64,000 nt of DNA, taken from positions 99,512 through 163,511 of the forward strand of contig JALGYY010000009.1 of assembly GCA_025782575.1 (NCBI GenBank), read 5' to 3'. The translations under genes were made by a program, and so were the position numbers. This DNA is from a bacterium (GTDB taxonomy: Bacteria > Orphanbacterota > Orphanbacteria > Orphanbacterales > Orphanbacteraceae). Below, one piece after another: positions 1-64,000 of this stretch. Numbering within the stretch: the stretch's first letter is position 1; every line of letters begins with the position of its first letter. The notes below the pieces were generated by a model. That model did no database searches and had not been told where the DNA came from. It worked only from the letters and a program-made list of their open reading frames with translations.

Positions 1-738
1 GGCCATCATCTTCATGAAATCCAATCAGGGAACTATCCGCTGAGCGAGAAGGACATAGCGCAGCTTCAGTCGTACTACGACGGTCTCATTCGATTTGTCG
101 ACGGCGAGCTCGGCAAGCTCTTTGATGAAATGAAGCGTCTCGGGATCTATGAAAACACGATGATCGTGTTTACGTCGGATCATGGCGACGGGTTTATGGA
201 GCATGGATTCATTTCGCATAGCAAGAAACCATACGAAGAGCTGGTTCGGGTTCCCCTTCTCATTCGGATCCCTGGTGGGGAAAAGGGGGGAGGCTTGTTT
301 GAGGGCCAGGTGAGGCTGATCGATGTGCCCCCCACGCTTGTGGAGTTTGCCGGTGGGGAGCCGCCCGGATCATGGGAAGGGGTGAGTCTGTTCGGCCGTC
401 TCGAAGATGGGGGCGAAGGGAGCGAACTGCCCGATCGGATTGCCTATGCGATCAGCGAGAAGTTTGTCGGCTCTCGGGAGAATCGGATGATCCAGGTTTC
501 CGTTCGCAGGGAAGACTATAAGTATCTGATTTTCGAAGATGGTAGTGAGGAGTTTTATAGTCTGGTAAGTGATCCGGGAGAGATGAACAATCTGATCGAT
601 GAGCGAAGTGAGCTTGCAGAACCGTTTCGCAGGATCGCCGAGAAGATGGCAGCGGAGAGAACGAAACTGCAGGTCGACTCGGCGGTCCTTGATGACGGTG
701 CGATCGAGGAATTGAAGGCGCTCGGCTACGTCAAGTAG
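1..738 (+). CDS. Sulfatase (arylsulfatase family), C-terminal fragment; 5' end lies outside the window
   Basis: Frame 1 is open from nt 1 and reads ...GHHLHEIQSGNYPLSEKD...MIVFTSDHGDGFMEHGF...; this is the conserved sulfatase C-terminal region. The ORF-track Met at 130 is internal. Confidence 0.75.
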   Translation, partial: GHHLHEIQSGNYPLSEKDIAQLQSYYDGLIRFVDGELGKLFDEMKRLGIYENTMIVFTSDHGDGFMEHGFISHSKKPYEELVRVPLLIRIPGGEKGGGLFEGQVRLIDVPPTLVEFAGGEPPGSWEGVSLFGRLEDGGEGSELPDRIAYAISEKFVGSRENRMIQVSVRREDYKYLIFEDGSEEFYSLVSDPGEMNNLIDERSELAEPFRRIAEKMAAERTKLQVDSAVLDDGAIEELKALGYVK

Positions 739-792
739 GAGCGCCCCCGCAGCAGCCCCTGACGGTGCCGTGACCTTCTTCGTCAATCTCCA

Positions 793-1563
793 CTACGATG
801 CCGAATCCCTGTCTCTCATGATCGCTTTCGCCCAGCCGCCGAGCAGTTCAACCGGTACCGGAAAAAGAATGGTCGAGTTCTTTTCGACGGCGACTTCGGT
901 CAATGTCTGCAGATAGCGGAGCTGAATGGCTACCGGCTCTTCGGCAATCTTCTTGGCCGCTTCCGTCAGCTTGCCCGAGGCCTGATACTCCCCTTCGGCG
1001 TGAATGATCTTCGCTCTCCGCTCCCGTTCCGCTTCCGCCTGTTTCGCAATCGCCCGCTTCATCTCCTGGGGTAGATCAACGTCCTTTACCTCCACCGCGC
1101 TCACTTTGATCCCCCAGGCATCCGTTCTCTCGTCGATAACCGACTGCAGTTTCTGGTTAATAATCTCACGATTGGAGAGCAGATCGTCCAGTTCGTGCTC
1201 ACCCACCACGCTCCGGAGAGTTGTCTGCGCGGTCTGAATCGTGGCGAACAGGAAATTCTCCACTGCAACAATCGCCTTTTCGGCGTTCATGACCTGCGAG
1301 TAGAGGACTGCGTTTACCCTTACGGTTACGTTGTCTCTCGTGATCATCTCCTGCGGAGGTACATCGGTTGCGACTACACGGAGCGAAACTTTGACCATGC
1401 GGTCGATGATCGGAATGAGAAGAATGAGACCCGGCCCTTTCGCTCCGATGAGGCGGCCGAGTCGAAACACGACACCACGCTCATACTCGCGAAGAATCCG
1501 AATGGCGCTGGCCAGAAGAAAGACCAGCAGAATAGTGAGCACCAGAATCGGGGCGGGATACAT
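793..1563 (-). CDS. SPFH/band-7 family protein (stomatin/HflC-like)
   Basis: N-terminal TM helix, then a typical SPFH domain ([13 protein letters not shown]...[12 protein letters not shown]..) and a C-terminal coiled-coil region rich in E/A/K/R. Lies immediately downstream of an NfeD gene. Confidence 0.85.
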
Positions 1564-1575
1564 CGATCAACCCCC

Positions 1576-2895
1576 TTATGGGTGGTCCGCCTTGCGGACG
1601 TGAAGTACCAGGCCGTCGACACGTTCGACGATGATTCGCTCTCCGGCTTCGATCGTGCTGTCCGCGCGGGCGGTCCAATGGGCGCCGTCCACGAAGACCG
1701 TTCCTTCCTTGTCAATACGGGATCGAACGTCCCCCGTCCGGCCATGAAGGCCGCGGCGCCCGGTGACCGGCGGTTTCCGCTTCGCCCGAACCGCCATCCA
1801 GGCGGCGAAGAAGAAGAAGGCGCCCGAGAATCCGACGGTCGGGATAATCACACTATAGGAAACGCGAAGGATGGGATCGGCCGACCGGAATAGAAGGACC
1901 GAACCGACAGCCAGAGCGACTACCCCTCCTGTGGCGAAAACCCCGAAACTGGGGGTAAAAAGTTCGAGTATGAAGAGACTGACGCCGAGGATCATGAGGA
2001 GGAGCCCCGCATATCCAATAGAGAGTGACTGCATGGCGTAGAGTCCGAGAACGAGACAGATGACGCCCGCAATACCGGGAATGAATGTGCCTGGCGACGA
2101 AAGCTCAAAAAAGATACCGTAGAATCCGAACATGATGAGCATGTAAGCAACGGTCGGATCGTTCAAGAGTCCCAGAATCCTGTAACGCCTGCTCATGGGA
2201 AACTCCTCGATTCGGACATCCGCCAGATCGAGGGTGACGTCTTCCGATCCGACTTCAACGACCGATCCGTTCAGCGCTTCGAACAGTTCGTCCCGGCTGG
2301 AAACGACTACATCGGTAATTCCCATTTCCAATGCTTCTTCTGCAGAGAGGGAGACGCTCATCCGGACGGCATCTTCCACCCACTGCTGATCACGGCCCCG
2401 CCTGTTCGCCAGGCTGCGTATGTAAGCGACGGCGTCGTTCGTCACTTTTTCGGACATGAGAGAATCGGTCTGGCCGGATACGTTCACCGGGTGGGCGGCG
2501 CCCAGGTTCGTGCCGGGTGCCATGGCGACTTTATGGGCTGCCATCGCCAGAAATGTTCCTGCCGAAGCGGCACGTGATCCACTGGGTGAAACATAAACGA
2601 TTGTCGGGATATCGCTCGCCAGCATCGCCTTGATGATCTTTCGCATGGAGGTGTCGAGACCGCCTGGCGTATCCAGCTCGATCACGACGCATACAGCCTC
2701 GATCTCCTGTGCGTAGTCGAGGGCGTCCACGAAGTAGTTGGCGGTTACGCTCCCGATGACCCCCTGATAGGGAATCCAGAGAACGGTCGATCGTTCGTCA
2801 TCATCGCTCGATGACTGGGCGAGAATCGTGACGGCTGTAGCGAGCGCAAGAAGAGCGAGAAGAACAAGGGGTGATGATCGCAATCGGGCGAACAT
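1576..2895 (-). CDS. NfeD-like membrane-bound ClpP-class serine protease
   Basis: Signal peptide, ClpP/S49-like protease fold (GGLDTSMRKI...SRAASAGTFLAMAAH), multiple TM helices and a C-terminal OB-fold. Forms the classic NfeD-stomatin operon with the downstream SPFH gene. Confidence 0.8.
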   Translation of the reverse strand: MFARLRSSPLVLLALLALATAVTILAQSSSDDDERSTVLWIPYQGVIGSVTANYFVDALDYAQEIEAVCVVIELDTPGGLDTSMRKIIKAMLASDIPTIVYVSPSGSRAASAGTFLAMAAHKVAMAPGTNLGAAHPVNVSGQTDSLMSEKVTNDAVAYIRSLANRRGRDQQWVEDAVRMSVSLSAEEALEMGITDVVVSSRDELFEALNGSVVEVGSEDVTLDLADVRIEEFPMSRRYRILGLLNDPTVAYMLIMFGFYGIFFELSSPGTFIPGIAGVICLVLGLYAMQSLSIGYAGLLLMILGVSLFILELFTPSFGVFATGGVVALAVGSVLLFRSADPILRVSYSVIIPTVGFSGAFFFFAAWMAVRAKRKPPVTGRRGLHGRTGDVRSRIDKEGTVFVDGAHWTARADSTIEAGERIIVERVDGLVLHVRKADHP

Positions 2896-2987
2896 AGCTT
2901 GACCTCCCGCGGGGGTGAGGACTTCTTATACATAGTACGCTTATTCTGAGGGTCGGGCAATGGGGGAGAGGTCGGGTAGTTACGTTC

Positions 2988-3749
2988 TCAGTCCATATGG
3001 AAGTTGAAGATCGGGAGATAGCGGAAGGGGTGGGGGTTGTTGCCGGCGTAATTCAGAAGGCCGACCTGCAGGCCGTGGAGCTCGGGAGTTCGGTTCAGAA
3101 GGGCGATGCTGATCCCTTTCTGGTCTCTTATACCTTCACAGTATATCGCAGCGGATAAACCGGAAATGCGCTCAGCGCGGACTATGAGTCCTGCAGCTCC
3201 GATGCCGGTGATCTCTTTGGCCCCGACCGCAAGGCCTCCAATAGCGATCCCCCGTATTTTACGGCCGCCGACGCCGATTCCGCCGAGGGCGAGGCCGTTG
3301 ATTTCGCTCGCGCCGACACCGATTCCACCGATCATGACGCCGGAAGCACCGCCGAAGCCGCCCCCCAATGGCGCGATCGCGACCCCGCGCATTTCGTTCA
3401 CGCCGATCCCGAGCAGGCCGAAAGCCAACCCGTCGACTCGATCAGCAGAGACACCGATCCCTCCGCCCATCAATCCGCGCAGATGCTCACCGTCCGGGCC
3501 GACGATGCCGAGCCCGATCCCGTCAACACGGAGCACAGGGTTTTCTCCTGGACGCCAGAGAGTCAAATTCAATCCGCGGAGCCGTTCGACATTCCGGTCG
3601 ATTCCGTTCAGCCGAATCCCGGTAAACCGTTTCGAGTTTCCCATGCTGATTCCAACGTCACGAAGAGCAAGGTCAAGCGATGAGGCGACTGACTGACCTA
3701 CCAAAGCGAGCAGCATCATTGTGACGAGCAGCGATCGGTGCATGCGATT
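2988..3749 (-). CDS. Secreted glycine-rich repeat protein (hypothetical)
   Basis: Probable start at MHRSLLVTMMLLALVGQSVA (signal peptide); the longer ORF-track N-terminus is unlikely. Contains degenerate 15-residue repeats of the form G(I/L)xVGxxxIxG(I/L)xxG. Start coordinate is approximate. Confidence 0.5.
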   Translation of the reverse strand, partial: NRMHRSLLVTMMLLALVGQSVASSLDLALRDVGISMGNSKRFTGIRLNGIDRNVERLRGLNLTLWRPGENPVLRVDGIGLGIVGPDGEHLRGLMGGGIGVSADRVDGLAFGLLGIGVNEMRGVAIAPLGGGFGGASGVMIGGIGVGASEINGLALGGIGVGGRKIRGIAIGGLAVGAKEITGIGAAGLIVRAERISGLSAAIYCEGIRDQKGISIALLNRTPELHGLQVGLLNYAGNNPHPFRYLPIFNFHMD

Positions 3750-4993
3750 CACCCCCCTCTGCGGCGTGCCGAAACATGAATGAGCGAGAGACCGACGAGA
3801 AGCAACGCGGCGATCATGTAGAGAGTGGCGCTCAGCCCGTAGCTGTCCGCGACCCATCCGAAGAGGGGCGATAGTAGCGCCACACTCCATGTACGGGACT
3901 GACTTTCGATGGAAAGTGTGGTCGCCCGTTGCGGTTTGTCCATCACCTGATTGAACAGGGAGACGAAAATAGGACGGCGCATGTTCTGCAGTATTGCGAG
4001 CAGAATAAACCCGGCAATACCGGCTCCGAGCCAACCGGCGGAGAGAGTGGAGGCGACAGCGATCAGAACGGCTCCGCCGAGCAGCAGAATCATGCCGTTC
4101 GCCCGCCTGCCTCCACCGGCGAGACGCTCTGCCCTGCTTGCTCCCCAGGACGCCATGCCGGCGAGAAAATCCTGGGCGGCATAATACGCACCGATTACCA
4201 GCGCGCCGCCGCCGCCGGCGATCATGAGATTGCGAGCCGTCAACATTTCATAGAGAAAGGGCTGGAGATAGTGCTGCGCCAGCTTGATCTGGCTCTCGAA
4301 GACGACCGACTGGACGAGGAGCAGGTACATGCCGGGCGTCGCCCCAAGCGCGCGAACCCTCTCGCGGATTGGCGGGACACCTGATTTCGCCGCGTTTCGG
4401 CGCATCTCTCCTTCGAGTGACCTGGGGTAACTGAGGAGGAGCATGACGCCCGCTGCAGCGGGAACTGTGGCAGCCCAGAAAAGCGGCACGAAAGTCCCGA
4501 GCCTGTAGACCATGAAGGCGCCTGCGAGCGCGCTCACGCTGGCGCTGATCTTGGAGAAGAGCCGCGTAAAGCCGATCAGTCGGGTGGCTTCGTCCGACCG
4601 GCCTGTTCTGTCGGCCCAATCAAGAATGATCGCTTTATGGCTTCCCGTTCGAAGCGCTTCCCCGATTCCGAAGAATGTCTGTGCTCCGTAGAGCACGGCG
4701 AGCTGGGCGCCAGATTCAAGGCCTGCGCCGATCGCATAGAGTGGGAACGCAATGCAGTAACATGCAAAACAGGCTGCCAGTGCGCTTCGACGGCCGAACC
4801 GATCGGTAAGAAGACCGCTTGGGATTTCGAGAAGGCCGGTGATGAGCTTCTGGTAGCCTACCAGCGTGCCGATTCGGAAATAGCTGAGCCCCGCCCCGCC
4901 CGTCTCAGGAGACGCGAGAAGAAACAGTATGAAGAACGGCTCAAAAAAACGGAGGTTCTTCAGAATCGAATAGAGGCAGAATCGAAGGAGCAT
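3749..4993 (-). CDS. MFS transporter
   Basis: About 12 predicted TM segments and an MFS signature region (GLLTDRFGRRSAL). 414 aa. Confidence 0.75.
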   Translation of the reverse strand: MLLRFCLYSILKNLRFFEPFFILFLLASPETGGAGLSYFRIGTLVGYQKLITGLLEIPSGLLTDRFGRRSALAACFACYCIAFPLYAIGAGLESGAQLAVLYGAQTFFGIGEALRTGSHKAIILDWADRTGRSDEATRLIGFTRLFSKISASVSALAGAFMVYRLGTFVPLFWAATVPAAAGVMLLLSYPRSLEGEMRRNAAKSGVPPIRERVRALGATPGMYLLLVQSVVFESQIKLAQHYLQPFLYEMLTARNLMIAGGGGALVIGAYYAAQDFLAGMASWGASRAERLAGGGRRANGMILLLGGAVLIAVASTLSAGWLGAGIAGFILLAILQNMRRPIFVSLFNQVMDKPQRATTLSIESQSRTWSVALLSPLFGWVADSYGLSATLYMIAALLLVGLSLIHVSARRRGG

Positions 4994-5036
4994 GGACTCA
5001 GTGTAACCGAAGAGGCCCGTAGGCGGTCGATTCGGA

Positions 5037-6353
5037 TCAGGTGCGTTTCGGCGTCTCCAGTCGGTGGCACCAGAGCATCAGCATCACGGCATGGGCGAGA
5101 AGTACCGCCCCGATCATCTGATGAAATGTGGCGATCATCACTTCCCCGCCGGAGGGCGGGCCCGGCTTCGGCTCGAACCCGACCGCCAGAAGTGTGGCGA
5201 AGCCGAGAATGAACTGGACGGTGGTAATACCGACTATGGCGATCCCCGTCTTCTTGATAGCAGCAAGATCCCCCTCGATCTGAGAGACGCGCATACCGAC
5301 ATACACGGCAAAGCCGAGCACGATCACCGCTACCCCGATATGGATCAGGAGTCCCGAGTCGAGGTGACGCTGCATGGCGCCGATCGTGATCTGAGTCAGA
5401 ACGATCAGGACGAGTATGATCGAGTTTATCCGATCGCCGCCGGCGGAATCAGTCGGCACCGGATCGCCGCTCTTCTTCCATCGGCTGGAGAGAAAGACCA
5501 TGATCGAAACCATGACGCCGAAAAAGATCTGCCCGAGAACGCCGTGATAGGCGGCCAATAATGTGCTGGGAGACATATCTTCGGCGGAAGTGCTGAGTGT
5601 GGGGGTGCCCGTTACCCGCATACCGCCGAGCAGCCCCTGAGCGATCACAAGAAGCACGGCAAGAACGAGAACTCCGCGGAGCCACTTGCGTCGGTCGGTG
5701 CGAAATACATGGATTGCCAGAACCAGAGTCGTAATGCCGACTAGCGAGCCGAGCAACCGGTGGGAATGTTCGTAATAAATGCCGCCACTCATCTTGGCGA
5801 GCGGGTAGAGAAACATGTTGTAGCCGAAAGAGTTGGGCCAATCAACGACTGCCAGCCCCGCTCCGGCGCTCGTGACGACTCCCCCGGCGATCAGAAGCAG
5901 GAAGGTGGCGCCCGCACCGATCAGGCCGAACGCACCGGTCCAGTTTCGGGCTTCGCCGCTCCCATCCGTGACGGGGCGCTTCGCCCCTCCGATTGCGCCG
6001 CCCACTGCTCCCAGCAGCGCGCTCAGCACGAACCAGCCCGGTATCCAGAAGAGGGCAGATGGCGCCACATCGTTCGGCTCCCCGCTCCCCCCCCCGAGAA
6101 CGCTCCCCAGTATCAGAAGGTTCAGCGCGGCTACCAGCAGTCCGGTCTTCAGGCCCGCTTTCCAGGCTCCTTCTCGAAGGCGTCCGGACATATATCCCCC
6201 CCCCAGAACGAGGAGTAGGAGCAGAACTGCCAACAGAGCGGGAGGAGCTGAAACGCCCGGGATACGGAGAAGATAGCCCAGTGTCCACATGACAACGGTA
6301 GTGCCGAACCCGAGGGCGAGGAGCGCCCCCCTGCTGTCGTTTTCCTGAGACAT
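5037..6353 (-). CDS. ctaA: Heme A synthase (CtaA/COX15 family) with an extra N-terminal membrane extension
   Basis: COX15/CtaA signature region VTSAGAGLAVVDWPNSFGYNMFLYP, the YYEHSHRLLG His motif and a second half with HQMIGAVLLAHAVMLM. About 130 extra N-terminal residues carry additional TM helices. Confidence 0.8.
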   Translation of the reverse strand: MSQENDSRGALLALGFGTTVVMWTLGYLLRIPGVSAPPALLAVLLLLLVLGGGYMSGRLREGAWKAGLKTGLLVAALNLLILGSVLGGGSGEPNDVAPSALFWIPGWFVLSALLGAVGGAIGGAKRPVTDGSGEARNWTGAFGLIGAGATFLLLIAGGVVTSAGAGLAVVDWPNSFGYNMFLYPLAKMSGGIYYEHSHRLLGSLVGITTLVLAIHVFRTDRRKWLRGVLVLAVLLVIAQGLLGGMRVTGTPTLSTSAEDMSPSTLLAAYHGVLGQIFFGVMVSIMVFLSSRWKKSGDPVPTDSAGGDRINSIILVLIVLTQITIGAMQRHLDSGLLIHIGVAVIVLGFAVYVGMRVSQIEGDLAAIKKTGIAIVGITTVQFILGFATLLAVGFEPKPGPPSGGEVMIATFHQMIGAVLLAHAVMLMLWCHRLETPKRT

Positions 6354-6462
6354 CCGGCCGGTTCTCTCCTTTCACGAGGTATTTCGCCGATCCGTCCTTG
6401 CTTCGAATCGGGAGCGTAGTTTACCATAGACGGATTATCTTCCAAGTCATTCAGGAGTTTCC

Positions 6463-7446
6463 GTGGAAGCCATTGCGAGACAAGAAAATATAGGGGCCGT
6501 TCGTCAGACCGCCCTTCCTTCGCTCTATCTGGAACTGACGAAAATGAGGTTGTCGGCGCTCGTCGTGATCACCACCATCGTCGGATTCCTGATGGGGGGA
6601 CTTGGGGCCGTCGACTGGGCCCGTCTCCTCTGGACCTCGATCGGAGTGGCGCTCACCGCGGGCGGCGCGAACACGTTTAATCAGTGGATGGAAGTCGACC
6701 GCGACCGGCTGATGAAACGGACCCGGATCCGGCCGATTCCCTCGAAGGCGCTGACCCGGAGACATGCATTTCTGTTCGGCCTGGTGATCTCGATCGCCGG
6801 CCCCGCCATCCTGCTTGCCCGAGTCAATCTGCTTGCCGCGCTTCTCGCCATCCTGACCTGGCTCATCTATGTGGGGATCTACACACCGCTAAAGCCGGTT
6901 AACTCTCTCTGCACGCTTTTCGGCGCCGTTGTCGGAGCGATCCCGCCTGTCATCGGCTGGGTGGCAGCCTCGGGGAGCATCGGATTCGGTGCGCTGATTC
7001 TCGCGGCCGTGCTTTTTGTCTGGCAGATTCCGCACTTTCTCGCTCTCGCGTGGATCTACCGCGATGAGTACGCTCGCGGCGGTTTTCGTGTACTCCCGGT
7101 AATAGACCCGACCGGGCACTCGACGTTTCGGATGGCCATGCTTTACAGTCTCTGTCTTATACCGGTCGGATTCTCCGGTCTGATTGTCGGCATGTCCGGA
7201 TGGCTGTACGGTATCGGAGCACTCCTTCTCGGCGGGGTCATGTTGCTGCTCAGTATCGATCTCTACAGACGAAAAGGGGCATTGCAGGCGCGCCGCCTCT
7301 TCTATGCGAGCCTGATCTATCTCCCCGCGCTTCTCGGACTGATGGTGATCGACAAGGGCCCGGCACTCGAACTCGGGCCGCAGTACGGTAACGTCGCTAC
7401 CCGTCATCTCTCCTCCCCCCCCGAGGGACCGGCCTCTTCGCGATGA
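6463..7446 (+). CDS. ctaB: Protoheme IX farnesyltransferase (heme O synthase, UbiA family)
   Basis: UbiA-family polyprenyltransferase topology and motifs (NQWMEVDRDRLMKRTRIRPIPS; YRDEYARGGFRVLPV). GTG start at 6463 preceded by CAGGAG. Transcribed divergently from ctaA. Confidence 0.85.
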   Translation: MEAIARQENIGAVRQTALPSLYLELTKMRLSALVVITTIVGFLMGGLGAVDWARLLWTSIGVALTAGGANTFNQWMEVDRDRLMKRTRIRPIPSKALTRRHAFLFGLVISIAGPAILLARVNLLAALLAILTWLIYVGIYTPLKPVNSLCTLFGAVVGAIPPVIGWVAASGSIGFGALILAAVLFVWQIPHFLALAWIYRDEYARGGFRVLPVIDPTGHSTFRMAMLYSLCLIPVGFSGLIVGMSGWLYGIGALLLGGVMLLLSIDLYRRKGALQARRLFYASLIYLPALLGLMVIDKGPALELGPQYGNVATRHLSSPPEGPASSR

Positions 7447-8510
7447 CCAGAGATACGTCGGACCCCGCCCGCCCGAAACTCTACTTCGGCCGATTCGGCT
7501 GGCTTCTGACAGCGGCGTTCGTTCTTGTGATGGGGGGCGTCTTCCTTCAACTCGCTCCGCAGATCAGCAAGTCGAGAGCAACCCCTCCACCCCCTTTCGA
7601 TCTTACCGGCGCGCTCATTCCCGTTGACCAGATCGTAAACGCCGGCTTTTCGCGGGACGGAATCCGCGCTCTCGATCATCCCCTTCTTCTCACCGCCTCG
7701 CAGATCGATTCTCTTGCACAGATAAGAAGGAAGAAGTACCTGGTATCAGGGGAACGGGTAATCGGCGTAGCTGTTGGTAATGCCGCCCGCGCCTATCCGA
7801 TCAGCGTTCTCAACTGGCACGAAGTGGTAAACGATACATTGGGCGGGGTGCCGATTGCCGTATGCTTTCATCCCCTTTGTGATGCGGTTACCGTTTTCGA
7901 TCGCAGATTCGGGGGAGAGGCACTGACATTCGGCCTGAGCGGGCTTCTTTATAACTCTCACCATCTCCTCTATGACCGGAGGCCGGGCGAGAACGGCGAA
8001 AGTCTCTGGAGTCCGGTACAGCGCCGGGCGGTGGCCGGGCCTGCCGCGAAGAGGGGAGAGTCGATCGACCTTCGGGGGCCGCTTCTCTGCAGCTGGGGGG
8101 AATGGCGGACCAGATACCCTGAAACGACGGTGATCCGGCGTGACCCGATAAGAATGAAACTATACAAACGGAAGCCCTATAACAGTTACTACGGCTCCGA
8201 ACTCTTGAAGTTCCCGGTACGGCCACTCCCTCCGCCCGACAGGCTGCCACTGAAGAGCAGGGTGATCGTCCTCTTCCCCGAAGGCGAGCCTGCCCCGTTC
8301 AGCGTGCCAGCAATCGTGCGAAAAATGGGGGACGCCGGCTTCTGGGAGACGACAGTAGATGGCCGTCCGATCCGTTTTGAAAGCGCCGGATGCGATGATT
8401 GTATCGCAGCGCGATTTACCGATTCCGATCGCCCGGTCCCCGCTCTCTATTCATTCTGGTTTGCCTGGTATTCCCTGAACCCGGACGACGACCTTATCTC
8501 GATCGACTGA
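7443..8510 (+). CDS. DUF3179-like protein with N-terminal membrane anchor
   Basis: Start ATG overlaps the ctaB stop (ATGA). Conserved region NDTLGGVPIAVCFHPLCDAVTVFDRRFGGEALTFGLSGLLYNSHHLLYDRR...SLWSPVQ resembles DUF3179. Family assignment made from memory. Confidence 0.5.
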   Translation: MTRDTSDPARPKLYFGRFGWLLTAAFVLVMGGVFLQLAPQISKSRATPPPPFDLTGALIPVDQIVNAGFSRDGIRALDHPLLLTASQIDSLAQIRRKKYLVSGERVIGVAVGNAARAYPISVLNWHEVVNDTLGGVPIAVCFHPLCDAVTVFDRRFGGEALTFGLSGLLYNSHHLLYDRRPGENGESLWSPVQRRAVAGPAAKRGESIDLRGPLLCSWGEWRTRYPETTVIRRDPIRMKLYKRKPYNSYYGSELLKFPVRPLPPPDRLPLKSRVIVLFPEGEPAPFSVPAIVRKMGDAGFWETTVDGRPIRFESAGCDDCIAARFTDSDRPVPALYSFWFAWYSLNPDDDLISID

Positions 8511-8649
8511 CGGGGGGAGCCCGGCATAGCGGTCCAGCCTTCAGCCCCCAAGTGTTCCAGTGCCTTCCTACGCATCGGTCGACCTTCCTCTCAAGGAGCT
8601 ACTGCGGGACTCCGAACGGCGTCTCTCGCTGGCTCGTTCGGCCGGCCCA

Positions 8650-8722
8650 TTTAGTTCCGGGGACACAATACGTAACTCCCCCCTCTCGATTTGAGTGAGT
8701 TACGTATTGTGTCCCCGGAACC
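8650..8722. repeat. Palindromic repeat element, copy A (25-bp stem, 18-nt loop)
   Basis: AGTTCCGGGGACACAATACGTAACTC (8653-8678) pairs with its reverse complement at 8697-8722 (25/26 matches). The core matches the element at 47204-47289 at about 27 of 30 positions. Confidence 0.7.
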
Positions 8723-9004
8723 TTGCCTCATTATTTGTTCCTGCGCCATCTGGATTTATTCTCTGATAGATCAAATTAGCTATTGACACGTTTTTGAGTC
8801 ATAAATCGCTTAGAGCACATGCGCCTTGCGAGAATGACTGAAAAACGCTCTCCCGAGATCGTTAAATGAAAACATTTCATTTCTGATCTTTCGATCATAC
8901 CTCGAGCATAGTTCGTGCGTCAGAGAGGCTCTCTCGAACCCCCAAAAGCAGGGTGTATACTCTGTTCATGACCCCATGATCATCACGTTTAGCGATAAGG
9001 GGGC

Positions 9005-10210
9005 ATGCCCATGAACGAGCCGGAATTCTCCTGTCTGACCAACCAACAACTGATCAATTCAATCGAGAACTCAGCACGCGTGGAACGATCGATCTCAATT
9101 GAGATACTCGATCAGCTCGCCGAGATGGACCGTAGAAAAATTCATTTGGAACTCGGCTTCCGATCACTTCACAGCTACTGCGTCTCAAGGCTCCTCTACT
9201 CTGAATCGGCAGCAGGCAGGCGAATCTGCGCGGCACGGGCAATGGCGAAGTGTCCGGAGATTCGCGAGATGATTTCCAATGGCCGTCTGAACCTCAGCAC
9301 GGTATGTGTTCTTTCAAGCGTCTTGAATCAGGCGAACAGGTTCGATCTGCTGAAGCTATCATCAGGCAAGTCGTGGCGGGAAGTAGAGGCGATTGTCGGG
9401 CGACTGAAGCCTCGAAAGAAACTGCGTGAGCGGATCACTCCGGTGACGATCAAAGAACGTCCGGCGGAACAACCGAACCAGACAGAACCGGCTCGTCTTT
9501 TGATCCTGGATGATCATTCCGATCCGACCGAAGAGCGTACCAATTCGAACGGGTGCAAGAAAATTCACCTCCGCCGCGGAGGTAAAAAACCGACCACCTC
9601 GGCCCCACAAGAAAGCCCGGCCGAAGCTCGGCACGATCGATTCGAACTGCGATTCTCTGCGAATCAGGATGTGATGATGATGCTTGAGAAGGCAAGGAAG
9701 ATTGCGCCGGGAAGTTCGACTCTCGAATCCGTCTTCGGCAGAATGGTCCGCGAGTACCTCGAACGACACGATCCGGCGAAGAAACAGAAAAGAAGAGAGA
9801 AACGAAAAGAACTGGAAGCGAGGAAGGCGGAGAGCAAGAGGGCATCGACCGCGGTGTGCGAGCCGGTCAAGGCGGGTGTGGGGGAGAGCGGACCGCTGTT
9901 CGACGATCCGGGCCGTGTCGAAGAGCGTCGATCACGCCACATTCCGTCATATCTGCGTGATGAAATCGCTCTCCGTGACGGCTACCAATGCACTTTCATC
10001 GGACTTGACGGCACACGATGCGATGCCACCCGCCATCTTCAGATCGATCACATCACCCCGTTCGCCTTTGGCGGTGCCCACGAATCAGCTAACCTGCGTC
10101 TCCTCTGCGGACCCCACAACCAGCTGGAAGCAGAGAGGATGGGGCTCAGTCCATCGGATCGAACGGTCGAACAGTCGCTGCAGGTCATGAATGGTCCCCC
10201 TGGGTCATGA
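9005..10210 (+). CDS. HNH endonuclease with DUF222-like N-terminal domain
   Basis: C-terminal HNH nuclease motif (CTFIGLDGTRC...HLQIDHITPFAFGGAHESANLRLLCGPHN). The N-terminal region resembles the DUF222 domain commonly fused to HNH. GC content visibly lower than flanking genes. Confidence 0.8.
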   Translation: MPMNEPEFSCLTNQQLINSIENSARVERSISIEILDQLAEMDRRKIHLELGFRSLHSYCVSRLLYSESAAGRRICAARAMAKCPEIREMISNGRLNLSTVCVLSSVLNQANRFDLLKLSSGKSWREVEAIVGRLKPRKKLRERITPVTIKERPAEQPNQTEPARLLILDDHSDPTEERTNSNGCKKIHLRRGGKKPTTSAPQESPAEARHDRFELRFSANQDVMMMLEKARKIAPGSSTLESVFGRMVREYLERHDPAKKQKRREKRKELEARKAESKRASTAVCEPVKAGVGESGPLFDDPGRVEERRSRHIPSYLRDEIALRDGYQCTFIGLDGTRCDATRHLQIDHITPFAFGGAHESANLRLLCGPHNQLEAERMGLSPSDRTVEQSLQVMNGPPGS

Positions 10211-10339
10211 ACGGTCGTCACAAATCATGATTGGTAGCCCGGGGGCACAAGCTGTCACCTACTAGTCGTTGAATGAAAATGCTTACATGACAGAACAAGG
10301 CCATGTTCTGACAGCCAACAGAACCACAGGACAAAACGA

Positions 10340-10369
10340 AACGCCGGCCAACGAGCGCCGGCCGGCGTT
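10340..10369 (-). terminator. Rho-independent terminator candidate for the thioredoxin-TPR gene
   Basis: GC-rich perfect inverted repeat AACGCCGGCC...GGCCGGCGTT (10-bp stem). On the minus-strand transcript it is followed by CGUUUCGUUUUGU. Lies 24 nt downstream of the stop at 10393. Confidence 0.55.
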
Positions 10370-10392
10370 ACTTCACTCTCTTAACGTAGAGT

Positions 10393-11589
10393 CTATTTGG
10401 CGCTTGCGAGGAGCTCCTCGAAGCGTTCGAGCTGACTCTTGTAGTAGTCGCTTTCGGGATCCTCGGCGAGGGCGGCTCGAACGAGTTCGACCGCATCCTC
10501 ACAGGCTCCACGGGTGTTGCAGATTTCGGCGACAGTATCGAGAATCATCGCCTTTTCCTTGCCCGGTTCGGCAAGCTCCACACCCTTACGCGCCAACTGC
10601 TCCGCCTCTTCCAGATTGATGTTCTGCTCGAAACAGAACCAGGCGAAATTGTTCAGCTGACCCGGCTCATCCATCCAGCCTTCGGGCAGGTTGGCCCGCT
10701 TAATCTTCAGCGCCTTGTCTTTATCTTCTTCGATGTAGAGCGCCTGCTCGATCTCGAGATCGGCGCGCCACTTTCGGACATCCTCATCCTTCGTGTCTGC
10801 TGTTGCCGAAAGAGCCGCGTCGAGAAACCGTTCCTGAAGCTTCGGGTTCTCAGCGCGATGGGCGACACGTGACACGGTATAGGCTGTGAAAAGCAGCTCA
10901 ACCGGCCGCGTATTTTCAGAAGCGATCACAGCATCGGCGCTCGCCAGAAACTCATCGAACGAGTACTTGCCGGCACCGTAGGCGTCGGAAGCCGCATTGA
11001 AAATCTCATAGGCAAAGTCGACGCCGTTGTCATCATTCAATTTTTCAGCATTGCGGTAGTAATTCAGCGCCTCTTCATACTCTCCGGTCGCACCGGCCAC
11101 CCGGCCCAGAACAGCGGCATCCAGAGATGTGGCGTCAGCTTTGTAGCGCTCCGAACGGTTCTCGAGGGTGATGGGATCGGACAAACCCTGGCTCGCCGTT
11201 TCCATGAATGAGAAGGCATCGTTATAACCGACCCACCTGTCGATCAGGTCTCCCTCGGGGGTGACCATGACGAAGTTGGGATAGCTGTGTACATCGTATG
11301 TTTTTGCTACTTCCGGCCCTTCACCCTTCTCCGCATCGACTTTGAAGAAGACAGGCTGGGCAAGAAAACTTTTCAGTGAGGCATTTTCTTCCGCTACACG
11401 AGCGAAACGTTTACAGGATCCTCACCACTCTGTGTAGAAGTCGATCAGTACAGGGGCGTTTCGTTCAGCGGCCAACCGCTTGGCATCCTCGAATGATGCA
11501 GGGTTTTCCGCGAGGGCTCCTGTAGCGACGAAAAAGCAGGCGAATCCTGCCATTCCGGCTGCCAGGAGCTGTCTCGGCATTCCGATCAT
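10393..11589 (-). CDS. Candidate selenoprotein: secreted thioredoxin-fold / TPR-like (CnoX/YbbN-like) protein with in-frame TGA (Sec) in a UxxC redox motif
   Basis: ATG at 11589 preceded by AAGGAG at 7-nt spacing. Signal peptide MIGMPRQLLAAGMAGFACFFVATGALA. Thioredoxin motif VLIDFYTEW-[TGA]-GSCK, where the TGA (11422-11424) sits exactly at the first Cys of WCGxC. The frame continues unbroken into the 291-aa alpha-helical TPR-like domain that the ORF track lists from 11268. Confidence 0.6.
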
Positions 11590-11805
11590 CTTATTCTCCT
11601 TCCGGGAACGCTATCAATTTGACTCCGATATGTATGATAGCCGATTTCTGGCTCAGGGGCGAGCCTCACACTCTCTCACGCATTATACTGTAAAGAAGTC
11701 CACCTATGGTTCACTCACCAATGCGGCCATGATGCTCCCCATTTGAGTCGCTCCCCGACAATTCGAAGGTCCCGGAAGTCCTTTCTCGAATCCCAGGAGG
11801 GTCAA

Positions 11806-12243
11806 ATGCCATCGAATATGCTACGAGCGCTCCTGTTCGTTGCCGTTACACTTCCAGTTCTTACGCCAGACCCGGTCTCTGCCGCCGATACGACCGTGGT
11901 CAATCAGGTCGGCTTCACATTCCAGCCGTCCGTCGTGACGATTCAGGTGGGGGATGCCGTCCGATGGGTGCGAGCGTCAGGAATCCACACCATTACGAGC
12001 GGAACCGGATTCGCTGATCCCAACGTCGCGTTCTTCTTCGATGAGCCGTTTGACTTCGTTGATCCAGAATTCATCTACACCTTTGAGGATACGGCCGGAA
12101 CCTATCCCTATTTCTGCCGCCCTCACGAGGTTCTGGGCATGAAGGGAACGGTGATCGTCGAAAAGACGGATGTGGGTGTGCCGCTCAGCAGCCGATTCGA
12201 GAGAATCGAATGGGGTGCGCTGAAAAAGATCTTTGCAGAGTAG
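11806..12243 (+). CDS. Cupredoxin (plastocyanin/pseudoazurin-like blue copper protein)
   Basis: Start MPSNM preceded by CAGGAGGG, followed by a signal peptide. Type-1 copper ligand pattern near the C-terminus: H (GIHTITSG) ... YPYFCRPHEVLGMKG (Cys, His, Met). Confidence 0.75.
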   Translation: MPSNMLRALLFVAVTLPVLTPDPVSAADTTVVNQVGFTFQPSVVTIQVGDAVRWVRASGIHTITSGTGFADPNVAFFFDEPFDFVDPEFIYTFEDTAGTYPYFCRPHEVLGMKGTVIVEKTDVGVPLSSRFERIEWGALKKIFAE

Positions 12244-12354
12244 CGAAGGTCGAGGAGGGCCATCTTCCCCCTGTCTTCATATTCCATGACTGGAATCGTG
12301 TATTTTCCTGAGCAGAATCTCATACTTCTCTATCATCGGAGTCCTGTGCTCCGC

Positions 12355-12392
12355 ATCTCTTGCCGACCTGTGCGATCGATATAATCTCAGTG
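12355..12392 (+). promoter_or_regulatory. Possible sigma70-type promoter for the repeat lipoprotein gene
   Basis: Perfect TATAAT at 12380-12385. The upstream TTGCCG sits at suboptimal 14-nt spacing. AAGGAG RBS lies 8 nt before the ATG at 12432. Confidence 0.3.
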
Positions 12393-12431
12393 ATTGGATG
12401 TACCATTGACCAGACCCGAAAGGAGTGCTTG

Positions 12432-14276
12432 ATGTACCGACCCGGATGGCTAGGCAAGACCCCGTTTCCAATGGTTCTCGTTCTCGCGTCCCTCTTCGTC
12501 GTGGGATGTGGGGACGACGATCCGACCGGACCGGGGGACGGGGGGGGCGATGGGAATGGCGAAATCGCCACCCGTGATCTTTCGTTCACCATGGGTGGGA
12601 TGGATCCCCATGTGGGGCAACTCCTCGAGATTCGTATCGTAGGCACGGAAGATGGAAAAGTGACCCACGGAAACGAGATGGAAGCCCGCTTCATTCTCGA
12701 CCCCCTTCCTTCGGCCGAATATGTGATCGAGGTTCCCGACGGAGTTTCGGAAGGTCGTCACAATCTAGATTTCACGGCTGACCTGAATGGAAACGGAAGC
12801 TACGATCCGCCCCCGGCCGATCACGCCTGGCGGATCTCTCTCGCCGAGAGCGGGGACCTGACTCCGGAGTTCGCCCATAACGTCGACTTCGTGGACATCG
12901 AAAGTCCGTTACCCGGACAGGCGGGTGATTTCATCATGAATCTGACCGGCATGGATCCGCATGTGGGTCAGCTCTTTGAACTCCGCGTGATGAACACCGG
13001 AACAGGACAGACAGTCGGCCAGTATCGGCTCGGCGCGATCCCCCAGGCCGGCTTCTCTATCATGATCCCGGGGATCATCGAGGACGGGGAAAGTTACCAG
13101 GTCGATTACTACGCCGATCTGAACGGCAGTGGAGGCTACAGTGCGCCGCCGAGCGACCATGCCTGGCGTGATGAGTCCACGGGAGATGCCGGAGGGCTCA
13201 CCATCGACTTTGCTCACAACGTAGACTTCACCGATATCGGTTTTGCAAGCAGTGGCGGCGAGATCGCCCCTGAACCGCTGGTGCTCAGGGATCTCTCGTT
13301 TACACTCATGGGGATGGACCCACATGTGGGGCAGCACCTCGATATCCGGATCGTGGGAGCAGAGGACGGACTCCGAAGCCGCATCATCCTCTATCCACTC
13401 CCCTCGGCCGGGTTTGTCGTAAACGTGCCGAATGGTGTTGCCGAAGGCGCTCACAATCTCGACTTCACGGCTGATCTGAATGGAAACGGAACCTACGATC
13501 CGCCCCCGGTTGATCATGCCTGGCGGATTGCTCTCGCCGAAAACGGCGACCTGACTCCGGAGTTCGCCCATAACGTCAACTTCGTCGATATCGAGAATCC
13601 ACTGCCCATGCAGGCGGGTGACTTCACCATGAATCTGACCGGCATGGATCCTCATGTCGGCCAGCTCTTCGAGCTTCGTGTGATGAACACCGGTACCGGC
13701 CAGACTGTCGGACAGTATCGGCACGAAGCGATCGTGCAGGCGAACTTTTCCTTTGTGATTCCGGGAATCATTGAGAACGGGGAAAACTATCGCGTCGACT
13801 ACTACGCCGATCTGAATGGCAGCGGAGGCTACGATGCGCCGCCGAGCGATCATGCCTGGCGGGAAGACCTTACGGGAGGGTCGGACGGACTCACCATCGA
13901 TTTCGCCCATAACGTGAATTTCACCGATATCGATTTTGTGAGTAGCGGTGGGGTAATCGAAGAAGATCCGGGGGTTACATTCACTCAGATCCAGAATGAG
14001 ATCCTGACGCCGAGCTGTGTGAACGCGTTCTGCCATCCCGGTGGAGGGGCGCCGATGTCCCTCGCTCCAGGTGCTGCCTGGGGGAACCTCGTCGACGTGG
14101 CCTCCGGCTGGGGAATGGATCGTGTGGAGCCGGGCGATGCCGACAACAGTGCCCTCTATCTCAAGGTGATCGGGACGAGCATCGGATCGAGGATGCCCCT
14201 CGGTCGACCGGCTATCTCATCGGACCAGGCGGAGATGATCCGGGCCTGGATCGAAGCGGGAGCTCTCGACAACTGA
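12432..14276 (+). CDS. Lipoprotein with four about 115-aa repeat modules (two about 230-aa tandem units) and a C-terminal Planctomycete-type cytochrome-c-like (PSCyt1-like) domain
   Basis: Lipobox LFVVGC after MYRPGWLGKTPFPMVLVLAS. Repeated MDPHVGQ...DFTADLNGNGSYDPPP.DHAWR modules. C-terminal SCVNAFCHPGG...SALYLKV...MPLGRPAISSDQAEMIRAWIEAGA matches the PSCyt1 domain outline but carries CX4CH rather than CxxCH. Confidence 0.7.
   Translation: MYRPGWLGKTPFPMVLVLASLFVVGCGDDDPTGPGDGGGDGNGEIATRDLSFTMGGMDPHVGQLLEIRIVGTEDGKVTHGNEMEARFILDPLPSAEYVIEVPDGVSEGRHNLDFTADLNGNGSYDPPPADHAWRISLAESGDLTPEFAHNVDFVDIESPLPGQAGDFIMNLTGMDPHVGQLFELRVMNTGTGQTVGQYRLGAIPQAGFSIMIPGIIEDGESYQVDYYADLNGSGGYSAPPSDHAWRDESTGDAGGLTIDFAHNVDFTDIGFASSGGEIAPEPLVLRDLSFTLMGMDPHVGQHLDIRIVGAEDGLRSRIILYPLPSAGFVVNVPNGVAEGAHNLDFTADLNGNGTYDPPPVDHAWRIALAENGDLTPEFAHNVNFVDIENPLPMQAGDFTMNLTGMDPHVGQLFELRVMNTGTGQTVGQYRHEAIVQANFSFVIPGIIENGENYRVDYYADLNGSGGYDAPPSDHAWREDLTGGSDGLTIDFAHNVNFTDIDFVSSGGVIEEDPGVTFTQIQNEILTPSCVNAFCHPGGGAPMSLAPGAAWGNLVDVASGWGMDRVEPGDADNSALYLKVIGTSIGSRMPLGRPAISSDQAEMIRAWIEAGALDN
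12560..13965. repeat. Intragenic tandem duplication (two units of about 700 bp, about 85-90% nt identity)
   Basis: For example 12770-13030 versus 13470-13730 are near-identical at the DNA level (gacttcacggctga[c/t]ctgaatggaaacggaa...). Boundaries are approximate. Confidence 0.75.
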
Positions 14277-14302
14277 TTCGACCCAGGATCAAGGGAACAA
14301 AG

Positions 14303-14339
14303 CAGGAAGCCCGGGGAAATGACTTCTCCGGGCTTCCTG
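14303..14339 (-). terminator. Hairpin terminator between convergent genes
   Basis: Perfect 12-bp inverted repeat CAGGAAGCCCGG / CCGGGCTTCCTG with a 13-nt loop. On the minus strand it is followed by a T-rich tract (CTTTGTTCCCTT). Probably terminates the 14374..15306 gene; no U-tract on the plus side. Confidence 0.5.
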
Positions 14340-14373
14340 GTGAACCGCTGTTCGTCCCCCTGGAACAAAGCCT

Positions 14374-15306
14374 TCAGTCGACCAGGCCAAGCTCCTCCAG
14401 GTAACTCTCCTCACCGTTCTGATGGAGCTTCCAGTAAGGGAGGCGGGTCGTTCCGGTCAACTCACCTGAAACGTCAGGATCGAGCTCCCAGCGGATGATG
14501 CGATGGGGGTAAGGCTCTTCGATCCAGAACTTTCCTTCCCGGCCACCGGCGATCTTCAGCTCGTACACGATCGTCTCATACGAGCCGGCCGGCACGCTGA
14601 TATTCTCAGTCTTCTTCTTTCGAGTTATCTCAGCTGTGGTCCAGTCAGGAGGAACATGGCGAAGCCTGCTGAAAAACGTTCCGGGGAGATAGGCCGATTT
14701 TTTCATTTCTCCCGGCTTCAGAAAGTCGCCCTTCAGCCCTCGAAGCAGCGTGAACAGGTTGTCCTCCACTATTCCGCCGGATGGCGACTTCAATTTTCGG
14801 TTTCCCGATTCCCCCTGGAAATAACTGTGCAGTCTGTTTTCGATTACGTTGCCGCGAAAAATGAACTCATTGTAGACATGGCCGCACCACTCGGCGCTTG
14901 TAAACGTCACTTTGACAGGTGAGAAGTCATCGGTCCGGGCGAATACGGATACCATTGTGTTGTAGTCGTAAATACCGGTCTGGAAATCACGAATCATGTT
15001 CAGTTTGAAGGCTTCAAAAACATCGCCCCCCCAGCCGTCCACTTGGTCTACTTTGACCCGATTCTTTTCGCTGAACGGTTCGGTGACGAAAATCATGACG
15101 CAACTCCCATCCCGATTCTCCCCGTAACGGGAAACGGTCAGATCATAGCCGTTCAGCTCGGCTTTGCCGTCGTGCCAGTAAGATTCGAACGTGCTGCCCA
15201 CAGCTTCCGGGACGGTCATGAGCAGGATCGCAAGTGCGACACCGGGTAGAATGCGGGGCCATCGACAGGTCCGATTCATAGTGATTCTCCAGGGGATCTG
15301 ATTCAT
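14374..15306 (-). CDS. Hypothetical secreted protein, last gene of the oxidase cluster
   Basis: 310-aa ORF with N-terminal signal peptide; no family recognised. Co-directional with and 4 bp downstream of the cox3-like gene. Confidence 0.5.
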   Translation of the reverse strand: MNQIPWRITMNRTCRWPRILPGVALAILLMTVPEAVGSTFESYWHDGKAELNGYDLTVSRYGENRDGSCVMIFVTEPFSEKNRVKVDQVDGWGGDVFEAFKLNMIRDFQTGIYDYNTMVSVFARTDDFSPVKVTFTSAEWCGHVYNEFIFRGNVIENRLHSYFQGESGNRKLKSPSGGIVEDNLFTLLRGLKGDFLKPGEMKKSAYLPGTFFSRLRHVPPDWTTAEITRKKKTENISVPAGSYETIVYELKIAGGREGKFWIEEPYPHRIIRWELDPDVSGELTGTTRLPYWKLHQNGEESYLEELGLVD

Positions 15307-15310
15307 TGAC

Positions 15311-15970
15311 TCAGAAGTAAGGGATCGATTGGATACTGTTCATTACTATGCCCGGATCGAGCGGCGCGCCAGTCCCCCCGCGGCTCCCGAGTACCAGCAT
15401 CGTAAAGATGACGATCCACATTCCTGTCAGGAAATGCCAGTACATCGAGCAGTAGACCACCCCCGGGTGATATTCGCTGTCATAGCGTCCGGCATAAGCC
15501 CGGCGCGTCACGAAGGCGAGAGGAAGGATGCCGCCGATCACATGAAGGGCGTGAAGGCCGGTCAGCATGTAGAAGGTGAAACCGAAGAGCTGGTCGCTGG
15601 TGGCGATACTGGTGCCGATAAGATCGTACCAGTTCCAGGTCTGAGCGGCGAGGAAGAGCGTGCCCAATATGGTCGTCAACAGCATGCCGACTCTAAGCTG
15701 TCTCTGATTGTCCGTTTTCGCTCCGATGTATGCCATGTGCATGGCGATACTGCTTACGACGATCAATGCCGTACTGAACCAGAGGCCGTTCGAGTAGAGC
15801 CTGAGGCCGGCCGGGGGCCACTCGGGCGCCCGTGAACGGATGATCAGATAGCCGATGATGCTCGCACCGAAGAGCATGGTGAGCGCCGCAAGAAAGATGA
15901 ACATGCCGAACTTGCCGGCGTTCGGCACGGACTGGTACCGCGAGTCGTACTCTAGTGCCCGGTCAGGCAT
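15311..15970 (-). CDS. Cytochrome c oxidase subunit III-like paralogue (heme-copper oxidase subunit III family)
   Basis: Five TM helices with the subunit-III signature FYMLTGLHALHVIGGI. Probable start MPDRALEY; the ORF-track N-terminal extension overlaps coxIV. Confidence 0.7.
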   Translation of the reverse strand: MPDRALEYDSRYQSVPNAGKFGMFIFLAALTMLFGASIIGYLIIRSRAPEWPPAGLRLYSNGLWFSTALIVVSSIAMHMAYIGAKTDNQRQLRVGMLLTTILGTLFLAAQTWNWYDLIGTSIATSDQLFGFTFYMLTGLHALHVIGGILPLAFVTRRAYAGRYDSEYHPGVVYCSMYWHFLTGMWIVIFTMLVLGSRGGTGAPLDPGIVMNSIQSIPYF

Positions 15971-15980
15971 GAAGGACCGC

Positions 15981-16331
15981 CTATCTCTGGACAGCCGGGG
16001 CAGGTCCAGGAATGATATCCGACTGGTAGGAGCCGGAATCCATGAGCGCGATGCCGAGGAAGAGCAGGACAAAAAGGAGCGAGCCGAACAGCACGAGGGC
16101 GTTGAACGGCCGGTCCCAGAGTAAATGCATGAAAACAGCGGCGACGAGAGTTGCTTTGGTTCCCGCTATGATGAGAGCGAGCCAGATGTTAAACGGTCCG
16201 AGATCGACCCTTGCCGAGAGTACGGTAAGTATGGTCAACGCAATCAGGGCGACGAAGACCCCCACCAGCAGCCAGATAGGGAGGATGTGGCCGACTCCGT
16301 GGTGTTTCTCCGAGCTATGAGCGGATGCCAT
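15981..16331 (-). CDS. Cytochrome c oxidase subunit IV (prokaryotic caa3-type, CtaF-like)
   Basis: 116 aa, three TM helices. Position and size are typical of COX4_pro immediately after subunit III. Confidence 0.65.
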   Translation of the reverse strand: MASAHSSEKHHGVGHILPIWLLVGVFVALIALTILTVLSARVDLGPFNIWLALIIAGTKATLVAAVFMHLLWDRPFNALVLFGSLLFVLLFLGIALMDSGSYQSDIIPGPAPAVQR

Positions 16332-16340
16332 GATTATCTC

Positions 16341-17252
16341 CTACGAGATCAAATATAAGAGAGGGAACAGGAAAATCCAAATGAGGTCGACCAGATGCCA
16401 GTAAAGGGCGCCGAGATCGATCGGTGTAAAATACTCGGGAGAAAAGTGACCCCGGGCGGTGCGTATGAGGAGCCAGGTCAACATGATCATGCCGGCCAGG
16501 ACGTGAATCCCATGGAGTCCGGTCATGCCGAAGTAGATGCCGAAGAAGATATGCACGTTGTCGGGCGCCACTTCCGCGTGCTCGCCCGCTACCTCGTCCT
16601 TCGATACTTCCGGTGCCAGGCCGAGCGGCCCGATCGCGGCGGTTGCCAGCTTCGTTCGTTCATCTTCCGGAATGATGATCTGTCCGGGTGTCAGATTAGC
16701 TTCTTCATGCACGACAACAGCCGTTCCGTCGATTCCGTGTTCGACTTCTCCCGCATCCTGGTGCACCACCTCGATCTCCGGCGGCTCACCGTGTCCGCCC
16801 GTCTCAACATGCTGCTCCGGGACGTACCTGGTCCCCCAGAGGAGGCCATGCTTCCACTTATGGGAATACTCGATGTACTTGATGCTCATGAACCCGAACC
16901 CGCAGAGAATCGTAATCGCGAGAAGCGCCATGGTGAGGCGCTGCTGTCCGAGCTGGGATGCCCGAACCGCCCACGCCACTGTCAAAGAGCTGAAGAGAAG
17001 GACGCAGGTATTCAACGCACCCATGTTGGGATCGAGAAACTGATGGGCGTAAACGAATATCTCAGGATGGTTGGAACGGTAGACCGTGTATGCACAGAAG
17101 AGCCCGGCAAAGAGCAGGACTTCGGTGGCGAGGAACAGCCACATCCCCATCTTGCCCGCGGCAAACTGCTGTTCTGCCGTGTCGAAGTGGTGCTGGAGCC
17201 ACGAAGGATGCTCGGCGTGGCCCGACGTGCCCTGAGAGTATTTTCTCGCCAT
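16341..17252 (-). CDS. ctaE: Cytochrome c oxidase subunit III
   Basis: Subunit-III family motifs ([15 protein letters not shown]...; [18 protein letters not shown]). Carries an inserted acidic hydrophilic loop of about 90 aa. Confidence 0.8.
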
Positions 17253-18944
17253 CTAGCTCGCCCCCCGGCCCGACTTCGAAACATACCCGCCAGTCTTCTC
17301 ATCCCACTCTAGATCACTGAAGTCATACGGGTCACCCACGTGCGGCGCCTCTTTGAAATTGTAGTACGGGGGAGGGGATGTCATGTGCCATTCCAGTGTG
17401 TTTCCCCCCCACGGGTTGGCGGGAGCCGGCTTACCGCTGACCAGGGATTTGACCAGGTAGTAAAGCATCAGGAAAAACGCGATCGCCATGAGATAAGATC
17501 CGGCCGTTGATATCTGATGGTAGATCGTAAACTCGTCCAGGTAGTGGTAGTACCGCCGGGGCATACCCTGGGAGCCCATGATGAACTGCGTGAAGAAGGT
17601 GGTGTTGAAGCCGATGAAGACGAGCCCGGCGGCGATCCGCCCGAGTTTTTCGTCGTACATCTTGCCGAACATCTTAGGCCACCAGTAGTGCAGGGCGGCG
17701 AGGAATGCGATCACTGTCCCGCCGAACATGGTGTAGTGGAAGTGAGCGACAATGAAGTAGGTGTCGTGCAGGTGAATATCCGTGGCGAGCGCTCCGAGAA
17801 AGAGGCCTGTCAACCCGCCGATCCCGAATGTGAACATGAATGTCAGCGCATAGATCATCGGCGTATCCAGATGAATGTTCCCTTTGTACATCGTGGCCAG
17901 CCAGTTGAACATTTTGATGGCTGTCGGAATCGAGACGCTGAACGTCAGCGCGCTGAATACGAAGTTGGCGAGCGCCGACTGGCCGCTCGTGAACATGTGA
18001 TGGCCCCACACAAGAAAGCTTAATATAGCGAGGGCGATCGAACTGAAAGCGATGAACTTGTAGCCGAAGATGTGTTTCCGGCTGAAGACCGAAAAGATCT
18101 CACTCATGATCGCCATGGCAGGAAGCACCATGATGTAGACCGCGGGATGGGAATAGAACCAGAAGAAGTGCTGAAAAAGTACGGGATCGCCGCCGAGTGC
18201 GGGATCGAAGATGCCGAAACCGAGCGTCCTCTCTACGATAAGAAGCAGAAGCGTGATTCCGAGTACCGGCGTTGCAAGCACCTGCATCACAGCCGTGCCG
18301 TAAATCCCCCACAGAAAAAGGGGCATCTTGAACCAGGTCATGCCCGGCGGGCGAAGCCTGTGAATCGTGACGAGGAAGTTGAGCCCCGTGAAGATCGAAC
18401 TGAAACCGAGAATGAAAGCGCCGGTCACCATCGATATGACCGCCGTATCGGTGCTCGTGCTGTAGGGCGTGTAGAAAGTCCAGCCAGTATCGGCGCCTCC
18501 CATGACGATCGAAGCGACGGCGAAGATGGCTCCGATCACCCAGAGGTACCAGCTCATGAGATTCAGCCGGGGAAAAGCGACATCTTTGGCGCCCAGCATG
18601 AGCGGAAGAGCGAAGTTGCCGAGAGCGGCGGGAATCCCCGGGATAAGAAACAGAAAGATCATGACGGCGCCGTGGAGCGTGAAGAGTTGATTGTATTGAT
18701 CGGCGTCGACGATCGTCTTCCCCGGCGTCAGTAGTTCGGTCCGGATAAGGAGCGCGAATATTCCACCGAGAAAGAATGAAAACAGAATACAGCCCAGATA
18801 CATGACGCCGATCCGTTTGTGATCGAGCGTCCCGAGCCAGGACATGATCCCTTTGCCGTGAGTCAGATAGTTGTCGCTCGATGCCTGGGCCGAAGAGTAG
18901 CCGGCGGCGGAATCGGCGGTAGTGGTGCTGTCAGAACCGTTCAT
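17253..18944 (-). CDS. ctaD: Cytochrome c oxidase subunit I
   Basis: Twelve-TM heme-copper oxidase catalytic subunit ([15 protein letters not shown]...; His ligands in GHHMFTSG and [12 protein letters not shown]). Confidence 0.92.
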
Positions 18945-18957
18945 GGTTTACTCCAGC

Positions 18958-20031
18958 CTAATCCAGATCGTCCGTCGCCGAATCCGTCTCCGGCTGAGCC
19001 TCGGACTCGGTCGGAGTCTCGGTCTCAGCTTCTACGGCGCCGTAGGGCGACAATGACTTGATGAATGCGATGATCGCGGTGACTTCCTTGTCTTTCAAGC
19101 GGCCCTTGTATGTGGGCATGACCGGATCGAATCCGGCGACGATCTGCGACTGCGGATCGAGCATCGACTGGCGATAGTAGTTTTCCTCTGCCAGAACCGT
19201 GCTGCCATCTGTAAGTACGTGATCGATCCCGTAGGAATCCTTGAAGCTCGGCCCGATCTTGATCGTGCCGTCCAACGTGTGACACTGCTTGCAGCCCCGC
19301 TGTTTGTACAGGAGCTCTCCTGCTTCCGCAGGGGCCAGCTTGTCGAGAAATCCGGATGATTCCTCGAGCCAGCGATCGAATTCGCCCGTGTCGTGGACGA
19401 TCACCTGTGCCAGCATATCCGAATGGCCGGTGCCGCAATACTCGGCGCAGAAGATCTGATAGCTACCCGGCTTGGTCGCTTCGAACCAGGTCACGTTGTA
19501 ACGTCCGGGCACGATATCCCTCTTCACACGGAAAGCCGGGACAAAAAACGAATGAATGACATCTTCCGATGTCATGACGAGGCGAATCGGCCTGTCGACC
19601 GGGACGTGGAGATTTTCGGAAACATAGCCGTCAGGATAGGTGAAGTTCCAGGACCATCGCTGGGCCGTGACGCCGATCTCATAGGAGTTCGACGGAGGAA
19701 CCACGAGGTCCATGAAACCCTTATATCCATAGTAAAAAATGAAGAACAGAAGAATAGAGGGAATCACGCTCCAGGTAACCTCGAGAAGCGTGCTGTGGCT
19801 CGGTGAAGGCTGTTCCTTGTGGCCCGGTCTCGCCCGGTATCGGATAACGAACAGGATGGTCAACCCGACGATCAGCACAAAGAAGAACGTCGAGAGCCAG
19901 TAGATGAACATGAAGATCCAGTCGACGTTTTTCGCAGCCGTCGAGGCCTGTTCCGGCAACCAGAAAGTTTTCTCACCGTTCAGCAATGCCATGCCGAACA
20001 GGCTCGCCAGAAGATCAGTAAGCATACTCAA
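18958..20031 (-). CDS. ctaC: Cytochrome c oxidase subunit II with C-terminal cytochrome c domain (caa3-type)
   Basis: CuA site FCAEYCGTGHSDM; C-terminal heme-c motif CKQCH...M. Confidence 0.9.
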   Translation of the reverse strand: MSMLTDLLASLFGMALLNGEKTFWLPEQASTAAKNVDWIFMFIYWLSTFFFVLIVGLTILFVIRYRARPGHKEQPSPSHSTLLEVTWSVIPSILLFFIFYYGYKGFMDLVVPPSNSYEIGVTAQRWSWNFTYPDGYVSENLHVPVDRPIRLVMTSEDVIHSFFVPAFRVKRDIVPGRYNVTWFEATKPGSYQIFCAEYCGTGHSDMLAQVIVHDTGEFDRWLEESSGFLDKLAPAEAGELLYKQRGCKQCHTLDGTIKIGPSFKDSYGIDHVLTDGSTVLAEENYYRQSMLDPQSQIVAGFDPVMPTYKGRLKDKEVTAIIAFIKSLSPYGAVEAETETPTESEAQPETDSATDDLD

Positions 20032-20852
20032 GTCAAATCGCCTCTATGAGATGGCTTCTTCCGTTTTGCCTCGCGGCGCCAATACACGAAGAGCATCGTG
20101 CCGAGGCCGAGAACGGCCAAGTAGCCACCCCCCATCATGATCTTACGTGCCGCCGGAGTATAAATTCCCTTTGCAGAGTCGTAGTAATAGCAATACATCA
20201 GTATTTTGTCGAAAGCCGAGCCGTATTTCCCTTCCGATGCCTCCAGAAGGGCGAGACGCAGGTCTTTCGGGCTGTGCTCGATGCCGTACAGGTATCGGGA
20301 GATCCGGCCGTCGGGTGTGCAGACGAACAGACATGCCGCGTGAGCGTACTCTTTGCGCTCGTCATTCCAGGCGAATCCGAATCCCACCGCGTCGGTAAGC
20401 TCGGTGATTTCCTTCTCGCGGCCCGTAAGAAAATGCCAGCCCTTAACGGCGCTCGGCCGGCCGAATTCCTTGATGTAGTTCTGCTGTTTCAACTTTGCCA
20501 GTGTGTGCGATTCGAGTGGATCGATGCTCAGTGTAACGACCTCGTATTCCTCGCCGGGCGTCCAGTTCAGGCCGCGCATGCCGTCCATCATTCCATTGAT
20601 CACGAGCCCGCAGAGCATGGGGCACCCGTAGTAGCCGAGGTTCAGGATTACCGGTCTGTTTTCCCGGTTGAAATAGTCCCCCAGCCTGATCATCTTGCCC
20701 AGCTGGTCCTCGAACTCGAGGTCGAGAGGGATAGAAGCATTCAGGTACTCTGTAATTCCCACGCCTTCCAGGTCGGCGGGAAGAGGTTCCTGCCGCTGGG
20801 ACCACGCGCTCGATGTCACTGTGAGAAGCAGGAGTGCAAGTATGCGAAACAT
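20028..20852 (-). CDS. SCO1/SenC family copper chaperone
   Basis: Thioredoxin-like fold with the Sco motif CPMLC plus a conserved His. Signal peptide and a C-terminal TM. The 3' end overlaps the ctaC start by 4 bp. Confidence 0.8.
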   Translation of the reverse strand: MFRILALLLLTVTSSAWSQRQEPLPADLEGVGITEYLNASIPLDLEFEDQLGKMIRLGDYFNRENRPVILNLGYYGCPMLCGLVINGMMDGMRGLNWTPGEEYEVVTLSIDPLESHTLAKLKQQNYIKEFGRPSAVKGWHFLTGREKEITELTDAVGFGFAWNDERKEYAHAACLFVCTPDGRISRYLYGIEHSPKDLRLALLEASEGKYGSAFDKILMYCYYYDSAKGIYTPAARKIMMGGGYLAVLGLGTMLFVYWRREAKRKKPSHRGDLT

Positions 20853-21154
20853 CAGCGGGAATCTCCTCCGGCAGCCAGGTCACGCACGACAAGTTCCATG
20901 GCACGATCAATCGGAATACCGGCCCGGCCATCCGCTTCGCTGACCCATCGATAACGGTTCTGATCGGCCTGCTGCTTGGTACGCAGAATGGCAATCTCCT
21001 CCGGGGCCACGGTTTTCCGTACGATCTCCGCGTCTTCAATCCTGTAGAACATCGCCTGGAGCGCGATTACGCTGGCGACCGTCACGATCGCACCGACCGA
21101 AATCCAGATCCCCGTCCAGATCGGATTCGGATCGTTTCCCGTTAGCAGAGCCAC
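20852..21154 (-). CDS. Small single-TM membrane protein between actF and SCO (possibly ActG-like)
   Basis: 100 aa with one hydrophobic helix. Position matches the small accessory subunit found in some ACIII clusters. Confidence 0.4.
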   Translation of the reverse strand: MALLTGNDPNPIWTGIWISVGAIVTVASVIALQAMFYRIEDAEIVRKTVAPEEIAILRTKQQADQNRYRWVSEADGRAGIPIDRAMELVVRDLAAGGDSR

Positions 21155-21165
21155 GTCGAAATCTC

Positions 21166-22368
21166 CTAACTGTTCTCGAATGCGAGCGAATCCGATAGTC
21201 GTGGATCCTTACTCGGAACGAGTGAAGCCCGGCCCAGGCGGCGTGCCGCAACCGAAATCCACAGCCCGCCGATCGCGAGGAACAGTGTTAAGTCAAGCAG
21301 ATGGAACGACACGCCGTTGTTGAACCACTCGGGCATGGCGATCCAGTAAATATCAATCCAGTGAACGGCCAGGACATACAGCGCAATAAAGCGAAGCAGT
21401 GCGGAACGCCGCTTGGGGATCCGCGAAAGGAGTCCGAGAAACGGAACGACGAAATGGCCGAACAGAATAAACCAGGTGACGGGCGTCCAGGAACCGGTCT
21501 GTCGATGGAGGAACCAGACCGTCTCTTCCGGGATATTGCCGTACCAGTAGAGCATGTATTGCGAGAATCCGATGTACGCCCAGAATACTGTAAACGCGAA
21601 CATCAGCTTTCCGATGTCGTGGAAATGCTCCAGGGTGACCGACTGCAGTAGCCGCCCCTTCTTGTGGAGATAGTGAAAAATAAGCGCGAACATGGCGAAA
21701 CTGCCGAGTACGCTTCCTGCGAAGTAGTAAACCCCGAAGATCGTGCTGTACCAGTGCGGGTTGATCGACATGAGCAGATCAAACGACGCGAATGTGAGTG
21801 AGAACGCGAACAGGATCACCGACAGAGGGCTGAACTTCTCCATACGAAGGGTCAACTTGATGTCGCCTGTTTCATCCTGCTTGACTGAATTGGTGTAGAA
21901 GAACCGGGCGAGGCCGGCCCAAATCCCGAAGTAGAGGACCCAGCGGAGAATGAAGAACGTGCGATTCAGATAACCGAGTTTGCCTGCGAGGATTTCGTCA
22001 TCCACCGCATGGGGATCGAGCCAGTGAAACAGATGATCCATGCCGGCAATGACCGGAAGAAAGAGGATCGCCATGAGAAGGAAATTCGACGAAAGTACTT
22101 CGGCTACTCTTCTTACGACGACGCTCCAGCTTGCCCGAACGACATGCTGAATGATGACGAAGAAGAGCGCTCCCAGTGTGAGGCTCAAGAAATACCCGAA
22201 ATTAACTAGATAGGACTGGAAGAATCTCTCCAGTCCGCCGCCCAGCATGAAAGTGAGTATCAGGCTCGCGAGAATCCCGAAAACGCTCACGAAGAGGGCG
22301 TTCCGAGCGACATTCGGCGCGAGATCGCTGAACGATCGGTTCTCCTGACTTGTATCGATTATGCGCAT
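21166..22368 (-). CDS. actF: Alternative complex III subunit ActF (NrfD-like polytopic membrane protein)
   Basis: About 10 TM helices, paralogous to ActC. Probable start at MRIIDTSQ, which removes the overlap with actE. Confidence 0.7.
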   Translation of the reverse strand: MRIIDTSQENRSFSDLAPNVARNALFVSVFGILASLILTFMLGGGLERFFQSYLVNFGYFLSLTLGALFFVIIQHVVRASWSVVVRRVAEVLSSNFLLMAILFLPVIAGMDHLFHWLDPHAVDDEILAGKLGYLNRTFFILRWVLYFGIWAGLARFFYTNSVKQDETGDIKLTLRMEKFSPLSVILFAFSLTFASFDLLMSINPHWYSTIFGVYYFAGSVLGSFAMFALIFHYLHKKGRLLQSVTLEHFHDIGKLMFAFTVFWAYIGFSQYMLYWYGNIPEETVWFLHRQTGSWTPVTWFILFGHFVVPFLGLLSRIPKRRSALLRFIALYVLAVHWIDIYWIAMPEWFNNGVSFHLLDLTLFLAIGGLWISVAARRLGRASLVPSKDPRLSDSLAFENS

Positions 22369-22379
22369 CTTCTCTCGCT

Positions 22380-23024
22380 CTATCGAAGCTTGCTCTGCTT
22401 GGCCGCAGGCACATCGTCGATTGTGGCGTTCTGACTTCTCTGTAGGGCACGAATATAGGCAACAATCGCCCATCGATCTTCGGTTCCGATCTGTGTGCCG
22501 TACGCGGGCATACTTCGAATTCCGTTGCTGATCGTATTGAACAGATTCCCGACCGGTTTACTCCGGATGACATCGGAGTGATAGCTGAGCGGCGGGATCC
22601 ATATCCCTTCCCGCAGACTCTCGGCACGCTGCGAAACGATGCCGTTGCCGTCACCGGTGTAGCCGTGGCAGGGGAGACAGAAAATGTCGTAGCGCTCCCG
22701 CCCTCTCTGCATCATCCGGGAGGTCACTTCCATCGGGAAGTCCGTTGCCCACTCGCCGCCTGTCTTGCCACGGTAGAGGTGATCGTCCTCCTGAAGTTCC
22801 CCGCGAGGAATCGTCCCCGGCACGCGGGGTCGCATGGCCCGGCCGTCGGCGAAGAGGCCGTTCACCGCCTGGGCTTTGAATTTCGGCTGCTGATCCATGT
22901 CGAAGATAATCTGGGGCCGCGTTTCGGTTGACTTGGTCGAGCGAATCTTCGCCACGATCGCGAATGGAACGAGCGCCAGACAGAGCGTGATGATACCGAC
23001 AGGAAGAAACCAGCGGGGGATCAT
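22380..23024 (-). CDS. actE: Alternative complex III subunit ActE (monoheme cytochrome c)
   Basis: N-terminal TM/lipid anchor and a single CLPCH heme motif. Confidence 0.75.
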   Translation of the reverse strand: MIPRWFLPVGIITLCLALVPFAIVAKIRSTKSTETRPQIIFDMDQQPKFKAQAVNGLFADGRAMRPRVPGTIPRGELQEDDHLYRGKTGGEWATDFPMEVTSRMMQRGRERYDIFCLPCHGYTGDGNGIVSQRAESLREGIWIPPLSYHSDVIRSKPVGNLFNTISNGIRSMPAYGTQIGTEDRWAIVAYIRALQRSQNATIDDVPAAKQSKLR

Positions 23025-23563
23025 TCGTCCTCCTCCACTGTTTCGATCGCCGTGCCGCCGAGTGTTTCCAGAAATGCCCTGGTTTTCTCCAGATCAAATC
23101 GGGGGTCCTTCGCCTCGATGGAGATGAAGAACCGGTCGCTCGTCGCCCGGCGGAAGCGTTCGCTAGTGAAGAGCGCGTGATAAAGCTCGGGGAGCTGGTT
23201 CAGTGCGAGCATGCCGAAAAACGCCCCGAACGCGCTGAAAAGAATAGTCAATTCGAATGTCACCGGAATGAACGCCGGAATACTCCAGAGCGGCTTTCCG
23301 GAAACGAGATAGGGGTAGTCGTACGCGTTCATCCACCACTGGAGAAGCATAGCCAGAGTACATCCCATGAAACCGCCGCCGAAGACAAGCCAGGGAAGAA
23401 TACTCATCTTCATACCCATGGCGCCGTCCATACCGTGGATGGGGAAGGGGGTGTGGGTATCCCACTTTGTATAGCCCTCATCACGGACTTCTCTGGCTGC
23501 GTTAAGAATCGTCGTAACGTCCTCGAACTCGACGAGATATCCGAAGAGGCTCGGTTTACTCAT
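23021..23563 (-). CDS. actD: Alternative complex III subunit ActD (membrane subunit)
   Basis: 180 aa with 2 TM helices, located between actC and actE with 4-bp overlaps. Confidence 0.65.
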   Translation of the reverse strand: MSKPSLFGYLVEFEDVTTILNAAREVRDEGYTKWDTHTPFPIHGMDGAMGMKMSILPWLVFGGGFMGCTLAMLLQWWMNAYDYPYLVSGKPLWSIPAFIPVTFELTILFSAFGAFFGMLALNQLPELYHALFTSERFRRATSDRFFISIEAKDPRFDLEKTRAFLETLGGTAIETVEEDE

Positions 23564-24972
23564 CAGTGCCCCTCCTTTTCACCGCTGAGGTGGTGCACCG
23601 GATGGGCGGCGGGCATCACGTTCTTCAGTTCCGCCATGGCCACCATCGGCAGGAACCGGAGGAAGAGCAGGAAGAGCGTGAAGAAGAGGCCGAACGTTCC
23701 TGCGAATGTGAGGATGTCGACCCACGTCGGCCAATAGAAGCCCCAGCTCGACGGCAGGAAGTCACGACTGAGCGAGGTGACCACAATCACGAACCGCTCG
23801 AACCACATACCCACATTGATCAGGAAGGCGACAATCATCGTGACCACCAGACTTCGCCGCGCTTTCTTGAACCAGTAAATCTGCGGCACGATCACGTTAC
23901 ACGATGCCATTGTCCAATAGGCCCACCAGTACTCGCCGAAGGCGCGATTCTGGAATGTGAACTGTTCGTAAATATTTCCCGAGTACCAGGCCATGAAGAA
24001 CTCAATTGCGTAGGCGTAGCCGACCATCGACCCGGTGGCGAGCATGATCTTGTTCATGCTTTCGATGTGGCGCATGGTGATTATGCTCTTGAGACCGTAT
24101 AGCTGGCGAGCCGGAACGGCGAGAAAGACTACCATGGCGAATCCGCTGAAGATGGCGCCTGCCACGAAGTACGGCGGTAGAATCGTTGTGTGCCAGCCCG
24201 GTACCTGTGAGACGGCGAAGTCGAAAGAAACGACGGAGTGTACGGAAAGAACGAGCGGCGTCGCGAGGGCGGCGAGAAGAAGATAAGCACGCTCGTATCG
24301 ATGCCATTGTCTGTTGGAGCCACGCCATCCGAGTGAGAGCAGGCCGTAAACGAAACGCCTGGTCGTACCGGTCGCCCGGTCACGAATGGTGGCGAGATCG
24401 GGGATCATCCCCATGTACCAGAAGATACTCGAAACCATGAAGTAGGTGCCGACGGCAAAGACGTCCCACAGAAGGGGGCTTCGGAACTGCGGCCAGACTC
24501 CCTGCTGGTATGGGATGGGGAACATCCACCAGGCGAACCAGACACGGCCGACGTGGATGCCGGGAAATACGAGTGCGCAGATGACGGCGAAAATCGTCAT
24601 CGCCTCGGCAAACCGGTTGATCGCCGTGCGCCACTGCTGTCGGAACAGGAACAGAATCGCCGAAATCAGCGTCCCCGCATGGCCGATCCCGACCCAGAAG
24701 ACGAAGTTGACGATCGCAAAGCCCCAACCTACCGGAACGTTAACGCCCCAGACGCCGATCCCAGTCCAGAACAGGTACACGATCATGGCGAATAGAACGA
24801 GCGTCATTATCGACGAGATGGCGATCGATATGAACCAGATCAATGGAGGCCGTTTGGCCTCGATTACGCCGCAGACCGCATCGGTTACCGATGCGAAATC
24901 ATGACCGCCCTGGACGAGCGGCTCACCTCTGATCGGGTCGGGCTCGACCTGGCTAGCTGTGGCTATGCCCAT
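23563..24972 (-). CDS. actC: Alternative complex III subunit ActC (NrfD/PsrC family quinol-interacting membrane subunit)
   Basis: 469 aa, about 10 TM helices, NrfD-family architecture, directly downstream of actB. Confidence 0.8.
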
Positions 24973-27900
24973 TCGTTGACTCCGTGCCGAGTGCCGAGTT
25001 CGGGTTCTTGATACGCGCCAGGAAGGCGTTTCTTGGCCGCACGTTCAGTTCCTCGAGCATGTAGTAGGACCGTACGTTCGCATGGCTTTTGGCCACCCGG
25101 CTCCCCTTGTCGGTAAGATCGCCGAATTCGATCGCCCGGGAGGGGCATGCCTGAGCGCACGCCGATGTGATATCGCCATCCTGAATCGCCTGCTTGTTGT
25201 TCTTCTTCACAATCTTGACGGCCTGGATCCTCTGCACGCAGAACGTACACTTCTCCATCACTCCACGCGCGCGCGGTGTCACGTCGGGGTTGTATACCAT
25301 CTTTTCCGTCTCGCTGAGATGCTTTTGATTATTGAAGAAGTTGAATCGTCTGACTTTGTAAGGACAGTTGTTCGAACAGTATCGTGTGCCGATGCAGCGG
25401 TTGTAAGTCATGTCGTTCAGCCCTTCGGTGCTGTGCTGAGTGGCGCCCACCGGACATACCTGCTCGCAGGGAGCGTTCTCGCACTGCTGGCAGGTGACGG
25501 GCTGATTCAGCACCTCAGGCTCGTTCGCATCGCCGCTGAAATAACGATCGATCCTGAGCCAGGCCATTTCCCGCCCCCTCCGGACCTCGTCCTTTCCGAC
25601 AACGCTGATGTTGTTTTCCGACTGGCACGCGACGACGCACGCGTTGCAGCCGTTACACTTGGCCAGATCAATCGACATGCCCCACGCATGGCCGTCGTAT
25701 GAGAGCTCCTTGAAGAGCTGTGTCAACGGCGGGATGTGCTGCTTGTGCACGGCGTGCCGCGGATCGTGCTCGTATTCGGCCAGGGTCGCTTCGCGAACGA
25801 GTGAGGAGAGCCGGTCGGCCCGGCCTTTACGTCCGATGTCGTCGATCAGATAGTGAGACTGTGTGGTGGCCAGTTTGTAGCGACCGCCCATCTTGCTGAT
25901 GTCGGCAGCGGCTACCCAGAGATGGTCGCTCGTCCGGAGGGTGTATGTGTTCGATCCGACTCCGTCTCCCACATGGCCGGCGGCCGTCCGGCCGTAGCCG
26001 AGCCAGACGCCGATCGAACCCTTCGGCTGGCCGGGCATGACGTAAACGGGAAGCTCGATCTCCTTGCCCTGGTGCTTCAGTTTGACGAGGTCTTCAGTGG
26101 TGACCCCCAGCTCTTCCGCCGTGGCGGGAGCGATAAGGGCCGCATTGTCCCAGGTCAGCTTGGTCAGATGATCGGGCGTCTCCTGAAGCCAGCCGTTATT
26201 GGCATAACGGCCATCGTAGACAGTTGAATCGGCGCAAAAGACGAGGTCGAGCCCGTCGTGTGAATCGACGACCTTTCTCGATACCGCGGCGACAACAGCC
26301 GGGGTGATCAGATCGGCCTGGATCGATGGAAATTCTGACCCTCCCACAACGCCGTCATGGATCGCTTTCCGCCACTTTTTTTCGAAGTCGAGGCTGTTTC
26401 CGAACGAATCCGCCAGAGTACGCCGAACGATAGAGTGACCATCGGCAGGCTCTTCACCGATCACGAGGGCGAGTACTTCAATCGCCGATTTTCCGCCGTA
26501 GAGAGGTGCGATCAGCGGCTGAGCGGTCGACCACGTTCCATCCCAAGAGCGGGCGTCCCCCCAGGACTCCAGGTAGTGGGCTCGCGGCAGATGCCAGGAG
26601 CAGATCCTGGAAGTTTCATTCCGGTGAAGGCTGAGATGAATGGTCTCGCCGACCTTTTCCAGTTTTGCTTTGAAATCGAGGTCCGCCGGGGCGTCGTATG
26701 CCGGGTTGCCTCCCAGAATCACGAGCGTGCTGACGCGACCGGCTCCCATATCGGTGGCCAGGGCGGAGATTGAATCGCCATGGCTCTCGCGGTCGCGATC
26801 GACGTCCTGGACGAGCCGAATGGTCTTCCCGTTATTTCCAAGGGCATTGTTTATGAGGTGGACGAGCGCATGAAGCGCAGCCGGCTGGCGCGGACCGGTC
26901 GTCACGATCGAGCGGCCCTTATGATGGGCGAGGTCAGCTGCGAGAGCCTTTACGAGGTCTTGGGGATAGTGTCCCCCGTCCGGGCGAATTCCCTCGGGAA
27001 TCGCGATGCCGTTCGTTCGAAGGGCGGCTGCGAGAGCGAGGGTGAATTGCCAGATATCGCTCTGCCGGAGGGGGGTCCGATGATCCGCTACAGAGCCTGT
27101 ACCTGTAATCCCGTTCTCCACCACAAAGAGCCGGTTCATCTCCCCATTGTCTGGATCGCGGCGACCGAAGAAATCGCGGGCATTCTTGAGGGCGGTCGGG
27201 CCTGATCCCAGGAAATCATCATCAATGGCGGCGACCACGTCGGCCTTGTCATAATCGGGTATCACGCGGTGAGGTGTGCCGTAGGCGATGCGGGCACCGT
27301 CCCTGGCGTTATCGCCTGAAAGCGGCTCGTATTCATACCATCCGGCGTTCGGGTAGGTCCGGGTAAACCGGGACCTCATATCCGCCAGGCTGGGTGAGCT
27401 GCTCGCCTCGGTAAGAATGGCGAGGCCTTCTCCGCCCTCCTCCCAGAGATCGGCGGTCCTGGTACGTATGAAGCTTCGAAACTCGTCCCAATCGGGGAGC
27501 ACTTCCTGGCCGGCAGTCCGGCGGACGAGGGAGCGGCTCCGATCGGGGTCATACAGATCAAGAAGGCTCGCCTGCGCGAAAAGACCGGTTGCTCCCAGGC
27601 TGGCGGGATGGAGCGGGTTTCCCTCGATCTTAACCGGGCGTCCGTCGTAACTCTTTACCAGTATTCCGTTTGCGACCCCTCCGAGTTCGAATGTCGACGC
27701 GAATTCCTCAGGAACGCCCGGCACCATCCCCTCGGGCCTGTTGGCGTAAGGGACGATCGTCTCCTTCGGCCATTTGCAGCCGGAGAGGCCGGTCATCGCG
27801 ATGGACGCGCCCATAAGCTGGAGAAACCGGCGTCTGCTGAAATCCTGTGGCGGGCTATCCGCCCCTTCAGGAAACTCGCGCTTCATGATTTCCCGGCACT

Positions 27901-27973
27901 CGGGCGTATTGGCCAGCTCGTCGAGAGTGCGCCAGTAATCCCGCTCTTGTCTGGAATCGGCTATCGATGACAT
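24953..27973 (-). CDS. actB: Alternative complex III subunit ActB (molybdopterin-oxidoreductase-like domain fused to a 4Fe-4S ferredoxin domain, Tat signal)
   Basis: Twin-arginine signal [20 protein letters not shown]. Large MopB-like domain, then a C-terminal 4x[4Fe-4S] region ([11 protein letters not shown]..., [37 protein letters not shown]). Confidence 0.85.
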
Positions 27974-28629
27974 GTCGAACAGTCCAGCGAAGGGTTAATT
28001 TGATTCTCCAGACGGAGTCGGCTCCCAAGGGCGATCTGATCTTCGGCGGGCGCATAGCCCATGGTGGTCACCACGTCTACCGGTCGCAGGTGATTCTCCG
28101 GTTCGCGGTGACAGTCGAGGCACCAGCGCATCGAGAGCCGCTGCTCCTGCGCCACCTGATCCATGTGGTCGATACGGCCGTGGCATGACTCACAACCGAT
28201 GCCCCGTGTGACATGGGCACTGTGATTGAAATAGACGAAATCGGGAAGGTCGTGAACCCGGACCCACTTGATCGGCATACCTGAATTGTGGCTCTCCCTT
28301 ACGGGGAGGAGCTTGGTCGACTCGGTCAGGATCGATGCGTGGCAGTTCATGCACACCTCTGTAGGCGGGATTGCCGCCGTCGCCGCATTTTCAACGGTAA
28401 AATGGCAGTACCGGCAGTCGATGCCGAGCTCACCGGCATGGAGCGTATGGCTATATTCCACCGGTTGCGGCGGCTGATATCCGCTCATCGTGGTGGTGGG
28501 ATTGAATGCATAGTAGATGAGAGCGATCAGATAGAGCGGCGCCACGGTCAAGCCCAGTCCCAGATGGGGTCTGATCGTGTTAGTCCACCGGGGGAAGCGG
28601 AACTGCTCTTTATGGGGACGCTCGTTCAT
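27961..28629 (-). CDS. actA: Alternative complex III subunit ActA (pentaheme cytochrome c)
   Basis: TM anchor plus five CxxCH motifs (CRYCH, CMNCH, CESCH, CLDCH, CSTCH). Probable start MNERPHKEQ; the upstream ORF-track extension is probably not coding. Confidence 0.8.
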   Translation of the reverse strand: MNERPHKEQFRFPRWTNTIRPHLGLGLTVAPLYLIALIYYAFNPTTTMSGYQPPQPVEYSHTLHAGELGIDCRYCHFTVENAATAAIPPTEVCMNCHASILTESTKLLPVRESHNSGMPIKWVRVHDLPDFVYFNHSAHVTRGIGCESCHGRIDHMDQVAQEQRLSMRWCLDCHREPENHLRPVDVVTTMGYAPAEDQIALGSRLRLENQINPSLDCSTCHR

Positions 28630-29037
28630 ACTATTCAGGGAATCTCTATCCGGCCGGGCTATGCGCACACGGCGCCACCGGAGATACCTGCGATGCAGAC
28701 CACAGTCCTCCGCTATCAGCGGTGACTGCGGTTCACCGGCAGTAGGATCCCACCCGTGCCAGTAGGGGCACAGGCTTAGCCTAAGACTGAGATTCCGGGT
28801 CTCTGCTCCCAAGTGCCTCCGGGAAGTGGCACGTGAAAATGTAGTCAGACACTCTGCTTATGATTCAGTTCCAGAAAGCTGATTCTATCGGCGGGTTTCT
28901 CAATGTTCAAGAAATTCTCTCAGAAAAATTCCATAAAGCGGACAGGGCGGGGGATCATCACTTTTGGAGAAGACTTGGAAACGTGGGCGGAGTCGACGTA
29001 GAGTTTGGGAGAGAGGCGAAAAGGGGCAAGAACCAGT

Positions 29038-29760
29038 ATGAAACACTACATCATTGATGGCCACAATCTGATACTGACCAATCGCCATCTCTCTGAGGTC
29101 CTGGACTACAGAGGGCCGAAAGCACCGAGAGAACTGTTGGAAGCGCGGCTGATCGAGTGGGGTGCGGGTGAAGAAAGAGTACGGATCGTTCTCTATTACG
29201 ACGGGCGGGATTTTGAGGGAAGCCATCCGGGGAACCGTGACGAAGGGGTACTTTCCGTCAGGTTTACCGATCCCCCGGCGGAAGCTGATGACCGGATCGT
29301 GTACGAGGCGAGTCGGTTGCTCGGGATGGGAGAGGTGGTGATCGTGGTCACAGGGGATCGGGGGATCGCGCAGCGCCTCGGTGGATCGGGGGTCCGGTCC
29401 GCCGATCCGTCGGCATTCTGGAGACGAATCCGGCCGCGGCCGGCAGCCCTGAAAAAAGAGGAACATTTCTCCGCTGAGGAGATCGCCACGTTGGGCGCCG
29501 AAATGCTGGCCCGAAGCGCCGACTCGGTGGAGGATCCGATTCCGGCCCCCGATTCACCTGGGGAGGTTCATGGAAGATCGAGCGGGCCGACCAGATTGGC
29601 GACTCCCCCCGTGATAAAAGAGAAGAGGTCGGCCGATGCCACCCGAAGACGATCAGCCGACAGGGAGGCTCGAAGAGAGGCGTTCCGGGAGAAGCAGAAA
29701 CGACGCGACGAGCGTAGGGAAGCAAAGAAGAAGCCCAGCAAGAAGCGGCGCGGCTGGTAG
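29038..29760 (+). CDS. NYN/YacP-like domain protein with a highly basic C-terminal tail
   Basis: MKHYIIDGHNLIL... is a typical YacP-like NYN nuclease domain. The C-terminal 60 aa are K/R/E-rich. ATG at 29038 is preferred over the TTG at 29005. Confidence 0.6.
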   Translation: MKHYIIDGHNLILTNRHLSEVLDYRGPKAPRELLEARLIEWGAGEERVRIVLYYDGRDFEGSHPGNRDEGVLSVRFTDPPAEADDRIVYEASRLLGMGEVVIVVTGDRGIAQRLGGSGVRSADPSAFWRRIRPRPAALKKEEHFSAEEIATLGAEMLARSADSVEDPIPAPDSPGEVHGRSSGPTRLATPPVIKEKRSADATRRRSADREARREAFREKQKRRDERREAKKKPSKKRRGW

Positions 29761-29767
29761 GTTCGTT

Positions 29768-31336
29768 TTACCCCGACGATTCAGTCCCGGTGAGATTGGG
29801 GTCGACCTGCTTCTGCAGTATCATCCGCCGGCCCTCGGGCGGATCGATGGTGCCCAGCTCTCTCACGTCGTCCATGATGGCGCCGCTCAGGACCTTTCCG
29901 AGCCCCTGAATTTCAGCCGGCCGATAGCCCAGATATTTCTCGGGCTGACTTCTTGCGACGAAATCCACCGTGGCAATCGTGTAAGTCTCTGTCGGGTCGA
30001 TCTTTGCGCCGCCCCTTGACGTAAGTGTCGCATTCACTACCCATACATCCTCGCCGGATCGTCCCCAGAGAACTTGCAGGCCGGAACTCTGCAATATGCC
30101 GTGCTCCTCAAGGGCGCCTGCGGCCAGATTCGATTCCAGAATGGCGATCAGGTCCTCACCGGTGCATTCGAAAGTACAAAGGGAATTACTGAACGGAAGC
30201 ATCTCCTGAATGGTCAGCAGTGTCACCTCACCCGGCTGGAGGTCTTTCCGGATCCCACCACTGTTCAGGAACGCGACGTCCGCTCCCGTGATGGCACGCA
30301 CCCGGTCCGTCAGCCAGTCGCCGAGAGGGCTTTCAGCATAGTAGTCTCTTCCCAGTTTAGCGGTCGAAGTCGCGATTACCTCGCCATACTCTTCTTCGAT
30401 ATCGCCGCCGAACCGTCCCACGAGATCACTTACGTGCTCGGATGCGACCGCGTCGGCCGCCCAGAGGGGGACCAGGCTCGCCTTGACGTCAATCGCCCTG
30501 TCATTCTCGACGATGAGATCAATACGCCCCAGATTTTGCAGATTAGCGCCCGCCTGGGCGATCAGCACGTCGTTTACCCACTCGCCCCGTGCCAGCCGCG
30601 TGTGGCTGTGGCCACCGATAATGATATCGATCCCTTCGATCTGCTGCGCGATTTCGCGGTCCTTCTCCACTCCCTCGTGGGTCAGCAGGACAAGCAGATC
30701 GCTCTTTTCGTCAACCAGAGGGACGAGTTCGCGAAGCACCTCGACAGCGGGCGTTACGCTAAGCCCCTCCATCACGGTCGAGCCGATCAGCCCACCGAGA
30801 TCATCAGGAGTAAAGCCGATGATTCCGACGCGAATGCCTCCCACTTCCTTGATCACGTAGTCCTTTCCCGTGAAGAGCTCGCCGTCCGGTCCCTTCAGGT
30901 TGGCTGCCAGAATCGGGAAGCGGGCTAACCGGACCAGCGCAAGTGTATTCTCCCGGGGATGATCGAACTCGTGGTTCCCGAGCGCCATCGCATCCAGTCC
31001 GATCTCATTGAAGAGCTCAACAAGAGCCCCCCCTTTGACCCCCTGGTACGCAACGTTGGAAATCGGGTTCCCGGTCATGAAGTCGCCGGCGTCGAGCCAG
31101 AGTGAATGTGCCGCTGTATCCTTTTGGTTCCGGAGGTGATATTCGAGCGCCTCGAAACCGCCGACCAGCGCTTGATCATCCCGCCAGGTCGCTTTCGAAG
31201 CCTGGAATGACGCGTGAGTGTCATTCGTGTGAAAAAGGGTGATTCGGACCGGTTCGGACACCTGGGGACGATGAGCTCCGCATGAAGCGAGCAGGCAGAG
31301 GAAAAACGGGGCGGCGATGGCAAACGATCGATTCAT
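29768..31336 (-). CDS. 5'-nucleotidase / metallophosphoesterase (UshA-like) lipoprotein
   Basis: Signal and lipobox LLASCG. Calcineurin-like phosphoesterase motifs (HTNDTH, GNHEFDH, GGHSH) plus a 5'-nucleotidase C-terminal domain. Confidence 0.8.
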   Translation of the reverse strand: MNRSFAIAAPFFLCLLASCGAHRPQVSEPVRITLFHTNDTHASFQASKATWRDDQALVGGFEALEYHLRNQKDTAAHSLWLDAGDFMTGNPISNVAYQGVKGGALVELFNEIGLDAMALGNHEFDHPRENTLALVRLARFPILAANLKGPDGELFTGKDYVIKEVGGIRVGIIGFTPDDLGGLIGSTVMEGLSVTPAVEVLRELVPLVDEKSDLLVLLTHEGVEKDREIAQQIEGIDIIIGGHSHTRLARGEWVNDVLIAQAGANLQNLGRIDLIVENDRAIDVKASLVPLWAADAVASEHVSDLVGRFGGDIEEEYGEVIATSTAKLGRDYYAESPLGDWLTDRVRAITGADVAFLNSGGIRKDLQPGEVTLLTIQEMLPFSNSLCTFECTGEDLIAILESNLAAGALEEHGILQSSGLQVLWGRSGEDVWVVNATLTSRGGAKIDPTETYTIATVDFVARSQPEKYLGYRPAEIQGLGKVLSGAIMDDVRELGTIDPPEGRRMILQKQVDPNLTGTESSG

Positions 31337-31432
31337 GCCGGAAACTCCTCCATGTCGGGTCGGGTGTCGGGACAGGATCAGCCAGGACTCGAGTGGAGCC
31401 TGCCGCGCCCGGTCAATCTTCCAATACCCGGA

Positions 31433-32203
31433 TTATAGCCCGGAAGGGGTTCTTCTGGCGACAATGAGTACGTCGGTCGACTCATCGGGGTCGAACGGTG
31501 CTCCATCGTACGATCCGAACAGGATGGTGGAATCGAACCCGGCCTCTTTGAGAAACCGGGTCAGCTCTGAGTGTTGAAGGGGGCGAAGCAGGGTACTCGT
31601 CGTTCGAACCAATTCCGTCTCCCTGCCATTCTTCCGCTCCAGTGTGACCAGTTCGAACCGGAGCTGATCCGGGGCGATCGGATCCATGATGCGCAGGAAG
31701 ATGATCTCCCCGTCCTCGGTGGGTCTGAAGTTGAGAGGGAGGTGGCGGATCCCTTTCGACAGGATCCTGGCGTAATTCAGCACCTGGATTACGAAAGGGG
31801 CGCCCGGTTCAAGAAGCTCGCATACCGTCCGGAAGCACTCCCGATATCGATCGTCCTGCTCCAGAGCGACCAGGGTGTTCCCGAGGCAGACAGCTCCGCC
31901 CGATATGCCTTTCCCACGGAGGGGGAGGCAGGCCATGTCCCCCCGCAGAAATCGGACGCCGGCCGGTTCCAAGCTCCGTTTCTCGAGCATGGATTCTGAG
32001 ATGTCGATGCCGATCGCCCGGTAACCTGCCTGGGCGAGGGCCTCCGTGTGCCGCCCCGGGCCGCATCCGAGGTCGAACACGGGCCTGTCTGCCCGCGGTT
32101 TGCCCAGACGGTCACACAGGAACGGCATTTCCCGGGCCAGACGGCCTTCCCAGGCGACCATACGGACGTAGTCCACCCGACTGTAGGGATCATCGGTACT
32201 CAT
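31433..32203 (-). CDS. Class I SAM-dependent methyltransferase
   Basis: Motif I VFDLGCGPGRHTEALAQAGYRAIGIDIS. Start placed at MSTDDP; the longer ORF-track N-terminus overlaps the upstream gene out of frame. Confidence 0.7.
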   Translation of the reverse strand: MSTDDPYSRVDYVRMVAWEGRLAREMPFLCDRLGKPRADRPVFDLGCGPGRHTEALAQAGYRAIGIDISESMLEKRSLEPAGVRFLRGDMACLPLRGKGISGGAVCLGNTLVALEQDDRYRECFRTVCELLEPGAPFVIQVLNYARILSKGIRHLPLNFRPTEDGEIIFLRIMDPIAPDQLRFELVTLERKNGRETELVRTTSTLLRPLQHSELTRFLKEAGFDSTILFGSYDGAPFDPDESTDVLIVARRTPSGL

Positions 32204-32378
32204 GGAGAACAGGATAGGTGGGACCGGGAGCGTCGTCAATCGGGGGAGAGAGAAAGGTTTCGAGAGTGGCCGGATGCCGACGGGATCTTCGACAAGGGGG
32301 ACGATATGGTACTCCCGACGGCGTGCCCGGCCAGTCTCGATCCTTATTATCGGAGCGTGCGGTTTTTTCCTTGACTGG

Positions 32379-34061
32379 CTATCGTGTATAGGCCATCGAG
32401 CGGAGCCGCTCTTCCAGTTCCCGCAGTTCCTTCGCTGTGTATGTCGCTCCCGGGCCGGTCTCCTGAAGCTCCGCCGGCTCCACTTCGACGCGCACCTTTC
32501 GGCGGACTGAAAGAAGCTCTGTGAGCACATGACCATCCATCTCGTCGTACACGGGAAGATCGCTGATATGAAGAAGGGTCGGGCATAGATCGAGGATCGA
32601 CGCATGCCGTCTGTCCGCGATTTCCAGAAATGACGGCCCGGCGGCTACGAAGATGCCGTTCAACTCATGATCAGCCGCGGGTGATCGGATCGACTGCACG
32701 GCAGGCACTACCGTAAACGGCCTGACAAGAAAGTCATGATCCACTTCGAACAGAATCTCGGGAAGGCTCTCGAGATACGGTCCGGGGTAGACCTCTGCGG
32801 TTCTCATGACTCGCCTGACGAGCGGCCCGTCGGAGAACGGATTTTTTGTAGCCATAAGAGAATCTTCGATTGCCTGCAAGAGTGTCTCGTACTGTTCAGA
32901 CGTTGCGGCTCCCCTTGGTTCACGCCCCTGCAAGTTGACACGGATCGATCCGAAACTTCCTTCAGCCGGTCCGGTAATCGCCACCGTTCGGTACAGGTTC
33001 AGTTTGGCCATATGGAAGTTGTGAGAGGCTGCGCGGGCGATCGCGATAGGGGTTGTCTTGTCCGGTTCAGATGGGATGCCATCGAGGGCCGGCACGGCAA
33101 ATCCCTTTTCCAGAAGCCATCCATTTATATTAAAAGCTTTGGTGAACGATTGAAATCCGTGATCGGACAGAACGATGATATCCGTATTCGGCCCGGCCAC
33201 GCGAATCAGAAGTCCCAGTGTCTTGTCCAGGTAGTCGTATAGCTCGAGCACGTTCGAGAGATTGGGCTCCGTCACTCCGCGGTGCTTCAGGACATCAAGC
33301 GATTTGAATACGATGAAAGCGAGATCCCAGTCGTTCCCGGTCAGGAGCGTAGTGAGAGCATGCTTCTTGATCTCAAGCTGGCCGTAGAGAATGTTGCGGG
33401 ACAATGTTCGCTTTTCCCGCCAGATCCCGAGGTCCGGAATGAACTGAACGCTCCGGAGGGCGTCAGCCAGGCCGGGAGGCCAGGCGTAATCGGCCTGTTC
33501 CGGGGAAAGCATGCCGGAGACCATGATCGTTTTGACCGGTTCGGGGGGATAGGTGACCGGCATGCCGAACACAACTGCGTTTTTTCCGTGATGATTCAGG
33601 ATACGCCAGAGAGGGCTCGCCTTTCTGTCGAGCGAGCTGATGACACGGACGCCGTAGCTACCGGGCACACGCTCGAAGAACGAGAAGATCCCTGTCTTGG
33701 ACGGCGACTTCCCTGTGACAGCGGAGGTCCAGGCCGCAGAGGAGATCGGAAGAAGCGTCGATTCAAGAGTAGCCTGAACGCCCCGGTCCATGAGCCCGTG
33801 CAGATTGGGAAGCCGCCCTTCCTCTATCAGAGGATCAATGTATCGATACGAAGCGCCGTCCCATCCGATTACGAGGGTGCGACGCTTCCGGCGATCGGGT
33901 TTCTCGGTCGCAAACGGTGCGAGCGCGGTCCGCACTCCCGGATCGATGAAGATTGCCGGTTCACTACGATCCTCTCTCGAACAACCCGGCTCGATAACAA
34001 GGAGCGAGGCGGTGAGTCCGATCAGGAAGATGGAAATCGACAGTTGCCGGAACGACGTCAT
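32379..34061 (-). CDS. Alkaline-phosphatase superfamily protein (type I phosphodiesterase / nucleotide pyrophosphatase-like)
   Basis: Signal peptide, IGWDGASY metal-binding start and a DHG-containing core typical of PF01663-type enzymes. Start overlaps the upstream gene stop by 4 bp. Confidence 0.65.
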   Translation of the reverse strand: MTSFRQLSISIFLIGLTASLLVIEPGCSREDRSEPAIFIDPGVRTALAPFATEKPDRRKRRTLVIGWDGASYRYIDPLIEEGRLPNLHGLMDRGVQATLESTLLPISSAAWTSAVTGKSPSKTGIFSFFERVPGSYGVRVISSLDRKASPLWRILNHHGKNAVVFGMPVTYPPEPVKTIMVSGMLSPEQADYAWPPGLADALRSVQFIPDLGIWREKRTLSRNILYGQLEIKKHALTTLLTGNDWDLAFIVFKSLDVLKHRGVTEPNLSNVLELYDYLDKTLGLLIRVAGPNTDIIVLSDHGFQSFTKAFNINGWLLEKGFAVPALDGIPSEPDKTTPIAIARAASHNFHMAKLNLYRTVAITGPAEGSFGSIRVNLQGREPRGAATSEQYETLLQAIEDSLMATKNPFSDGPLVRRVMRTAEVYPGPYLESLPEILFEVDHDFLVRPFTVVPAVQSIRSPAADHELNGIFVAAGPSFLEIADRRHASILDLCPTLLHISDLPVYDEMDGHVLTELLSVRRKVRVEVEPAELQETGPGATYTAKELRELEERLRSMAYTR

Positions 34062-35569
34062 CGAGGACCTCTTTCAACACGAACCGTGACGAGAATCTCA
34101 TCCGGTTCGGGAGGGGGAACGTCCCGTTCCGGAAACGACACACGAATTTTCTTTCCGGGGCGCGTCAGTTCGCACCACGCCTTCACAGTATACGTCGTCA
34201 TTCCCGCGGCGATGTGAATAGGCGAACCGGGTCTGGGGCGGACGCCGAAGGGAAGGCCGTAAACGACGATCGTTTCGCCCGGGTCGGCGTTATCGATCTC
34301 CCTGCTCAGGTCGGCAGTGAATTGTTCGGTCAGTCTGGTGAGGTCACCCCATTCGGAGCGGAACTGAAAGAGAGGCGAACCCTTTCCGTTCAGCCAGAAC
34401 GATCCCGCCAGAAGCAGGACCAGCACCGATGCGACCCCCTTTCTGATCACCGAAGCGCCCTGGAAGGCGACGACCGATTCCAGTATCAGAACGCCAGCCA
34501 GTAACGAGTACGGCGCGACAGTGTGAAGGGTATACCAGGGGGAAATCGATCCCGAGAATCCATGAATCGACCACCCGCAGATCATCCAGAAGAACGCGAG
34601 CATGGCGAGGCGTCCGGATCTCCTGCCCCACAGGAGTTGAATCGAGCCAAGGGACAGTATCGCGAGAATCGCCCACCGGACGATCGGGCCCGGCACGAGG
34701 GGCGCAAAAATCGGATAGGGGTAAAACGTGGCACGCTGAAACTCCCGCAGAATGCGCATGGCGAATGCCGCCGCGGCAAATGGCGTCACCCCATGATCTT
34801 CCATCGGTCCGCTCACGCCCATATGGCCGCCGAGCCCGCCGATCACTGCCTGACGGGCGGCCAGAAACGGAAGAAGCATCAGAAACGAGGGAAGAGAAGC
34901 GCGGAACGCCCGTGTGATCCGCTTGCCCGGAGTGTCTGGCTCAACGATCAGCAAAGAGAAAAACAGAAGGAACGGAGCGATGGCGCCCGTCTCCTTTGAG
35001 CCGACGGCGAGGAGTGTGAAGATCGGCGGCGCGATTCGTCTCCATGCTGCCGAGTTCGATCGAGCGGCCAGCAGTACGGCGATGGTGAAGAAGAGCGCCA
35101 GCATATCGGCCCGCCTCGGGGGTACGGGGGCGATATTCAGATGAACGGGGTGGACCAGGAAGAATAGCCCGACAAAGAGTGCGGTCAAGAGCGTGAGCAT
35201 GTGCCTGCCGCTGACCGACGCGGCCGATCGGAACAACATGGCCATGCCGATGGCGCAGCCGGCGAGGAGAAGCAGGTCAGTGAGGTGGTATCCGAATGGG
35301 CGCAAATCCCAGAGAGCGTAGTCGATCGCGATCGAGAGATTGAGTACGGGGCGATAAAAGTGGCCGCTCGGGTACCGGCCGTCCATCAGTTCCTCGGTAA
35401 AAGTACCGGCGAAGTCAGCCACGCTCTCGATCCGACTGGCGATGATGATCGGATAGGAATCGTGGCCCAGTTGAGAATAGTCCAGGAATTCATGATAGAG
35501 GAGGAAGACCGCAGAGAGAAGGAGCGCGGCGAGAATGACCTTGCCGGACCGATCTCCTGCAACTCTCAT
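34058..35569 (-). CDS. GT-C fold membrane glycosyltransferase-like protein (PMT/TMTC-like N-terminal domain, no TPR tail)
   Basis: About 11 TM helices. Conserved first-loop motifs (HDSYPIIIASR...; RPFGYHLTDLLLL) resemble PMT/TMTC-type GT-C enzymes. Confidence 0.5.
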   Translation of the reverse strand: MRVAGDRSGKVILAALLLSAVFLLYHEFLDYSQLGHDSYPIIIASRIESVADFAGTFTEELMDGRYPSGHFYRPVLNLSIAIDYALWDLRPFGYHLTDLLLLAGCAIGMAMLFRSAASVSGRHMLTLLTALFVGLFFLVHPVHLNIAPVPPRRADMLALFFTIAVLLAARSNSAAWRRIAPPIFTLLAVGSKETGAIAPFLLFFSLLIVEPDTPGKRITRAFRASLPSFLMLLPFLAARQAVIGGLGGHMGVSGPMEDHGVTPFAAAAFAMRILREFQRATFYPYPIFAPLVPGPIVRWAILAILSLGSIQLLWGRRSGRLAMLAFFWMICGWSIHGFSGSISPWYTLHTVAPYSLLAGVLILESVVAFQGASVIRKGVASVLVLLLAGSFWLNGKGSPLFQFRSEWGDLTRLTEQFTADLSREIDNADPGETIVVYGLPFGVRPRPGSPIHIAAGMTTYTVKAWCELTRPGKKIRVSFPERDVPPPEPDEILVTVRVERGPR

Positions 35570-37440
35570 GGACAGCGCTGGATCAGTAGAACCGTGACGT
35601 CATCGCCGGGATCGCCATCGGCGCAGAACGACTGGACTTCGTCGATCAGTTTCTCCGCGAATTCGGTCGGCGGAAGGCAATGATGGGCTCTGTAAAAATC
35701 AGCGAGACGCTCCTCGCCGAATTCCTCATCATCGTGGTTCCGTCCCTCCGTGATCCCGTCGCTATAGAGCAGGAGCGACTCCCGCGGTTCGAGCATCGTC
35801 TCTCCAACCTCGTATTCAGCGTCCATGAACACGCCGAGAAACAGCCCCCCCTTTTCGAGGAGCTCGATCTCACCGCTCGTCCGAAGAAGCATCGGTGGGT
35901 TATGCCCCGCGTTCACGTAGCGCAGTCTGTTTGTTTTACCCTCAATTGAAAGGACAAAAAATGTAATGAATCGCTCCCCTTTTGCCGCTCGATTGACGGA
36001 TCGATTCAACCGGGGGGCGAGAAGCTCGAGATCGAGACCCGCTTCGATCTGCGCATGGAACGACGCGTGCAGGTTCGACATGACCAGAGCGGCCGGCATC
36101 CCCTTACCGGAAACGTCGCCGAGGGCAGCCCATGTCTTTCCTGCGTCACCGCAAAAGTAGTCAAAATAATCACCTCCCACGTCGAGCGAAGGGATGTTGT
36201 GACCGCCGAAGCGATAAGGCCCGCTTGTGAGAACGTCTTCCGGAAGCAGATTCTGTTGAAGCCGGGCCGCGTGCTTCAGCTCTTCTTCACGCTGCTTCTG
36301 TAGATGAACCTCCTCCAGCGCTTCCGTCTCGGCGATTTTCACTGCGGCCCAATGGCCGATGAGCGTGAGGAGATGAAGGTCGTCCTCCGAGAAAAGAGTG
36401 GGCGCACGCCGGTTATCAGCGTAAAGAATGCCGACCACTTCGGAATCGTTCCAGAGAGGGGCGCACATGGCGGATTGGATCTGGAGGTTGGCGATACTCT
36501 CCTTCCCTTGAAAGCGATCGTCCGACATGGCGTCGGTCGAAAGAATCGCCTGCTTCTCCTCGATCGCCTGTTGCGCGATCGAACGGCTGATCACGATCTC
36601 GTCGTTCGGGTTTCCCCGCTTACGGCGGACTGCTTTCAGATTCAGTTCTCCCCCTTCTTTGTCTCGGATGAGGAGGGCGACACGATCGGGAGTGAGAAGG
36701 TCATCGGAGACTTCCACAATCTTGTCGTATAGCTCCTGCATTGGCCGGTGGGAGAGAAAGGCTTTTCCGATCGTGTCCACGTTCCGCATGAATCGGCTCA
36801 CCCGGGAGGATGACCCTGAGGGGGGGGCTATGGGTTGGGGCGTACCGGCCGGATGAGCGCCGGTCCGCGTCGGCGTCCTGCTGTCCGTGAAATCTTCGAG
36901 GGAGATCGCATGGATTGTCAGATGTCCCACGCTTTCATCGAATCGGGCCCTGCTTGCAATCGGCTTCTGGCCGAAGTCGAGAACGAACGGGCCGACTCCG
37001 ATGGAGTCACCCTGCTCCAGCAGCACGCGCTCAGACACCGGAACACCGTTTCGTTCCGTGCCGTTCATGCTGCCGAGGTCCTCGATATACCAGGTATCGC
37101 CGTCCAGTTCGAGCCTGGCATGCCGTCTGGAAATGGCGCGGTCGGTCAGCACGACCTGACAATCGGAACTCCTGCCGACGATGATCTCCATGTGTTGCGA
37201 GAGATCGAGAGTTCGGAGAGTCTCACCATCTTTGCTGATCACCAGTTTATGCATAGTCTGAGTCATTGTGGGACTTCCTGAGTTTCCGTGAGCCGACAAA
37301 GTCAATTTCTCCAAAACCGTATCACGGCTGCAGCAACGATCCAAGCTCTCTCGGGCGTGGTCTTGGGGAGAGGGAACGATCCGAGCGGTTCCGGCAACGG
37401 GGGCGACAGATTCCCCCCCCTGACATATTGGGGAATTCAC
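35566..37440 (-). CDS. FHA-GAF-PP2C (SpoIIE-type) serine/threonine phosphatase
   Basis: FHA domain (IVGRSSDCQVVLTDRAISRRHARLE...GSMNGT), central GAF domain and a C-terminal PP2C/SpoIIE domain (DVGGDYFDY...GDVSGKGMPAAL). Precise start uncertain. Confidence 0.8.
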   Translation of the reverse strand: MNSPICQGGESVAPVAGTARIVPSPQDHARESLDRCCSRDTVLEKLTLSAHGNSGSPTMTQTMHKLVISKDGETLRTLDLSQHMEIIVGRSSDCQVVLTDRAISRRHARLELDGDTWYIEDLGSMNGTERNGVPVSERVLLEQGDSIGVGPFVLDFGQKPIASRARFDESVGHLTIHAISLEDFTDSRTPTRTGAHPAGTPQPIAPPSGSSSRVSRFMRNVDTIGKAFLSHRPMQELYDKIVEVSDDLLTPDRVALLIRDKEGGELNLKAVRRKRGNPNDEIVISRSIAQQAIEEKQAILSTDAMSDDRFQGKESIANLQIQSAMCAPLWNDSEVVGILYADNRRAPTLFSEDDLHLLTLIGHWAAVKIAETEALEEVHLQKQREEELKHAARLQQNLLPEDVLTSGPYRFGGHNIPSLDVGGDYFDYFCGDAGKTWAALGDVSGKGMPAALVMSNLHASFHAQIEAGLDLELLAPRLNRSVNRAAKGERFITFFVLSIEGKTNRLRYVNAGHNPPMLLRTSGEIELLEKGGLFLGVFMDAEYEVGETMLEPRESLLLYSDGITEGRNHDDEEFGEERLADFYRAHHCLPPTEFAEKLIDEVQSFCADGDPGDDVTVLLIQRCP

Positions 37441-37476
37441 CTATGGGGCCGAAACTTCGAGTAGTGGCCATATCAC

Positions 37477-39798
37477 GTGAACCGGTATCCGGTATGGGGG
37501 GAAATGGTGCTGAGAAGGGCTCCGAAAACAGATGTCAACATCGATCTCGATCCCGACGTAGCCGCTGAGGGGAAGCGAAAACGTGAATTCCGATTGAATG
37601 TTGTTCAGATACCGATCTTCCGCTTGTGCGGCATATCACTGATGGTGGCGCTGGCAGCTCTCCATAACAGGATGCTTGACGACGCTTTGAAATGGGAGAG
37701 CCTCATCCCCTTCGCCGCGGTCTTCTACAGTTACGGTCTTCTTTCATGGGGCGTGCTGAAAAGGACGTACGGTCGGACCGGAGCTCTCGATATCGCCGTC
37801 CTGTTTTTATCTCTCGACATTCTGTTCCTGGTGGGAACGATTTACTACACAGGTGGGGATCGAAGCTGGCTCTTCTTTCTCGTCATGCTTCGAGTGGCTG
37901 ATCAGGCAAATACGACATTCGCTCGAGTCGTTCTCTTCTCTCACATCGCCGTTCTCTCCTATGCGGGTATGCTCCTCTACATCGTTCATGTGGACGGCCG
38001 TGAGATCATCTGGTCGATCGAGCTCGGTAAATTGGCCGGGATCTATGCGACCAACATGTACGTGGCGTTTACCGCGAAGACGGCCGAAGGGCTTCGGGCG
38101 CGAACGAGGGCGGCTATCCACATGGCTCGTGATCTCATCCTGAGGCTTCAGGACCAGTCGAAACAGCTCGCCGAATCTAAGGAGATTGCGGAAGAGGCGT
38201 CTCTGGCAAAGAGCGAATTCCTGGCCAATATGAGCCATGAGATCCGTACACCGATGAACGGAATCATCGGCATGACTGAAATGGCAATTGACACGGATCT
38301 CACGAGCGAACAGCGGGAGTACCTCACCACCGTTCGTCGTTCAGCGGATTCCATGCTCCGGGTGATTAATGACATTCTTGACTTCTCAAAAATCGAGGCG
38401 GGTCATCTCGAGATCGAGGAGATGGAATTCAACCTGGCGGATGATGTCTACGATGCAATCCGAAGCATCGCACCGAGGGCTCAGGAGAAGGGCCTGGAAG
38501 TGATCTGCCGGGTGGACCCCGATCTCCCGGAACGTGTGGTCGGCGACTCCGGCCGGTTGAGGCAGGTGCTGCTGAACCTTGTCGGGAATGCGATCAAATT
38601 CACTTCCTCGGGCGAGGTGATCGTAAACGTATCGACAGGAGTACGCACCGAAAAGAGTGTGGAACTCCATATCACGGTGAGCGACACGGGAATCGGGATC
38701 GACAGGGAGAAGATTGACCAGATCTTCGACGCGTTTACGCAGGCCGACGGCTCGATTACGCGAGAATACGGCGGGACCGGGCTGGGGCTCACGATCACGA
38801 ACAACCTGGTTCGCATGATGGGAGGGGAGATCTGGGTTGATAGCGAAGCCGGAGCGGGGACTGTGTTTCATTTGACGCCTCGGTTTCGGCTGCCGGCCGG
38901 AGTTGAATCAGTGCGGAAGGAGTCCGCCGCGAGCAGAATCGCAGGAAGAAAAATCCTGATTATCGAATCGCACGGGTATTGCCGGGAAATTCTGAGCGAG
39001 ATGTCCGAGAGTCATCTCATGAACCCGGTTACCGCGGCGCGTATCGAAGAAGCGATCGGTTATCTCGATGGTGCCGAAAGAAGCGGGTTACTTTTCGATT
39101 CTACAATTGTCAGAGGAGATATGATCGATGCCGGGAATCAGGCACTTATAGGACGGCTGAAAGCGGGAACCAAGCCTGGAGGGATCATTGTGACGGCGCC
39201 GGCGCCCCTGATCGCCGAGGCAAGAAAACTGGGCGATTGCCTCGGCGCAAAGATGGTGCTCATCAGGCCCGTGGGGCATCGGGATCTGCAGCAGGCGCTC
39301 CTGGAGTCACTGAATACTGATGACGTCGAAGCGGGGGGACCTTCACGTGGTATCCAGCGCGAGGGAGACCCGACCCTGGCTCCATTCTCCCAGGTGTTCC
39401 GTGTACTGATCGCCGAGGACAACAAGGTCAATCAGATTGTAGCCAGGAAGATCCTCTCGAACTGGGGACATCTCGTAACGGTAGTATCCAACGGCCTGGA
39501 AGCGGTTGAAGCCTGGAGTAAACTCCCCTTCGATCTCATTCTCATGGATGTTCAAATGCCGGAAATGGATGGGATCCGGGCCACCGAAGAAATCCGTGCG
39601 CAAGAGGAAAAATCAGGCGATCATATCCCGATCATTGCGCTTACCGCTCACGCCATGAAAGGGGACCGGGAGCGCTGCATCAATGCCGGAATGGACGGCT
39701 ACGTAACCAAGCCTCTCGATCGAGACAAGCTCGCGGACAGGATTCGGGACCTCACCGCGGGTACAGCGCCTCATTCTCCGGACTCTTCCCCCGCTTAA
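37477..39798 (+). CDS. Hybrid sensor histidine kinase / response regulator
   Basis: N-terminal multi-TM sensor. HisKA H-box [18 protein letters not shown], HATPase_c G-boxes and a C-terminal REC domain ([11 protein letters not shown]...[14 protein letters not shown]). Confidence 0.85.
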
Positions 39799-41716
39799 GC
39801 CGTTCCAGAATGACTCTCACATCATTCTGGCGGGGATCCAGAGCGAGAGCCTGCTCATAGTCCGCAATCGCTTCCATGCGCTTTCCCATTAGAGTTCTCA
39901 CGTGGCCTCGATTAATCCATGCCGCCAGATATTGTCCCTGTATCGCGATTACTTCCGTGAATAGCGATTCCGCCTCCGCCGTGCGGCCAAGTTCCATTTT
40001 GGCGTAGGCCAAGTTGTGGAGCGCGAACGGATGGCGAGGATAAATGGAGAGTATGATCTCCGCACATTCGATCCCCCCTTCAGGATCATTGGTGGATGTA
40101 CGTGCCGCACCGAGATTGAGGAGTGAATTGATGTGCCATGGTCGATGGCGGAGGACGCGTTCGAGCGCTCCCTTCGCTTCGTCATATCGGCCCAGTCGGA
40201 CGGCTGCCGCCCCGGCGACGGCGAGCCCGTCCAGGCGACCCGGCGATAGCATGGCAGACCGCATTCCATGCTCCCATGCGCTCCTGTGATCACCGGTCGA
40301 CTCGGCCAGCCTCGCTGCCCGGTAAGCTCGGTCACTTTCAATATGCGTTACAAGCACGCTTCCTAGGATCAGCGCGACAAGAAGTGCAGTGGCGGGGAAA
40401 ACAAGGCGGAGTCCCTTGGGGATCGCCAGATTGAGGGTCGGGGGTGACTCGCTTTCTGACCGTCTCGATGAAACGACAATGCCGGCAGCAATGGCGAGTA
40501 GAAGAGGGGGTATCGGGCGGTGAAGTGGAAAACTGAAGAACGAAACGGTCATATATGCCGCAAGAAAGCCGAGGGCGGCAAGGGAAACGGGATAATGATC
40601 GGGGTGCGATCTCTTTCGGAAGAGATCGGCCGCGAAGATCAGAATGGCGAAAAGCCAGGAGAGATAGAGCAGGAGTCCGGGGATGCCGAGGTCGGCGGCA
40701 GCCTGAAGAAAGTCGTTATGAAGCCACCGGGCCTGTATTTCGAAACCGAAAATACGGTCGACAACGGAGGCCCTTCTGTACAGAGGGTAGTAGACATCGA
40801 AGTTGCGGGCGCCGGCTCCGAGAAGAGGCTTGTCCAAGATGAAGGGGACGACGTTTCGCCACATGTCGAGCCGTACCTGAGCGGAGGTGGGCCTCTCCCC
40901 CTGTCTGGCGATCTCCTCCTGAATACCCATCAAAGGTCCTGCACCGGGAGCGATCAGTATCGGGAGAAGACCGGAGAAGAGAACCAGAAAAATGAGGCTG
41001 CACCGAAGCCGGCGGGATCGATCGGGGGGCAGTCGATTGGATGCGATCAAGATACCCGGTATCAGGATCAGAAGGACGGCTCCTGCAGCAAGCCAGGCCG
41101 CCCTCGTTTCGGTGTAGCGCAGGAAGAGATGGGCGAAGGCTCCCGCCGGGAGCGCTGTCCACCGGAAGAGTCGTGAACGCGCGAAAACCGAGGCGATCAG
41201 GATGAGCGGGAAGATCATCACGACATAATGGGCGGCGAAATTTTTGTTCCCGAAGACGGAAGCGGGGGGGACGGTCTGCAGAAAGATGTCCCGGCCGAGG
41301 AGGTGCTGGGCGATGCCGATCGCCGATACGGCACATGCCGAGGCAACGAGACAGGTGGCGAAGCGGCCCCGCCATGTGGCACCGATCCGTGTAGTGAGCA
41401 CCAGGTAGATCAGAAAGCAGAGGGCGAGCCAGATCGCTTCGATGGCAGCGACATGGCGATCAAGAGCCCAGGTGATCGAGAGCCCGGTCCAGATGACGAA
41501 TGCGGCGCCGGCTAGAGTGGCCCAATCCGTCGGGAGCGAGAGGGCTCCCCTCCATACTGCCCGGGATGCGGCGAGAATGCCTGTGACGAGGATGATTACC
41601 GTGGCCGCCGCTTGATGAGACAGCAGGGCATATTCCGAAAGCCCGCCCAGCCGGACGAACGGAGGGATCACGATCAGGGCACTAAGACAGATACCGAGGA
41701 GGTTCATGAGTGACAT
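39752..41716 (-). CDS. O-antigen ligase/polymerase-like (Wzy_C) membrane protein with C-terminal TPR repeats
   Basis: About 12 TM helices with a Wzy_C-like periplasmic loop, then C-terminal TPR repeats. 3' end convergently overlaps the hybrid kinase. Confidence 0.6.
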
Positions 41717-41797
41717 GCACTCTGACAGGATTAGCGGTTCGGAGCAAGTGAGGTGGGGGAAAGGAGCGAGCCCTCTGCCGGGGACTCGAATGTCGCG

Positions 41798-42964
41798 CTA
41801 AGGGGCGACCGTTTCCCTCACCGGAGTGGGGGCGGGAGAGCTTACGGGGGTAGACTCCCCAGGTGCGGTCGGGACTTCCGTTACCGGCTGACTTCCATTT
41901 TTCAATACTTCGAACATAAAGAAGAAGGTACTCCCCTCGGCAGGCTGACTCTCCACCCCGATCGTACCGCCCATATGTTCGACAATATCCTTTGTGATGG
42001 CGAGGCCGAGGCCTGTCCCCTTTGCTCGCACCCCCATGGGCGTAGCCGCCCGATGGAATCGTTCGAAAATCCGGCCGATCTGATCGTGCGGAATGCCGAC
42101 GCCCGTATCGCTGATTGTCACTCTCAAGGCTCTCTCACCCGACCTGGTCTTGCTCTTGACCAGAGTGGCTGAGACGACGACCGACCCTCCGTCGGGAGTG
42201 AATTTGTAGGCGTTGCCCACAAGATTCGTCATGACCTGCACCATACGATCGCGGTCGAGATAGAGTTCGGGCAAGCCGGCTTCGATCTCCTTCCTCACCT
42301 TTATTTTTCTCGTTTCGCCAAGGGCCTCCGTGATCGCGAGCCCGCGATCGATGATTTCCTCAATGTCGCAACTCTGCAGGTCCCAGTTCATCGTGCCCGA
42401 TTCGATCTTGGCAAGGTCGAGTAGATTGCGAACGAGATCGGATAGCCGTCGCGATTCCTCGCTGATCAGACGGTAGAATTTCTGAGTAGTCGCTTTATCC
42501 GCTTCTTCATAGCTTAATAGAGTCTGAGAAATGGTGAAGATCGACGCCAGCGGTGTCTGGAGTTCGTGGGACACGGTGGAAATGAGCATATCCTTCAGGC
42601 TGCCGACCTTCTGAAGTTCCTCGAGAGTCGACTCCTGGTCGCGCGATCGCTCGGCGAGTCTTCGGAGAAGAAACTGCTGGCTGAACAGAGTGGATTTCAG
42701 GAAGCGGATTTCCCGCCGCTTGGCCGTCGTGTACAGACAGAACAGAATGACCAGACCTGGGAGGCCGACGGAGAGAGTTGTCCTGTAGTGGTTCTCGACG
42801 CTCAGGTTGGCCGGGATGAAACCGTTTGCGGCCAGGTACTGCACGATTACCGTTACCGAAAGAGTAATCATCAGGACCATCGACATGAACCAGTAGGTTC
42901 GCTCGCTCCGGTTGAGACGGGCGAGTACCTGCTGGTCATCCATCGGCTTTTTTTCGTGATCCAT
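41798..42964 (-). CDS. Sensor histidine kinase
   Basis: Two N-terminal TM helices, HisKA (STVSHELQTPLASI) and HATPase_c (GGTIGVESQPAEGSTFFF). Confidence 0.8.
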   Translation of the reverse strand: MDHEKKPMDDQQVLARLNRSERTYWFMSMVLMITLSVTVIVQYLAANGFIPANLSVENHYRTTLSVGLPGLVILFCLYTTAKRREIRFLKSTLFSQQFLLRRLAERSRDQESTLEELQKVGSLKDMLISTVSHELQTPLASIFTISQTLLSYEEADKATTQKFYRLISEESRRLSDLVRNLLDLAKIESGTMNWDLQSCDIEEIIDRGLAITEALGETRKIKVRKEIEAGLPELYLDRDRMVQVMTNLVGNAYKFTPDGGSVVVSATLVKSKTRSGERALRVTISDTGVGIPHDQIGRIFERFHRAATPMGVRAKGTGLGLAITKDIVEHMGGTIGVESQPAEGSTFFFMFEVLKNGSQPVTEVPTAPGESTPVSSPAPTPVRETVAP

Positions 42965-43100
42965 ATTGTCCAGACCGCGTGAAAAGGTGAATGTCCTGCT
43001 CCCTGTTCCTGCTTGAACTATCGGCTCCTGGAGTGGATTTCTTGATGAAAGGACAAACTGCGCGGTAGGGGGACAAATCGGACAAATCAGGCCGGGAACT

Positions 43101-44597
43101 TTAGGATATCGACGATGTTTCCGCGGTTGCCGCCTTGCAGGCGATCAGATCTTCCGCCGCGGCTCTGAGGATTTTCCCCACCGCCTGAAAAGCCTGTTCC
43201 GTACGGCCCTCATAGCGGATGCGGGCAGTTCCGTCCTCCCTGCCCAGATAGAAGACACCCCAACCGTCATCCAGAGTGATGCGTACGGCGTGCGTGTGAT
43301 CCTCTCGAATCGAGCGAATCGGTAAACCGAGGTCCTTTTGCTCCCGAAGCCGGTCGGCCACAGCATTCAGAATCGGACCGTCACTATCGAGCGGGATCAC
43401 CTTTTCGGGTGAAACATACCGGTCGGCTTGAGGAAGCAGGCTACGGATGCTCACCATTTCAGAACGATCTTTCCGAGCCCGTGCGAGGAGTTCAACGAGC
43501 CGGAGGGAAGCGTAGGTCCCATCGTCAAATCCGAGATACCGGTCGGCGAAGTGATAGTGCCCCTCAGCGTCACCGGCAAATAGAACCTGGCCAGTCCGGA
43601 TCGCTTCCATCATTGACCGGTGGCCGGGCGGGAGATGGACCAGAGTACCGCCTCGTCTTGCGAGAGCTTCTTCGAGTCTGTCAGTCGTTCGGAGATCACA
43701 GGCAACCCGAACACCGGGATGGTGATCGGCCATCGATTGGGCAAAGAGAAGCATCAAGTGGTCCGGTCTCACGGCCTCCCCTTGATTATCGACGATGCGC
43801 AGGCGATCCCCATCGCCATCGAAGATCACACCGAAATCGGCCCTCGCCGCCCGGACCGTCTGCCCGAGTTCACGGAGCGCCGCCGGATCTGACGGATCGT
43901 AGAGACTGGCTCGATCGGCCGCTTCCAGAGAGCAACGGAGTCGAAGTACGCGACATCCGATTCGCGTAAGTGCCTGCGGCGCTGTGAGTGCCGCCACACC
44001 GTTACCGCCGGCCACTACCACATGAATCGGTTTAGATCCCATCCACTTCTGCGCGGGTTCGAATTCGCGTTGCATCGATCGTAGATAGTCGGGCACCATG
44101 TTCAGATAGGTCACTTCGCCTATCATGGGGAGCAGGTCACGCCTGCCGATATGCCTGCTGTTCGCCAGGATTTCGTCCAGGAGATTTTTCTCGAGAGGCT
44201 GCCGGCCTATGTACAGCCTTGCCCCGTTCCAACCGGCCGGCCTGTGACTCCCGGTGAGGGAGATAGCCCCTTCCGTCTTCAAATGAAAAGCTGAAAAATT
44301 GACGAGCGGCGATGGCGCCATGCCGAGATTTAAAACGTTGATCCCTTCGGCGCAGAGGCCGCGTACAAGAGCGTTCTGCAGATCCCACGAACTGGGCCGC
44401 GCGTCAAAACCCAGAACGACCCGCCGCTTGGTGCCGCTCTTCCCGTCGAATATCCTGTTCACGAGGATGCCGTATGCACGGCCCAGGCGAACGAGGTAGT
44501 CCGGCGTGAAAGCCACTTCGTACAATCCGCGCACTTCGTGGCCGTCCGTAATGAGTTTGTATGGTTCCTGCATGATCGAACCTCGCCTGCCCGGCAT
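43101..44597 (-). CDS. Phosphohexomutase family protein (phosphomannomutase/phosphoglucomutase-like)
   Basis: Active-site region LTGSHRPAGWNG (a variant of TASHNP) and the metal-binding loop GVIFDGDGDRLRIVD characteristic of alpha-D-phosphohexomutases. Confidence 0.65.
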   Translation of the reverse strand: MPGRRGSIMQEPYKLITDGHEVRGLYEVAFTPDYLVRLGRAYGILVNRIFDGKSGTKRRVVLGFDARPSSWDLQNALVRGLCAEGINVLNLGMAPSPLVNFSAFHLKTEGAISLTGSHRPAGWNGARLYIGRQPLEKNLLDEILANSRHIGRRDLLPMIGEVTYLNMVPDYLRSMQREFEPAQKWMGSKPIHVVVAGGNGVAALTAPQALTRIGCRVLRLRCSLEAADRASLYDPSDPAALRELGQTVRAARADFGVIFDGDGDRLRIVDNQGEAVRPDHLMLLFAQSMADHHPGVRVACDLRTTDRLEEALARRGGTLVHLPPGHRSMMEAIRTGQVLFAGDAEGHYHFADRYLGFDDGTYASLRLVELLARARKDRSEMVSIRSLLPQADRYVSPEKVIPLDSDGPILNAVADRLREQKDLGLPIRSIREDHTHAVRITLDDGWGVFYLGREDGTARIRYEGRTEQAFQAVGKILRAAAEDLIACKAATAETSSIS

Positions 44598-44756
44598 CGG
44601 GCTTCGTTGGTCCGAGGTTCGGCTTTGTCAGTATGAGGCTTGAATCAAAAGCGGGGCGGCCGGCAGGGCGCCGCTCTTTCGGGGGCCCGGCTCCGCAAGT
44701 CACCGGCCCGTTGCGGTTCAGTCGCTCTCCGGTTACCTTCCTACGAGAGGATCACC

Positions 44757-45140
44757 ATGGAAGAGAGTGAGAATACCAAACGAATCGTCATTCGATTCCT
44801 GCCATCCGATCGGGAAGTCGAAATCGAAAAGGGGACGGATCTGCTCACTGCCGCCCTCGAAAACGATGTTCCCATCGCCACGCAGTGTAAGGGAAACGCT
44901 CGCTGCGGATGTTGTCTGATCGAGATTATTGAGGGCTCGAATAATCTCAACAAGATCGGTATTGACGAGCGGGATTACCTGCCGCGGAAGGAAATGCGTC
45001 TCGCCTGCCGCGCCCGCGCGTATGGCCCGGTCACCGTTCGTTGCGTGCAGGACCCGGAAGCCATCACCAAAAACCGATCGACCCGCCTACGGAAAGATTC
45101 CGAGTTCGAGGTAGGTGGTCCCGACCTTCTTGATTGCTGA
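44757..45140 (+). CDS. 2Fe-2S ferredoxin-like protein
   Basis: Start at MEESENTK, immediately after AGGA. Cys cluster QCKGNARCGCC...LAC consistent with a 2Fe-2S ferredoxin fold. The ORF-track start at 44640 is unlikely. Confidence 0.55.
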   Translation: MEESENTKRIVIRFLPSDREVEIEKGTDLLTAALENDVPIATQCKGNARCGCCLIEIIEGSNNLNKIGIDERDYLPRKEMRLACRARAYGPVTVRCVQDPEAITKNRSTRLRKDSEFEVGGPDLLDC

Positions 45141-46520
45141 TACATAGGCTGCTGTCCGCAGATCTTTGATAGCCTTGTTTCGGTTTCGGATATGGCGAAT
45201 CTCGTTGTACGCGTCGACCATTGTCTGTTCGAGGCCGGAGTAGACAAGATCGTGCTCCCCCACTCCGCGCATTAACGTTTCCTTCGTTTTGCTCGGGTAT
45301 TTGTGTCCTGTCAACGCCTCGGTGGCGTTCAGCAGATTGCTGCGCTGAAACTCGCCTACCCGCTTTTCGAGTCTACCGAACCGCATGTGAGAGAGGTTCT
45401 TGCTCCATTCGAAATAGGAAACGGTCACCCCCCCCGCGTTCAGGAAGATGTCGGGAACAATGAGAGCACCCTTCTTGTTGAGGTAATCCTCGGCCTCAGA
45501 GGTGGTCGGGCCGTTCGCCGCCTCCGCTATGATCTTTGCGCGGATCCTCTTCATGTTGCTTCGGTTGATCTGGGCCTCGAGCGCGGAAGGGATCAGTATG
45601 TCGCAATTCACCTGGAGGCAGTCCGTTCCTTTGGGAGTGCTCTTGCAGCCGGGAAACGCCTGAATCGATTTGTGCCGTTTCTTCCACTTCATCAGTTTGT
45701 TGATATCGATACCATTGGGATTGTGGATCGTACCGTCCCACTCGCCGATCGCGACGATTCTGGCGCCGTCTTCCTCGAAGAGAGTGCAGGCTGCATGATA
45801 GCCCACATTGCCGAGACCCTGGATCGAGATAGTCTTCCCTTCCAGTGATCCTGATAGACCCAGTTTCTGCATGTCCTTCTGATGACGGAACACCTCGCGG
45901 AGCGCATACACAACGCCGAGACCGGTCGCTTCACGGCGACCGCGGATTCCTCCCTGGCTGAGTGGCTTCCCGGTGGTGCAGGCGAGGTTATCGAGACCGC
46001 CCGGATGAAACGTATCGTAGGTATCCGCAATCCAGCTCATTTCCCGCTCACCCGTTCCGTAGTCGGGAGCGGGGACATTCGTACCGGGCCCGATGAAGTC
46101 TTTCTTGATGAGTTCGGTGGTGTAGCGCCGGGTGATCCTCTCGAGCTGTTCCGCATTGTAGTCACGGGGACGGAGCTTGATGCCCCCCTTGGAGCCTCCG
46201 AACGGAACGTTCACGATCGCGCACTTGTAAGTCATGAGGGCGGCAAGCGCCATTACCTCATCCTGCGTTACCATGGAGCTGTAACGGATACCGCCTTTCA
46301 GCGGCTTTTTGTGATGAGAGTGTTCCGCTCGCCATGCTTCAAAAATCTTGTAGTTCCTCCCGATTTTTACGGGAAACTGAACGTAGTAAACGTTGCTGCA
46401 GACTTTGATCTGCTCCAGCAGACCTGATGGTAACTTGACGTGTCGCGCCGCCTTATCGAACTGGCGTTGCACAGTGTGATTCAGATTGAGATCTTCTTTG
46501 GCTCGGGTTCTGGAGGCCAA
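45087..46520 (-). CDS. gdhA: Glutamate dehydrogenase (Glu/Leu/Phe/Val dehydrogenase family)
   Basis: Catalytic region KGGIRYSSMVTQDEVMALAALMTYKCAIVNVPFGGSKGGI and a C-terminal NAD(P)-binding domain. Probable TTG start at 46520 preceded by GAGGAGG at 8-nt spacing; the ORF-track N-terminal extension is unlikely. Confidence 0.85.
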   Translation of the reverse strand: MASRTRAKEDLNLNHTVQRQFDKAARHVKLPSGLLEQIKVCSNVYYVQFPVKIGRNYKIFEAWRAEHSHHKKPLKGGIRYSSMVTQDEVMALAALMTYKCAIVNVPFGGSKGGIKLRPRDYNAEQLERITRRYTTELIKKDFIGPGTNVPAPDYGTGEREMSWIADTYDTFHPGGLDNLACTTGKPLSQGGIRGRREATGLGVVYALREVFRHQKDMQKLGLSGSLEGKTISIQGLGNVGYHAACTLFEEDGARIVAIGEWDGTIHNPNGIDINKLMKWKKRHKSIQAFPGCKSTPKGTDCLQVNCDILIPSALEAQINRSNMKRIRAKIIAEAANGPTTSEAEDYLNKKGALIVPDIFLNAGGVTVSYFEWSKNLSHMRFGRLEKRVGEFQRSNLLNATEALTGHKYPSKTKETLMRGVGEHDLVYSGLEQTMVDAYNEIRHIRNRNKAIKDLRTAAYVSAIKKVGTTYLELGIFP

Positions 46521-46692
46521 GGGTGTTTCCTCCTCACTAAGCTGGCGCGAGAAGGCGCCGGGTTTGATTCGCTGCAGCGATGGAGACCCGCCCACGTTAC
46601 GGAAGAACAGGCGGGGCACCGTGCCTGGGGAATCGAGTGTAGGCGGGAGGGGGTGGGGAGTCAATAGTATGGCCCGGGCAAGGGAATGAGCT

Positions 46693-47199
46693 ATGATAGG
46701 TGCTATGAGCGGCGAATCTCCGGATGATCTCCACGAAATCCTGACTGAGCTTGGCACGCGTCTCCGCGCGACCAGGATGCGACTGGTGCTGGCCGAGTCC
46801 TGCACCGGCGGCGGCATCGCCCATGCAGTCACCTGCATGGCGGGATGCTCCGACTGGTTCGATCGGGCGTATGTTACCTATTCCGACAAAGCGAAATCTG
46901 ACATGTTGGGGGTCGAGAGCAAGACGATTGTCAGGTTCGGCGCGGTGAGCGAGGAGACGGTGATCGAGATGGCAAGGAAAGCGCTCGACCGGAGCGGGAC
47001 AGATCTGGCGATCGCTGTCAGCGGGATCGCCGGGCCGGGAGGGGGGGCGCCGGATAAGCCGGTCGGTACCGTCTGTTTCGCATGGGCAGGAAGAGAAGGT
47101 GAAAGTCGTGCGGAGACTGTGCACTTCGATGGGAACCGGGCTGAAGTTCGGGCCGCTTCCGTGAAGCACGCCCTTCGCGGATTGCTGGCCATGCTCTAG
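46693..47199 (+). CDS. CinA C-terminal domain protein (PncC-type nicotinamide-nucleotide amidohydrolase)
   Basis: LVLAESCTGGGIAHAVT...AIAVSGIAGPGGG, typical of the CinA_C/PncC domain. 168 aa. Confidence 0.75.
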   Translation: MIGAMSGESPDDLHEILTELGTRLRATRMRLVLAESCTGGGIAHAVTCMAGCSDWFDRAYVTYSDKAKSDMLGVESKTIVRFGAVSEETVIEMARKALDRSGTDLAIAVSGIAGPGGGAPDKPVGTVCFAWAGREGESRAETVHFDGNRAEVRAASVKHALRGLLAML

Positions 47200-47203
47200 C
47201 CAC

Positions 47204-47289
47204 CCCCTTTAGTTCTGGGGACACAATACTTAATTCCCCCCAACCATTTTGGCGGGAATTAAGTATTGTGTCCCCAGAACTAAAGGGGG
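47204..47289. repeat. Palindromic repeat element, copy B (perfect 36-bp stem, 14-nt loop)
   Basis: CCCCCTTTAGTTCTGGGGACACAATACTTAATTCCC (47204-47239) is the exact reverse complement of 47254-47289. Lies between convergent genes. Same family as 8650-8722. Confidence 0.8.
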
Positions 47290-47342
47290 ACCTCCCGCCG
47301 GAGATCCCCCTGTCAGCATTCATCAAAATTCGAAGGTTCTCT

Positions 47343-48746
47343 TTACGAGTCCTTTATCGCCGCCACAAGATCGAGCATGTTCTTCTTCGCATCGCCGAAG
47401 AACATGAGAGTATTGTCCGCGGCAAAGAGCGGGTTCGGGATGCCTGCAAAACCCGGGCTCAGGCTTCGCTTGACGATCACGACTGTCCGCGCCTTGTCAG
47501 CATCGAGAATCGGCATGCCGGCGATCGGACTGTTGGGGTCATCCCGCGCCACGGGATTGACGACATCATTGGCGCCGAGCACGATAGCCACGTCGCACTG
47601 CTGGAATGCCGGGTTGACAACGTCCATCTCCACAAGTTCGTCATAGGGGATGTCCGCTTCGGCGAGAAGTACATTCATGTGACCGGGCATCCGACCTGCG
47701 ACCGGATGGATCGCGTACTTTACATCAGTACCGTTCGCCTTGAGCAGGTTCGATAGATCCCGCACCGTATGCTGTGCCTGGGCGACGGCGAGGCCGTAAC
47801 CGGGGACGATGATCACGGAGCTTGCGCCGTCGAGCATCATCGCGACCTCCTCGGCCGACGTCGTCTTGATCCGACCTTCGTAGATCTCGTCCGCTCCCGG
47901 CATGGACGACTGGGCGCTGTCTCCCCACGTACCGAAGAGGACGTTGGCGAGTGATCGGTTCATCGCCTTGCACATGATCATCGTGAGTATGATTCCGGAT
48001 GCACCGACGAGCGAACCGGCGATGATGAGCACCGTGTTATTGAGAACGAAGCCGGTCGCTGCCGCTGCGATTCCGGAGTATGAGTTCAGCAGCGCGACGA
48101 CTACCGGCATGTCCGCTCCGCCGATCGGAATCACCGCGAGAACGCCGAGGATGGCGGCGGCCGCCATCAGGATCCAGTAGTTCTGGATGTTGCCGGGATC
48201 CATGACGATCATGACGATGAGTGCCAGACAGGCAAGCGCGAACAGGATCTTCACGATTTGAGCGCCCGGATAAGTAACGACGCCGGTGGAAACCAGGCCG
48301 CGTAGCTTGCCGAATGCGATCATCGATCCGGTGAATGTCACCATACCGATCAGGCCCGATGTGCCGGCGGCGATCGTGAACTGCGCGACGGGGATAGCTC
48401 CGATCGATCCCCCGCCGGCAAACTTGACGAGCTCCGCGCCGGCGACGAGTGATGAAGCGATCCCGCCGAAGCCATTGAACATGGCGACAAGCTCAGGCAT
48501 GGCGGTCATCTCGATCTTGGCGGCGAGAATGGCACCAACCAACGCCCCGACAGCAAGTCCGGCGATGATCCATTCAAAGGTGAGAACGTGCTGGTCGAAC
48601 AGCGTCACCACGAGTGCGATCAGCATACCTGTAGCGCCGAGGCGATTGCCCCGCACTGCCGTTTTCGGGTGAGTCAGTCCCTTCAGACCCATGATGAAGA
48701 GGACCGAAGCGACCAGATAAGCAAGAGGAATCAGTATCTCGTTCAC
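47343..48746 (-). CDS. pntB: NAD(P) transhydrogenase subunit beta
   Basis: N-terminal TM domain plus C-terminal NADP(H)-binding domain III (GYGLAVAQAQH...). 467 aa. Confidence 0.9.
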   Translation of the reverse strand: MNEILIPLAYLVASVLFIMGLKGLTHPKTAVRGNRLGATGMLIALVVTLFDQHVLTFEWIIAGLAVGALVGAILAAKIEMTAMPELVAMFNGFGGIASSLVAGAELVKFAGGGSIGAIPVAQFTIAAGTSGLIGMVTFTGSMIAFGKLRGLVSTGVVTYPGAQIVKILFALACLALIVMIVMDPGNIQNYWILMAAAAILGVLAVIPIGGADMPVVVALLNSYSGIAAAATGFVLNNTVLIIAGSLVGASGIILTMIMCKAMNRSLANVLFGTWGDSAQSSMPGADEIYEGRIKTTSAEEVAMMLDGASSVIIVPGYGLAVAQAQHTVRDLSNLLKANGTDVKYAIHPVAGRMPGHMNVLLAEADIPYDELVEMDVVNPAFQQCDVAIVLGANDVVNPVARDDPNSPIAGMPILDADKARTVVIVKRSLSPGFAGIPNPLFAADNTLMFFGDAKKNMLDLVAAIKDS

Positions 48747-48750
48747 TGGA

Positions 48751-49029
48751 TTAGTCCTTCTTCTTGAACATCTCGAGCATACGGTTGGTCACCATGAATC
48801 CACCCACCACATTGAGGGTGGCGAAAAGCACGGCAAGGAACCCGAGTATGGTTGTGATCTGATTGTGATCTGATCCGGCTGAAAGCAGAGCGCCGATAAT
48901 CGTAATGCCCGAGATCGCATTTGATCCCGACATGAGCGGCGTGTGTAAGGTCGGAGGCACCTTTGTAATAATCTCGAAGCCGACAAAGATCGCGAGAACG
49001 AAGACGGTAAGTAACAAGAGAAGTTCCAT
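48751..49029 (-). CDS. pntA: NAD(P) transhydrogenase subunit alpha, part 2 (membrane segment)
   Basis: 92-aa protein with three TM helices, between alpha part 1 and pntB. This is the three-gene split arrangement. Confidence 0.8.
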   Translation of the reverse strand: MELLLLLTVFVLAIFVGFEIITKVPPTLHTPLMSGSNAISGITIIGALLSAGSDHNQITTILGFLAVLFATLNVVGGFMVTNRMLEMFKKKD

Positions 49030-49031
49030 GC

Positions 49032-50198
49032 TCAGGCACCCCCTCCCGATTCCTTCGCCATCGCGTCGAGCACCATGGGATTAACCACTTCACCGTCTTT
49101 CGCGACCAGCGAGCCGGCGGTGATCTCATCTTCCATGTCGAGGGTGATCTCCCCCTCTTTGACGAGATGCAGAAGAAACGTCTGAATGTTTTTCGAATAC
49201 ATCTGGCTGGCGTGATAAGGCAGATCGGACGGCAGGTTTACGGCGCCTACGATCTGTACCCCGTATTTGACAACAGTCTCGCCCGCCACCGTGAGAGCGC
49301 AGTTCCCCCCCTTTTCGGCGGCGAGATCGACAATGACCGAACCCGGACGCATCCCCTTGACCACGTCTTCCTGGATGAGAACCGGCGACTTCTTGCCTGG
49401 TACGGCGGCGGTCGTAATCACAACGTCAGCAGCGCGAATATGATCCGCCATGAGATCCGCCTGCATCTTCTTCTGCTCTTCGGTAAGTTCTCTGGCGTAT
49501 CCTCCTGCGTCTTCCGAGTCGTCCGTTCCGAGATCGAGCTCGACAAACCGGCCGCCGAGTGACTGTACCTGCTCCTTGACTGCCGGTCGGACATCGAAGG
49601 CCTCCACAACGGCTCCGAGTCTCTTCGAGGTGGCGATCGCCTGAAGCCCCGCCACCCCCGCTCCCAGGACGAATACCTTGGCCGGTGACACCGTTCCTGC
49701 GGCGGTCATGAACATGGGAAAGAACTTCGGCAGTTTGGTAGCGCCGATCAGTACGGAGAGATATCCGGCAACAGTCGCCATCGAGGAGAGCACATCCATG
49801 CTCTGGGCGCGCGTAATTCGGGGCATCAGTTCCATTGCGAACACATTCGCCTTCGTCTCGGCGAGTTGTTTCATGATGGCTGTCTGAGCGAGCGGGTCAA
49901 GTGTGGCGATCAGGTACTGTCCGGCCCGGAGCATCCTCACATCGGCCTGGCCCGCCTCCGGATTCGCGCCGGGGCCGCGCACCTGCACGATAATATCTGA
50001 CTCGGCGAAGATCGCCTGGCGATCGAGGATCTTCGCGCCTTTCTCTTTGTACTCTTCGTCGGAAAAGCCGGCGGCGGTTCCTGCACCCGCTTCGATGGCA
50101 ACTTCGAGTCCCGCTTTCTGAAGCGGGCCGAGGGTCGAAGGGATCAGGCCTACACGTCGCTCCCCCGGAAACGTCTCTTTGGGAACTCCGATTTTCAC
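49032..50198 (-). CDS. pntA: NAD(P) transhydrogenase subunit alpha, part 1 (alanine dehydrogenase/PNT domain I)
   Basis: MKIGVPKETFPGERRV... with a Rossmann GAGVAG motif. 388 aa. Confidence 0.9.
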   Translation of the reverse strand: MKIGVPKETFPGERRVGLIPSTLGPLQKAGLEVAIEAGAGTAAGFSDEEYKEKGAKILDRQAIFAESDIIVQVRGPGANPEAGQADVRMLRAGQYLIATLDPLAQTAIMKQLAETKANVFAMELMPRITRAQSMDVLSSMATVAGYLSVLIGATKLPKFFPMFMTAAGTVSPAKVFVLGAGVAGLQAIATSKRLGAVVEAFDVRPAVKEQVQSLGGRFVELDLGTDDSEDAGGYARELTEEQKKMQADLMADHIRAADVVITTAAVPGKKSPVLIQEDVVKGMRPGSVIVDLAAEKGGNCALTVAGETVVKYGVQIVGAVNLPSDLPYHASQMYSKNIQTFLLHLVKEGEITLDMEDEITAGSLVAKDGEVVNPMVLDAMAKESGGGA

Positions 50199-50312
50199 AG
50201 CGGTCCTTCCTAGTTGAGGCCGAATGGATGGATCATGGTCACGGAGAATATCGAAGGGAGTGTGGTCCCCGTCAACCCCGAAACGACTACTTGTGAATGA
50301 CCCGGCGCTCTC

Positions 50313-50966
50313 CTAGGAAGCGACGGCGGACTTCAGCATATCCATGAACGGCTCACGAATGTCGAGAATGACCTTTTCGGGCCCCACACCTTTGAAGAAC
50401 CAGGGACCGCCGGGACCTTCGATGATTCCCCCCAGAAGCCGCCAGTCGGACTCGTTATAACTTCGTGCGCCGCCGGGCATGGAGCTTACATAACGGCCTT
50501 TCACCTCGATTGTGTGGATCTTCAGTTGACCGGCCTCAAACGAATCGCGATCGGCCTGATCCCACGAATCCGAGCCGTCTGCCATCTGGAACTGGCCCGC
50601 CCAGCGTCGCAGGTTGGCCTCGATTCCACCCCCTCCGCCAGTGCCGAAGTGGAACAGAATGACTTCCCCTTCCTCATTACCGGGCAGGCCGTATTCGGCG
50701 ATCCGCATGCGGGATGACGGGGTCTTGGACGTCCAGCCGTCGGGAAGCGCGTAGGCGAGACCCACGTGAGACTCCATTCCTTCCGGGACGGGTGTCGCTA
50801 CCGGCGCCGTCTTCTTGGCCGTCGGATGATCTGAAGCTGGTGGAGTATCCGTCTTCGATTGATCCCCGGTGCTCTCCTCTTTGCTGCCGCAACCGGCAGT
50901 CAATAAGGCGATGGCAAAGCAGCCGACTACAAGAAAGGACAGGGGGAATCTCTTGGTATGTTTCAT
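50313..50966 (-). CDS. Hypothetical lipoprotein
   Basis: Start MKHTKRFPLSFLVVGCFAIALLTAGCGS (lipobox). The ORF-track upstream extension overlaps the neighbouring M20 gene. No family recognised. Confidence 0.55.
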   Translation of the reverse strand: MKHTKRFPLSFLVVGCFAIALLTAGCGSKEESTGDQSKTDTPPASDHPTAKKTAPVATPVPEGMESHVGLAYALPDGWTSKTPSSRMRIAEYGLPGNEEGEVILFHFGTGGGGGIEANLRRWAGQFQMADGSDSWDQADRDSFEAGQLKIHTIEVKGRYVSSMPGGARSYNESDWRLLGGIIEGPGGPWFFKGVGPEKVILDIREPFMDMLKSAVAS

Positions 50967-50991
50967 TTCGGTCTCCTCTATTCGAAAGGGC

Positions 50992-52161
50992 TTACGCGTA
51001 TTGGACCAGATATCTACGAGCGATTTCCGCGAGCAATTGTACACCGAGAGGGAGGGCGGCTTCATCCAAATCGAATCGTGGCGAGTGGTGGGGATGAACG
51101 TGGCCCTGCCGTTCGTTCCGGGCGCCGACGAAGAAAAAACAACCCGGCACGTGAACAAGGTACTCTCCAAAGTCTTCTGCCGCCATATTCCTGAATTCAA
51201 CGACATTCTCCGCCCCTACGGCCTCAGTCGCCACCTCGCGGACAAGGGCGGTCATCTCGGGATCGTTAATCAGAGGCCGGGCGCTCCGATCGAAAGTCGC
51301 CTTGGCGTTGCAGCCGAACGCGGCGGCTGTCTGCTCGGCAATGCGGGAGACCTGCTCGGGTAACTCGTCCCACACCTCCTCGCTGAAGCTTCTCGCCGTA
51401 CCTTTCAGCATGACCTCGCCCGGAATCACGTTGAACGCGTCACCTCCGTGAATACTGCCGACGGTGATCACGACGGAATCGAGAGGGTCCACGAGGCGCG
51501 CCGCGATCTGCTGAAGAGCGGTCACGATATGGGCCGCCGCCAGTACCGGGTCTCTCCCTTCCTGCGGTCTCGCGCCGTGACATCCCTTGCCTGTAACAAG
51601 AATTTCGAATTCGTCAGCCGCCGCCATGAATGGCCCGGGAGCGACGCCGATTTTGCCGGTATCGAGCACGCTCCAGAGATGCAGCCCGAACGCGGCATCG
51701 ACAACCGGATCCCGGAGTACACCCTCGGCGATCATCTTCTTCGCACCGTCCGCAATCTCTTCCGCCGGCTGAAAGAGAAAGAGGATCGAGCCTTTTTCAG
51801 GGGGCTCGAGGCGTTTCAGAACACGGGCCGTGGTGAGCGCGATCGCCGTATGTCCGTCATGACCGCAGGCGTGCATCTTCCCGTCCACAGTACTCCTGTA
51901 GGGAACATCGTTCAGTTCATGCACGGGAAGAGCATCCATGTCCGCTCTTAGAAGGACTCTCTTGCCCGGCTTCCTGCCGTCGAGCAGAGCAGTTACTCCC
52001 GTCCCGCCGATTCCGGTTCGGGGGGTGAGTCCGATCGAGCGGAGTCGGTCGGCCACCAGGCCGGAAGTGCGCACCTCTTCGAACGCGATCTCCGGATGTC
52101 GGTGAAGATCCCGCCTGGTCGCTATCAGTTCTTCCTGTTCGTCGTCACTCAGTCGGATCAT
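50992..52161 (-). CDS. M20 family amidohydrolase (M20D, hippurate hydrolase / N-acyl-amino-acid amidohydrolase-like)
   Basis: LHRHPEIAFEE...HACGHDGHTA... metal-binding motifs of the M20D subfamily. Start placed at MIRLSDDEQ. Confidence 0.8.
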   Translation of the reverse strand: MIRLSDDEQEELIATRRDLHRHPEIAFEEVRTSGLVADRLRSIGLTPRTGIGGTGVTALLDGRKPGKRVLLRADMDALPVHELNDVPYRSTVDGKMHACGHDGHTAIALTTARVLKRLEPPEKGSILFLFQPAEEIADGAKKMIAEGVLRDPVVDAAFGLHLWSVLDTGKIGVAPGPFMAAADEFEILVTGKGCHGARPQEGRDPVLAAAHIVTALQQIAARLVDPLDSVVITVGSIHGGDAFNVIPGEVMLKGTARSFSEEVWDELPEQVSRIAEQTAAAFGCNAKATFDRSARPLINDPEMTALVREVATEAVGAENVVEFRNMAAEDFGEYLVHVPGCFFFVGARNERQGHVHPHHSPRFDLDEAALPLGVQLLAEIARRYLVQYA

Positions 52162-52183
52162 GTCAAGATCGCTTTCCCGGGTC

Positions 52184-52846
52184 TCAGATGATCGTTGGAT
52201 GAACCTCGGACGCCCCGGCGTATTGCTCGAGAAGCCGCGAAAAAAGTCCATTCGCTTCTTGCATTTCTGTTTCTGTAACTGTCGTACGGGATCCATAAAT
52301 TACTGCCAGAACAGCAGCCGTTGTCTCGTCGGTTTTGGAGAGCATGGAATCTTTTACCGGATTGGCAAGCGCCTCTCCCGAGACCCGGGCGAGGCAGACG
52401 AGACCGGTCAGGTCGATCTCCTGGCCGGAGGGATTGAAGACGTACGATTCCTTTTCTCCACCCAGCCGGATGGTCAGCCCGTCCGTTTCCATGAGTGCGC
52501 GGTCGAGATCGACAATCGAAATAGGGAGGCCGGTTTCAAGTGAGACCAAATTATTGATTTCCACAATGTTGTTGATAATCGGGAATCCCCCCTTGGCGGC
52601 ACATGCGGCCAGGTATTCGTTGGCCGGTTTATTCCTGCCGCTCGGTTTGAAGCCGCCGACCCGGAGCATGTCGCGGATCGCTTTTCGGAATTCCGGTGAG
52701 AGGGGATCTGTGCGCCGGCGATCGATCGATCGGTTCAGCTCGTCCAGAAGGCCCTGGGGAGACGGGCCCACTTGAATCCCGTTCGCTTCGATGATGCCGG
52801 CGAAGAAATCGGTGTTATCGATATGGCGCTGGACTACGGTATTCAC
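52184..52846 (-). CDS. B3/4 domain protein (PheT-like tRNA-binding B3/4 fold)
   Basis: 220 aa; layout and the conserved central region (PINNIVEINNLVSLETGLPI) resemble stand-alone B3/4 domain proteins. Assignment from memory. Confidence 0.45.
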   Translation of the reverse strand: MNTVVQRHIDNTDFFAGIIEANGIQVGPSPQGLLDELNRSIDRRRTDPLSPEFRKAIRDMLRVGGFKPSGRNKPANEYLAACAAKGGFPIINNIVEINNLVSLETGLPISIVDLDRALMETDGLTIRLGGEKESYVFNPSGQEIDLTGLVCLARVSGEALANPVKDSMLSKTDETTAAVLAVIYGSRTTVTETEMQEANGLFSRLLEQYAGASEVHPTII

Positions 52847-52859
52847 AGACTCTCCGTCG

Positions 52860-53858
52860 CTACCGTGTCTGCTCGAGGATCTGTTCGATCAGAGCGGTTC
52901 CCTCATCATCGTTTGGAATGATTTCGGGTTTCTGCAGACGCCGGAGCGTTTCCCGCCATGTAGAATCAACGGCAAACAGTTCGGCGAAGATGGGAATCGA
53001 CTCTTTCGCGCCGCCGCTGGTCGCCAGCGTTACCGCATGCCAGAACATCACCTCCGGGTTTCCCGGAATCAGGCGGGTCGCTTCTTTATAATGATCGCGG
53101 GCCTTTTTGAAGTCCCCGGTCTCGAGCGCCAAATCTCCCCGATTCATCTCTTCGTAACCTCTGTGAATGGTGAGAAGTCGACGGAGTTCGACGATCGGTG
53201 TGGGATGATCCTCGATCCGGAGTTCGAGTACGCGATCGACCCACGGCTTCCCCGTATTCCGGGGGGCCACGATCAGCATGGCGGCGGATTGTTTGCCACG
53301 AATGTCGCCCCCTTCACGCTGGGCGGCTTCGAGAGCGGCCATCATTCTTTCAGCCAGATCCCCGTCGGATTCTTCAAATGCCGCGGCCATTGCCGGAACG
53401 ATCCGGTCATTGGCCATCAGATTGGCCTGCACGCTATATCCGTCGCCCGTAATGTGGCTGGCTGATTCGATACACTTTGCCCCGGTGTGGGCGGCGACAT
53501 TCCCATTGTTATCGATGAAGGCGACCTGGCGAACGGCTGCCCCTTCGTCCGCTGTGAGAAGCGCATGGAGAGCCTCGCCTGCATCGAGGCCGGAACGCAT
53601 AAGATCGAGGCCCCGCGGGCCATAGGCTGGATTGGCCAGGGATTGTGTGGCGACGGCGCCTACACCCGGCTCGGCCCAGGTGACGACGGATCCGACGCTG
53701 AACCAGTGGGATTGAACGGCCACACCGAGGAGGCCGGTCTCCGGATCCCGCGAGACGATCGAGTAGGTGTGGATCGGCCTGATGGAGTGCTGCGGAGGAG
53801 CGCCGGCGCGAGCCGGGATCGCACTCAGAAGGATCGCCGTCAATATGAGGTAGCGCAT
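52860..53858 (-). CDS. DUF1028 family protein (Ntn-hydrolase-like) with C-terminal helical repeats
   Basis: Signal peptide then TYSIVSRDPETGLLGVAVQSHWFSVGS, characteristic of DUF1028. TPR-like C-terminus. Confidence 0.65.
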   Translation of the reverse strand: MRYLILTAILLSAIPARAGAPPQHSIRPIHTYSIVSRDPETGLLGVAVQSHWFSVGSVVTWAEPGVGAVATQSLANPAYGPRGLDLMRSGLDAGEALHALLTADEGAAVRQVAFIDNNGNVAAHTGAKCIESASHITGDGYSVQANLMANDRIVPAMAAAFEESDGDLAERMMAALEAAQREGGDIRGKQSAAMLIVAPRNTGKPWVDRVLELRIEDHPTPIVELRRLLTIHRGYEEMNRGDLALETGDFKKARDHYKEATRLIPGNPEVMFWHAVTLATSGGAKESIPIFAELFAVDSTWRETLRRLQKPEIIPNDDEGTALIEQILEQTR

Positions 53859-53988
53859 AATGGACTCCGGAAGTGGATCGCCGAGGGTTCCGAAGCCCCG
53901 ATCTTAGACCCCGCGCGGGGCGGGATCAAGAAAAGCTCGAGCGGGCGGCCAGGCGGGCCACCCGCTCGAATGGATCAGTTTTTCCACG

Positions 53989-56900
53989 TCACCGAATGAG
54001 CATCATCTTCTTCGTTGCGGCGAATCCGCTCGCCTGCATGCGCACGAAGTAAAGTCCTGATGCGACACTCCGCCCCTGGCTGTCGTGCCCCTGCCAGTTC
54101 ACATCCAGGTATCCGGCATCTCGTTCGTCATCGATGAGAGTTTTGACAAGGCGGCCGGCCAGATCGTAGATCGAAATATTGATATGTGACCGTTCGGGTA
54201 GACCGAATCGGATCGATGTGGTCGGGTTGAACGGGTTCGGCACGTTGCCGTAAAGCAGGAACGCAGCGGGAACCGCCTCTGCTTCATCCACTCCGGTCGG
54301 GTCGCCCGACTCCAGGAACTGATAGAAAGCATCAGCCACAAAGCCGGTCAGTTCCTGCACAGTTCCGCTCGGCCACGAAATCCGGATCGAATCAACCACT
54401 GTCGCCGATCCGAGCCCGAATTCGGCTGTAAGCGAGTTCTGCGACCCATAGCCTGAGCCGCCGGTGATTTCACGGATCTGGGCGAGGCCGCCTGCAACGA
54501 TACGAACCCGGGCGCCGATAGCCGAACGGTTGGACGGCGATCCCACCAGATTGACGTGAACCCAGTGATTGCCTGTTACGGCCTCGTTACGGAAGAGCCT
54601 TTTCGTAGCCGCGCTCGTCGCGATGTAGAGATCGAGATCGCCGTCGCTGTCGATGTCCGCCCAGGCCGCGCCGAGTCCGTTTCCTGCGTTAACGAGCGAG
54701 TCATCGGTCGCATCAGAAAAGAGACCGCCTCCTTCATTTCGGAAGAGTTTGTTCGATCCCGACTGATTGAGATAGAGATCGAGGTCCCCGTCATTGTCGT
54801 AGTCGGCCCAGGCGATTCCCCGGCCGCCCCCAATATCGGCGAGTAGGAGGGGAGTCACGTCGGCGAACACTCCGCCGCCGTCATTCCGGAACAACTTATT
54901 GGCGGCGCTCTCGTTCGAAACGTAGAGATCGAGATCGCCATCGTTATCGTAGTCAGCCCAAGCGACGCCATATGCCGAGCCGGCGTCTCCGAGAGGACCA
55001 GCCGTTATGTCGGTGAACGTTCCGCCGCCTTGATTCTCCAGCAGTTGATTGGGGCTGAACGCGTTCCCCACGTAGAGATCGAGATCACCGTCGTTATCGT
55101 GGTCGCCCCACGCACCTGAGAAGGAGAAACCAAGGCTGCTGAGCGGCCCGCTCGTGATGTCTGTGAATCCGCCGGCGCCGTCATTGTCGAGCAGTTTGTT
55201 GAACGATCCCGCGTTCGTAATATAGAGATCGAGATCACCGTCGTTGTCATGGTCCCCCCAGGCGCCCGAAAAACCGAAGCCGGCGTCGTTAAGGACCGCA
55301 GAGACTATATCAGCGAATACTCCTCCCCCGTCATTCCGGAAGAGTTTGTTCGCGGTCCCCGAGTTGACGAGATAGAGATCGAGGTCGCCGTCATTGTCGT
55401 AGTCACCCCACGCGCTCTGTACGCCATCGCCGGCATCGTTGAGAGGCGGCGCCGATACATCCGCGAATGTCGCCCCGTCGTCATTCCGAAACAGCTTGTT
55501 GGCCCCGAACGAGAGGCTGACGTAGAGGTCCTCGTCGCCATCGCCGTCATAGTCGCCCCAGGAAACGCCCTGAACGGTTCCCGCGTGAATGAGTCCGCTG
55601 GCGGTCACATCCGCCCAGTCAGGCACAGGCTCCGTGATCGTGAGCGCCGTATCGACAGTGATCGCGGTCAGGAGCGACAGTTGCCCCGAAGGCCAGAAGA
55701 CCTGGAGCGTGTCGATCAGAGTCGACGCCCCGAGCCCGAAGTCGGCCGGGAGGGAGTTCTGGGAGAGGTAACCGGAACCGCCGGAAATGTCTCGAATCTG
55801 TGCGATCCCGCCGGCCACGGCTCTCACACGCGCGCCGATTCCTGCTTTGTTCGAGATGACTCCGGCCGTCTTCACGCGAAGCCAGTGATTCCCCGAAGTC
55901 TGGTCGTTTCGGAAGAGTTTGTTGGCACCGAGATTGGCGACGAATAGATCGAGATCACCGTCACCGTCGCTGTCGCCCCAGATCACGCTCTGGCTGTTAC
56001 CGGCGTCACTCGTTTCGAAGTTTGCCGCGTCAACAAAAATCCCGCCGTCATTGCGGAAAAGGCGGTTAAAGTATTTGCCGGCCACGTAGAGATCGAGGTC
56101 ACCATCCAGATCGTAATCGCCCCATGCCGCTCCGTAGCTTTCACCATCCACGTCGACCGGCGACGCTGATACTTCGGTGAATGATCCTCCGCTGTTCCGG
56201 AAGAGCTGGTTCGGCCCGATGTTGGTGACGTAGGCGTCGAGGTCGCCGTCATTGTCGTAATCACCCCATGCGACGCCTCTCCCCGTGCCGTTGTCCGAAG
56301 CACCAAGCCCGCCTCCGAGTTCCGTGAAGGTGCCGTTCGAATTGTTGCGGAATATCTTGTTGCTCCCCTCGTTCACCAGATAAATGTCCTGGTCACCGTC
56401 GTTGTCGTAGTCGACCCATACGGTCGCCCAACTGGGGCCACTGTTGGCGACCGTGCCCGGTGTGATATCGATCAGCGTTCCCGAGTCGTTTCTGAGGAGA
56501 CGATTCGACTCGTTGTAATTCGTGATGTAGAGGTCGACATCGCCGTCGTTGTCGTAGTCGCCGAATGCGGCCGCGCGGCCGGCGCCCGGATGACCCGCAC
56601 CGCCGGAGGTCCCGTCGATAAATGTGCCTCCCCCTTGATTTTCAAAGAGTTTATTGGCTCCGTCATTGGCGAGGTAGAGGTCGAGATCGCCGTCGTTGTC
56701 TACATCGGCCCACGCCGTCCCGTAACTGATCGAAGCGTCGTCCAGGGGGGCGGCCGTAACATCGGAATAGCCGGCCGGACTGTTTTGGAGCAGCTGATTC
56801 GCTCCATCGCTGTTCGTGATATAGAGATCGGCATCGCCGTCTCCGTCGAAATCGGCCCAGGCGGCTCCCCGTGCCATACCCGTATGACCGACCGCCGCAC

Positions 56901-59900
56901 TTGTGGCGTCGTGAATCAATGTGGACGGCGCGAACGGGGGAGCGATATCGAAGAACGCATCACTCTGATCGATCACAGCGCCTGCGGAATTGAAAAGCGT
57001 CACACGCACGAGTGCTTCCCGGCTTGGAAGGTTGGGGACGACCCAGGCCAGGCTTCCTCCACCGCCGCCGGCGAGGCTGTCGGCGAGCAATGTCCACGTC
57101 ATTCCGCTGTCACCGCTCGACTCCACCGTATGGGCGACAGCCGAGCCTCCGCCGTTGGTCCATGTGATATTCACATTGCTGCCGATCTCGAGTGATTCGC
57201 CTCCGTTCGGCGATGTCACCGCCGTGATCGGGGCGGCTGTGATCGCGAAAGTCGCATCGCTCGTATCCCGGTCACTTCCCGCTGCGTTGGAGAGGAGGAC
57301 GCGAACCCGGCCCTGGGTGGTCTCATCGTTCGGTACCGTCCAGTCAAATCCGCCCAGCTGCCCGCTTGATCCGGAGGCGACCGGATTCCACGAAGAGCCG
57401 TTGTCGGTGGAATACTCGAGTGTGTAGTCAGAACCCACAGCGGATGTGCTCGTCCAGGTGATTTCTCTTACCGTTCCGACTCCCCAGTCTTCACCGCCGT
57501 CAGGAGAGAGGATGAGGGCGACCGGCGCAATGAACGACTCCGTAATCGTTACGAGTGTGTCCGCCGCGAGCGCGGTTACGATCTGATCGATTCCTGATGG
57601 CCAGCTCACGATCAGCGTGTCCACGGTCGTCGTCTGGCCGATCCCGATCTCCGCTCGAAGCGAGCCCTGGCTTCGGCCGTTGCCAGCCGTTATCTCACGG
57701 ATAAAGGATTTGCCCCCGGCCACGGCTCGAATGCGGGCGCCCACACCATGGGAGTTCGACACCGTTCCCGCCAGATCGACCTGGATATAGTGATCGCACT
57801 CCGCAGAGAGAGGGGTTGTCCGAAGCAGCACATTGCCACTCCCGTCATTGCCGAGATAGAGATCCATGAGGCCGTCACCGTCATAATCGGCCCAGGCCGC
57901 CGCGGCATGGTCGTTTCCGGCGTCCGTCTGGAGAGTGTCGGTCAGTTCGTGAAATTTCGCTTTGTAGTTGAAGAAAAACAGATTATCGTCAGGCGAGGCA
58001 TTCCCCACGAAGAGGTCGATGTGGCCGTCGTTGTTATAGTCCGCCCATGAAACGGTAACCGCGTCGGATGCATCTCCGAGCAATCCGCCCGTTACATCCG
58101 CGAACGTCCCCCCGCCGTCATTCCGGAAGAGTTTGTTCGCGCCGTTGTTCCCTACATAAAGATCGAGGTCGCCGTCGTTGTCGATATCCGCCCAGGCGGC
58201 CGACCGGCTCACTACGGACGCTTCCCCGATCGAAGCGGGGGTAACGTCGGTGAACGATCCGGCACCGTTGTTTTCGAAGAGCTTATTTCCCGCCGCGACA
58301 GAACGGGCGAGGTAGAGATCCATGTCGCCGTCGTCGTCGAAATCACCCCAGGCGATGCCGGCGCCGTCAGTTGTGGTGGCGAACGCACCGCTCGCGACAT
58401 CGGTGAACGATCCGGTCCCGTCATTCTCGAACAGGCTGCTTCCCGAAGAGGTCACGATATGGAGATCGAGATCGCCGTCATTGTCCTTGTCGAGCCATTC
58501 CACGGCCACGCCGTCACCGGCGTTGCCGATCCCGGCCGGTGTGATGTCGGCGAACACGCCGCCGCCGTCGTTCCGGAGAAGAAGATTGGCCGAGCCTGTA
58601 TTTGTGATTACGAGATCGAGATCACCATCGTCGTCGAAATCTCCCCAGGCGGCTCCTGATCCGGCACCCGCGTTCCCGAGATCACCGGAAGTCACATCGA
58701 CGAACGTTCCGGCCTGATTCTCGAGGAGTGCGTTGGCGCCGTTATTCAGCAGGAAGAGATCGGCATCGCCGTCGCCGTCGTAGTCGCCCCAGGCGACACC
58801 CGTCGCGCTGCCCGCATCAGCAAGCGGACCGCTGGTCGAATCGGCGATCCCGGTAATACCGAATGCGTTTCGAATATTCAGGAAACCATAGCCGTATTTC
58901 GGATCGAACCCCGCAACGCCGCGGTCACGGGCGGAGCATTGGAGTCGCGCTTCCACTTCGGCGGCAGAGAGAGTCGGGTCGAGCGAGAAAAGTAGAGCCG
59001 CCACGCCGGCGGAGTAGGGCGAAGAAAAGCTCGTTCCACTCACGGACGCATAGTCTCCCGGTGCGACGCCGGCGGATCCGACACGGTCCGTCGTATAGAC
59101 GGAGACACCAGGTGCGGCAAAGGCGAGGCTGTCACCCCAGCTGCTGAACGAAGCCAGATTTCCGTCCCGGCCGACGGCCGAAATCGAGTTCACCTTGCTA
59201 TGGGAAGAGGGGTATCCGAGAACGGCGACAGCATTGTTTCCCGCGCTTGCGAAACTGACGATGCCGTTCGCATAGGCATTGTCGTATGCATCGTCGATCG
59301 TGCTGTTCGGGCTTCCGAGCGACCAGCTCAGATTTGTCACTTTTGCGCCCTGCTGCCGGGCCCAGTTGAGTGCGTTGGCCACCCAGATTGACTGGCATTG
59401 CCCGGTTCCGTCACAAGGGACCGTGGATACACAGATCCGACCTCCGGCGACTCGGCAGCCCGGGGCGATTCCGACCGTACCGAGGGAGTTGTTGATCGTC
59501 GCCGACACGCAGCCCGCTACGGTCGTTCCATGTGTGTCACACATGTTGAAAGGGTTGCCGCCTCCTCCTTCACCCGTAAAGTCCTCTCCGGCGATCTGAT
59601 GGAGGTCGGGATGAACCTGATCGACGCCGTCGTCGAATACGGCGACGATGATAGTGGAGTCTCCCGTGGTGAGATCCCACGCCCGGACACCACCCATATC
59701 CATGCCCGGCGTACCGCCGGACTGACCTGTGTTATGGATGCCCCACACCAGATTGAATCCAGTGTCGTTCGGAATGAGCGATCTCCTCGATTCCATCTGG
59801 AAGTCCGGTTCGGCCCAGGAAATACGGGAGTCCGCGGCGAGCCGGTTCGCAAGTGCGAGTACATCGAAACCGTTCTGTGAGGCAATGCTGGAACGAAGCC

Positions 59901-60432
59901 GATAAGCTCCGTCCAGTCCGGCAAAATCGGTTTCCAGAATCTGGATGGTGGGTTCGAGTTCGAACAGGATCTCTTCGGCGCGATATCGAGAAGCGGGATC
60001 GAACCTTACGAGAATTTCGGGGGTCACGGCGAGCCATCCGAAGAAGTGGCCGCGAAAGACCGGAGAGACGAACTCGAACTGGTCCGATGCGACGAGGATA
60101 TTGATCATCCGGTCTGCATCACTTGCATCTACAGCTTCTGATTCCAGAAAGAGAAACTGGGAACTGGGCATAGGAGCGCTCTTCATTGACATGGCGGGGA
60201 TACCCGCAATATTCAGACTACCGAGCAGGCGCTTCCGGCCGACTTCTTCCGTAATCGCTTCTTTCGGCGTCACGGCGAATCGGGAGCCGTCTAGCTCGAG
60301 CTGCAGTGCTTCCCCTTTGTAGTAATAGAATGTTGGCGGTGATTCCGCGTGAACCAGGGCCGGTCCGGACGGGAGTGCTGAAAGAGTAATAGAGAATGCG
60401 AGCGTGCAGACAATCGAGCGCAATCGGATCAT
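53989..60432 (-). CDS. Giant secreted multidomain protein: subtilisin-like S8 peptidase + about 25-30 FG-GAP/VCBS beta-propeller repeats + three UnbV/ASPIC domains + T9SS C-terminal sorting domain
   Basis: Start MIRLRSIVCTLAFSITLSALPSGPALVHA (signal peptide) preceded by CAGGAGG. S8 catalytic triad motifs (DDGVDQVHPDL; HGTTVAGC; GTSFSSPY). Repeats of the form WGDYDNDGDLDLY..N.G.NKLFRN. UnbV_ASPIC blocks such as HWLRVKTAGVISNKAGIGARVRAVAGG..IRDISGGSGY. C-terminal Por_Secre_tail-like 90 aa (NVPNPFNPTTSIRFGL...IYDLAGRLVKTL...GLYFVRMQASGF...KMMLIR). Confidence 0.85.
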   Translation of the reverse strand: MIRLRSIVCTLAFSITLSALPSGPALVHAESPPTFYYYKGEALQLELDGSRFAVTPKEAITEEVGRKRLLGSLNIAGIPAMSMKSAPMPSSQFLFLESEAVDASDADRMINILVASDQFEFVSPVFRGHFFGWLAVTPEILVRFDPASRYRAEEILFELEPTIQILETDFAGLDGAYRLRSSIASQNGFDVLALANRLAADSRISWAEPDFQMESRRSLIPNDTGFNLVWGIHNTGQSGGTPGMDMGGVRAWDLTTGDSTIIVAVFDDGVDQVHPDLHQIAGEDFTGEGGGGNPFNMCDTHGTTVAGCVSATINNSLGTVGIAPGCRVAGGRICVSTVPCDGTGQCQSIWVANALNWARQQGAKVTNLSWSLGSPNSTIDDAYDNAYANGIVSFASAGNNAVAVLGYPSSHSKVNSISAVGRDGNLASFSSWGDSLAFAAPGVSVYTTDRVGSAGVAPGDYASVSGTSFSSPYSAGVAALLFSLDPTLSAAEVEARLQCSARDRGVAGFDPKYGYGFLNIRNAFGITGIADSTSGPLADAGSATGVAWGDYDGDGDADLFLLNNGANALLENQAGTFVDVTSGDLGNAGAGSGAAWGDFDDDGDLDLVITNTGSANLLLRNDGGGVFADITPAGIGNAGDGVAVEWLDKDNDGDLDLHIVTSSGSSLFENDGTGSFTDVASGAFATTTDGAGIAWGDFDDDGDMDLYLARSVAAGNKLFENNGAGSFTDVTPASIGEASVVSRSAAWADIDNDGDLDLYVGNNGANKLFRNDGGGTFADVTGGLLGDASDAVTVSWADYNNDGHIDLFVGNASPDDNLFFFNYKAKFHELTDTLQTDAGNDHAAAAWADYDGDGLMDLYLGNDGSGNVLLRTTPLSAECDHYIQVDLAGTVSNSHGVGARIRAVAGGKSFIREITAGNGRSQGSLRAEIGIGQTTTVDTLIVSWPSGIDQIVTALAADTLVTITESFIAPVALILSPDGGEDWGVGTVREITWTSTSAVGSDYTLEYSTDNGSSWNPVASGSSGQLGGFDWTVPNDETTQGRVRVLLSNAAGSDRDTSDATFAITAAPITAVTSPNGGESLEIGSNVNITWTNGGGSAVAHTVESSGDSGMTWTLLADSLAGGGGGSLAWVVPNLPSREALVRVTLFNSAGAVIDQSDAFFDIAPPFAPSTLIHDATSAAVGHTGMARGAAWADFDGDGDADLYITNSDGANQLLQNSPAGYSDVTAAPLDDASISYGTAWADVDNDGDLDLYLANDGANKLFENQGGGTFIDGTSGGAGHPGAGRAAAFGDYDNDGDVDLYITNYNESNRLLRNDSGTLIDITPGTVANSGPSWATVWVDYDNDGDQDIYLVNEGSNKIFRNNSNGTFTELGGGLGASDNGTGRGVAWGDYDNDGDLDAYVTNIGPNQLFRNSGGSFTEVSASPVDVDGESYGAAWGDYDLDGDLDLYVAGKYFNRLFRNDGGIFVDAANFETSDAGNSQSVIWGDSDGDGDLDLFVANLGANKLFRNDQTSGNHWLRVKTAGVISNKAGIGARVRAVAGGIAQIRDISGGSGYLSQNSLPADFGLGASTLIDTLQVFWPSGQLSLLTAITVDTALTITEPVPDWADVTASGLIHAGTVQGVSWGDYDGDGDEDLYVSLSFGANKLFRNDDGATFADVSAPPLNDAGDGVQSAWGDYDNDGDLDLYLVNSGTANKLFRNDGGGVFADIVSAVLNDAGFGFSGAWGDHDNDGDLDLYITNAGSFNKLLDNDGAGGFTDITSGPLSSLGFSFSGAWGDHDNDGDLDLYVGNAFSPNQLLENQGGGTFTDITAGPLGDAGSAYGVAWADYDNDGDLDLYVSNESAANKLFRNDGGGVFADVTPLLLADIGGGRGIAWADYDNDGDLDLYLNQSGSNKLFRNEGGGLFSDATDDSLVNAGNGLGAAWADIDSDGDLDLYIATSAATKRLFRNEAVTGNHWVHVNLVGSPSNRSAIGARVRIVAGGLAQIREITGGSGYGSQNSLTAEFGLGSATVVDSIRISWPSGTVQELTGFVADAFYQFLESGDPTGVDEAEAVPAAFLLYGNVPNPFNPTTSIRFGLPERSHINISIYDLAGRLVKTLIDDERDAGYLDVNWQGHDSQGRSVASGLYFVRMQASGFAATKKMMLIR

Positions 60433-60659
60433 CGAGAGCCTCCTGATAGAAATACGACACAGCCGGAGCTGATCCGGCCTATCCGGTTCAAACTTGTTGA
60501 GAGGGGAACAAGGGAGATCCAAGTCGTTAACTTGATGAGAATTATAACATTCCAACCCGGCCGGAATCAAGTCGGATCGTCAGAGGGGTACTCGCGGTGG
60601 CCAGAATAGCGAGCTTGGAACAAAATTCGACATTTTCCACTATCTGACGAGGGGATCCG

Positions 60660-62195
60660 TCAATAGACGGGCATCTCCTGATCGACATCCTCTGCCCATG
60701 CCAGCAGACCGCCTTCCAGGTTTTTGACCTTCTTGAACCCCTGGTGAGCGAGATACATGGCCACCTGGGCGCTCCGGGCTCCGATTCGACACTGGCAGAC
60801 AATTTCCTTGTTGTGATCGATCTCGGCCAGTCGCGCGGGAATTTCGTTCATCGGAATGAGAACGGCTCCGGGTAACGAGCAGATCTGTACTTCATGGGGC
60901 TCTCGTACATCCAGAATGACAAATGAGTCGTCGCCGGCGTCCATTCGCTCTTTGAGCTGAACCGCTGTAATGTCTCCGGGCATGATGAACTCGCTGGTTT
61001 CATCGGCCTCCACCGATTCCTCCTGCTGTGCGAACCGCTTGCCCAGTTGCTCTTCCACCATCTTGTAGACTTCCCGGTTGGTATCCTCATCGGTTTGCGC
61101 ACCCGGAAGACCGCAGAACTCTTCATAGTCAATGAGTTCCCGTATGCTCGGATTGTCTCCGCAGATCGGGCAGTCCTTGTTGCGCCTCAGTTTGAGCTCT
61201 CGAAACTTCATACTGAGAGCATCGTAGAGCATGAGCCGACCCGAAAGAGTCTCTCCGATCCCCATCAGGATCTTGACAACCTCGGTCGCCTGGATCACTC
61301 CGATCAAGCCGGGCAGGATTCCCAGGACCCCCCCTTCCGCACAGGAAGGGACGAGTCCGGGGGGAGGCGGCTCCGGATAAAGGCACCGGTAGCACGGGCC
61401 GCCTTCATAGTGAAAGACAGAAGCCTGGCCTTCGAATCGAAAGATGCTCCCGTATACGTTCGGCTTGTTCAGCAGAACGCAGGCGTCGTTCACGAGATAG
61501 CGAGTGGGGAAGTTGTCCGTTCCATCGGCGACAACGTCATAGTCCCTGAAGATTTCGAGCGCATTGCCTGAATCGAGCCTGACTTCGTATGTCTTGATTT
61601 CCACATGAGGGTTTAGGTCGTTCAAACGATTTCTTGCCGACTCCAGCTTGGGCCGGTCCACGGTGCTCGTGCCATGCAGAATCTGACGCTGCAGATTCGA
61701 ATAGTCCACCACATCAAAATCGACGAGACCGATGCGCCCCACACCAGCGGCCGCCAGGTAGAGCGCCATCGGCGAGCCGAGTCCTCCCGCCCCGATGAGA
61801 AGCACACTCGCCCCCTTCAGCTTCTTCTGCCCCTCCATGGTCACTTCAGGCATGATGAGATGTCGGCTGTACCGTTGGATCTCCTCGTTGGAGAGCGTGA
61901 TTTCCGCTCCGCTGCCTCCGGCGATCGATGGAATGATGCTGATCTCATCACCATCTTTGACCGGGGTCTCCTCGTTATCGAGGTGCCGGATATCGTCGTC
62001 ATTGACGTAGACGTTCACAAAGTTCCGGAGGGTCCCCTCGCCCGAGTAGAGGTGCCGCTTCAGATCGGGGTGGGCGCTCGTAAGACCGGCGAGCAGTTCC
62101 CCTACCGTTCGGCCGTCGAGCAAGACTCGGGGCTCGCCTCCGGTATAATTCCTGAGCGGTGTGGGAATGTGGATGATTATGGGCACGGGGGTCAC
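60660..62195 (-). CDS. moeZ: Sulfur-carrier (ThiS/MoaD/CysO-like ubiquitin-fold, ending GG) fused to MoeZ-type E1 adenylyltransferase with C-terminal rhodanese domain
   Basis: N-terminal beta-grasp domain of about 95 aa ending ...GDEISIIPSIAGG, then directly LSNEEIQRYSRHLIMPEVTMEGQKKLKGASVLLIGAGGLGSP (ThiF/MoeB Rossmann). CxxC...CPIC zinc motif. C-terminal rhodanese with active Cys (CQCRIGARS). GTG start overlaps the JAMM stop (GTGA). Confidence 0.8.
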   Translation of the reverse strand: MTPVPIIIHIPTPLRNYTGGEPRVLLDGRTVGELLAGLTSAHPDLKRHLYSGEGTLRNFVNVYVNDDDIRHLDNEETPVKDGDEISIIPSIAGGSGAEITLSNEEIQRYSRHLIMPEVTMEGQKKLKGASVLLIGAGGLGSPMALYLAAAGVGRIGLVDFDVVDYSNLQRQILHGTSTVDRPKLESARNRLNDLNPHVEIKTYEVRLDSGNALEIFRDYDVVADGTDNFPTRYLVNDACVLLNKPNVYGSIFRFEGQASVFHYEGGPCYRCLYPEPPPPGLVPSCAEGGVLGILPGLIGVIQATEVVKILMGIGETLSGRLMLYDALSMKFRELKLRRNKDCPICGDNPSIRELIDYEEFCGLPGAQTDEDTNREVYKMVEEQLGKRFAQQEESVEADETSEFIMPGDITAVQLKERMDAGDDSFVILDVREPHEVQICSLPGAVLIPMNEIPARLAEIDHNKEIVCQCRIGARSAQVAMYLAHQGFKKVKNLEGGLLAWAEDVDQEMPVY

Positions 62196-62626
62196 TCCTC
62201 TCTTTCTCGTATCTGAATCAATTCACTGTCGAAGCCGGTTCGATCTTCACGCAGGAGCCAGGAGAGGGGGGTGGCCGGCTCGCCGCTCCGCACCTCAACA
62301 ATAATATAGGAATAAAAAGGCCAGGCATGTTCCCTGTCGAACTCGGACGGCTCTCCCGGGTGGTCGGGATGGGAATGGTATACGCCGACGATCTCCTTTG
62401 ATTCACGACGAGCACGCTTTTCGCTCTCGAGAACGGCCTCGGGGGCGATGAGATACCGGCGCCTCTGAGCCTGCCCTTCGCGCTCGTTCTCGACAGGCCA
62501 GAGATCCGTAATCCACTTGCTCTCTTCGTCGGCTCTCCCCACGAGGAATCCGCAGCATTCATGGGGATAGGTCTTTCGCCCATGCTCCCGAATCGACTCG
62601 AGCTGCTCCCTTGAAAGTCTGATCAT
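62192..62626 (-). CDS. JAMM/MPN+ metalloprotease (Mec+-like)
   Basis: E...HSHPDHPGEPSEFD: the JAMM motif ExnHxHx7Sx2D. 144 aa, tightly packed between cysM and moeZ. Confidence 0.8.
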   Translation of the reverse strand: MIRLSREQLESIREHGRKTYPHECCGFLVGRADEESKWITDLWPVENEREGQAQRRRYLIAPEAVLESEKRARRESKEIVGVYHSHPDHPGEPSEFDREHAWPFYSYIIVEVRSGEPATPLSWLLREDRTGFDSELIQIREREE

Positions 62627-63562
62627 CTAGCTCTCATCCCAGAATGACTCACTCAGGTAACGCTCTCCCCCATCACAAAGTATGGTGACTACCGTCCCCT
62701 CCGTGATTCTTCGTGCCACCTGAATTGCCGCCACGATATTCGCTCCGGATGATACGCCGACAAGGACGCCCGCCTCCCGCGCAAATCGCCTTACCATGGC
62801 CTGGGCCTCTTCCGTTTCGATTTCGATATTTTCGTCGGCAAAAGACGGGTCGTAGATGGGCGGTACTAGAACGGACTCCATATGCTTGAGGCCTTCGAGG
62901 CCATGCCAGGGAGAATCAGGCTGGACGCTGGAGAGGCGGATATCCGGGACGAGCTCTCGAAGCCTCCGGCCTGTTCCCATGAACGTTCCGGTTGTCCCGA
63001 GGCCGGCAACAAAATGAGTGACGGCGCCGTTCGTCTGCTCATGAATCTCGGGAGCGGTCGTCTTGTAATGGGCGCCCCAGTTGTCCGGGTTGCTGTACTG
63101 ATCAGGGTAGAACCATTGTCCCGGTGCTTCCTCATAGAGGGCGCGTGCTTTGTAGATGGCGCCGTCGATCCCCTCGCCCGGATCGGTAAGAATGAGATGG
63201 GCGCCATAAGCGAGCAGTGTTGACCGGCGCTCCCTGTTGGCGTTCGCGGGCAGGCAGAGAGTGACATCATATCCGCGGGATGAGCCGATCATCGCCAGCG
63301 CAATACCCGTGTTTCCGGACGTTGCTTCCAGAATCTTTCCCCCCGGTTTCAAACGCCCCCCGTTCTCCGCTGTCAGGATCATGTTGAGAGCGGCGCGATC
63401 CTTGACGGAACCGCCGGGGTTGGCAAACTCCGCTTTTCCGAACAGACTGACCCCTGGGGGGATTTCGTCGGCCACAGCTTCGAGTGAAAGGAGGGGGGTG
63501 TTTCCGATCAGGTCGATCAGACCCTGATTGTATCTGTCCATCGCCGGCTCAGAAGTTGACAC
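62627..63562 (-). CDS. cysM: Cysteine synthase (CysM/CysK family; probably carrier-thiocarboxylate-dependent CysM type)
   Basis: PLP-fold motifs (GNTPLL...NPGGSVKDRAA...ATSGNTGIALA). Start may instead be the downstream ATG at 63541. Confidence 0.85.
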   Translation of the reverse strand: MSTSEPAMDRYNQGLIDLIGNTPLLSLEAVADEIPPGVSLFGKAEFANPGGSVKDRAALNMILTAENGGRLKPGGKILEATSGNTGIALAMIGSSRGYDVTLCLPANANRERRSTLLAYGAHLILTDPGEGIDGAIYKARALYEEAPGQWFYPDQYSNPDNWGAHYKTTAPEIHEQTNGAVTHFVAGLGTTGTFMGTGRRLRELVPDIRLSSVQPDSPWHGLEGLKHMESVLVPPIYDPSFADENIEIETEEAQAMVRRFAREAGVLVGVSSGANIVAAIQVARRITEGTVVTILCDGGERYLSESFWDES

Positions 63563-63838
63563 GGACTACTCCAATCAAAAACGCAGAAAGCGCTTCCGTC
63601 TCAGATGCATCAACTCAGGGGTGAAGGGAGCGGGCGGCTCAGTTGCGAAATGTTATGTAGAATGTTACATCACCGAGAGCAAGAAAGCAAACTGATCGGT
63701 TTTGCCGGTCTACGCACCAGGAAAGGGGATCATGCCTGACATCACGCTGATCGGGACCAATACATGCGGGACGACGGGAAGGGCGCGGACATGATGGGCA
63801 AGCTCTTCGGCGGAAAGTAGTTCCGCTGTAATCCAACG

Positions 63839-63868
63839 AGGATGAGAGAGTATGGAGTCTCTCATCCT
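63839..63868. other. Stable hairpin (11-bp stem, 8-nt loop) in the terminal non-coding region
   Basis: AGGATGAGAGA / TCTCTCATCCT perfect inverted repeat followed by TTTCGTGTG. No adjacent gene can be assigned within the window. Confidence 0.3.
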
Positions 63869-64000
63869 TTCGTGTGCCCTGTTCGGAACGGCGCATTACG
63901 TACCGAGCGCCCGAGGGGGATGAGCATGAGAAATGAGACGAATACCAGAACGGCCGAGATGCCGAAGGGGGCCGGTGCCCCCGACCAATCATAGAGCCAC

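What the first reader, a model, noticed from the sequence alone, without database searches (positions are those of the whole stretch)
60660..63562. cysM - JAMM protease - [sulfur carrier::E1::rhodanese] operon with the ubiquitin-like carrier translationally fused to its own activating enzyme
The three genes abut with no gap or a 4-bp overlap. Their content matches the CysO/CysM/Mec+/MoeZ route of cysteine synthesis, a protein-thiocarboxylate sulfur donor pathway described in Mycobacterium. Here the ThiS/MoaD-like beta-grasp domain, ending in the obligatory Gly-Gly (...SIAGG), is the N-terminal 95 aa of the same polypeptide as the MoeB/ThiF adenylation domain and the rhodanese. Adenylation and thiocarboxylation need a free GG carboxylate. 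The carrier must therefore be excised, presumably by the adjacent JAMM metalloprotease, or the fusion represents a cis-acting variant. Either way it is a compact prokaryotic ubiquitin-like activation and deconjugation module worth characterising.
Basis: partly seen in the sequence, partly recalled or inferred. Interest (0 to 1): 0.6.

Follow-up and report, generated by a model that had tools for sequence, protein, structure and literature searches.

The report
Sulfur-carrier protein fused to its activating enzyme
This is a real three-gene cysteine-synthesis operon in which the small ubiquitin-like sulfur carrier is made as one polypeptide with its activating enzyme, so it almost certainly has to be cut free by the neighbouring protease; the arrangement is common in soil bacteria and noted in earlier genome surveys, but I found no experimental study of it.

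Summary
On the minus strand lie a CysM-like PLP enzyme (62627-63562), a JAMM/Prok-JAB metalloprotease (62192-62626) and one ORF (60660-62195) combining a CysO-like beta-grasp domain that ends in AGG, a MoeB/MoeZ-type E1 domain and a rhodanese domain. It is not a frameshift: an independent assembly gives the identical protein, and the 120 best database homologues all have the same three domains.

Across 83 related loci, 61 are fused and 22 have a separate cysO gene at the same position, in the order cysM-JAB-cysO-moeZ. The state changed about 12-16 times on the E1 tree. In 20 of the 22 split loci the free CysO still carries 1-27 residues after GG. Trimming after GG therefore looks like a general need in this clade, with the fusion as its extreme form.

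Best reading: a CysO-thiocarboxylate cysteine pathway whose carrier is released by the adjacent JAMM protease. Known precedents are HvJAMM1 cutting a SAMP1-MoaE fusion, QbsD/QbsE, CxnF/CxnE and MoaX. Cleavage itself is inferred, not shown.

Ubl-E1 fusions and this operon type were already noted in surveys from 2006 and 2010. Verdict: a new member of a known kind, of moderate interest (0.35).

The parts
62627..63562 (-). CysM-like PLP-dependent cysteine synthase (311-aa ORF; likely true start ATG 63541, giving 304 aa)
   Evidence: Pfam PALP 6.7e-68. NCBIfam cysKM subfamily scores 344.7 bits against a 344.15 cutoff; the cysM equivalog scores 349.7, below its 394.2 cutoff. PDB best hit is enteric CysM 2jc3 at 2.5e-72; M. 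tuberculosis CysM 3dwg_A is 3.6e-55 at 37% identity, and K226 aligns with M. tuberculosis R220. A homologue lies upstream of the JAB gene in 75 of 83 related loci.
62192..62626 (-). JAMM/MPN+ (Prok-JAB) zinc metalloprotease, Mec+/desampylase-like, 144 aa
   Evidence: Pfam Prok-JAB 2.3e-25. NCBIfam desampylase 7e-22, below its cutoff. The motif E23...H84-S-H86-x7-S94-x2-D97 is intact here and in 76 of 77 locus homologues. PDB best hit is 2kcq at 6e-26. A JAB gene is present next to the E1 gene in 77 of 83 loci.
60660..62195 (-). Single ORF encoding CysO-like carrier + E1 + rhodanese (511 aa from GTG 62195; probably 508 aa from GTG 62186)
   Evidence: Identical protein P0001 (508 aa) in an independent assembly. 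The 120 best homologues all carry PF02597 + PF00899 + PF00581.
61914..62195 (-). CysO/MoaD-like beta-grasp carrier domain (residues 1-94), ending in A92-G93-G94 (GG codons at 61914-61919)
   Evidence: Pfam ThiS 2e-15 over the full profile. End-to-end alignment with CysO structures 4n6e_B (6e-19) and 3dwg_C (1.7e-16), whose own C-termini are the GG. AlphaFold2 pLDDT 88 with Foldseek top hits to CysO. AGG is invariant in 61 aligned fusions.
61896..61913 (-). Junction/linker S95-G-A-E-I-T100 after GG; predicted cleavage site G94|S95
   Evidence: pLDDT is below 50 for residues 91-96. Across homologues this segment varies in length and sequence: the distance from GG to the Arg finger is 10-45 aa, median 19, and 13 here. 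The first residue after GG is small (S/A/T/V/G) in 54 of 59 loci and 118 of 120 database homologues. There is no in-frame ATG, GTG or TTG between GG and the RYSRHL motif.
61167..61871 (-). MoeB/MoeZ-type E1 adenylation domain (residues 109-343)
   Evidence: Pfam ThiF 8e-84. NCBIfam MoeB/MoeZ models. Foldseek hits MoeB 1jw9_B at TMt 0.90 and Uba4 6yub. Invariant features are the GxGxxG motif, R108 in RYSRHL, zinc cysteines C268/C271/C342/C345 and loop Cys285.
60690..60965 (-). C-terminal rhodanese domain (residues 411-502) with active-site loop C469-R-I-G-A-R474-S
   Evidence: Pfam Rhodanese 4e-19. C469, G472, R474 and S475 are invariant.

Best explanation
The three genes form an operon for protein-thiocarboxylate-dependent cysteine synthesis of the CysO/CysM/Mec+/MoeZ type. 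The carrier and its activating enzyme are translated as one precursor.

Proposed sequence of events:
1. The JAMM protease cuts the precursor after G94, at AGG|SGAEIT. This releases a roughly 10-kDa CysO with a free Gly-Gly carboxylate and a MoeZ-like E1-rhodanese enzyme in a 1:1 ratio.
2. The E1 domain adenylates CysO.
3. The persulfide on rhodanese Cys469 converts the adenylate to CysO-COSH.
4. The PLP enzyme adds the thiocarboxylate to its aminoacrylate intermediate, and an S-to-N acyl shift gives CysO-Gly-Gly-Cys.
5. The same JAMM protease hydrolyses the Gly-Cys peptide bond. This releases cysteine and recycles CysO.

What is shown here: the domain identities, the intact catalytic motifs, the invariant internal GG followed by a variable disordered linker, the conserved gene order, and the existence of split orthologues. 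What is inferred: cleavage, the identity of the protease, and the sulfur chemistry. These rest on characterised homologues.

The fusion most likely arose by loss of the stop codon between adjacent cysO and moeZ genes. It is tolerated because this clade's CysO is matured by trimming after GG anyway.
For: Domains and motifs.

The fusion is real and conserved:
- The 120 best of 8000 scored homologues all have the three domains.
- An independent assembly gives the identical protein.

Comparative evidence from 83 loci, covering 80 GTDB species:
- 61 are fused and 22 are split, with cysO immediately upstream of moeZ in the same order cysM-JAB-cysO-moeZ.
- 20 of the 22 standalone CysO proteins carry 1-27 residues after AGG, for example NGDR, CVNRAG, CCPCGCCCCPR, C and MY. 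Only 2 end at GG.
- Fused and split states interconverted about 12-16 times on the E1 tree.
- JAB is adjacent in 77 of 83 loci and CysM in 75 of 83.
- The junction is disordered in the model.
- The residue after GG is small, as at the MoaX G82|S83 cleavage site (PMC4326299).

The window holds no other CysO-like ORF, and there is no internal start codon that could give a separate functional E1.

Experimental precedents:
- HvJAMM1 cuts a linear SAMP1-MoaE fusion exactly after GG. Cleavage depends on the GG and is required for activity (PMC4443979).
- QbsD is proposed to trim the CF dipeptide from QbsE, and CxnF a decapeptide from CxnE, after their GG motifs (both as discussed in PMC5925218).
- MoaX must be cleaved after GG to be active (PMC4326299).
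- Mec+ hydrolyses the CysO-cysteine adduct (PMC3227635).
Against: - No cleavage data exist for any CysO-E1 fusion. I found none in three literature searches.
- The JAB gene would be needed for cysteine release whether or not it processes the precursor, so its presence does not by itself prove the processing role.
- The PLP enzyme is more similar to enteric CysM (OAS/thiosulfate type) than to M. tuberculosis CysM. It lacks the M. tuberculosis C-terminal tail and has Lys where M. tuberculosis has Arg220. Its use of a protein thiocarboxylate therefore rests on gene context.
- Three fused loci (L046, L063, L069) have no JAB within 5 kb.
- The rest of the source genome could not be searched for further carriers.
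Confidence: 0.62

Rival explanations
1. The precursor is cleaved after GG, but not by the adjacent JAB protein. Cleavage would be autocatalytic or done by a housekeeping protease, and the JAB protein would act only in releasing cysteine from the CysO-Cys adduct.
For: The protease that cleaves MoaX after G82 was still unidentified in 2015, and some cleavage, at the wrong site, occurred in E. coli (PMC4326299). Three fused loci lack a nearby JAB gene.
Against: Every characterised case in which the protease is known uses a JAMM enzyme encoded next to the carrier or acting on it (PMC4443979, PMC5925218). The native Mec+ reaction already hydrolyses an alpha-peptide bond directly after GG (PMC3227635). 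JAB is adjacent in 77 of 83 loci and sits immediately upstream of the fusion gene here.
Confidence: 0.15
2. The fused N-terminal beta-grasp domain is never released. It would be a structural or regulatory appendage of the E1, like the Ubl domain on some ThiF proteins, and the true carrier would be a free ThiS/MoaD/CysO encoded elsewhere.
For: Iyer et al. 2006 describe ThiF proteins with a fused N-terminal Ubl that co-occur with a standalone ThiS, and they infer a non-carrier role for the fused domain (PMC1779556). One fused locus (L073) has AAG instead of AGG. The rest of this genome could not be searched.
Against: AGG is invariant in 61 aligned fusions, which would be unnecessary for a non-carrier domain. 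In 22 related loci the same domain is a free-standing cysO gene at the same operon position. The domain aligns end to end with biochemically proven CysO proteins. No standalone carrier is present in the operon or the window. The junction is a variable, disordered linker.
Confidence: 0.08
3. The module activates the carrier for something other than cysteine synthesis, either instead of it or in addition to it. Candidates are molybdopterin synthesis, tRNA thiolation, or covalent protein modification as with SAMP or TtuB, with the JAB protein acting as the deconjugase.
For: M. tuberculosis MoeZR serves both CysO and MoaD (PMC3227635). The carrier domain also scores against SAMP1 (1e-15) and the JAB protein against the desampylase model (7e-22), both. 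The E1 passes only a MoeB-named NCBIfam cutoff (PRK08762).
Against: A CysM-like gene is tightly linked in 75 of 83 loci. No E2-like, MoaE, ThiG or tRNA-thiolation gene is present in the operon. The SAMP1 and desampylase scores are below their family cutoffs.
Confidence: 0.12

Closest known systems
Mycobacterium tuberculosis Mec+-CysO-CysM plus MoeZR cysteine pathway (Burns et al. 2005, as summarised in PMC3227635)
   Same: The four functions are the same: a CysO-like beta-grasp carrier with GG, an E1 with a C-terminal rhodanese, a JAMM protease and a CysM-family PLP enzyme. The carrier domain aligns end to end with M. tuberculosis CysO (1.7e-16).
   Different: Here the carrier is the N-terminal domain of the E1 polypeptide, and moeZ lies inside the operon, whereas in M. 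tuberculosis the operon is named mec+-cysO-cysM without moeZ. M. tuberculosis CysO ends exactly at GG. The PLP enzyme is only 37% identical to M. tuberculosis CysM, lacks its C-terminal tail and has Lys in place of Arg220.
Ubl-partner linear fusions that must be cut after GG: M. tuberculosis MoaX (MoaD-MoaE; PMC4326299) and SAMP1-MoaE cleaved by HvJAMM1 (PMC4443979)
   Same: An N-terminal sulfur-carrier Ubl with an internal GG is fused to its own pathway partner. The fusion is inactive until cut after GG. MoaX is cut at GG|S, the same residue pair as AGG|S here. HvJAMM1 shows that a JAMM enzyme can perform this cut on a linear fusion.
   Different: The partner fused here is the activating E1, not the sulfur-acceptor synthase subunit. 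The SAMP1-MoaE fusion was engineered. The protease that cuts MoaX is unknown.
Sulfur-carrier precursors with short tails after GG, trimmed by a cluster-encoded JAMM: QbsE/QbsD and CxnE/CxnF (PMC5925218)
   Same: The carrier is made as a precursor, the JAMM gene is adjacent, and a MoeZ-type E1-rhodanese activates it. Split orthologues of this locus carry just such tails, several starting with Cys as in the CF tail of QbsE.
   Different: Those tails are 2-10 residues long and the pathways make secondary metabolites. Here the 'tail' is a 417-residue enzyme and the partner is a cysteine synthase.
Operon type 4c of Iyer, Burroughs and Aravind 2006 (ThiS/MoaD + E1-rhodanese + JAB + cysteine synthase; PMC1779556) and the 'Ubl-E1' fusions noted by Makarova and Koonin 2010 (PMC2948915)
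   Same: The gene content is the same, and an overlapping lineage is represented: Solibacter usitatus (Acidobacteria) is listed under type 4c. Makarova and Koonin list Ubl-E1 as an architecture shared between Thaumarchaeota and bacteria.
   Different: Those surveys mention the arrangement only in passing. They do not analyse the GG junction, the split/fused interconversion or the post-GG tails, and they include no experiments.

Membership tests
CysO/CysM/Mec+/MoeZ protein-thiocarboxylate cysteine pathway | Beta-grasp carrier of the CysO/MoaD type with a Gly-Gly motif at the end of the fold | tested here: met
   Pfam ThiS 2e-15. End-to-end alignment to CysO structures 4n6e_B and 3dwg_C. AlphaFold2 model with Foldseek TM 0.82-0.90. 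AGG is invariant.
CysO/CysM/Mec+/MoeZ protein-thiocarboxylate cysteine pathway | The carrier's Gly-Gly is the free C-terminus of the translated protein | tested here: not met
   GG is residues 93-94 of a 511-aa ORF with no intervening stop codon. This is the point of difference from the family, and the carrier would have to be cut free after translation.
CysO/CysM/Mec+/MoeZ protein-thiocarboxylate cysteine pathway | MoeZ-type E1: adenylation domain with nucleotide-binding motif, zinc cysteines and loop cysteine, plus a C-terminal rhodanese domain with an active-site cysteine | tested here: met
   ThiF 8e-84 and Rhodanese 4e-19. Invariant C268/C271/C342/C345, C285 and C469/R474. Fold matches to MoeB and Uba4. 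Among NCBIfam equivalogs only PRK08762 (MoeB) passes its cutoff; the MoeZ model PRK07878 scores 494 against a cutoff of 647.
CysO/CysM/Mec+/MoeZ protein-thiocarboxylate cysteine pathway | Adjacent JAMM metalloprotease with an intact E...HxHx7SxxD motif | tested here: met
   E23 and H84-S-H86-x7-S94-x2-D97. Prok-JAB 2.3e-25.
CysO/CysM/Mec+/MoeZ protein-thiocarboxylate cysteine pathway | CysM of the M. tuberculosis type (O-phosphoserine-specific, with Arg220 and a C-terminal tail, accepting CysO-COSH) | tested here: inconclusive
   It is a CysK/CysM family member, 37% identical to M. tuberculosis CysM. Lys226 aligns with Arg220 and the C-terminal tail is absent. It is closer to enteric CysM. Linkage to JAB and the E1 in 75 of 83 loci supports a functional coupling. 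The role of Arg220 is taken from my own knowledge of Agren et al. 2008, which I did not read here.
CysO/CysM/Mec+/MoeZ protein-thiocarboxylate cysteine pathway | Formation of CysO-COSH and JAMM-dependent release of cysteine | not testable with these tools
   Biochemical assays would be required.
Ubl sulfur-carrier precursors matured by a JAMM protease (QbsE/QbsD, CxnE/CxnF, SAMP1-MoaE/HvJAMM1) | Extra residues follow the GG of the carrier in the primary translation product | tested here: met
   417 residues follow GG here. 1-27 residues follow GG in 20 of 22 split orthologues.
Ubl sulfur-carrier precursors matured by a JAMM protease (QbsE/QbsD, CxnE/CxnF, SAMP1-MoaE/HvJAMM1) | A JAMM protease gene lies in the same cluster | tested here: met
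   The JAB gene is immediately upstream here and adjacent in 77 of 83 loci.
Ubl sulfur-carrier precursors matured by a JAMM protease (QbsE/QbsD, CxnE/CxnF, SAMP1-MoaE/HvJAMM1) | Demonstrated cleavage exactly after GG | not testable with these tools
   Needs co-expression and mass spectrometry.
ThiF with a non-carrier N-terminal Ubl domain (Campylobacter type; Iyer et al. 2006) | Co-occurs with a standalone ThiS and thiamine-synthesis genes in the operon | tested here: not met
   The window has no standalone ThiS/CysO-like ORF. The neighbours are CysM, JAB, an MFS transporter and a secreted S8 protease.
Protein-conjugating bacterial or archaeal Ubl systems (E1-E2-JAB, Bil/Cap2, SAMP) | An E2-like or other conjugation component in the operon, and an E1 without a rhodanese domain | tested here: not met
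   The three products show no E2/UBC domain, and the E1 carries a rhodanese domain. Iyer et al. note that E1s in conjugation-type operons never have a rhodanese domain.

The most novel reading that the evidence does not exclude
The fusion is a regulated zymogen rather than a neutral product of stop-codon loss. In the uncleaved dimer, each CysO domain would be tethered about 13 residues from the Arg-finger helix (R108). By analogy with MoeB (from my memory of that structure), this helix reaches into the partner subunit's ATP site. The CysO domain would then occupy or block that site until the JAMM protease cuts it. Zinc- or redox-dependent JAMM activity would gate both E1 activation and carrier supply in a fixed 1:1 ratio. 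This would resemble the way ubiquitin is made as fusion precursors in eukaryotes. It might also give the CysO domain a second life as a protein modifier.
Probability: 0.1. Interest if true: 0.6.

Novelty: new member of a known kind. Interest (0 to 1): 0.35.

Why it matters
Public annotation labels this protein simply 'MoeB' or 'adenylyltransferase/sulfurtransferase'. That hides a complete, self-contained CysO-type cysteine pathway that appears widespread in Acidobacteriota, Gemmatimonadota, Eisenbacteria and other soil phyla.

The comparative pattern makes a specific claim testable. The pattern is a fused carrier in 61 loci, a tailed carrier in 20 and a bare GG end in only 2. The claim is that the Mec+-type JAMM protease has two jobs, precursor maturation and cysteine release. 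If that holds, it also offers a candidate class of enzyme for the still-unidentified MoaX protease.

It is also a clean natural example of a ubiquitin-like protein made as a fusion precursor with a partner enzyme, paralleling eukaryotic ubiquitin fusion genes. It does not reveal a new kind of system.

Tried and rejected
- **Frameshift or assembly artefact:** rejected. The junction sequence is clean, an independent assembly agrees, and the architecture is conserved in the 120 best database homologues and in 61 of 83 related loci.
- **Separate carrier in the window:** an HMM search of 792 ORFs found none.
- **Independent translation of the E1 from an internal start:** rejected. There is no ATG, GTG or TTG in frame between GG and the RYSRHL motif.
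- **Regulatory RNA or riboswitch upstream:** no Rfam match at E<=1 in 60400-64000. The promoter and terminator scan was no better than shuffled sequence inside the operon.
- **Estimating the fused-to-free ratio of CysO domains:** I tried the 1.84-billion-protein representative library. This was abandoned because many of the 100-330-aa representatives are truncated or frameshifted fragments of fusions.
- **Geometry of the CysO domain relative to the E1 active site:** could not be examined. Model coordinates and PAE are not exposed, and no multimer prediction is available.
- **Literature on a CysO-MoeZ or Ubl-E1 fusion:** three searches found only the passing mention in PMC2948915. Burroughs et al. 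2009 on the E1-like superfamily was not among the listed results of the search aimed at it and was not read. O'Leary et al. 2008 (PMC2647513) is not held.
- **Source organism:** not named in the collection.


Full report
**Observation**

Three co-directional ORFs lie on the minus strand at 62627-63562, 62192-62626 and 60660-62195.

Pfam assigns them as follows:
- the first is PALP (6.7e-68);
- the second is Prok-JAB (2.3e-25);
- the third carries ThiS (residues 8-94, 2e-15), ThiF (109-343, 8e-84) and Rhodanese (411-502, 4e-19).

NCBIfam agrees, with cysKM, desampylase-like, and MoeB/MoeZ plus SAMP1/MoaD-like matches.

The junction reads I-A-G-G-S-G-A-E-I-T-L, with no stop codon and no suspicious run of bases. 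An independent Logan assembly encodes the identical protein.

Two small corrections apply. The ribosome-binding site GAGGAG fits the second GTG (62186), giving 508 aa and a 5-nt gap after the JAB stop rather than a 4-bp overlap. cysM probably starts at ATG 63541.

**What each part is**

*Carrier domain.* The N-terminal 94 residues align end to end with two crystallised CysO proteins. These are 4n6e_B (6e-19) and M. tuberculosis CysO 3dwg_C (1.7e-16). Their own C-termini coincide with G93-G94 of this protein. Modelled alone, the domain has pLDDT 88 and pTM 0.80. Its best structural matches are CysO (TM 0.84/0.90, rmsd 1.7 A), SAMP1 and Urm1.

*E1 and rhodanese.* In the full-length model, residues 91-96 have pLDDT below 50. 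The E1-rhodanese part matches Uba4 and MoeB, the latter at TMt 0.90. In an alignment of 61 fusions the following are invariant:
- A92-G93-G94;
- the Arg-finger motif RYSRHL;
- the zinc cysteines C268, C271, C342 and C345;
- loop Cys285;
- the rhodanese loop C469...R474.

*JAB protease.* It has an intact E23...H84-S-H86-x7-S94-x2-D97 motif.

*PLP enzyme.* It is a CysK/CysM family member. It is closer to enteric CysM (2.5e-72) than to M. tuberculosis CysM (3.6e-55, 37% identity). Lys226 aligns with M. tuberculosis Arg220, and the M. tuberculosis C-terminal tail is absent.

**How common the fusion is**

The 120 best of 8000 scored database homologues (60-72% identical) all have the three-domain architecture.

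The best 80 loci come mainly from Acidobacteriota (Vicinamibacteria, Bryobacterales, Terriglobales, Blastocatellia, Thermoanaerobaculia), Gemmatimonadota and Eisenbacteria. A few come from Verrucomicrobia, Chloroflexota, Bacteroidota and archaeal MAGs.

I called ORFs in all loci and searched them with the four window domains. The results were:
- 61 loci are fused;
- 22 have a separate cysO gene directly upstream of moeZ, in the same order cysM-JAB-cysO-moeZ;
- JAB is adjacent in 77 of 83 loci and CysM in 75 of 83.

On a neighbour-joining tree of the E1-rhodanese part, Fitch parsimony needs 13-14 fused/split changes. Bootstraps give 12-16, and shuffled states give 16-22. The state is therefore very labile. 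That fits simple gain and loss of a stop codon. In at least 11 split loci, cysO and moeZ are in the same frame, separated by one stop codon.

**The key comparative result**

In 20 of the 22 split loci the free-standing CysO does not end at GG. It carries 1-27 further residues, for example NGDR, CVNRAG, CCPCGCCCCPR, C, MY and ANA. Only L071 and L076 stop directly after GG.

In the fused proteins the segment after GG is variable in length and sequence. The distance from GG to the Arg finger is 10-45 residues, with a median of 19 and a value of 13 here. The first residue after GG is almost always small: S, A, T, V or G in 54 of 59 loci and in 118 of 120 database homologues.

The wider protein library also holds other architectures of this carrier:
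- tandem CysO-CysO proteins;
- a JAB-CysO fusion;
- tailed carriers;
- carriers ending at a bare GG.

Removal of whatever follows GG therefore looks like a normal maturation step for this clade's carrier. The fusion to the E1 is the extreme case.

**Mechanism**

Adenylation and thiocarboxylation require a free glycine carboxylate. An uncleaved 'cis-acting' carrier is therefore not chemically credible. There is also no in-frame start codon between GG and the Arg-finger motif that could yield a separate functional E1. The precursor must be cut at G94|S95.

The adjacent JAMM protease is the best candidate, for three reasons.
1. The characterised homologue Mec+ already hydrolyses the peptide bond directly after the GG of CysO, in the CysO-cysteine adduct (PMC3227635).
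2. HvJAMM1 cleaves a linear SAMP1-MoaE fusion exactly after GG. The cleavage depends on the GG and is required for activity in vivo (PMC4443979).
3. QbsD is proposed to trim the CF dipeptide from QbsE, and CxnF a decapeptide from CxnE (both as discussed in PMC5925218).

M. tuberculosis MoaX, a MoaD-MoaE fusion, must likewise be cut at G82|S83, by a protease that is still unidentified (PMC4326299).

After release, the pathway would run as in M. tuberculosis:
1. adenylation by the E1;
2. sulfur transfer from the rhodanese persulfide;
3. addition to the PLP-aminoacrylate intermediate;
4. release of cysteine by the JAMM protease.

All of these steps are inferred from homologues, and none was tested here. 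Whether the acceptor is O-acetylserine or O-phosphoserine cannot be decided from sequence.

**Rivals**

- Cleavage by another protease or by autoproteolysis (confidence 0.15).
- A non-released, regulatory Ubl domain with the true carrier encoded elsewhere (0.08). This is disfavoured by the invariant GG, by the split orthologues and by the lack of another carrier in the window.
- A role other than, or additional to, cysteine synthesis (0.12). This is disfavoured by the tight CysM linkage and the absence of E2, MoaE or ThiG genes.

**Comparison with what is known, and novelty**

The operon type (ThiS/MoaD + E1-rhodanese + JAB + cysteine synthase) was catalogued in 2006. The listing included the acidobacterium Solibacter usitatus (PMC1779556).

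'Ubl-E1' fusions 'shared with bacteria' were mentioned in 2010 (PMC2948915). JGI product names already list all three domains.

I found no paper that analyses or tests a CysO-E1 fusion. The library lacks many subscription-journal papers, including Burroughs et al. 2009 on the E1-like superfamily.

The window's locus is therefore a new member of a known kind: a fused sub-architecture of the CysO pathway that is real, conserved and apparently uncharacterised, but neither rare nor conceptually new. What this analysis adds is the split/fused lability and the near-universal post-GG tails. Together they turn 'presumably excised by the JAMM' into a specific prediction that is cheap to test.

**Context**

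The operon sits among ordinary chromosomal genes. An MFS transporter lies upstream. Downstream are a 2193-aa secreted subtilase/FG-GAP protein, then DUF1028, an M20 peptidase, transhydrogenase subunits and glutamate dehydrogenase. There is no Rfam element in or around the operon.

Noticed in passing
window 53989-60570 (-): Immediately downstream of the operon lies a 2193-aa ORF. It combines an S8 subtilase domain, about 18 FG-GAP repeats, three ASPIC/UnbV domains and a C-terminal FlgD-Ig/Por secretion-tail sorting domain. This looks like a giant secreted or surface protease-adhesin. A sigma-70-like promoter match (10 of 12) sits at its TTG start.
   Followed up: partly
loci L009, L023, L030, L048, L054, L058, L077; proteins P0122, P0123: Standalone CysO orthologues carry short tails after GG that are often rich in cysteine or begin with it. 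Examples are CCPCGCCCCPR, CVNRAG, C, SSCCR, SC, CCVMTCGT and ACCRSKHLAR. GG-Cys mimics the CysO-cysteine adduct that Mec+ hydrolyses, and it recalls the CF tail of QbsE. Whether these tails bind metal or have a regulatory role is unknown.
   Followed up: partly
proteins P0121, P0161, P0233 (tandem) and P0127 (JAB-CysO): The public protein library holds di-Ubl proteins with two CysO-like domains head to tail, so the first GG is internal, as in polyubiquitin. It also holds a 231-aa protein with a JAB domain fused N-terminally to a CysO domain ending in AGGR.
   Followed up: no
L073 (Gemmatimonadaceae MAG), junction near 5270: One fused homologue has A-A-G instead of A-G-G at the carrier end, together with the shortest linker found. 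In MoaX the equivalent G81A change abolished cleavage (PMC4326299). This copy may therefore be uncleavable or degenerate.
   Followed up: no
L042, L068, L075, L082 (MAGs labelled Thermoplasmata and Nitrososphaerales): The same fused gene with adjacent cysM and JAB appears in contigs binned as archaea, at 52-55% identity to the window protein. This could be horizontal transfer or a binning error. Makarova and Koonin 2010 independently report Ubl-E1 fusions in Thaumarchaeota.
   Followed up: no
window 62186-62195 and 63541-63562: The start codons are probably downstream of the longest-ORF starts. For the fusion, the second GTG (62186) has a well-spaced GAGGAG ribosome-binding site, and it matches the 508-aa database entry. 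For cysM, ATG 63541 matches the 304-aa gene call in L001.
   Followed up: yes
window 61914-61919: The two glycine codons GGA GGC form a GGAGG Shine-Dalgarno-like sequence inside the ORF, but no start codon follows within 40 nt in any useful frame. It is probably coincidental and a consequence of encoding Gly-Gly.
   Followed up: partly
L046, L063, L069: These fused loci have neither a JAB nor a CysM homologue within 5 kb upstream, even though the contigs extend that far. The fusion gene can therefore be uncoupled from the operon in some genomes.
   Followed up: no
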